Part shown: one piece after another, positions 1 to 42,876 of the stretch
Layout of the letters: the number at the start of each line of letters is the position of its first letter
Numbering within the stretch: position 1 is the first letter of the stretch
Assembly (NCBI GenBank): GCA_001779925.1
Contig: MFEK01000016.1
Coordinates: forward strand, 464-43,339
DNA from: Candidatus Doudnabacteria bacterium RIFCSPHIGHO2_01_FULL_46_14
GTDB lineage: Bacteria > Patescibacteriota > Doudnabacteria > UBA920 > 2-01-FULL-46-14
Direction of reading: 5' to 3'
DNA: 42,876 bases
Translations under genes and position numbers: made by a program
Notes under the pieces: model-generated
What the model was told of the DNA's origin: nothing
The model's input: only the letters and a program-made list of their open reading frames with translations
Databases searched by the model: none

Positions 1-35
1 CGACAAAAAACACGCTTTACCAAATGCGTGTACAT
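1..35 (-). CDS. 5' fragment of a CDS running off the window (MYTHLVKRVFC...)
   Basis: ATG at 35 preceded by AGGGGG; promoter TTGACA-17-TATTAT upstream on the minus strand. Confidence 0.45.
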   Translation of the reverse strand, partial: MYTHLVKRVFC

Positions 36-135
36 ATCCCCCTAACACACGGATTATTTAGGTAGTGCTTGTTTAATAGTCTCCTCTCCCGATTGATCGG
101 GATTTGTAAAAAAGCTTAATTATAAAGGTAAAATA

Positions 136-164
136 ATAATACCCTGGATAAATTGATATGTCAA
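136..164 (-). promoter_or_regulatory. sigma70-type promoter
   Basis: TTGACA (164-159), 17 bp spacer, TATTAT (141-136). Confidence 0.6.
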
Positions 165-186
165 GCTCCCGGCTAAATCCCGTCCA

Positions 187-215
187 TTGACAAACCCTTT
201 CAGATTGGCTATATT
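187..215 (+). promoter_or_regulatory. sigma70-type promoter
   Basis: TTGACA (187-192), 17 bp spacer, TATATT (210-215); divergent from the promoter at 136-164. Confidence 0.65.
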
Positions 216-295
216 TTGGAGTCGAAATTGCTCGACATTTTCTCGTCTCGCGCAGCGTAGATAATAACGATCAAAAACAACGGAGGATATAAAAA

Positions 296-631
296 GTGGT
301 AGATCGAAAAGAATTGCTCACTTTAGCTCTTCTTGGGCTTGAGGCCCAGCAAGGCCGCATTATGGACAAAATTGCCGATGTCCGCCGGGAGCTCTCGCAA
401 CTGGCAAAGCCAGCCGCGCCAACGCCCAAGCCTCGGCCGATAAAGAAAAATAAACGCGGCCGAAAATGGACTCCGGAGCAGAGAAAAGCGGCTGCAGAAA
501 GGATGCGGCAAATGAATATTGCTCGCAAAAAACCGGTGCCCAAAAAGCGTAAGCCCATGTCCGCGGCCCGGAAAAAAATTCTTTCCCAAAAGGCGAAAGC
601 CCGCTGGGCAGCAAAAAAAGCCAAGCAATAG
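296..631 (+). CDS. small Lys/Arg/Ala-rich basic protein, probable nucleic-acid-binding (histone H1-like composition)
   Basis: GGAGG SD before GTG; N-terminal coiled coil, then two basic helices (WTPEQRKAAAERMR, MSAARKKILSQKAKARWAAKK); own promoter and terminator. Confidence 0.75.
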   Translation: MVDRKELLTLALLGLEAQQGRIMDKIADVRRELSQLAKPAAPTPKPRPIKKNKRGRKWTPEQRKAAAERMRQMNIARKKPVPKKRKPMSAARKKILSQKAKARWAAKKAKQ

Positions 632-643
632 AAATAAGCCCTC

Positions 644-680
644 ACAAGGGACGCGCCCCGCGCGTCCCTTGTTTCATTTT
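644..680 (+). terminator. intrinsic terminator
   Basis: 13-bp stem ACAAGGGACGCGC/GCGCGTCCCTTGT followed by a T-rich tail. Confidence 0.8.
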
Positions 681-765
681 CAAATTAATTTAAAATACCC
701 TCAGCACCAAAAGCTGAATAAGGGTGAAGCCAGAAAAAAATTCACCGCGCTGTGCGCGCATAGAG

Positions 766-1008
766 CTATTGTGCGCCCTTTACGTTGGTCTTTGTTTGGG
801 TCTGGTGTTCAGCAGTCGGGATATAAGTCGAGATGTTCTCGCGGGTCCTCTTGGAAGCGGCAACCGTGGAAAGGTAAATATAAATATGCAAAAATGTGGC
901 GAAAACCAGGAGGGAGCCGATGATTATCTCAGAGACCGAATAGGTGATGACGATCTTCCCCTGGTGCAGGCCTTTTTTATAGTGTTCTTTCTTAACAAAT
1001 TTGAACAT
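766..1008 (-). CDS. small single-TM hypothetical protein
   Basis: ATG with AAGGA upstream; one hydrophobic stretch (IIIGSLLVFATFLHIYIYL). Confidence 0.5.
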   Translation of the reverse strand: MFKFVKKEHYKKGLHQGKIVITYSVSEIIIGSLLVFATFLHIYIYLSTVAASKRTRENISTYIPTAEHQTQTKTNVKGAQ

Positions 1009-1087
1009 GCTTTTTTGTTTCCTTGTTAATGCTTATTTGCTTTAATAATAAACTATCTCCTATAATTGAGCAAAAGGGTAATACACA

Positions 1088-1465
1088 ATGAACTCCATAC
1101 TGCTCGCGGACGACGATCCCCTGATTGTCGGGTTATATAAAAAGAAGTTTGCCAAGCTCGGCTACGAGGTCGATGTTGCGATTGATGGCGAGGAAGCGCT
1201 GGAAAAGGCCGCGCAAATGAAACCTGGTCTCATCCTTCTCGATCGCATGCTGCCCAAGCTGGACGGCTTGGAAGTTTTAAAGAGACTTCACGCCAATCCC
1301 GAAACCAAAAACATCCCGGTTGTCATCTTGACCAACATGGAAGAGGATCAATCCGTCATCGGGCAGGCCAAGGCTCTCGGCGCGCTTGATTACCTTATCA
1401 AGGAGCGGATTGATCTAAACATGCTGGCCGAAAAGGTCAAAGAAATCTTCGCAAAGCAAAACTAA
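1088..1465 (+). CDS. single-domain response regulator (CheY-like receiver)
   Basis: ILLADDD, ILLDRMLPKLDG phospho-Asp motif, VVILTN, DYLIK. Confidence 0.95.
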   Translation: MNSILLADDDPLIVGLYKKKFAKLGYEVDVAIDGEEALEKAAQMKPGLILLDRMLPKLDGLEVLKRLHANPETKNIPVVILTNMEEDQSVIGQAKALGALDYLIKERIDLNMLAEKVKEIFAKQN

Positions 1466-3152
1466 ACACTGAACCTTTGGCAGGTGTGGATTTTACCCAT
1501 ATCCGGCCATTCATTTTTTCGACAATCTCCTTAACAATAAACAGTCCCAGTCCTGTTCCGGAAATATTTGCTGTCTCTGCGGTCTGGACACGGTAAAATT
1601 TTTCAAACAATTTTTTTTGCGCCTCAGGAGAAATACCCAAGCCCGTATCTTTAATGTGGGTAATAACCTCCTCGCTTAGAATTTCGTGGCTGATCATAAC
1701 CGTACCCGGGCCGGGCGTGTATTTAATGGCATTTCCAATGAGGTTGATGAGCACCTCGCGCAAACGCGCGCTGTCAGCCGAAACATCAGCAAGGGCTTTG
1801 TCGTCATTATAAACCAGCTCGATTTTTTTCTGTTTTGCCAAGGGCAGCAGCTCTTTCAGGGCTTCGCGAATCTGCTCATCAATCTTAACCTTACCAACCT
1901 GGATAGAAAGCCGCCCGGCTTCACTGCGCGCCACTGCCAGCAAATCTTCAACAAGCTGAACCAGTCTCGCGTTGGCCACATTGACCTGGCCGATCATTTC
2001 TTTGACCTCCGCGCTCACCGGGCCCGCGTCCCCGTCCATGACCATAGAAAGATAACCTTTGATAGCCGTAACCGGAGTACGCAATTCGTGGGCAGCTACA
2101 AATACAAACTCTTCCTTCAGTTCTTCCAGGCGCTTTAGCCCGGCAGTCATTTTGTTAAAGGCCGTGCCGAGCTCTTCGATTTCATCACCGGTTTTGATTT
2201 TTATCTCCTGGTCAAATTTACCTTCCGCGACGCGCAATGTCCCCTGCTCAAGGATCTTAATCGGCCGCACCACTCGGTTCGCCAAAAAAATGCTCAACAG
2301 CATGGTAAACAACAGCACCCCCAAAGACACTAAAATGATTTGATTGCGGACAACATTCACAATGCGATCCGCGTCAGCGGCCGGCCATTCCGCCACCAGG
2401 GTTAAACGGAGCCGCGGAAAATCCAATCGGGAAGCGACTACCGGTTCCTGCCAAAAACTCTGATAACGATTAACCCCTTGTAAATCCGGGGCAATAACAG
2501 CTTTTTGCGAAAATTTTTCCGGCTGGCTATGAGCGACCAAAAAACCATTCTCGTCCGCAAGATACACATATCCGCTGTTCCCCAAGCGGCTGCGCCTGAT
2601 GATTTGACCAATCTCGGAAAGATTGACCTCAGCAGTCAGCACGGAAATGATCTCATTGTTGCGGTTGCGCACCGGCGAGGCCAGGGAAACCATGGGTCCG
2701 ACCATAGTAAACCGAACCTCGCTGAGATAATCGCGTCCTTCGGCCGGAACGCGAAATTTTTCTGTCAGGCTTTGATCCAAAAGCTCGTCCGCCGGCAACA
2801 CGTCCTCAGCGTCTCGTTTGAGGAGCGCGGTTTCCCGACCAGAGAGAGCAATAAAAGAAATCTCTTCGATATTAGGGATCTCCTGGAGGATTTCCCGCAA
2901 TAAAAAATGCTGCTGCGACAGCTCGATATCGCTTTTCTGCTCATAGGCGACCTGCAGCAGGAGTGTGCCGGCAATACGATCCAATAACCCCTGGATCTCT
3001 TCTTCCTTTTGGCTCAGGAGGTTATTTTCAATGCTGGCAACATCAGCCTCGTGGAAAAAATTGATGCTGTAAAACGCCGCCAGTCCCAAAATCGCCAAGG
3101 GAATAACGCTGACCATGGCCATCGCCGTAAAAATTTTATTGCGCAGCAGCAT
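1437..3152 (-). CDS. sensor histidine kinase (2 TM, Cache-like sensor, HAMP, HisKA, HATPase)
   Basis: H-box AAHELRTPVT, N-box NLIGNAIKYT, DTGLGI, GTGLGL; HAMP (GDEIEELGTAFNKM). Confidence 0.95.
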   Translation of the reverse strand: MLLRNKIFTAMAMVSVIPLAILGLAAFYSINFFHEADVASIENNLLSQKEEEIQGLLDRIAGTLLLQVAYEQKSDIELSQQHFLLREILQEIPNIEEISFIALSGRETALLKRDAEDVLPADELLDQSLTEKFRVPAEGRDYLSEVRFTMVGPMVSLASPVRNRNNEIISVLTAEVNLSEIGQIIRRSRLGNSGYVYLADENGFLVAHSQPEKFSQKAVIAPDLQGVNRYQSFWQEPVVASRLDFPRLRLTLVAEWPAADADRIVNVVRNQIILVSLGVLLFTMLLSIFLANRVVRPIKILEQGTLRVAEGKFDQEIKIKTGDEIEELGTAFNKMTAGLKRLEELKEEFVFVAAHELRTPVTAIKGYLSMVMDGDAGPVSAEVKEMIGQVNVANARLVQLVEDLLAVARSEAGRLSIQVGKVKIDEQIREALKELLPLAKQKKIELVYNDDKALADVSADSARLREVLINLIGNAIKYTPGPGTVMISHEILSEEVITHIKDTGLGISPEAQKKLFEKFYRVQTAETANISGTGLGLFIVKEIVEKMNGRIWVKSTPAKGSVFSFALRRFL

Positions 3153-3879
3153 TCATTTCCGCAAGCAGGGCGGCATCTAAATAATTATATTTCAAGGGCC
3201 TTCTGCGGCCGCCCCCCATAATATCGGCGGAAAAGGGTTGGTTGGTTTCCAGATCATACTGGTCAGGCAGACCCATAGTGTGCCCAAATTCATGATAAAA
3301 AAGCGTACTTGCAAAATCGGCATACTGCGGATCAGAAAGAAATGCCCGGGAAAGAATCATTGAACCCGTGGTCCCGCTGGCGCCCACGCCCTCATAAATA
3401 ACAGCGATCGCGGTAAAATCTCCGCGGTCTTTTTTCAAAAAATCGACGGCTCGATTTTCAATCTCCGCAGTGATGCGTAGTAAAGCCTCGGGGTTGCCCT
3501 TGTTGGTATTTTCCGTATCATAAAAAATCGCGGGCTGTTTCAGGATAAACGGCTCCGGGAAAATCTTGTAAGAAAAAACTGACTGTCCGTGAAACTGGAC
3601 CTCGTGAAACTTTGCAGCCTCGTCGAGCATAGCAGGCAAAAGATCATGCCAGCCGGGATAAATTTGCGCTGCCCTGTCCTGAGGAACAGCATAAAAAACC
3701 TTGAGTGCGATTCGCTCAAGACTCAGCGCCGGGCTGTGATAAACATGGACCGGGCTGGGACGCAGGGCAAACGGGACGCGAGGAGCCGCAGATTTGTAAA
3801 TTTTTATTCCTGCGGCCGCTGCAATCAGCACGGCACTCAGAGCGATGAGCACCGAGGCGCGGGAACGAAACAGTTTCAT
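3136..3879 (-). CDS. secreted or anchored zinc metallopeptidase (metzincin, M6-like HExxHxxGxxD)
   Basis: HEFGHTMGLPDQY plus Met-turn DIMGGG; N-terminal hydrophobic segment. Confidence 0.8.
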   Translation of the reverse strand: MKLFRSRASVLIALSAVLIAAAAGIKIYKSAAPRVPFALRPSPVHVYHSPALSLERIALKVFYAVPQDRAAQIYPGWHDLLPAMLDEAAKFHEVQFHGQSVFSYKIFPEPFILKQPAIFYDTENTNKGNPEALLRITAEIENRAVDFLKKDRGDFTAIAVIYEGVGASGTTGSMILSRAFLSDPQYADFASTLFYHEFGHTMGLPDQYDLETNQPFSADIMGGGRRRPLKYNYLDAALLAEMNAAAQ

Positions 3880-6764
3880 TGGATTGGGCCGTCATCCGGC
3901 AGGAACAAAAGCTCCGCATCGCTGGCTGTTTTGATCATGGCTGGCGTATAACCGTATGATGTAAATTTCTCAAACGACGGAAAGGTTTTTTTCTTGCCCT
4001 GGGTGATGAGATAAACGGCCGGGCCCGAACCTTTCAGCAATATTCCGTCCGGAAAAATCAGAATTGGGCCGTCAGAATACGAAAAGGAGCGCGGCACAGT
4101 GATGATTTGCGAGGAGGAAACATGCGCCTCAAGCACCGGCAGACTGGTAATACCTCGCTTAGTTTTGTTTTCTATTTTATAAACCGTTGCGCTGTCCGGG
4201 TATTTGATAAAATTGCCGGCAGCATGATAAGACAAAACCTTCACTCCGCTCTCAGGGTAAGCGGCAAGCTCGGGCACGGAAACCGTTTCCACAAGTTCGA
4301 AACGGAAACCAAAACGCTTAAATTCTTCGGCAGAGGTAAAACCATAACGCGATCCGTCATCGAGGATCAAATAAACCGCGCCTCCGCCCGGAGTTTTCAG
4401 CAATGCCCCCGGCCCAAACTTTACAGACTGCCCATCCGGATATAATTCGCTTGGGGAAATCGTGATGATCGGACGCGAAGCAAAATAATGCTTGTAGAGC
4501 TCAAAACTAGGCAAGCCGCGCTTGACACCGCTTTCCAACAGATACACTGTAGGCGAACTGGCGTATTTAACAAGACTCCCATCAGGCCGGGAAGAAAACA
4601 CTGCAGTCCCGGATGGCGGCGGGGCCATGGGCGCAGGCGCAGGACTCGTGATTGAAACAATAGAGACTTGGTTGGTGTTGTTTGATTCATTACCGGCCGG
4701 ATCAACCGCCCGAACCGTGTAATAATAGGTCGCCCCCTTTGTTACAGTGCTGTCGGAAAACTCCATGCCCAAAACCTGCGCAGCCGCGATCTTGCCCAAA
4801 TTCCCGGCCTGCTCTGAACGGTAAACCTTTGCATGGTTGAAATCCTTGGCGGGATTTTGCCAGGAAAGCTTTGCGCCGCCGGCAGTATTGACAACAGCTA
4901 GAGCGCTCGGCGGCGCCGGAGGGGTAACGTCAGCCGGCGCAACCAAAGCAAACCTCGTGAAATGTTTGACGCGCGCGATGACAATATTTTTTTCTTTATC
5001 AATTGTATAATTGTCAACATTCACCCAGACTCCTGCTGCTTCGTCAAAAAAACTCGGAACAAGATCATTTTCACTAATGCCCTGGGCCGCAAGCTCGGCC
5101 TCATCATATGGCAGGATAATCTCCGCCTCTGCCGCAAGCTCGGTAAGCTTTGTTCCGGACGAGTCTTTAACCGTTACTTCATATACAGTACTGACAACCT
5201 GGGCGGGGCCCTGGGACGGCGCTTCCACGGTGGACGCGATTTCTACGCTGATGTTCCCTGAGGAAGAGAGGGCGTCTGGCGGAATGGTAACCTCAGCCCC
5301 ATCGGCGGATCCAACCACTATTTCCTGAGTCGCGGGCTGAACAGCGCTTACCGGGAGAGGCAAAGGCCTTTGCAAATCCTCGACAAGGATGATTTCTACA
5401 AATTGATCAGCTGCGCCCGTGTCCACTATTATTTCATCGGCTTTGTGGGAGATCTGCCCTCGGGATCTGGCGCTGCTGACATGCCAGCGTTCGTTTGGGG
5501 AAATTTGCATGGTGAAGGAACCGCTGGAGTCAGCGCGCCCCTGGGTATAACCGCCCTTTTCCGACCAAGCCCACACAAACGCATCGGTCGGAGTTCCATC
5601 TGCGAGTTTAACTGCGCCCACCAGGGTAATCGCGCTTGCCGCGCTCGGCCGCTTGAATATCAAAGTTGCTGTTTTTGCGGAACCGGGAGATAAACTTATA
5701 GTTTGTTCCGCAGGATTAAAATAACCCAGGCCCGGGGCCAAAGACGCGCGAAGGTAATAATTGCCCGGGGCCAAAGAAAAAACCGTGACTCCGGAAGAGT
5801 CGCTGTAACGAAATGCTGACGGCTTTTGGGAGTTGGGCTGCGAAGCCGCGGCGCTATTTTCATCAATTACCACCGCAGCATTGGCCAAAGGCTGATAATT
5901 TTCATCGACAGTATAAACGCGAATCTCAGAGTTGGTATTTATGATGACAAAATTGGCGCTTTGGTTTTCCGCGATATTGTCCGAGGAAAAAACAACTTCA
6001 ATGTATTTTCCGGAAAATGACCATTTGGCCTGGCGCGGCCGGATAGGGCGGGCAGAGAGCTTCCATTTGCCAGGCCCCAAAACAAGACTGAAAGCCCCGT
6101 TTTTGTCTACCTTGGCGCTGATCCATTTTTGAGTGGCAAGCGAGTAAGCGCCGATTTCAGCATCGGTTATCGCGCTGCCGTCAACGAAATAAATATTGCC
6201 GCTGGCAATTTTTGAGCCAAAAGCAGGAGGCGGGGGCGCCAATGCTGGCGGAACTGCAGCAGGCGGCGTGATCGCTGCTGGCGGCGGAGACGGGGGCGGA
6301 GTTGTACCCGAAGGCGGAAGAACTGGATTTATAATATTATTTCCGGAATTGGCGTCCGCACCGCTCGAATCGGAAGATGTCCCTGAGTTTGATGAAATCG
6401 TAGGGTTGTCAGAGGTAAATTTATATTCTGCGCTATAAGTCTTCTGTCCAGACGCATCAGTGGATTCAACACGAAAATAATAAACCGTATTATAGGCAAG
6501 CCCCGTGAGATAAAAGCAGTGCCTTGTATTTAATATATTTGTAGAACACGAATTGGTTGTGAAACTACCGAGCGCGGAAGATGTAACATCATACCAAACC
6601 CGGGAGGAAGCCGGAACATCAGTATCCCAGGAAATTTGCGCGCCGCTCAACACAATGCTACCCGCCTGCACATTGGAAATCACTGGAGCGGCCAGCACGC
6701 CGCCGACTGCTTGAGCAGAAGAAAACAGACTCAATCCAAGAACGATTGCAATTACTCGTTTCAT
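3876..6764 (-). CDS. large secreted surface protein: FN3-like domains, carboxypeptidase-regulatory-like beta domains, Pro-rich linkers, C-terminal tandem repeats
   Basis: signal peptide MKRVIAIVLGLSLFSSAQA (ATG at 6764 preferred to TTG at 6788); FN3 motifs (YYYTVRAVDPAGNES); four G(S/A/N/I)L(V/L/I)K...VYL/K repeats. Confidence 0.8.
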   Translation of the reverse strand: MKRVIAIVLGLSLFSSAQAVGGVLAAPVISNVQAGSIVLSGAQISWDTDVPASSRVWYDVTSSALGSFTTNSCSTNILNTRHCFYLTGLAYNTVYYFRVESTDASGQKTYSAEYKFTSDNPTISSNSGTSSDSSGADANSGNNIINPVLPPSGTTPPPSPPPAAITPPAAVPPALAPPPPAFGSKIASGNIYFVDGSAITDAEIGAYSLATQKWISAKVDKNGAFSLVLGPGKWKLSARPIRPRQAKWSFSGKYIEVVFSSDNIAENQSANFVIINTNSEIRVYTVDENYQPLANAAVVIDENSAAASQPNSQKPSAFRYSDSSGVTVFSLAPGNYYLRASLAPGLGYFNPAEQTISLSPGSAKTATLIFKRPSAASAITLVGAVKLADGTPTDAFVWAWSEKGGYTQGRADSSGSFTMQISPNERWHVSSARSRGQISHKADEIIVDTGAADQFVEIILVEDLQRPLPLPVSAVQPATQEIVVGSADGAEVTIPPDALSSSGNISVEIASTVEAPSQGPAQVVSTVYEVTVKDSSGTKLTELAAEAEIILPYDEAELAAQGISENDLVPSFFDEAAGVWVNVDNYTIDKEKNIVIARVKHFTRFALVAPADVTPPAPPSALAVVNTAGGAKLSWQNPAKDFNHAKVYRSEQAGNLGKIAAAQVLGMEFSDSTVTKGATYYYTVRAVDPAGNESNNTNQVSIVSITSPAPAPMAPPPSGTAVFSSRPDGSLVKYASSPTVYLLESGVKRGLPSFELYKHYFASRPIITISPSELYPDGQSVKFGPGALLKTPGGGAVYLILDDGSRYGFTSAEEFKRFGFRFELVETVSVPELAAYPESGVKVLSYHAAGNFIKYPDSATVYKIENKTKRGITSLPVLEAHVSSSQIITVPRSFSYSDGPILIFPDGILLKGSGPAVYLITQGKKKTFPSFEKFTSYGYTPAMIKTASDAELLFLPDDGPIQ

Positions 6765-6832
6765 TTTTGTTTTGGTTTCTAAATTCAAAGTTTACTAATA
6801 TAATTATACCACAAAAAAAGAATCTTGGCAAG

Positions 6833-6857
6833 AAAAAACAGGTGGCGCGTGCACCTG
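6833..6857 (-). terminator. probable intrinsic terminator
   Basis: CAGGTG/CACCTG stem with a T-run on the minus strand. Confidence 0.5.
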
Positions 6858-6917
6858 CTAACCCAATGGGATTTGTGAATTGAAAAGTTGTGCCCTAAAT
6901 CGCGCGGGCAATAGAGT

Positions 6918-7532
6918 TTACTTCTTTATGGGCACGTACCCGAGCTCTCTGCAAATAGGAGAGAGAGCCGCCCAATCAGCGTCGGTCAGAGTGCTGCATA
7001 TTCCTGCAATGCTATCTGCAGGTGGATTGGATGGTACCGCGGACTTTGCAGCAGCTGTCGAAGGAACTGCGGAGAGCTGCGGTTCAATACCAAGACCTTT
7101 ACAGAACGATTCGAATCCCTCACCATCATCCGGCACACGATTGCGGCATGCAACCAGTGAGTCGAGCTTAATAGCCTGTTGACGATCCATAAGGTCTTTC
7201 AAAGTCGCCTTGCGCTCTTCGCCGCAAATTCGGTCTGCCTCGGCTTCGAGTACCTTGGCTTTTGCCTCCAGAGAGGGATCGGGGGGTGTCGGCAGTCTCC
7301 CTGCCCAATCACCCAGACGACGCAGACGCTGATTGACTTCCTTATTTTCGGTATAATATTTCTGATTTGCCTCAAAAAGGAAACGTGCGTCCTCGGCCTT
7401 GGCGACAGCGTCGTACGCTTTGCCGGCTGCCGCTTTGCACTTGGGTCCGCCAATAAACGGAATCTTGATCGCAGCTTGTGCAGCGACCGCGCAACCGAAC
7501 ATCATAACTAACACTAACATCAATCGTCTCAT
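6918..7532 (-). CDS. secreted hypothetical protein, Cys-containing
   Basis: signal peptide ending AQA; GGGAG/AAGG SD; own promoter. Confidence 0.75.
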   Translation of the reverse strand: MRRLMLVLVMMFGCAVAAQAAIKIPFIGGPKCKAAAGKAYDAVAKAEDARFLFEANQKYYTENKEVNQRLRRLGDWAGRLPTPPDPSLEAKAKVLEAEADRICGEERKATLKDLMDRQQAIKLDSLVACRNRVPDDGEGFESFCKGLGIEPQLSAVPSTAAAKSAVPSNPPADSIAGICSTLTDADWAALSPICRELGYVPIKK

Positions 7533-7687
7533 CCTTTTGTCTCCCTTAATACGGTCGTTAGATTAGAGTTGTCGAAATCGAAGTTTTGAAAATACTTTAG
7601 AGCAAACTGCGCACAATTTATTCCGTGCAAATCGCTCCAAGTATTTAACTCTACAAATCAAAATCCTCCTGTATCTTGTAACCCAAG

Positions 7688-7716
7688 AGTATAGAGGATT
7701 TTTTGGGTTTTGTCAA
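7688..7716 (-). promoter_or_regulatory. sigma70-type promoter
   Basis: TTGACA-17-TATACT. Confidence 0.7.
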
Positions 7717-7722
7717 CCCTAT

Positions 7723-8298
7723 CTACTGAATGATTTTATCGATGATCCCGTATTTTTTGGCTTCATCCGCAGTCATAAAAAAATCGCGGTCTGTGTCTGT
7801 TTCGATCTTTTTGATTGATTGTTTGGTGTGTTCCGCTAAAATCTTGTCCACCTGGTTTTTGATGCGCATCATTTCTTTGGTCTGAATAGCCACATCGCGG
7901 GCCTGACCCTCTGCGCCACCCATGACTTGGTGGATGAGGACTCGGGAATTAGGCAGAGAAAATCTTTTTCCCGCCGCGCCACTCGCCAAAAGCACAGCGG
8001 CGGCTGAAGCAGCCTGGCCAATGCAAATCGTAGCAACATCAGCCTTGGTATATTGCATGGTGTCGTAAATTGCCAAAGCCGCAGTGACTGATCCGCCCGG
8101 TGAGTTGATATACATTTTGATCTCTTTTTTGGAATCTTCGGCCTCGAGAAACAAAAGCTGGGCAATGATTGTATTGGCCACATTGTCATCAACCGGCTCC
8201 CCAAGAAAAATAATCCGTTCTTTCAGGAGACGCGAATAAATATCATAAGCGCGCTCGCCGAACGGACTTTTATCTATTACCATTGGAATGAGAGGCAT
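7723..8298 (-). CDS. clpP: ATP-dependent Clp protease proteolytic subunit
   Basis: [41 protein letters not shown] motifs. Confidence 0.97.
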
Positions 8299-8319
8299 TA
8301 TATAGTTCCTTTCTTTATT

Positions 8320-8356
8320 CCCTCCCCCCTGTGGGGAGGGCTAGGGAGGGGGTTAA
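8320..8356. repeat. family A palindromic repeat (hairpin plus G-rich tail), intergenic
   Basis: CCCTCCCC..GGGGAGGG + CTAGGGAGGGGGTTAA; the last 24 nt are identical to 9239-9262. Confidence 0.85.
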
Positions 8357-9186
8357 GTAATTATTTTTTCCGTTGTCACAAATTTTTCCGCCATTTTCTT
8401 CTGAAGCTTCCTTTGAATATCCTTTGGAACCCCGCTTAAATCCATGGGATCTATTTCTCCTGAGTCTAGTTTTTTTCGGATGTTTTCAGGATCAGCATAT
8501 TTTACAAGTCCCGCATCGCCACTAAGTTCCTGGAATTGTCGTGCCAGACGCGCGATAGTTTCAGGATTTTCCCTATCTTCGCGAGATAGGTCACCAATTT
8601 CCTGCCACAACTTGCTTTCCGGACTATTTATAAAATCAGGGTAAACTGCTTCTACCATTTGTTTGAGAGCGGTTATGCGAACGGCATCTGATTCCTTGGA
8701 TGTCAGATCTTTTCTTGCCTGCTCCCAAATCGTTTTCATATCGCCGGTCGGATCAGCGTCCAATCTATCTGCCAATGTGGCAAACGCTTCACCAAGCCGG
8801 TTTTTCCCTTCCATCAGAACTATATCTTCCACTTGGGTTCGAAACGATTGCGGTAAAACTCCCTCTTTAGAGTAGGAGGTGAGAACTTCTTTGGCGTGGG
8901 CAATGGGGTTATTGGCAAACTCGCGCATAGCCTGAATTGTTCCAGGGCGATCTCCCTTAAAATTTGGCGCCTGGATGCTACTTGGCATATTAGCCATTCG
9001 ATCATAAGTTTGAAGCTGATCGCCCTTCCCCCTATAAAGATCAAGAATTCCCGCGACTTGAGCGGCACTGGTAATCCGATTTCGATCTTCGACGGGTATC
9101 TTGGCAATATGCAGCTCGGAAATTTTTTGCGCTTCGCCTTTGAGATACTCTTTGTACCTCGGGTCTTCTTGGTCGTGTGTATTCAT
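8353..9186 (-). CDS. orphan helical hypothetical protein
   Basis: 277-aa open frame with natural composition; no recognisable motif. Confidence 0.75.
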   Translation of the reverse strand: MNTHDQEDPRYKEYLKGEAQKISELHIAKIPVEDRNRITSAAQVAGILDLYRGKGDQLQTYDRMANMPSSIQAPNFKGDRPGTIQAMREFANNPIAHAKEVLTSYSKEGVLPQSFRTQVEDIVLMEGKNRLGEAFATLADRLDADPTGDMKTIWEQARKDLTSKESDAVRITALKQMVEAVYPDFINSPESKLWQEIGDLSREDRENPETIARLARQFQELSGDAGLVKYADPENIRKKLDSGEIDPMDLSGVPKDIQRKLQKKMAEKFVTTEKIIT

Positions 9187-9226
9187 ATTTTTAAATTATG
9201 ATACTTTATTCTCACCCCTTGCTCAT

Positions 9227-9262
9227 CTTCCCCATTCAGGGGAGGGCTAGGGAGGGGGTTAA
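9227..9262. repeat. family A palindromic repeat, intergenic
   Basis: CTTCCCC ATTCA GGGGAGGG CTAGGGAGGGGGTTAA. Confidence 0.85.
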
Positions 9263-9263
9263 A

Positions 9264-9746
9264 TTAACAAGCCGGCAAAATAATCACATAATAATCATCA
9301 GCTGTTTGTCCGAGTTTATCAGGACCCGCGCTCGCCAGATACGACTCTGCGTTTTGACCAGCACCCTTACAGTCATTATCATCATAGCCATAGTAACTGC
9401 CCCAAGGATCCAAATCAATTCGGCCTCCCAGATAAGGGCCTTGCCAATTAGCGCCATCATTAGTCGTTAAAGCATCGATAACCAAAGTCCAACTGCCATT
9501 AAATTTACCTTGGGCATCCAGGCAGTAAGAACATAGATCTCCGCGCGACGGAAGCTCGCCCACGTCCCCTTTGTACGCCAGCATCGCGGTAGATAAGGTT
9601 AGGATATCTTTTTTGGCTTTCGCGAGTTTGGCTTTATCACGGGCTGCGTTGAGCGACACCATAACCACGCTGGCCAAAAGACCGATTACAGAAATAACAA
9701 CCAGGAGCTCGATGATTGTAAAACCTTTTTGATTTTTAATTTTCAT
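9264..9746 (-). CDS. type IV pilin / GspG-like pseudopilin
   Basis: prepilin site KGFTIIELLVV; WQGPYL and DPWG motifs; start moved to the ATG at 9746 (GAGGAG SD). Confidence 0.9.
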   Translation of the reverse strand: MKIKNQKGFTIIELLVVISVIGLLASVVMVSLNAARDKAKLAKAKKDILTLSTAMLAYKGDVGELPSRGDLCSYCLDAQGKFNGSWTLVIDALTTNDGANWQGPYLGGRIDLDPWGSYYGYDDNDCKGAGQNAESYLASAGPDKLGQTADDYYVIILPAC

Positions 9747-9768
9747 TCTCTCCTCTTTTCCCCTCCCC

Positions 9769-10944
9769 CTATTCTTTTGCCTCTTCTCCCTGCTTTTTTT
9801 CTTCAACAGGTTCCGCGGCCGCCTCAGGGCTGGCCTCTTCAGATTTTTTTTCAGGTTTTTCGCCGCCGCCGAGATCCTGCCCGGCAATGTCGATTTTCCA
9901 GCCGGTCAGCCTCGCCGCAAGCCGGACATTTTGCCCGGCTTTGCCGATAGCCAGAGACAGCTGGTCTTCCATGACCTCAACCTTGGCTTCCTTATTATTC
10001 TCATCGAGCATCACGTTCAAAATTTTTGCAGGACTTAGCGCGTTGGCAATAAATTTAACATGGTCTTCGTTCCATTCGATAATATCAATTTTTTCGCCGC
10101 CGAGTTCGCTCATCACTGTCTGGACGCGGGTTCCCCGCTGTCCCACGCAGGCACCGATCGGATCAACCCCCTCCTGCCGGCTTTCCACCGCGATCTTGGA
10201 GCGGCTTCCTGCCTCGCGGGCAATGGCCTTTATTTCAATAACCCCATTGAATACCTCTGGCACCTCGATTTCAAATAAGCGCCTGACCATATCCGGATGA
10301 GAGCGCGACAAAGTAATTTTCGGCCCCTTCGGCGTTGGCTCCACGTGCAGAATCAAAACCTTCACGCGCGCGCCGATTTTGTAAGTCTCATCCTTGATCT
10401 GCTCGGAAGGAAACAGCACCCCGGTGGATTTGCCAAGGTCCACGAGAACCGTATCTTTTTCAATCCGCTGAATAACGCCGGTAACAAGCTGGCGCTCTTT
10501 GGCTTTGAACTCGGAGAACATGACATTGCGTTCTGCTTCGCGGAGTTTCTGGATGATGACCTGCTTGGCAGTCTGCGCGGCAATACGGCCAAAATTCGTC
10601 CCGGTTTTCGGGGTAATGTCTGTGCGGATTTCATCGCCGACAGAATAGGATTTTTTTCCGCCAGAGGCGGACCCGTCTTTGGCGGGCTTAATTTTTTTCG
10701 CCTGTTCGAGGAGGATCTCTTTTTGCGGATCAGTGATTTCCGTCTCGACCACAGTTTTTACGTCAAAAATTTTCATGGCCATGGTTTCCGGATCCAGGAC
10801 CACTACCGGGTTTTGATCTTTCTCACCATAGTCTTTGCGAAACGCCGCAGCCAGAGACGCCTCAATCATTTTTAGAACCTCGTCCTTATCCAGGCCTTTT
10901 TCTTCGGCTATTTCATTGAGTGCTGTCAAAAAATCTGGATTCAT
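9769..10944 (-). CDS. nusA: transcription termination/antitermination factor NusA
   Basis: FGRIAAQTAKQVIIQKLREAER, AREAGSRSKIAV, GACVGQRG, LSLAIGKAGQNVRLA. Confidence 0.97.
   Translation of the reverse strand: MNPDFLTALNEIAEEKGLDKDEVLKMIEASLAAAFRKDYGEKDQNPVVVLDPETMAMKIFDVKTVVETEITDPQKEILLEQAKKIKPAKDGSASGGKKSYSVGDEIRTDITPKTGTNFGRIAAQTAKQVIIQKLREAERNVMFSEFKAKERQLVTGVIQRIEKDTVLVDLGKSTGVLFPSEQIKDETYKIGARVKVLILHVEPTPKGPKITLSRSHPDMVRRLFEIEVPEVFNGVIEIKAIAREAGSRSKIAVESRQEGVDPIGACVGQRGTRVQTVMSELGGEKIDIIEWNEDHVKFIANALSPAKILNVMLDENNKEAKVEVMEDQLSLAIGKAGQNVRLAARLTGWKIDIAGQDLGGGEKPEKKSEEASPEAAAEPVEEKKQGEEAKE
10657..10686. repeat. in-frame double-hairpin repeat in nusA (PAKDGSASGG)
   Basis: TCCGCCAGAGGCGGA + CCCGTCTTTGGCGGG; 30 nt; related unit at 41405-41419. 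Confidence 0.7.
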
Positions 10945-10966
10945 AAGTTTTAAGACTTGCTAATCC

Positions 10967-11012
10967 TTACGAATTTACGAATTCGTACATTCGTACTATT
11001 CGTTATTCGTAA
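10967..11012. repeat. inverted array of TACGAAT/ATTCGTA units upstream of nusA
   Basis: TTACGAAT x2 then ATTCGT x4; close relative at 25389-25456. Confidence 0.75.
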
Positions 11013-11052
11013 ATTAAAATTTAAAAAAAGTGCGGTCAAACCACACTGTAAA

Positions 11053-11454
11053 TCAAACATCTTCAATCGCATTCTCAATCAGTTTAACAGATTTGATGGA
11101 ATTGTCAAATGGGTCCATAAGCACCGCCGCGACGTCGATTTGAATGTCCCAATCCGCATATTGCGGATTTTGCTGAAGATAAAGCTTGGCCATCCGCCTT
11201 AGCCTCGTTTGCTTGTGAAAATTCACGGTTTCTTCGACTGGCATGAAATTCTCATTCTTTCTGGTTTTTACCTCGACTATGTATAATCTTGGACCGCGCC
11301 TAGCAACAATATCTATCTCACCGAATTGTTTTTTTCCAAACAGCGCGTAATTGCGCGCCAAAATCTCGAAGCCGTTCTTCTGATATAAATACGCCACCCA
11401 CTGCTCTCCTGCCTCGCCGGATTTCAGACCAGAAAGCTCAGGCGGCTCGAGCAT
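11053..11454 (-). CDS. yraN: YraN family (UPF0102) endonuclease-like protein
   Basis: GEAGE...YL...G.EIL.RN, GEIDIV, VEVKTR. Confidence 0.92.
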   Translation of the reverse strand: MLEPPELSGLKSGEAGEQWVAYLYQKNGFEILARNYALFGKKQFGEIDIVARRGPRLYIVEVKTRKNENFMPVEETVNFHKQTRLRRMAKLYLQQNPQYADWDIQIDVAAVLMDPFDNSIKSVKLIENAIEDV

Positions 11455-11455
11455 T

Positions 11456-11860
11456 TTATCTCTTTAGATATTGTAATTTGACCTGCTCGTCCTGCCATCG
11501 CTCCTGGGCTGATCGATGAACGCGCAGATAAAATCTCGTAATAAACCCGAACCACACCAAACCGACGATGAGCAGCAGCAGAGCGGTGAAATGTGTATAG
11601 ATCCAGGGAATCCGCTCGATCCGGGCGCCATACCAAATACCTAAGAGAATGCCAATGGTTAAAAACAAATGGAATACCCGGCCAAATAAAATTTTCTTGG
11701 GACTGCCGCGTTCCGCCCTCAAAACTATTATTTTCGCGGCAGCTGCGATGATAACGCAGGTAATGGCGAGAACAAAAAAAATATGGTCTGAGCGCGCAAG
11801 ATCAAAAGGATTCGGTCCGAACAAATACCTCTTATCCCACAGTTTTGTGACATCTACCAT
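11456..11860 (-). CDS. three-TM hypothetical membrane protein
   Basis: three hydrophobic helices; abuts yraN. Confidence 0.8.
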   Translation of the reverse strand: MVDVTKLWDKRYLFGPNPFDLARSDHIFFVLAITCVIIAAAAKIIVLRAERGSPKKILFGRVFHLFLTIGILLGIWYGARIERIPWIYTHFTALLLLIVGLVWFGFITRFYLRVHRSAQERWQDEQVKLQYLKR

Positions 11861-11937
11861 TTACCTGCCTAAATTTTTAATACTTAATAGTTTCATATTG
11901 TTGAAGTCTCCACCGAAAAATTTTGGCGGGTAAATAA

Positions 11938-12483
11938 TTATTTAGAATAGAGGAGAGCATAATGAAACGATCCTGCCGGAAGCTCTGCGACCGGCCGTAG
12001 CCCGTTGCTTTCCAAAAGCTTGCGTATCTCTGCTTCTGCAATCCGCTCGGAGACCTGCGGGCCCAAAGCTGAATCTTTTTTCCATTCCACTACCAAAAGC
12101 CGGCCGCCGGTTTTCAGGAGACGATAAGCTTCGCGGATGGCATTTCCTTTATTTTCCAACTGATGCAAAATACTCGACACAATCACCACGTCCGCAATGC
12201 TCCCTTCCAGGTCGCAACTGCCAAGCTTCTCAAGGTTGCATTGGCGCGTGCTGACATTTTGCACACCGACTAAGCGCGCCAAGGTCGCGGTCTGAGAAAG
12301 CGCATCCTCGAGCACGTCAAAAGCGTGGACCAAGCCTTTTTTCCCGACCATGAGCCCGGCACTGGCCGCATAATGGCCGTTGCCGCAGCCGAGGTCCACG
12401 ACAGTCATATCCGGCTCCAGCGGAATCGATTTTAGAAGCGTTTCCGGGTTGAGAAAAGTTCTAGTTTTGGTTGTTGATGTCAT
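11938..12483 (-). CDS. class I SAM-dependent methyltransferase
   Basis: VVDLGCGNG, RLLKTGGRLLVVEW; start placed at the ATG at 12483. Confidence 0.9.
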   Translation of the reverse strand: MTSTTKTRTFLNPETLLKSIPLEPDMTVVDLGCGNGHYAASAGLMVGKKGLVHAFDVLEDALSQTATLARLVGVQNVSTRQCNLEKLGSCDLEGSIADVVIVSSILHQLENKGNAIREAYRLLKTGGRLLVVEWKKDSALGPQVSERIAEAEIRKLLESNGLRPVAELPAGSFHYALLYSK

Positions 12484-13297
12484 AAATTGGGATCGCTCTA
12501 CTGGTAATATTTTGGCACTTCCCTGTAGCTTCGTCAATTTCCAGGAGCACGTAAGAGACCTCGTATCTGCCGTCGTCATCAGGAATCTCTAAGGCAACTT
12601 TTTTCTGCTCCAGATCATGCATTTGAAACCGAGCCAGGGCGGATTTAGTAGTCACGCCGATGACGCTATGTGCCCCTCCTGTCATTCCAATATCCGTGAT
12701 GTAACCAGTGCCGCCGGGCAAAATTTGCGCGTCAGCAGTCGGCACATGCGCATGAGTTCCAACTACGGCCGACATACGTCCGTCTAGCCAAAAACCCATA
12801 GCGCGTTTTTCGCTCGTGGCTTCCGCATGAAAATCCAAAATCTTTATTTTTGGGTCATGGCCAACCTTTTCGAGAATCTCGTTGATCTTGTAAAAGGGGC
12901 TCGTCAGCGGACCTTGGTCGACTTGTTCGCTCATAAATACTTCGCCGAGCAAATTGACCAAAAGAATGCTGTCGTCGCCCACCTCGACAATCTTGTAGCC
13001 GTCTCCGGCAAGGTCAGGCGCGAAATTGGCTGGACGGATGATTTTACCGCCAAACTGCTCCAAAACTTTTTTATATTCAGGCTTGTCATAGATGTGGTTA
13101 CCGGAGGTAAAAAAATCCACCCCACCATCAACAAGGTTTTGTATGGTCGACAAGGTTACACCTTTGCCATGCGCGAGATTTTCAATGTTGGCAATGACTA
13201 TGTCCGGCTGAAGTTCTTTTTTTAGGCCAGGCAAAATCTTTGCGACCGCACTGCGCCCCGGCTTTCCCATGATATCACCGAAGAATAATATTTTCAT
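12461..13297 (-). CDS. ymdB: YmdB-family metallophosphoesterase
   Basis: FGDIMGKPGR, TSGNH, DFHAEATSEK, GTHAHVPTAD; directly downstream of rny. Confidence 0.95.
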   Translation of the reverse strand: MKILFFGDIMGKPGRSAVAKILPGLKKELQPDIVIANIENLAHGKGVTLSTIQNLVDGGVDFFTSGNHIYDKPEYKKVLEQFGGKIIRPANFAPDLAGDGYKIVEVGDDSILLVNLLGEVFMSEQVDQGPLTSPFYKINEILEKVGHDPKIKILDFHAEATSEKRAMGFWLDGRMSAVVGTHAHVPTADAQILPGGTGYITDIGMTGGAHSVIGVTTKSALARFQMHDLEQKKVALEIPDDDGRYEVSYVLLEIDEATGKCQNITSRAIPIYDINNQN

Positions 13298-13316
13298 GAA
13301 TTTCTAATTGCAAAAT

Positions 13317-14840
13317 TTATCTCGCATATTCCACAACTCTCATTTCTCTAATCACCTGGACTTTTATTTCACCGGGGTATTTCAGCTGCTGCTCGATCTT
13401 GCTTGCCACCTCGCGGGCCAGTTTCATTGCTCCCCAATCATCAATTTTCGTGGGTTCCAAAAACACGCGGATCTCGCGGCCGGCCTGAATCGCGTAGCTT
13501 TTTTCCACGCCCGGGAATGAATTGGCCAGATTCTCGAGCTCTTCGAGCCGTTTTACATACTGCTCATAACTGTCTCTGCGTGCACCGGGACGGGCGCCGC
13601 TGATATTATCACAAGCATCAACAATCGCAGCTTCCGGACTCTCATGCGGTACATCGCCGTGGTGCGCCGCGATGCAATTCACGATAATGTCCGGCAGATT
13701 AAATTTCTTGGCAATCTGCACTCCGAGCTCCACGTGCGTGCCTTCCATTTCTTGATCGAGGGCTTTGCCAATGTCATGGAGGAGTGCGCCTTGTTTGACG
13801 ATCAGAGGATCAGCGCCAATTTCTTCAGCGATTATTGCGCCGATCTTGGCCATCTCCGTGGAATGCATGAGCACGTTCTGACCATAGCTGGTACGGAACC
13901 GCAGCCGGCCGATAAGCTGAATGAGTTTTGGCGGAAATGAGGTAATGCCCAGATCATAGACCGCCTGCTCTCCTGCCTCTTTAATCATTTGCCCTACCTC
14001 TTTTTTCGCCTTTTCGTATGCCTCTTCGATTTTTGCCGGATGAATGCGGCCGTCCTGAATTAGTTTTTCAAGCGTAACCTTGGCCACATGGCGACGCACC
14101 GAATTAAAGCCCGAGATAACCACCGTATCCGGCGCTTCATCAACAATCACCTCTACGCCAAGCATCTGTTCAAAGGCCTTGATGTTGCGACCCTCTTTGC
14201 CGATGATCCGGCCTTTCATCTCGTCGTTAGGAATACCCACAGTCGTGGTCGTAGTTTCGCTGGAAACCTCAGCGCTCACCCGTTCGATAGCCTGCGCCAC
14301 AATGTCGCGGGCGGTTTTATCTGCGTCCTCACGCGCCTCAGACATGATCTTTCTGGTCAATCCCAAAAGCTCGTCTTTGACCTGCCGCTCGGTTTGCTCT
14401 AAGAGAACAGTCTTGGCCTCAACTAGGGTCAGCTTGGCGATTTTTTCCAGAGTTTCAATCTGTTTTTGCTTGCCGGTTTCCAGATCTTCCCGGACCTTTT
14501 TGTTTTCTTCCTTTTGTCCCTCAAGATCAGTTTTCTGCTTTTCCATCTGACTGAGTTTGGCGTCTATCTCAGTTTCCTTTTTCTCCAGACGAGTTTCGAT
14601 GCGCAAAATCTGCTGGCGAATCTCAGTCTCCTGCTTTTTTGCCTCTTCAGTTATTTTTATGGCCTGGTCTTTGGCCGAGAGAATGATTTCTTTTTCTTTT
14701 TGTTTGACCTCGTCTAGCAGCTTTTCTGCCTTGTTTTCGGCAGAATCAATCTTGGCTTTAACCTGGGCCTTGCGTACCACGTAACCGACGGCAAAGCCGG
14801 CGACCAGCGCAATCCCTGCGAACAAAAAAAGACTGTTCAT
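13317..14840 (-). CDS. rny: ribonuclease Y
   Basis: N-terminal TM, coiled coil, KH (KGRIIGKEGRNIK), HD domain (LLHDIGKA), YAIQAGREIR. Confidence 0.97.
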   Translation of the reverse strand: MNSLFLFAGIALVAGFAVGYVVRKAQVKAKIDSAENKAEKLLDEVKQKEKEIILSAKDQAIKITEEAKKQETEIRQQILRIETRLEKKETEIDAKLSQMEKQKTDLEGQKEENKKVREDLETGKQKQIETLEKIAKLTLVEAKTVLLEQTERQVKDELLGLTRKIMSEAREDADKTARDIVAQAIERVSAEVSSETTTTTVGIPNDEMKGRIIGKEGRNIKAFEQMLGVEVIVDEAPDTVVISGFNSVRRHVAKVTLEKLIQDGRIHPAKIEEAYEKAKKEVGQMIKEAGEQAVYDLGITSFPPKLIQLIGRLRFRTSYGQNVLMHSTEMAKIGAIIAEEIGADPLIVKQGALLHDIGKALDQEMEGTHVELGVQIAKKFNLPDIIVNCIAAHHGDVPHESPEAAIVDACDNISGARPGARRDSYEQYVKRLEELENLANSFPGVEKSYAIQAGREIRVFLEPTKIDDWGAMKLAREVASKIEQQLKYPGEIKVQVIREMRVVEYAR

Positions 14841-14856
14841 ATATTAATGAGTGCAG

Positions 14857-15015
14857 TCTGCAACAGTAAAAAGCCTATAATTACCCGGAAGAACCAAAAA
14901 AGCCGTGATTAGCGGTTTGTATGAATTATCGTGTTTGGTTCCAAGTAATGAAAAGTCATGGGATTAAGCAGAACATGCTGTATTCGCAAGTATTTCTGAC
15001 TTCTAACTGTACAGA
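14857..15015 (-). ncRNA. candidate structured RNA (possible 6S/SsrS) upstream of rny
   Basis: outer stem TCTGTACAGTTAGAAGTC/GGCTTTTTACTGTTGCAGA; inner stem ATTACTTGGAACCAAA/TTTGGTTCTTCCGGGTAAT; strong promoter just upstream. Confidence 0.4.
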
Positions 15016-15042
15016 TTTATTGAATAATTAAGTACCGATCTC

Positions 15043-15071
15043 AGTATACCGCAAACAATTGAAAATGTCAA
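15043..15071 (-). promoter_or_regulatory. sigma70-type promoter for the rny leader
   Basis: TTGACA-17-TATACT. Confidence 0.75.
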
Positions 15072-15147
15072 AACGAACGAAAGCCTCAAGTAAGTGTACG
15101 ATATTTACTCGAATATTTGAAGCTTCGCAAATTCAAAGTCCCGGACG

Positions 15148-15211
15148 TTAACGGCTAAAACTCGTTTTAGCCGTTAATAAAAGACTCTCCCCATATTGGG
15201 AGAGTCTTTTT
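15148..15211. terminator. tandem hairpins / bidirectional terminator
   Basis: TTAACGGCTAAAAC/GTTTTAGCCGTTAA then AAAAGACTCTCCC/GGGAGAGTCTTTT. Confidence 0.75.
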
Positions 15212-15228
15212 GAAATCGTATTCAAGCT

Positions 15229-16488
15229 CTACTCAACGCCGGATCCTGCCTGGTAAGCGCTTAGATCAGCATTGATGGCACTGCTGATTTTGTAACCAAG
15301 AGCCTCCATGGCCGCGACTGAGGCAAACGGTTTCTTCGTGCCGTCGGAGATGAGATAATAATTCCCGCCGTCGCTGACCAATGTCCCGTCCCGGAATTTG
15401 ACCAGTGAACCGACAGCCAGAGCCATATCCGCATCATTGGCCGGTACAATCTTGTCAAAAGCAAATCCATAGGTAAAAAATACTTCCGCTGACTGAAAAC
15501 CTTTGCGTCCCGAACCAAGAACCCACCACACAGTCCGACCATCGGTCTTATCGAGAACGAGCGCTCCATCAGGATGCACGGCATCGGCTGCGGTAATCGG
15601 ATCTGCGGCGGGATAATCGCTCAAATCCACTGGTATGGCCTGGTTGAATTGGTAACCCAGACCATGAAATATTTCTGCGGAAGTAAAGCCGCGCTTCTTG
15701 CCGTCCGCGATCATATAAATCGTCCGGCCGTCAGTCTTATCCAAAACTAGGGTTCCATCAAGGGCTTTTTCAATTGGCTGCTCTTCGCTGGACAAAGTTT
15801 TGTCAGCGGCGGTTGCCGGAACGGCTTGGCTAAATTTGTAACCGTGTGACATATATTCTTCCGGATTTCTAAACCCGCGCCTTTTCCCGTTAACCACAAG
15901 GTAAATCGTGCCATCATCCAAAATCAAAGTTCCATTCGGATGCGCGCCGGCCGGAGGCTGCGAAACTGCTGGGGCTGGAGGTGGTGCGGCAGGAGGAGCT
16001 GGTGTTGGGGCTGGAGGTGGTGCGGCAGGAGGAGCTGGCGCCGGCGCTGGCGGTGGGGGACTAGCACCTCCTACGGGTCCGGAACCAGACCCGCTAGTGG
16101 TACACCGCGTATCATTTCTCGGCTCAATCACGTAGGTGGTTGTGGCAGTATTGGAAAGGGTAAATGAGGATTCGCTGGCAGTACAGGTGGTATTGTACAC
16201 GCCATCCACCAAAAACATCATCCTTCGCGAGGAGTTGGTGTCTTTCATGGTAAACGTATCGCTGTCGGTACCCAGCTGGACCGTAATAGTGGTAGCTCCG
16301 ACTATGACAGATTCGGCCTTTGATCCGGAGGCAATACTCACAGTCACGCTGGTGCCAACGCTGGTCACAGCCACGCTAGTATCAGCCGTGTAATCTACGG
16401 CCGATTCCACAGCAAACGCTGGAACGGGAAGGGCCAATACAATTACCAGGAAAAATAAGAGATATCTGCGATAAATTATTTTATTCAT
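15229..16488 (-). CDS. secreted surface protein with Pro/Ala linker and four C-terminal repeats
   Basis: signal peptide ending AFA; GTL(I/V)L...IY.I..GK(R/K)RGF repeats resembling those of 3876..6764. Confidence 0.85.
   Translation of the reverse strand: MNKIIYRRYLLFFLVIVLALPVPAFAVESAVDYTADTSVAVTSVGTSVTVSIASGSKAESVIVGATTITVQLGTDSDTFTMKDTNSSRRMMFLVDGVYNTTCTASESSFTLSNTATTTYVIEPRNDTRCTTSGSGSGPVGGASPPPPAPAPAPPAAPPPAPTPAPPAAPPPAPAVSQPPAGAHPNGTLILDDGTIYLVVNGKRRGFRNPEEYMSHGYKFSQAVPATAADKTLSSEEQPIEKALDGTLVLDKTDGRTIYMIADGKKRGFTSAEIFHGLGYQFNQAIPVDLSDYPAADPITAADAVHPDGALVLDKTDGRTVWWVLGSGRKGFQSAEVFFTYGFAFDKIVPANDADMALAVGSLVKFRDGTLVSDGGNYYLISDGTKKPFASVAAMEALGYKISSAINADLSAYQAGSGVE
15970..16038. repeat. 36-nt-period tandem duplication coding the PAPPAAPPPAP linker
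   Basis: 33 identical nt at 15970 and 16006. Confidence 0.8.
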
Positions 16489-16512
16489 GTGGGATTGTTG
16501 GCTAGATCCAAA

Positions 16513-17559
16513 CTAATCTCGGCAGGTGCCTGCAATCACTTTTAGCCCAGTTCCGGCTGTGTCTATATAAACCTTATAAGCCACGTTTTCACGCCACATC
16601 TGAATGCATGAACCTGGGGTAGCAGAGCCTGTTTCTCCTGCCCGATTACCGCCGATTTGCACAGTGGTGGTGGACACTCCGGCCGGAGCCGCCACCCACA
16701 ATGACCCGGCTGTGGTGGAAGCAGTGGTGGTTGCTATGCCAATACTCGTTCCTGAGATAAAAACATTGGTGGCTGTGGTGTTGCCAATCACCTCGCTGTT
16801 TTGCAGGGTAAGATTGCCGGTAACGCTCAAGGCGCTGTCAATGGTCAGGGCGTTGGCGGCTGATCGGTAAACATCCACGTCACCGCCGATGACCAACGCG
16901 GTAGATGAAGCCGTGGCTCCTCTGATATCAAGCGCGCCATACGGCACGGCCGTGCCGATCCCAATTTCGTTCTCATTGGCATTGACCACAAACGTATCGG
17001 TATCCACGACTAAACCGCCTCGCTGCGTGGTCGAGGCCGTGGCACCGGAGCTGTCAATCACGAAATGATTAGTGCCTGCATTCTGCAGAATAAAAGCCGT
17101 GGTCGAAGAAATGTTCATAAGCAATCCTCCGGCGCCAGTGAAACCGCTTAAGAACGCGTTGGATGAGTTATTGATTTGCAAGAGGTTTTGAGCTTGTGAA
17201 GCAGCGCCGGTTATGAGCAAGCCACGCGATCCTGAACCGCCGGTGGTAATCGAGGTAGTGGCAGTCAGAGTAAATCCTGATCCACTAGACGTAGTATCAA
17301 AGGCAAAGATATTGGTGCCCGAGCCGTTTTGGAGGAGGAACGCTGTTGTCGAAGAAACATTGAACAATGCCCCATCAGTGCTGTACAGATCAGCAGACAG
17401 ACTAGTCGCTCCCGTGACGCTTAATGTCCCGTCAGTCGCGATATTCAAATTTAGGGTTGTTACAGCTTTGGCTATGGTAAAAGCCAAAAGCAGAAATAGT
17501 AATGAGGCAATAACCTGACCCAACAGGTTCTGCCTTACAAAGGCAATCGTCTTTCTCAT
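16513..17559 (-). CDS. secreted or anchored Thr/Ser/Gly-rich beta-strand surface protein
   Basis: N-terminal hydrophobic helix; repeated N(V/I)SSTTAF(L/I)LQN; IGIGT and ATTT motifs; C-terminal Cys pair. Confidence 0.8.
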   Translation of the reverse strand: MRKTIAFVRQNLLGQVIASLLFLLLAFTIAKAVTTLNLNIATDGTLSVTGATSLSADLYSTDGALFNVSSTTAFLLQNGSGTNIFAFDTTSSGSGFTLTATTSITTGGSGSRGLLITGAASQAQNLLQINNSSNAFLSGFTGAGGLLMNISSTTAFILQNAGTNHFVIDSSGATASTTQRGGLVVDTDTFVVNANENEIGIGTAVPYGALDIRGATASSTALVIGGDVDVYRSAANALTIDSALSVTGNLTLQNSEVIGNTTATNVFISGTSIGIATTTASTTAGSLWVAAPAGVSTTTVQIGGNRAGETGSATPGSCIQMWRENVAYKVYIDTAGTGLKVIAGTCRD

Positions 17560-17659
17560 ATTTATTTGGTGTTTTTTAAATTAATTAAATTTTTTATTTC
17601 TATAGCTGACCTATATCTCACTTATATTAGATATCATTGTGGAATAAATGTCAATAACC

Positions 17660-17668
17660 TGTGGATAA
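17660..17668 (-). promoter_or_regulatory. consensus DnaA box in a divergent promoter region
   Basis: TGTGGATAA = TTATCCACA; degenerate boxes at 17638-17646 and 17649-17657. Confidence 0.45.
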
Positions 17669-17699
17669 AACAAAAAAAATCTGATAAAATCGAGTAGTT

Positions 17700-19133
17700 A
17701 TGAGAAATTTCCCGATTCTAAAACGCAAAATCAATGGCCAGCGTCTGGTCTATCTTGACAATGCTTCGACAACCCAAAAACCAGAAATTGTGCTTGGAGC
17801 GATGGATAATTTTTACCGCAACCACAATGCCAACATCCACCGCGGGATTCATACCCTGTCGCAGGAAGCGACTGAGCTGTACGAAGGGACGCGGGATAAA
17901 GTTCAGAAATTTATAAACGCTAAGAATCGCGAAGAAATAATCTTTACCAGCGGAGCGACAGAGGCCATCAATCTCGTGGTCTGGACCTGGGGACATGAGA
18001 ATATCCATGCCGGCGACGAGATTCTACTTTCCGAAGCAGAACATCACAGCAACCTCGTGCCTTGGCAGATTCTCGCCAAAAAGAAACGCGCCAAGCTGAA
18101 ATTTATTCCAGTGATTTCACCCCCGCCTTTATCCTCCCCCCTCAAGCCTACCCCAAAACCGAGTACGCTTTTGGGGGACCCCGGCAAGGGGGAGGAACCC
18201 CCCTCCCTTGAGGGGAGGGGTAAGGGGAGGGTGGGGACTTTAGATTTATCAAAATTAGACAAACTCATCACTAGTCGCACAAAGATTGTCTCCACAGCTC
18301 ACGCCTCGAATGTTCTCGGCACTGTAAATCCTATCGAAGAAATCATCCGCGCCGCACACAAGGTTGGCGCCATGGTACTTATTGACGGCGCGCAAGCCGG
18401 CGGGCACATTCCCATCAATGTTCAAAAATTGAACTGTGATTTTTACGTTCTTTCGGGACATAAAATGTACGGACCAACAGGCGTGGGCGTGCTGTATGGC
18501 AAAAAAGAATTGTTAAGTTTGATGCCGCCGTATCAAGCCGGAGGACATATGATTCGCAAAGTCGAACTAGAATCCAGCACTTGGGCTGACCTGCCGCACC
18601 GCTTCGAAGCCGGTACAGCAAATATTGCGGAAGCAATCGGCCTCGGCGCAGCTATAGACTTTTTAACTCTCATTCATAACTCCCCTAACCCCTCTTATCT
18701 TAAGAGGGGGACAAATACACGGACTCTCCCCCTTAAATTAAGGGGGAGATGGAGGGGGTTATTGAAATATGAATCAGAACTTACTGCCTACGCCCTCAAA
18801 CAAATGCAAAAAATTCGCGGGATTGAGATCTACGGCCCCCAAAACAACAAAGACCGCATTGGGGTCATTAGCTTTAATTTAAAAAAAATCCCTCCCCATG
18901 ACCTTGCCTCGATTCTCGACAGCCGCGGCATTGCCATCCGCACCGGCCACCACTGCGCCATGCCTTTGCATGATAAATTGGGAATTGAATCATCTGCGCG
19001 CATCAGCCTCGGCATTTACAATACGAAAAAAAATATTGATGCATTTATTAATGGATTAAAATACGCCCAGCGTATTCTTTCTCCCCCTCGTGAGGGGGAG
19101 ATTAAGAGGGGGTCGCGGAGCAAAAATACATGA
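17700..19133 (+). CDS. sufS: SufS-type cysteine desulfurase carrying repeat-derived insertions
   Basis: YLDNASTTQKP, EHHSNLVPW, SGHKMYGPTG (PLP Lys), RTGHHCAMPL. Confidence 0.95.
   Translation: MRNFPILKRKINGQRLVYLDNASTTQKPEIVLGAMDNFYRNHNANIHRGIHTLSQEATELYEGTRDKVQKFINAKNREEIIFTSGATEAINLVVWTWGHENIHAGDEILLSEAEHHSNLVPWQILAKKKRAKLKFIPVISPPPLSSPLKPTPKPSTLLGDPGKGEEPPSLEGRGKGRVGTLDLSKLDKLITSRTKIVSTAHASNVLGTVNPIEEIIRAAHKVGAMVLIDGAQAGGHIPINVQKLNCDFYVLSGHKMYGPTGVGVLYGKKELLSLMPPYQAGGHMIRKVELESSTWADLPHRFEAGTANIAEAIGLGAAIDFLTLIHNSPNPSYLKRGTNTRTLPLKLRGRWRGLLKYESELTAYALKQMQKIRGIEIYGPQNNKDRIGVISFNLKKIPPHDLASILDSRGIAIRTGHHCAMPLHDKLGIESSARISLGIYNTKKNIDAFINGLKYAQRILSPPREGEIKRGSRSKNT
18118..18233. mobile_element. 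composite palindromic element in frame in sufS (family A pair with nested 42-nt element)
   Basis: first 80 nt match 20800-20879 at 76/80; CAAG repeated 42 nt apart. Confidence 0.9.
18676..18762. mobile_element. 87-nt family A paired-hairpin element in frame in sufS
   Basis: ATAAC..GTTAT ends; hairpins CCCCTCTTA/TAAGAGGGG and TCTCCCCCTTAA/TTAAGGGGGAGA. Confidence 0.85.
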
Positions 19134-19164
19134 CCTCCCCTAACCCCTCCTCATGAGGAGGGGA
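19080..19164. repeat. two family A units spanning the sufS stop and the sufU ribosome-binding region
   Basis: TCTCCCCCTC/GAGGGGGAGA and CCCCTCCTCA/TGAGGAGGGG hairpins. Confidence 0.85.
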
Positions 19165-19172
19165 ATAATACC

Positions 19173-27305: not shown

Positions 27306-29225
27306 TTATATCAGCTCCCCGGCCTCGCCGAGGCGAGTCGAGGCGGGCGGGGTAGAGGGCGCGATTACGGCGGGCTGTTTCTGGATTTTTTTGGCAGGCG
27401 GGTTCACGTCAGCCATAATTTTGACAAACTCTTCCTGTTCGATGGTTTCTTGTTTAGTGAGTATTTTGGCGATCTGATCAAGTTTGGCCCGGTATTTTTT
27501 GCAAAGCTGGGACGCGGTTTTGAGTGCGCCATCCAAAAAATTGGCAATTTCTTCATCAATTTTCTGGGCGACCTTTTCCGAATAATTGCGCTGTTCACCG
27601 ATTTCTTTGCCCAAAAAAATCATCTCGTGATGATCGCCGTAAGTAACGGGCCCGAGTTTGTCGCTCATGCCATACATCATGACAAGCTTGCGGGCAAGGT
27701 TGGAGGCAACCTGGAGGTCGTTGGATGCGCCCGTAGTAATGTCTGCAAATACCTGCTGTTCCGCCACATAGCCGCCAAGCGCCACTGCCAGGTCAGCGAG
27801 AAATTCGCTTCGCGAATGCAGGTGTTTATCCTCAACCGGCAGTTTCAAAGTATAGCCCGCCGCTCTGCCGCGCGAGACTATGGAAATCTTGTGGACAGGG
27901 TCCGCGTGCGGGAGCATGGCGGCCACCAGCGCGTGGCCGCCTTCGTGGTAAGCCGCGATTTGTTTTTCGCGCGGGGACAACACGCGGCTTTTGCGCTCCG
28001 GCCCCAGCATGACTTTTTCAATGGCTTCCAGAAATTCACCCAGGTCAACCTGCTGTTTATCCCGGCGAGCGGCAAGAATCGCCGCTTCATTCACAAGGTT
28101 AGCCAGGTCTGCGCCGGAAAAACCCGGAGTGCGTTCGGCAATGAGATTGACATTCAGGGTTTTTAACACGGGTTTGCCGCGCAGATGCACTTTGAGGATT
28201 GCCTCGCGGTCTTTTATATCCGGCTGGTCAATGATAACCTGTCGGTCAAAGCGGCCTGGACGCAAAAGTGCAGGATCCAAGACATCCGGCCGGTTAGTCG
28301 CCGCAATGACTATAACGTTCGTGTCCGTATCAAAGCCGTCCATTTCCACGAGAATCTGGTTCAGTGTCTGCTCGCGCTCATCATGCGAACCGCCCAGTCC
28401 TGCGCCGCGCTGGCGGCCGACCGCGTCGATTTCATCGATAAACACAATACACGGGGCATGCTTTTTAGCTCGGCGAAACAGATCGCGCGTCCTGGCTGCG
28501 CCCACGCCCACGAACATTTCCACAAACTCTGAGCCGGACATATGGAAAAACGGCACATTAGCCTCGCCGGCTACCGCGCGCGCAAGCAAAGTCTTACCGC
28601 AGCCGGGCGGCCCCAGGAGCAGCGCGCCTTTGGGAATGCGCGCACCAATATTCAGAAACTTTTGCGGGTAGCGCAAAAACTCCACTATTTCTTTGAGTTC
28701 TTCTTTTGCCTCGGCAACTCCGGCCACATCCGCAAACGTAACTTTTTTCTGCGTCGCGCTGTCCGTGAGGCGTGCCTGCGATTGCCCAAACGACATAGCC
28801 CTGTTGTTCTGGCCCCCGACTTGCCGCATCAAAAAATAAATAAATCCGGCAATGAGCAGAAATGGTATAAGGAACGGCAAGATGCCTTGGACAAAAAACG
28901 AGGTGGCAGACGGACCTTTGACCTGGATACGCGCATCCTTGATGGCATCCGCGTCAGCATTGAAGCGAACCAATGCTTCACTTAGGTCAGACTGCGACTC
29001 TTTGATGGTCCTCACTTTGGAGCCGTCTTTGAGAAATACTAAAACCTCGTTATTGTCAGTGGAAACCTCGATATGATCAACGCGCCGCTCCTTCACATCG
29101 CCAGCAATGTCAGAGAGTGTAACCTCTTTGACATCCCGATCCTCGCTAACCGTCAGGCTGAAAACCCCCGCGATAATGAGGAAGACGAACAAGACAATGC
29201 CTAAATTTTTTAGAAACTTCTTCAT
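27306..29225 (-). CDS. ftsH: ATP-dependent zinc metalloprotease FtsH
   Basis: 2 [44 protein letters not shown]. Confidence 0.98.
27319..27348. repeat. 30-nt GC-rich imperfect palindrome in the ftsH C-terminal tail ([10 protein letters not shown])
   Basis: CCGGCCTCGCCGAGGCGAGTCGAGGCGGGC. Confidence 0.5.
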
Positions 29226-29287
29226 AAGTTAAAATTGTACCATCTTAACAATCATGAATCAAATGTGCGCTACGCACAATTGAAAGG

Positions 29288-29374
29288 TGGTGCCGCCGGT
29301 CGGAGTTGAACCGACATACCCTTGCGGGCGTCAGCTCCTAAAGCTGATGTGTCTGCCAATTTCACCACGGCGGC
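29288..29374 (-). tRNA. tRNA-Leu(TAG)
   Basis: GCCGCCG acceptor, TCAGC-TTTAGGA-GCTGA anticodon arm, variable arm GCCCGCAAGGGT, GGTTCAACTCC, CCA. Confidence 0.96.
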
Positions 29375-29609
29375 GTATTGTTCTTAAAAATTCCTTTCCA
29401 ATTCCAGACTTTAAGTATTTTTCATGATTTCTAGCGGTCTTTCTATCAGGAAACTCTTCGGTGTATATTAATTCAAAGGGCAGATACGATCTAGTGGTCG
29501 TTTCTTTTCCTGCATTGTGCTGAGCGACTCTCCTAGTAACATTATAAGCCAAGCCCACATAAATGTAGTTCTTCACTAAACTACTAATTGCGTAAACACT
29601 GCATTTCAT
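29331..29609 (-). CDS. small GIY-YIG endonuclease whose 3' end overlaps tRNA-Leu
   Basis: VYAI..IYVG, RRVAQHN.G...T, EKYLKSG.G; ATG at 29609. Confidence 0.9.
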   Translation of the reverse strand: MKCSVYAISSLVKNYIYVGLAYNVTRRVAQHNAGKETTTRSYLPFELIYTEEFPDRKTARNHEKYLKSGIGKEFLRTIRRRGEIGRHISFRS

Positions 29610-29625
29610 AACGATTTTTATTTTT

Positions 29626-29681
29626 GGTCCTAAACCTGTGCGCCTGCCGGCAGGCAGGTATGCCAATTCCGCCACTCGCCC
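29626..29681 (-). pseudogene. interrupted 5' half of a second tRNA-Leu(TAG)
   Basis: GGGCGAG TG GCGGAATTGGCATAC [CTGCCTGCCGGCAG] GCGCACAGG TTTAGGA CC, then the sequence breaks off. Confidence 0.75.
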
Positions 29682-29807
29682 CCCAACTATGCGGGGTAAA
29701 TCTGCTTGCCCGACTGAAATTTGCAAAGCAAATTTGGGCGGGCCTTTCGCCACTTTACCCGCCTAACTGCATGAGCAGTTGGGACGTGCCCGGCCAAAAG
29801 CCCTAAG

Positions 29808-29858
29808 ATTATAGCGAAACTAGGCAGTCTTGACAATTCCGCCCAAAAGTGCTAGGAT
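29808..29858. promoter_or_regulatory. back-to-back promoters with overlapping -35 boxes
   Basis: plus: TTGACA(29830)-17-TAGGAT with TG extension; minus: TTGTCA(29836)-17-TATAAT(29813-29808). Confidence 0.7.
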
Positions 29859-30112
29859 TGGTGGTCAATAATGATCCCAAATTTGATACACTAAAAAACC
29901 AGCTTTTCTCGCAGGAAAGAATCAGCAAATGTGCCGGTTCTCTCCGGCTAGAGAAGAGAAAAAAATCCCTAGCCTGAACTTTAAAAACTGAAAATAATGG
30001 ATCAATTCTTTCTTCCCTAACCGATGCAGTTACAACCTGCGTCCGGCAAGCGATTTTCGTTTTCCGAGCGCAGGTTGTAACTAACTGCAAAAACGGAAAG
30101 AAAGGAAAAAGT

Positions 30113-30418
30113 ATGGAAAAATCGGAAGACACGGGCAGACCATACACCGGTTATGTTATCGGATCACGACCAACTCCAGGTGGCCCAATTTGGCGCCTGA
30201 GAATTGAGACTGGTCCAAAGCTGACCGGCGAGAGCGTGACAATTTTGCGAAGCAGCACGCCTCCTGACATTAAGGAGACGGCATTTGCGAAGTTCAATGT
30301 CACGACCATTGGTAAGCCCCCCAACGATCAAGACTTCGCGGTCAATGTTATTTTAACGACCCGCGACAGGCAAACAACAAATGGAACGGAACAAAAGGAA
30401 GAAAAGGAGACGAAATGA
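30113..30418 (+). CDS. small beta-rich hypothetical protein, possibly OB/cold-shock-like
   Basis: AAGGA SD; YTGYV...AVNV pattern; overlaps the next gene by ATGA. Confidence 0.7.
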   Translation: MEKSEDTGRPYTGYVIGSRPTPGGPIWRLRIETGPKLTGESVTILRSSTPPDIKETAFAKFNVTTIGKPPNDQDFAVNVILTTRDRQTTNGTEQKEEKETK

Positions 30419-32112
30419 GTATGGAAGAGATTCGGAATGACGAAATTATGCAGGATTCGGACGGGGTAGTTCTCGCCCAGATTACCGCCGCGATCAGCGA
30501 CATCAACACAAAAACCGTACCGAGCATGGTAGCCAACTACGCCGGCAAGGATAGCTGGTCACTGACTTTCACGAGACTCGCGGACGATTATCGAATCGTC
30601 TGGGAAGGATACCTGACAACGTTTGCCGAGATGCGCGCCGACCGCCGCGGACGAGTCATTGAAGCGCTAACCCGCGCCGAGGAACTCCGCACCCGTCTGC
30701 AGACTGGCATTAACAACGAAAACACCCGTCTGCTAACCATCCTGAAAGAATCGCTCGCATCTGCCTGCCTTACCCGCCGCAAAAAGCTGGAAACAGCGCA
30801 GTTGGCAGCCGAAAGCCCGGCGAGCGAACCAACGGAAAAGGTTGAGATACCAACGGATGAACCGAAAGCACCGGAACCTCAGCCTGCTCCTCCGGTGGTT
30901 GACCTCGACTCGTCGCAACAGCAGCTCGCGCGCATCAACGTGGAACTCGCCGGTGATGAGAAAGCACATGTCGACCTGCCGAAACGGACGCAGAAAGCCG
31001 ATAATTTCATGGCAGCGATGGTGCTTCTCGGGTTTGCAGGCATTGCCATCGCGGTCGAAGTTCTCTCGGGCGGGTATGATATGTGGCGGGTCATGAGCAA
31101 CCCACGAATGGCGTGGGGATTCACGGCAGCGTTTCAGATTTTGCCGGTGATTCTTGCGTTTTTCCTAGCCGGGCCATTCAAGCGCTCCCACACGCACAAC
31201 CTAGCCAAGACACGGTTCCGGTCGTTGTACTCGAAAGGTCATCCGCAGGGATACAGAGTCGGCGAATTTGAGGATACAGCCCTTCTCAAGATCTTAGGCT
31301 GGCCTTTCATTGGACTGACTCTATTCCCGGTTATCTACCGGCTGTATGTTGCCACAACCCAGGATTTCGGGACAGCCGGGTTTGTATCTGCACTGGCCGG
31401 GTTCTTCGTTACTCTTACGGCGTTCGGCGTCAAATACGCTATGTCCAAAAGATATACGGACGAGCAGTACGAGCGCCTGGCGGAAAGAAAAAAGGCAGCA
31501 AAGATTGCCGAAGACGAAGAAAAAAAAGTCAAAGCTCAAGTGAAAGCCGAAGCCGCAGCCAAAGCTAGACAAGAAGAGGAAGAAAGGAAGGAGGCCGAAG
31601 CCATGGCCGCCGCTCTCCCGAAACCCATTATTCGCACTCCCCAGGAGGAATTTGACCAGTCCTTCAACGCGGCCGTCGCTGCTTACAGGAACGGGGTCAG
31701 TGCAAAGCTACAAATTGCGGGTGCGAATATCGAAAGCCGAGAAACAGCGCGGCTCGAGATTGTAGCGCTTGCCAAGCAACGCAATGAGGTTCGGGGAGAA
31801 CTCAGGGAAGGCTTCTACCATTCCTGCATCGCAGTCATGGATGGCGTCCAGGATACGCATCACGTAAAGCGAGCTCATATCCAATTCGGTAACGGCAAGG
31901 CCAGCGAGTATGACTATCTAATGTCATTCTTCGACGCCGCCGTGAAACTGCCGGATGACGAGAAGGAGATGGCTCAAATCCGTGATGGCGAGATCGAAAT
32001 CTCGCTGGATGATCCAACCGCGGGAGTTACAGTGATTGAGGACCTCATGGACGAGGCCATCGCAGCCACTGCCCGCAAAACCATCGTTCGTCCCGCAAAC
32101 GCGGTCAACTAG
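30415..32112 (+). CDS. membrane protein: coiled coil, four TM helices, coiled coil
   Basis: AGGAG SD; four hydrophobic segments; E/K/A-rich helix. Confidence 0.85.
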   Translation: MSMEEIRNDEIMQDSDGVVLAQITAAISDINTKTVPSMVANYAGKDSWSLTFTRLADDYRIVWEGYLTTFAEMRADRRGRVIEALTRAEELRTRLQTGINNENTRLLTILKESLASACLTRRKKLETAQLAAESPASEPTEKVEIPTDEPKAPEPQPAPPVVDLDSSQQQLARINVELAGDEKAHVDLPKRTQKADNFMAAMVLLGFAGIAIAVEVLSGGYDMWRVMSNPRMAWGFTAAFQILPVILAFFLAGPFKRSHTHNLAKTRFRSLYSKGHPQGYRVGEFEDTALLKILGWPFIGLTLFPVIYRLYVATTQDFGTAGFVSALAGFFVTLTAFGVKYAMSKRYTDEQYERLAERKKAAKIAEDEEKKVKAQVKAEAAAKARQEEEERKEAEAMAAALPKPIIRTPQEEFDQSFNAAVAAYRNGVSAKLQIAGANIESRETARLEIVALAKQRNEVRGELREGFYHSCIAVMDGVQDTHHVKRAHIQFGNGKASEYDYLMSFFDAAVKLPDDEKEMAQIRDGEIEISLDDPTAGVTVIEDLMDEAIAATARKTIVRPANAVN

Positions 32113-32121
32113 GAGGCGAGT

Positions 32122-33411
32122 ATGAAAAAAATCAAGATTCCGACGCCTGTGGTTGTCCGCAAGGGCGAGCCACAGGGGACCAAAAAGATAGCACCACCCC
32201 CATCGTCAAACGGGACCAGTGCCCAAGCTGCGGTCACGGCCAACCCAGTAAAAACTATCCCACCCGACCCGCAGCCCCAGTCTCGAGTTATCGAGGTCGA
32301 GGAAACGCGAACCGTGGACAGAATCAAGATTCGCGAAACATCGACTCCTCCTCCCGCTCCAGAGTTCTCAGAGGTACCAACTGGCGGCGGGATTTGGAAG
32401 TACGTAGCGGGCGTAATATTCGCCGTGATCGTGGTGGCTATACTGGCCGCCGTGTTTCACAACATCTCCACTGAGAACAGGAGCTTCCGTTCCGAGCTGA
32501 AACAACTGATGTTCACACGCGACATTCTGACCGGCAAAAGCGATCCAATTCCGGATCTTTTTACACCGGAACAGATCGCCCGATACAACCCAGGTCAAGG
32601 TGACGGCTTTGATGCAAAGTTCGTTATCAATAACGATCCTCGAAAAAACTTCGGGACTACAGAGGAGATTTTCACTCTGCCGATATGGGACCGCAAGAAC
32701 GAGGAAGAACGCCGTACCCAGGTCGCCACAGCCCATGGCAATTTTCTAAAATGGGTAAGCGAGAAATACCTAATCGCTCTGTCGTTCAAAGAGTCTGTAG
32801 AAATCGGGCTCGATGATACTGAAGGCGTTTCAGAATCGCTGGCGGAATTTGTCCGGCGCAATCTGGAACTTGAGGAGGTCAAAGAAAAACTCATCGAGTC
32901 GAAGAACGACACGCGGCTTGCCTTCTTCCGGATTTCCGATTCCAACGCTCTGACATTCCGGCGGTTCGAAATCAAAGCCGGCGATGAAGACACTGTGAAC
33001 CAAGTCTGGGAGGACGGCCTGACCTGGCTACTCGAGTCAGAGGAGGCACGCTCAAGGAAGGACGAAAGTTCGATCGCGACCGGGCTGTTCAATTTCCTGA
33101 AGAGAAATAATGAGATCCGGAAACGGAAGATCATTATATTCTCGGATGGTATGGAAAACAGTCGGCTGGAAACGACGACTTTCTATCCAGTAACCCAGAC
33201 GGCACGGATCGTCACGGAAACGAACTGGCCAAAGCTGGATGAACAGATCCAGAAGGTCCAAGAGTTTCCTGACCTGACACGCGCGCAGGTCAAATGGTTC
33301 ATGCCGCCGCTACGGGCCGTGTTTTATAACAACGTTAAGGCTTACTGGCAGCACGTGCTAGAGCAAGCCTGCGACTGCGACGGCGCGCCGCAAGTGGAGG
33401 TCATCCGCTAG
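32122..33411 (+). CDS. single-TM protein with Pro-rich N-terminus and vWA-like C-terminal domain
   Basis: AGGAGG SD; TM; IGLDDTEGV (degenerate DxSxS) and KIIIFSDGMEN. Confidence 0.75.
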   Translation: MKKIKIPTPVVVRKGEPQGTKKIAPPPSSNGTSAQAAVTANPVKTIPPDPQPQSRVIEVEETRTVDRIKIRETSTPPPAPEFSEVPTGGGIWKYVAGVIFAVIVVAILAAVFHNISTENRSFRSELKQLMFTRDILTGKSDPIPDLFTPEQIARYNPGQGDGFDAKFVINNDPRKNFGTTEEIFTLPIWDRKNEEERRTQVATAHGNFLKWVSEKYLIALSFKESVEIGLDDTEGVSESLAEFVRRNLELEEVKEKLIESKNDTRLAFFRISDSNALTFRRFEIKAGDEDTVNQVWEDGLTWLLESEEARSRKDESSIATGLFNFLKRNNEIRKRKIIIFSDGMENSRLETTTFYPVTQTARIVTETNWPKLDEQIQKVQEFPDLTRAQVKWFMPPLRAVFYNNVKAYWQHVLEQACDCDGAPQVEVIR

Positions 33412-33452
33412 ACAATCAAAAATCCCAAGGAGGGGATTGAAGTAATACTTGG

Positions 33453-33496
33453 AAAGGAGAGCAGAAACGACGATGTTTCTCTCTCCTTTTCTTTTT
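33453..33496 (+). terminator. intrinsic terminator
   Basis: AAAGGAGAG-AGAAAC/GTTTCT-CTCTCCTTT plus T tail. Confidence 0.75.
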
Positions 33497-33507
33497 GTCC
33501 GGAAAAC

Positions 33508-33536
33508 TTGATTTTCACCCAAAAATTTGCTATAAT
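33508..33536 (+). promoter_or_regulatory. sigma70-type promoter
   Basis: TTGATT-17-TATAAT with TG extension. Confidence 0.7.
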
Positions 33537-33571
33537 TACTGTAGATAAATTAAGCCTTAACGATACAAAAT

Positions 33572-34076
33572 ATGTTTAGAAAAAAAGAACAATCACTCGG
33601 CGATTATCTGAGAGCAGACAGTGGTCCGACCGCGGAAACAACTCCGGAAAGATCAGTGGACCAAATCGCCACAGAACGCATGCAAATGATCAAGGCAAAA
33701 GCGACCGGTTTTAAAAGATCGCATGCTAGATTACGGTAGCCGGTTCGCGAAATTCGTTCTAACCGGTGATGTGCGAGCAAAAAAAACCGCGCATCATGTC
33801 AGTGAAAAAACCAGAGAGCTTCACGCGGCTGGAGTAGACAGAATCGGACAAGTTACAGAAAATGCCAAAAATTGGGCTGACAAAAAGGTCCAAGGTGTAG
33901 AAAATAGAATCGGCTCTGGCATTAAAACCTATGAAATTGCCAGAGATTCTGTAAAACATGGCTTTACCGAAATGAAAAGCTTTGCCGGTAACCAGAGAGC
34001 TATGGAACAGAAGAGAGCGGAACTTATGAAACAACTCGCAGAACTAAACGCGCAAATGGGAGAAAGCAATGCCTAA
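33572..34076 (+). pseudogene. hypothetical helical protein apparently split by a +1 frameshift at TTTTAAAAG (33709-33717)
   Basis: ATG at 33572 opens a 55-aa ORF (stop 33739); deleting one A fuses it to 33723..34076. Confidence 0.6.
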
Positions 34077-34305
34077 CCAAAAAGATTTACAAAAACAACG
34101 AGATGAACTAAAACAACAGCTGGCAGCAGTTGATCAGCAGCTTGATGCTATGAAGAAATTGGAAGACACAATGGCCCAGGCTGAACAGCAATTCGATTCA
34201 GAAATGCAGGCCAAAGAAAAAGAGGTGGAGACAGTCTACAAAGAAGAGACAGACAAACTTAACGCCGCAATGCTGGATGACGCCCGGCAAGCCCTAAAAG
34301 ATTAA
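34069..34305 (+). CDS. small coiled-coil protein
   Basis: GGGAG SD; Q/K/E-rich heptads; overlaps the upstream ORF. Confidence 0.75.
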   Translation: MPNQKDLQKQRDELKQQLAAVDQQLDAMKKLEDTMAQAEQQFDSEMQAKEKEVETVYKEETDKLNAAMLDDARQALKD

Positions 34306-34354
34306 ATCCAGCCATTTTGGTAAAGTGCTGGATAAATTTTTCTGAAAAAGTCCC

Positions 34355-34387
34355 TCAAAAACCCCGCTAGGATAGCGGGGTTTTTGA
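34355..34387. terminator. bidirectional terminator-like hairpin
   Basis: 15-bp stem TCAAAAACCCCGCTA/TAGCGGGGTTTTTGA between convergent genes. Confidence 0.75.
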
Positions 34388-34702
34388 TTGGAGCGCGGCT
34401 TCGAGTTTGGGCAAATCATGTTTAATGACTTGCCATACGGCTCGATTATTTATTCTAAAATATTCATGAATGACTCTATTCCTCAATCCAACAACGTCAT
34501 GCCATGGTATGCTTGGATAACGCTTTAGAAAATCATCAGAAAGCTTGTTGGCTGCTTCTCCTATAATTTCCAAAGAACGAATGATAGCCAGCCGATGCAA
34601 TTTATCCGTCAAGAACTTTTCATAATCCAAATTCGCCGTAAAAGATTCAATATCATTGATTGATTCCAAAATATGACTTTTATATAAATTATCTTTTCCC
34701 AT
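34367..34702 (-). CDS. HEPN/DUF86 RNase toxin (HepT-like)
   Basis: LEIIGEA, IPW, RNRVIHEY (Rx4H), VW.VI..DLP.L. Confidence 0.92.
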   Translation of the reverse strand: MGKDNLYKSHILESINDIESFTANLDYEKFLTDKLHRLAIIRSLEIIGEAANKLSDDFLKRYPSIPWHDVVGLRNRVIHEYFRINNRAVWQVIKHDLPKLEAALQSKTPLS

Positions 34703-35174
34703 ATATTGGGACTAGGTCTTTTTCTACTTGCGGTTTTATCATAGGATGAAGTTCATCTTCTGTTGCTAAATCCGTCTTGGTGCCGAAAGCGTCTGTTAAC
34801 TCATTCTCCAAATGAATTATATCGAGCAAGCTCTTTTCGTTAGCGCTCTTTCCAAAACGCACTATTAAGTCCACGTCACTATCGGGCCCGGCTTCCCCTC
34901 GCGCATAAGAACCAAAAATCCCAGCGAACTCCACATCATTTTTTTTGAGAATGGGAATGGCGCGTTTTTTGATTTCCTCCAAAGTAAGAATAGATTTGCC
35001 AGTGGCCGGAAAAGGGGCGGTGCTGACCTCTTTTAATAGCTCTGGGTTGCTTTTGCGAACAAACCGCAGGACAGCGCGCAAAAACTCGCTACGGTTGGCA
35101 AACCCAAAGCTTTTGGTGGTTTTGTCAACGAATTGGGCTTGTTCTTCTGTTAAGCTTATATTGACTGTTTTCAT
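34689..35174 (-). CDS. ribbon-helix-helix plus minimal nucleotidyltransferase antitoxin (MntA-like fusion)
   Basis: MKTVNISL...GFANRSEFLRAVLR (RHH); FGSYARGEAGPDSDVDLIV (GS..DxD). Confidence 0.9.
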   Translation of the reverse strand: MKTVNISLTEEQAQFVDKTTKSFGFANRSEFLRAVLRFVRKSNPELLKEVSTAPFPATGKSILTLEEIKKRAIPILKKNDVEFAGIFGSYARGEAGPDSDVDLIVRFGKSANEKSLLDIIHLENELTDAFGTKTDLATEDELHPMIKPQVEKDLVPIYGKR

Positions 35175-35183
35175 GATATTTTA

Positions 35184-35213
35184 AGTATAGCAAACTTTGG
35201 CAAGGTTTGTCAA
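35184..35213 (-). promoter_or_regulatory. TA promoter with spacer inverted repeat (putative RHH operator)
   Basis: TTGACA-18-TATACT with TG extension; CAAACTTT-GGC-AAGGTTTG. Confidence 0.6.
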
Positions 35214-35239
35214 GATATAAATGCTGTCTCAACCCAGCA

Positions 35240-35268
35240 TTGACAAAACCCCCAAAATCTGCTAATAT
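35240..35268 (+). promoter_or_regulatory. sigma70-type promoter
   Basis: TTGACA-17-TAATAT with TG extension. Confidence 0.7.
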
Positions 35269-35334
35269 ATCAAGTCAATAAAGATAGCTCAGAGAACAGG
35301 ACCTTTGGGTAACGATTTATTCCCTCCTTTTATT

Positions 35335-35398
35335 CCTCCCCCTCGATGGGGCACGCTTCGTCCGAGCGAAGGCGAGGCGAGGAGGTTAGGTGGGGGTG
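35335..35398. repeat. family A unit with a nested hairpin, in the operon leader
   Basis: CCTCCCCCTCGATGGG[..CGCTTCG..CGAAGGCG..]GAGGAGGTTAGGTGGGGGTG. Confidence 0.75.
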
Positions 35399-35545
35399 AT
35401 AAAAAAGGGTTCTATTCTGTGAGCTAAAGGAAACTTTGGTTCTTGTCCTTTTACAGTTCAATAGTTCAAGTAAGTAAGTTCAAAAACAAACATTTCGTCG
35501 CTTCGTTGCGTCGCAATCTCGCGCGTGAAGCAGGAGGTCACCAAC

Positions 35546-42876: not shown

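Follow-up and report, generated by a model that had tools for sequence, protein, structure and literature searches.

A stand-alone GIY-YIG nuclease gene between a truncated, palindrome-bearing tRNA-Leu duplicate and an intact tRNA-Leu gene in a Doudnabacteria genome: one copy of a probable selfish cassette at tRNA genes

The window, i.e., the whole stretch of DNA analyzed here, comprises 42,876 nucleotides of contig MFEK01000016.1 from Candidatus Doudnabacteria bacterium RIFCSPHIGHO2_01_FULL_46_14. On its minus strand, a 5' fragment of a tRNA-Leu gene (29681-29626) precedes an open reading frame (ORF) for a 92-aa GIY-YIG protein (29609-29331), which runs into an intact tRNA-Leu(tag) gene (29374-29288). 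The latter, called by both ARAGORN and Rfam (55.7 bits), supplies the last 14 codons of the ORF and its TGA stop. This arrangement had been proposed in an earlier, sequence-only reading of the same DNA and held up in the ARAGORN, Rfam, and Pfam analyses. The 14-nt palindrome of that reading in the D arm of the fragment is likewise present (29642-29655), with CCTGCCGGCAGG at 29643-29654. The features of the locus are as follows:

29808-29836, minus strand: sigma-70-like promoter TTGTCA-17-TATAAT, matching 11 of 12 consensus positions
29743-29763, minus strand: older tRNA-like 5' piece, resembling the upstream sequence of the genome's tRNA-Leu(caa)
29701-29747, minus strand: ~45-nt repeat with two head-to-head inverted arms, inserted in the leader
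29682-29707, minus strand: conserved leader motif ATTTACCCCGCATAGNTGG, which precedes a second class of tRNA-Leu genes in relatives
29659-29681, minus strand: left arm of the fragment, with the acceptor 5' strand GGGCGAG, D stem, and D loop (tRNA nt 1-23)
29643-29658, minus strand: palindrome inserted where the D loop ends, comprising 16 nt of the 20-nt family palindrome CCTGCCTGCCGGCAGGCAGG
29626-29642, minus strand: right arm of the fragment, with the D-stem 3' strand, anticodon-stem 5' strand, and anticodon loop TTTAGGA plus 2 nt, truncated
29610-29625, minus strand: A-rich spacer preceding the start codon
29331-29609, minus strand: GIY-YIG ORF, 92 aa, with a conserved core of residues 1-78 (29376-29609); residues 79-92 and the stop are tRNA-encoded
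29288-29374, minus strand: intact tRNA-Leu(tag), acceptor GCCGCCG/CGGCGGC, syntenic with ftsH across the order
29264-29278, minus strand: terminator-like hairpin 3' of the tRNA
27306-29225, minus strand: ftsH, the conserved downstream neighbor (context)

The three-part arrangement is not an assembly artifact. A 1026-nt contig of run X4, which is not flagged as source, matches positions 28900-29671 with zero differences, and contigs of X6 and X1 span positions 29350-29671 and 29350-29675, respectively. Further copies of the ~45-nt leader repeat are found elsewhere in this genome and in the same-genus genome G001. No integrase, recombinase, or transposase domain was detected in the 10 ORFs of at least 110 aa scanned between positions 23164 and 37075, in agreement with the earlier observation that no integrase is present.

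The acceptor 5' strand of the fragment, GGGCGAG, differs from that of the intact tRNA, GCCGCCG, as had been pointed out before. The fragment itself (29681-29626) had no Rfam match at E≤10 in a scan of 29100-29900. Once the 16-nt palindrome is taken out, its local alignment with the 5' halves of the genome's tRNA-Leu genes scores 24, a value reached by 0 of 2,000 shuffles (shuffle maximum, 14), the best partner being the cag gene (30 of 34 positions identical). Although Rfam gives it no score, this alignment supports the derivation of the fragment from a tRNA gene. With its differing acceptor strands, the locus is not a simple target duplication. It could in principle represent an intron-like or split gene, in which splicing or trans-assembly would join the fragment to a distant 3' half to give a tRNA and the ORF would be intron cargo: the fragment ends close to the anticodon loop, and one GIY-YIG copy of the same genome is indeed lodged within a functional RNA, namely the P3 loop of RNase P RNA. 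However, the 3' half missing for GGGCGAG (a T arm followed by the acceptor strand CTCGCCC) has 0 matches in the window and 3 weak matches in the whole genome, versus 2 in the reversed control, the best one without a T stem; there is no Rfam intron RNA family match. The gap between the fragment and the ORF is only ~16 nt, there is none between the ORF and the tRNA, and the downstream tRNA is complete by itself. A split gene is extremely improbable, and the sequence-only reading was right to discount a spliceable intron.

The ORF product matches the Pfam GIY-YIG family PF01541 over residues 3-68 (E=3.2e-15; 56.6 bits against a cutoff of 22.6), the single convincing domain in the 92-aa protein. 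Eighteen columns are invariant across 53 sequences, and Y6, Y17, G19, R27, H31, and E63 are invariant among 6 paralogues and 53 homologues; the roles of the two Tyr residues (of the GIY and YIG motifs), the Arg, the His, and the metal-binding Glu are known from I-TevI and UvrC. The AlphaFold2 model (pLDDT 91.3) has the GIY-YIG fold, with a poorly modelled tRNA-encoded C-terminal tail (pLDDT block means of 67 and 53). The best Foldseek matches of this model are the UPF0213 protein BH0048, the nuclease domain of Slx1, HIGLE, and the catalytic domain of I-TevI, along with UvrC N-terminal domains; ranks 1 to 8 are taken by PDB entry 1ZG2 and Slx1 chains. The same 1ZG2 (UPF0213 BH0048) is the best solved relative by sequence (E=0.0031), and the Slx1 nuclease domain superposes with an rmsd of 2.2 A over ~73 columns at 29% identity (range, 28-31%). 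By its sequence and predicted fold, the protein can be assigned to the UPF0213/Slx1 (URI) branch as a domain-only putative nuclease. The TIGR01453 score is 16.9 bits against a cutoff of 56, with only profile positions 1-40 of 215 matched, and no curated NCBIfam family scores above its cutoff. PADLOC returned just a 13-bit match (E=0.0088) and PHROGs none.

With a conserved core of 78 aa and the other 14 aa encoded by the tRNA, the protein has no C-terminal DNA-binding domain of the I-TevI/Seg type, which makes site-specific homing of the I-TevI type hard to picture and counts against a mobile element. Slx1 has a C-terminal zinc-finger domain and a partner, Slx4; a zinc-finger domain of this type is absent from the 78-92-aa, single-Pfam-domain protein. 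Among 50,697 phage and 72,556 plasmid records, no protein-level homologue was found at E≤1e-6, so that these records identify no vector for a spread across phyla, another observation that speaks against mobility.

The window genome contains 11 GIY-YIG matches, 7 of which lie at stable-RNA genes on the same strand (chance fraction, ~0.009; binomial P, ~2e-12). The ORFs overlap the RNA gene at tRNA-Leu, tRNA-Glu(ttc), and tRNA-Ser(tga); the others are located between two tRNA-Met genes, after tRNA-Glu(ctc), after tmRNA, and inside RNase P RNA. GIY-YIG profile matches were found in 128 of the 146 genomes of the order, at 0 to 17 copies per roughly 1-Mb genome, some of them with internal stop codons, and nested and degenerate cassette copies occur (locus L083). 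In a sample of 98 ORFs from 89 loci, 38 abut a same-strand tRNA or tmRNA: a tRNA starts at -50 to +50 nt from the stop codon in 22 cases and ends 15-190 nt upstream of the start codon in 14, and tmRNA lies 220-350 nt upstream in 2. At each locus of this sample inspected by eye, the upstream 5' duplicates are broken by GC hairpins. Some 60 of these 98 ORFs lack any tRNA within 800-1500 nt, which does not favor a cassette bound to tRNA genes; in Rfam searches, 19 such loci gave 4 matches to tRNA and none to another RNA family at E≤0.001. In a weak tree, based on 81 columns and a quick search and with labels shared by related genomes, the target labels switch 24 times, compared to 40-48 times in 500 shuffles, and the UPF0213-like paralogues of the window genome form a separate clade (support, 95); among these paralogues, only the post-tmRNA copy adjoins a stable-RNA gene.

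Homologues with 55-76% identity are encoded in Bacteroidota, Ignavibacteriota, Saccharibacteria, Doudnabacteria, and other lineages, including several CPR groups. Of the 80 loci in the cross-phylum sample, 72 have an adjacent same-strand tRNA (44 downstream, 24 upstream, and 4 on both sides), almost always tRNA-Leu; in two Pedobacter species, the nuclease is found at the same tRNA-Arg(cct) site. Together with the counts for the window genome and the order, these data support a tight association of the nuclease family with tRNA genes, which the sequence-only reading had predicted. A 20-nt family palindrome, CCTGCCTGCCGGCAGGCAGG, is located in the loop of the truncated tRNA duplicate, upstream of the ORF in 40 of the 44 loci with a downstream tRNA. 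It lies downstream of the ORF in 15 of the 24 mirror-image loci, those with an upstream tRNA, among which tRNA 3' duplicates occur. The truncated tRNA duplicates are interrupted cleanly by the palindrome, after tRNA nt 14/15 or 22/23, and its flanks are mostly identical to the intact copy. The intact tRNA retains any tRNA-based target, so that a tRNA-aimed nuclease would cleave the site it occupies, which does not suit a mobile element; by sequence, it also appears doubtful that a filled allele would resist cleavage.

Thus, the same parts, a ~78-aa domain-only GIY-YIG gene between a truncated tRNA duplicate with its cognate GC-rich palindrome and an intact tRNA, recur across phyla. The missing Rfam score of the window fragment and its deviating acceptor strand would also fit an ordinary local rearrangement that left a decayed tandem tRNA-Leu duplicate by chance beside an unrelated small ORF, the parts being functionally unlinked. 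Given that the arrangement is repeated in 40 of those 44 loci, where one and the same 20-nt palindrome occupies matching tRNA positions, and again at other tRNAs in the window genome, such an accident is very improbable. The recurrence at tRNA genes in several phyla points instead to an undescribed kind of selfish DNA cassette. Full-text searches of literature outside subscription journals found no description of this arrangement of nuclease, tRNA duplicate, and palindrome.

The sequence-only reading had gone further and viewed the locus as a minimal tRNA-homing element with a built-in brake: the stop codon lies within the tRNA, where RNase P would strip it and throttle expression, and the palindrome would make the nuclease the driver of a repeat family. 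Of the 4 cassettes that precede a tRNA in the window genome, 3 do read into it (by 44 nt at Leu, 23 nt at Glu, and 15 nt at Ser). Nevertheless, such an overlap is the exception, seen in 8 of 22 loci of the order sample and in 7 of the 48 cross-phylum ORFs. In most homologues, the ORF ends with a stop of its own 0-25 nt short of the tRNA; the closest one, in G053, ends with TAA 6 nt before it. The low pLDDT of the tRNA-encoded tail also speaks against this version. The link to the ends of repeat family B fares no better: GGCAGGCA is not enriched in the window, where it occurs 4 times (expected, 1.77), a count attained by 8 of 100 shuffles.

As for the palindrome, it is found within 160 nt of only 5 among 99 order-level ORFs, all 5 in the 7-row Leu/Asn clade; outside this clade, 0 of 93 ORFs have it nearby. 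The Val/Thr/Asn/His clade is marked by a different long hairpin motif (11 of 11). Nuclease clades are thus coupled to hairpin type and target type, and these sequence comparisons partly support a specific coupling of the palindrome to the clade of the window nuclease, the one part of the driver hypothesis that stands. However, a general driver is not supported by the genome-wide counts. With up to 2 mismatches allowed, the palindrome is present in 95 of the 146 genomes, with up to 48 + 55 matches on the two strands in one of them (reversed-pattern control, ~0). The palindrome-rich genomes G073, G017, G030, G021, and G018 encode no close homologue of the nuclease, genomes with 9-12 GIY-YIG copies contain 0-1 palindromes, and, by inspection of the tables, palindrome counts do not track nuclease counts. 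On this evidence, the homing element with a stop in the tRNA is improbable. The abundance of the palindrome in genomes that lack this nuclease clade is also awkward for a selfish cassette. At the other palindrome sites examined in the window genome, true palindromes are present in 2 of 6 cases (C10:38375 and C2:288), the others being partial matches.

The history of the site can be traced by comparison with relatives, as the earlier reading had suggested. In at least 10 of them, the ftsH-linked tRNA-Leu(tag) has a plain promoter directly upstream and no upstream GIY-YIG gene; the promoter at 29808-29836 has the form shared with those in the cassette-free loci L022, L023, L040, and L048. In the window, ~430 nt between this resident-type promoter and the tRNA carry the leader and the fragment of a different tRNA-Leu class. 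Since the promoter and the tRNA are both kept as in the empty-site relatives, it is plausible that the cassette arrived with a foreign tRNA fragment, as had been proposed. Likewise, since the promoter is retained and the family-f1 relatives agree, the intact GCCGCCG tRNA, rather than the GGGCGAG fragment, is favored as the original resident. Presence and absence at orthologous sites are patchy: among 6 family-f1 genomes, G000, G005, and G002 have a filled RNase P P3 site, whereas that of G001, G003, and G007 is empty. Within the order, close homologues of the window nuclease are limited to G053 (74%), G105 (68%), and G109 (60%, a pseudogene), and the same-genus G001 has none. Between G000 and G053, the nucleases are 73-74% identical and the FtsH proteins 66%. 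The tRNA-Glu(ttc) locus is rearranged in the relatives compared for the filled or empty state. A candidate empty allele in the reads, an X4/X5 contig joint (29374 to 29683) that skips the fragment and the ORF, was not counted; its short side is just 23 nt of the conserved leader motif and may stem from another organism.

These data are best explained, with a probability of about 0.6, if the window contains a single diverged copy of a nuclease cassette that is selfish, spreads horizontally, rides on a tRNA promoter, and preserves an intact tRNA through partial target duplication. Such a cassette would be transcribed from the tRNA's own promoter (in the window, TTGTCA-17-TATAAT at 29836-29808), and the RNase P cut at the tRNA 5' end would part the nuclease mRNA from the tRNA. 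Partial duplication would allow it to occupy an essential single-copy tRNA gene and not kill the host. Its movement can be envisaged as recombination between tRNA genes that the nuclease initiates; a D arm that is probably nearly invariant in bacterial tRNA-Leu would explain the spread across phyla. The palindrome, able to extrude as a cruciform, may be the structure acted on by the nuclease, a possibility linked to the cutting of branched DNA by Slx1, its nearest characterized structural relative. In the window, the cassette block (~29375-29800) lies between the resident promoter and the resident tRNA and carries a 5' fragment of a different tRNA-Leu class, and the 14-codon read into the tRNA would reflect an incidental loss of the ORF's own stop.

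A bolder proposal, tentative and with the odds against it, is a new class of mobile elements consisting of an 80-aa Slx1-like nuclease and a cognate palindrome in the loops of structured RNAs (tRNA D, anticodon, and T loops and the RNase P helix P3). Its substrate would be the hairpin or cruciform once extruded, not a sequence recognized through a DNA-binding domain. The target would be part-duplicated on repair, which would always leave one gene intact, and the ORF-less palindromes dispersed in these genomes would be miniature derivatives. If true, some bacteria run a working RNase P ribozyme with a protein-coding ORF in its P3 loop.

Alternatively, the protein could be a domesticated, host-useful structure-specific nuclease co-expressed with tRNA genes that, for example, processes hairpin or cruciform DNA at repeat-rich, heavily transcribed tRNA loci, with the duplicates and palindromes as by-products of local recombination. 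The 18 invariant columns, the mostly intact ORFs (only 4 of 80 in the cross-phylum sample were noted as clearly truncated), the tRNA-Arg(cct) site shared by the Pedobacter species, and the lack of a carrier among the phage and plasmid records all fit a host gene as well, and Slx1 is itself a housekeeping structure-specific nuclease. However, copy numbers from 0 to 17 per genome, copies with internal stop codons or in nested and degenerate states, and a distribution so patchy that even a same-genus relative lacks the nuclease are not what would be expected from such a gene. Neither are orthologous sites filled in some genomes and empty in others, a between-family identity above that of FtsH, or homologues with 60-76% identity in other phyla. 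A host role is therefore considered unlikely.

Thousands of genomes encode stand-alone GIY-YIG proteins of ~80 aa that are simply labeled “GIY-YIG nuclease family protein” or “putative endonuclease,” without a function or genomic logic. What is new is that one large subfamily is tied to tRNA-Leu across phyla, mostly with a truncated, palindrome-bearing tRNA duplicate, and that sister clades differ in both hairpin and target. A hitherto anonymous family can thereby be tested as a system of nuclease, DNA structure, and target. Should it be mobile, the cassette would be the smallest protein-coding selfish element known in essential RNA genes and a route for co-converting tRNA genes between distant bacteria. 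It also explains tRNA gene fragments that confuse annotation and metagenome contigs that break at tRNA genes. For ribozyme biology, the RNase P RNA whose helix P3 contains an ORF is interesting in itself.

In size, single-domain organization, and best sequence and fold match, the window protein resembles the stand-alone UPF0213/YhbQ-type proteins, such as BH0048 (1ZG2) and EF2693 (1YWL), to which the depositors assign no function. To our knowledge, no link of these proteins to tRNA genes or palindromes has been reported.

Integrative elements that target tRNA genes use them as landing sites, and a duplicated tRNA segment keeps the gene intact. Unlike the integrase-mediated elements of this kind, the cassette has no tyrosine or serine recombinase, its inserted block is ~430 nt, and it usually duplicates the 5' part of the tRNA (as in the window) rather than the 3' end. 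As a small unit with one ORF and one palindromic site, it recalls an integron cassette with its attC, and the multi-copy palindrome recalls REP sequences. In contrast to the REP/RAYT and IS200/IS605 systems, there is no HUH (Y1) transposase, the sole enzyme being GIY-YIG.

SegB is a free-standing GIY-YIG homing endonuclease encoded in the tRNA gene cluster of phage T4 (PMC2330249). As with SegB and the enzymes of T4-like phages, the GIY-YIG gene lies among tRNA genes and outside an intron; SegB is thought to have spread with flanking tRNA sequence by nuclease-initiated recombination, with co-conversion of flanking markers, much as envisaged here (PMC2330249, from the available text). Presence/absence polymorphism at a defined site, here the ftsH-linked tRNA-Leu(tag) or the RNase P P3, is likewise typical of I-TevI and Seg-type enzymes. 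In contrast to SegB-type proteins, which have a C-terminal DNA-binding region, the window protein is a 78-aa catalytic domain alone, its host is cellular, and the 50,697 phage records contain no homologues. The partial target duplication and the cognate palindrome found here have no counterpart described for SegB in the available text of that report (PMC2330249).

In “fractured genes,” a free-standing homing endonuclease gene lies between the halves of a gene encoding a split intein, so that, as here, a nuclease ORF resides within an essential gene whose product stays functional (PMC2677866, from the available text). There, protein trans-splicing restores the product, whereas here an RNA gene is part-duplicated or the ORF is looped out of helix P3 of RNase P RNA.

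Slx1, acting with Slx4, and the plant protein HIGLE are structure-specific GIY-YIG nucleases that cut branched DNA, according to the available text of the reports (PMC4407285, PMC8287910); the structures compared were PDB entries 6SEH, 7CQ2, 4XM5, and 7WME. Unlike Slx1, the window protein has no extra C-terminal domain and no Slx4 is found here, and the cassette nuclease is multi-copy and patchily distributed, whereas Slx1 is a housekeeping repair enzyme. The fold of the nuclease domain is nonetheless shared, and a preference for structure over sequence would fit the cognate hairpin.

The evidence best fits a selfish cassette, in which a minimal structure-specific nuclease is paired with a cognate hairpin and the invaded RNA gene stays intact through a partial duplication. 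The parts of this locus in the window are:
29836-29808, minus strand: retained promoter of the TTGTCA-17-TATAAT type
29681-29626, minus strand: 56-nt 5' fragment of a tRNA-Leu, 16 bases 5' of the ATG of the ORF
29609-29331, minus strand: GIY-YIG ORF of 92 aa (Pfam GIY-YIG, E=3.2e-15)
29374-29288, minus strand: intact tRNA-Leu(tag), recognized by ARAGORN and Rfam

The TGA stop codon of the ORF and its 14 final codons lie within the tRNA-Leu(tag) gene. In the upstream fragment, a 16-nt palindrome separates the 5' acceptor strand, D stem, and D loop of a tRNA-Leu from the segment that follows, namely, the 3' strand of the D stem, the 5' strand of the anticodon stem, the TTTAGGA loop, and 2 more bases. 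Although Rfam gives no score for the fragment (29681-29626), its tRNA origin is supported by alignment: without the palindrome, it matches the 5' halves of the five tRNA-Leu genes of the genome with a score of 24, reached by none of 2,000 shuffles (maximum, 14). Compared with the intact tRNA in the window, its acceptor strand is mismatched at 5 of 7 positions. Contigs of public sequencing runs that are not flagged as the source span ftsH, the tRNA, the ORF, and the palindrome without difference, and a scan of 10 ORFs in the region 23164-37075 found no recombinase domain, in agreement with the sequence-only reading that no integrase is present. That reading was also correct in each checkable detail of the tRNA, ORF, overlap, fragment, and palindrome.

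Residues Y6, Y17, G19, R27, H31, and E63 of the encoded protein are invariant in 53 homologues. Its AlphaFold2 model has a pLDDT of 91.3, with values above 94 for residues 1 to 80 and of 67 and 53 in the tRNA-encoded tail. Among solved structures, the UPF0213 proteins BH0048 and EF2693 are its relatives by sequence; in a fold comparison, BH0048 comes first, followed by the Slx1 nuclease domain (rmsd of 2.2 A, 28 to 31% identity), HIGLE, and the catalytic domain of I-TevI. The window protein contains no DNA-binding domain and scores far under the cutoff of the group I intron endonuclease model. Of its 536 homologues at E<=1e-5, the best matches, of 60 to 76% identity, are from Bacteroidota isolates and metagenome-assembled genomes, Bipolaricaulota, and CPR groups and are annotated in their sources only as "GIY-YIG nuclease family protein" or "putative endonuclease"; phage and plasmid collections yielded no homologue at E<=1e-6.

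The association of this subfamily with tRNA genes extends across phyla. In a sample of 80 loci, one genome per species, the ORF is immediately adjacent to a tRNA on the same strand in 72 (downstream only in 44, upstream only in 24, on both sides in 4); this tRNA is nearly always a tRNA-Leu, with all five anticodons represented, and in a few cases a tRNA-Arg. Where the tRNA is downstream, a truncated 5' copy of it, located 5' of the ORF, contains a 20-nt palindrome, CCTGCCTGCCGGCAGGCAGG, with up to 3 mismatches allowed (40 of 44 loci); where the tRNA is upstream, the palindrome lies 3' of the ORF within a 5'-truncated copy of the 3' part of the tRNA (15 of 24), which sometimes includes the terminator. 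The palindrome is inserted cleanly, with the left flank stopping at tRNA nucleotide 14/15 or 22/23 and the right flank continuing from the next base. These flanks are usually identical to the intact tRNA copy (e.g., 14/14, 23/23, and 22/22); the diverged exceptions are the copy in the window and that of genome G053 of the same order, its nearest relative, in which 17 of 22 left-flank positions agree with the intact tRNA.

The window's own genome (1.075 Mb, 99% complete, 47 tRNA genes) contains 11 GIY-YIG matches, 7 of which are located at stable-RNA genes on the same strand. With an ∼0.9% chance of a position that near a stable-RNA gene, this gives P of ∼2e-12. The seven copies are:
tRNA-Leu(tag): the window's own copy
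tRNA-Glu(ttc): 23-nt overlap into the tRNA; on the 5' side, an 11-nt copy of the tRNA 5' end, then two GC hairpins
tRNA-Ser(tga), contig C7:52136-52423 (locus L004:1461-1749): 15-nt overlap; on the 5' side, a 36-nt copy of the 5' half to the anticodon loop, then two hairpins
two tRNA-Met genes: copy between them
tRNA-Glu(ctc): copy after the tRNA; 13 nt of the 3' end of this tRNA are repeated after the ORF
tmRNA: copy after the gene
RNase P RNA, contig C6:40066-40660 (locus L005:1170-1770), minus strand: copy within the gene

No in-frame ATG, GTG, or TTG precedes the conserved N terminus of the ORF 5' of tRNA-Ser(tga); this ORF may start at an unusual codon or may be a pseudogene. Elsewhere on C6 (L006, ∼122450-122545, minus strand), a degenerate second tRNA-Met copy, split by two GC-rich palindromic inserts and not called by ARAGORN, lies directly 3' of a tRNA-Met.

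A profile built from six paralogues had matches in 128 of the 146 genomes of the same order, with as many as 17 in a single genome. A sample of 89 loci with 98 ORFs was made up of the best locus from each of 29 genomes and the 60 entries next in E-value. A same-strand tRNA starts between -50 and +50 nt from the stop codon in 22 of these ORFs; a tRNA ends 15 to 190 nt 5' of the ORF in 14, and a tmRNA is found 220 to 350 nt 5' in 2. The ORF overlaps the tRNA in 8 of those 22 cases and in 7 of 48 in the cross-phylum sample, so that the read-through, taken in the sequence-only reading as a built-in brake on the nuclease, is incidental. All the tRNA-linked loci inspected by eye carry on the 5' side a copy of tRNA positions 1 to ∼12-36, interrupted or followed by GC-rich hairpins, then up to ∼20 A/T-rich bases, and the ATG. 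Approximately 60 of the 98 ORFs have no tRNA within 800 to 1,500 nt. Many tRNA-less copies form a separate class, with the ORF between the arms of a short inverted repeat, CCCGTTAGAGAC ... CTAACGGG (loci L058, L060, L061, L062, L074, and L077, each at ∼1460-1770). These are positioned at the start of protein genes: the TGA of the ORF overlaps the ATG of the host gene (ATGA), and a second ATGA lies just 5' of the repeat.

A tRNA-Asn locus of genome G006 (L083, contig C26, ∼1150-1700, minus strand) has a nested order: a 5' fragment with 46 nt of the ORF 5' end, a second fragment with the palindrome, the full ORF, and the tRNA. Such nesting suggests repeated events at one site. In genome G012 (L093, contig C32, ∼1480-1626), an intact tRNA-Val(tac) is preceded, at a distance of 17 nt and without an intervening ORF, by a 5' tRNA fragment that a palindrome interrupts; the two acceptor strands differ.

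Helix P3 of the RNase P RNA is a short hairpin with no ORF in the same-genus genome G001 and in G003 and G007, while its loop holds a GIY-YIG ORF in the window's genome, G005, and G002. The closing stems of the filled loops are longer, at 12, 16, and 13 bp; their sequences are mutually different, each fully complementary. The 5' strand of P1, which pairs with the 3' end of the RNA, is located 5' of the ORF; in Rfam, the gene in the window's genome reaches 81 bits, against a gathering score of 100. Helix P3 shows filled and empty alleles at one exact site and suggests a ribozyme that functions while the ORF is looped out. Downstream of this gene (L005:1010-1170), there is an ∼150-nt dispersed repeat, which has at least 9 copies at 74 to 81% identity in G007.

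In a quick-search tree of 110 ORFs and 81 columns, the window protein is joined first by the G053 copy at tRNA-Leu(tag) (73% identity, support of 95) and next by the tRNA-Leu(caa) copy of G105, within a 7-member clade (support of 97) whose remaining members are at tRNA-Asn. Further clades show an association with Ser (4 of 4), Glu, Asn, Val and Thr, or with a position downstream of a tRNA. The target label changes 24 times on the tree versus 40 to 48 times in 500 shuffles, a test inflated by relatedness. The palindrome is found within 160 nt of 5 of 99 order-level ORFs, all of them in the 7-member clade, and of 0 of 93 outside it; a second, distinct long hairpin motif precedes 11 ORFs, 10 from the Asn/Val/Thr clade and 1 at tRNA-His beside it in the tree. 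Nuclease clade, hairpin, and target are coupled. The palindrome is also a multicopy repeat in 95 of the 146 genomes (reversed control, ∼0). Its abundance does not track the nuclease, which had been proposed to drive its spread: G073, G017, G030, G021, and G018 are palindrome-rich yet have no close nuclease homologue, whereas G084, G086, G069, and G038 have 9 or 10 GIY-YIG copies yet zero palindromes.

Across the order, tRNA-Leu(tag) adjoins ftsH. In at least 10 relatives, a plain TTGTCA-17-TATAAT-type promoter directly precedes this tRNA with no GIY-YIG upstream, providing the empty loci for comparison; in G033, a GIY-YIG is on the other side of the tRNA, and in G053, there is one on each side. 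Because the same kind of promoter survives in the window, the ∼430 nt between it and the tRNA are extra. This block opens with a leader motif typical of a second tRNA-Leu class (G035, G008, G002, and others, as well as tRNA-Leu(caa) of the window's genome), in which a tRNA-like 5' piece, a hairpin, the rest of the D loop, and ATTTACCCCGCATAGNTGGT directly precede the tRNA (window 29682-29763, minus strand; loci L032-L036, L041, and L042). Such a leader resembles a remnant of a similar event, without an ORF. The second-class leader of the block fits the suggestion that the fragment came in with the cassette; alternatively, a resident tRNA-Leu gene of that class may have been overwritten, and G035 has this class at ftsH. 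Close nuclease homologues within the order are limited to G053 (74%), G105 (68%), and a pseudogene in G109 (60%), and none was found in G001; FtsH is 66% identical between the window's genome and G053, less than the nuclease.

The leader in the window contains an insertion (29701-29747), an ∼45-nt repeat of two head-to-head inverted arms, with copies at 86 to 98% identity elsewhere in the genome (C14:151833, C7:3586, and C16:46683) and also in G001; its arms resemble the inverted repeats flanking the GIY-YIG ORF of L066. In contigs of two public runs (X4 and X5), the leader motif is joined straight to a tRNA-Leu 5' end (window 29374/29683), with fragment and ORF absent and a short side of only 23 nt; the joint reflects an empty allele or else a gene from another organism. 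In G001, position 1 of contig C5 falls within the 5' end of the tRNA-Leu(tag) next to ftsH, and assembly breaks at such tRNA sites may hide further cassettes.

The selfish cassette would be transcribed from the promoter of the host RNA gene. We infer that the putative nuclease cuts DNA, and the cutting, its substrate, and the copying of the cassette are steps of this model. The copying could proceed by homing-type repair, with the truncated tRNA copy as one homology arm, or by transposition-like insertion with a long target duplication; both geometries would give the observed product. For any model of tRNA-directed cleavage, a difficulty is that the intact tRNA copy keeps the same sequence.

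Systems available for comparison are collaborative homing, integron cassettes, REP/RAYT, and IS200/IS605. A full-text literature search found no paper on the arrangement of a nuclease, a palindrome-interrupted tRNA duplicate, and a tRNA; its nearest results were T4 SegB (PMC2330249) and the "fractured genes" (PMC2677866).
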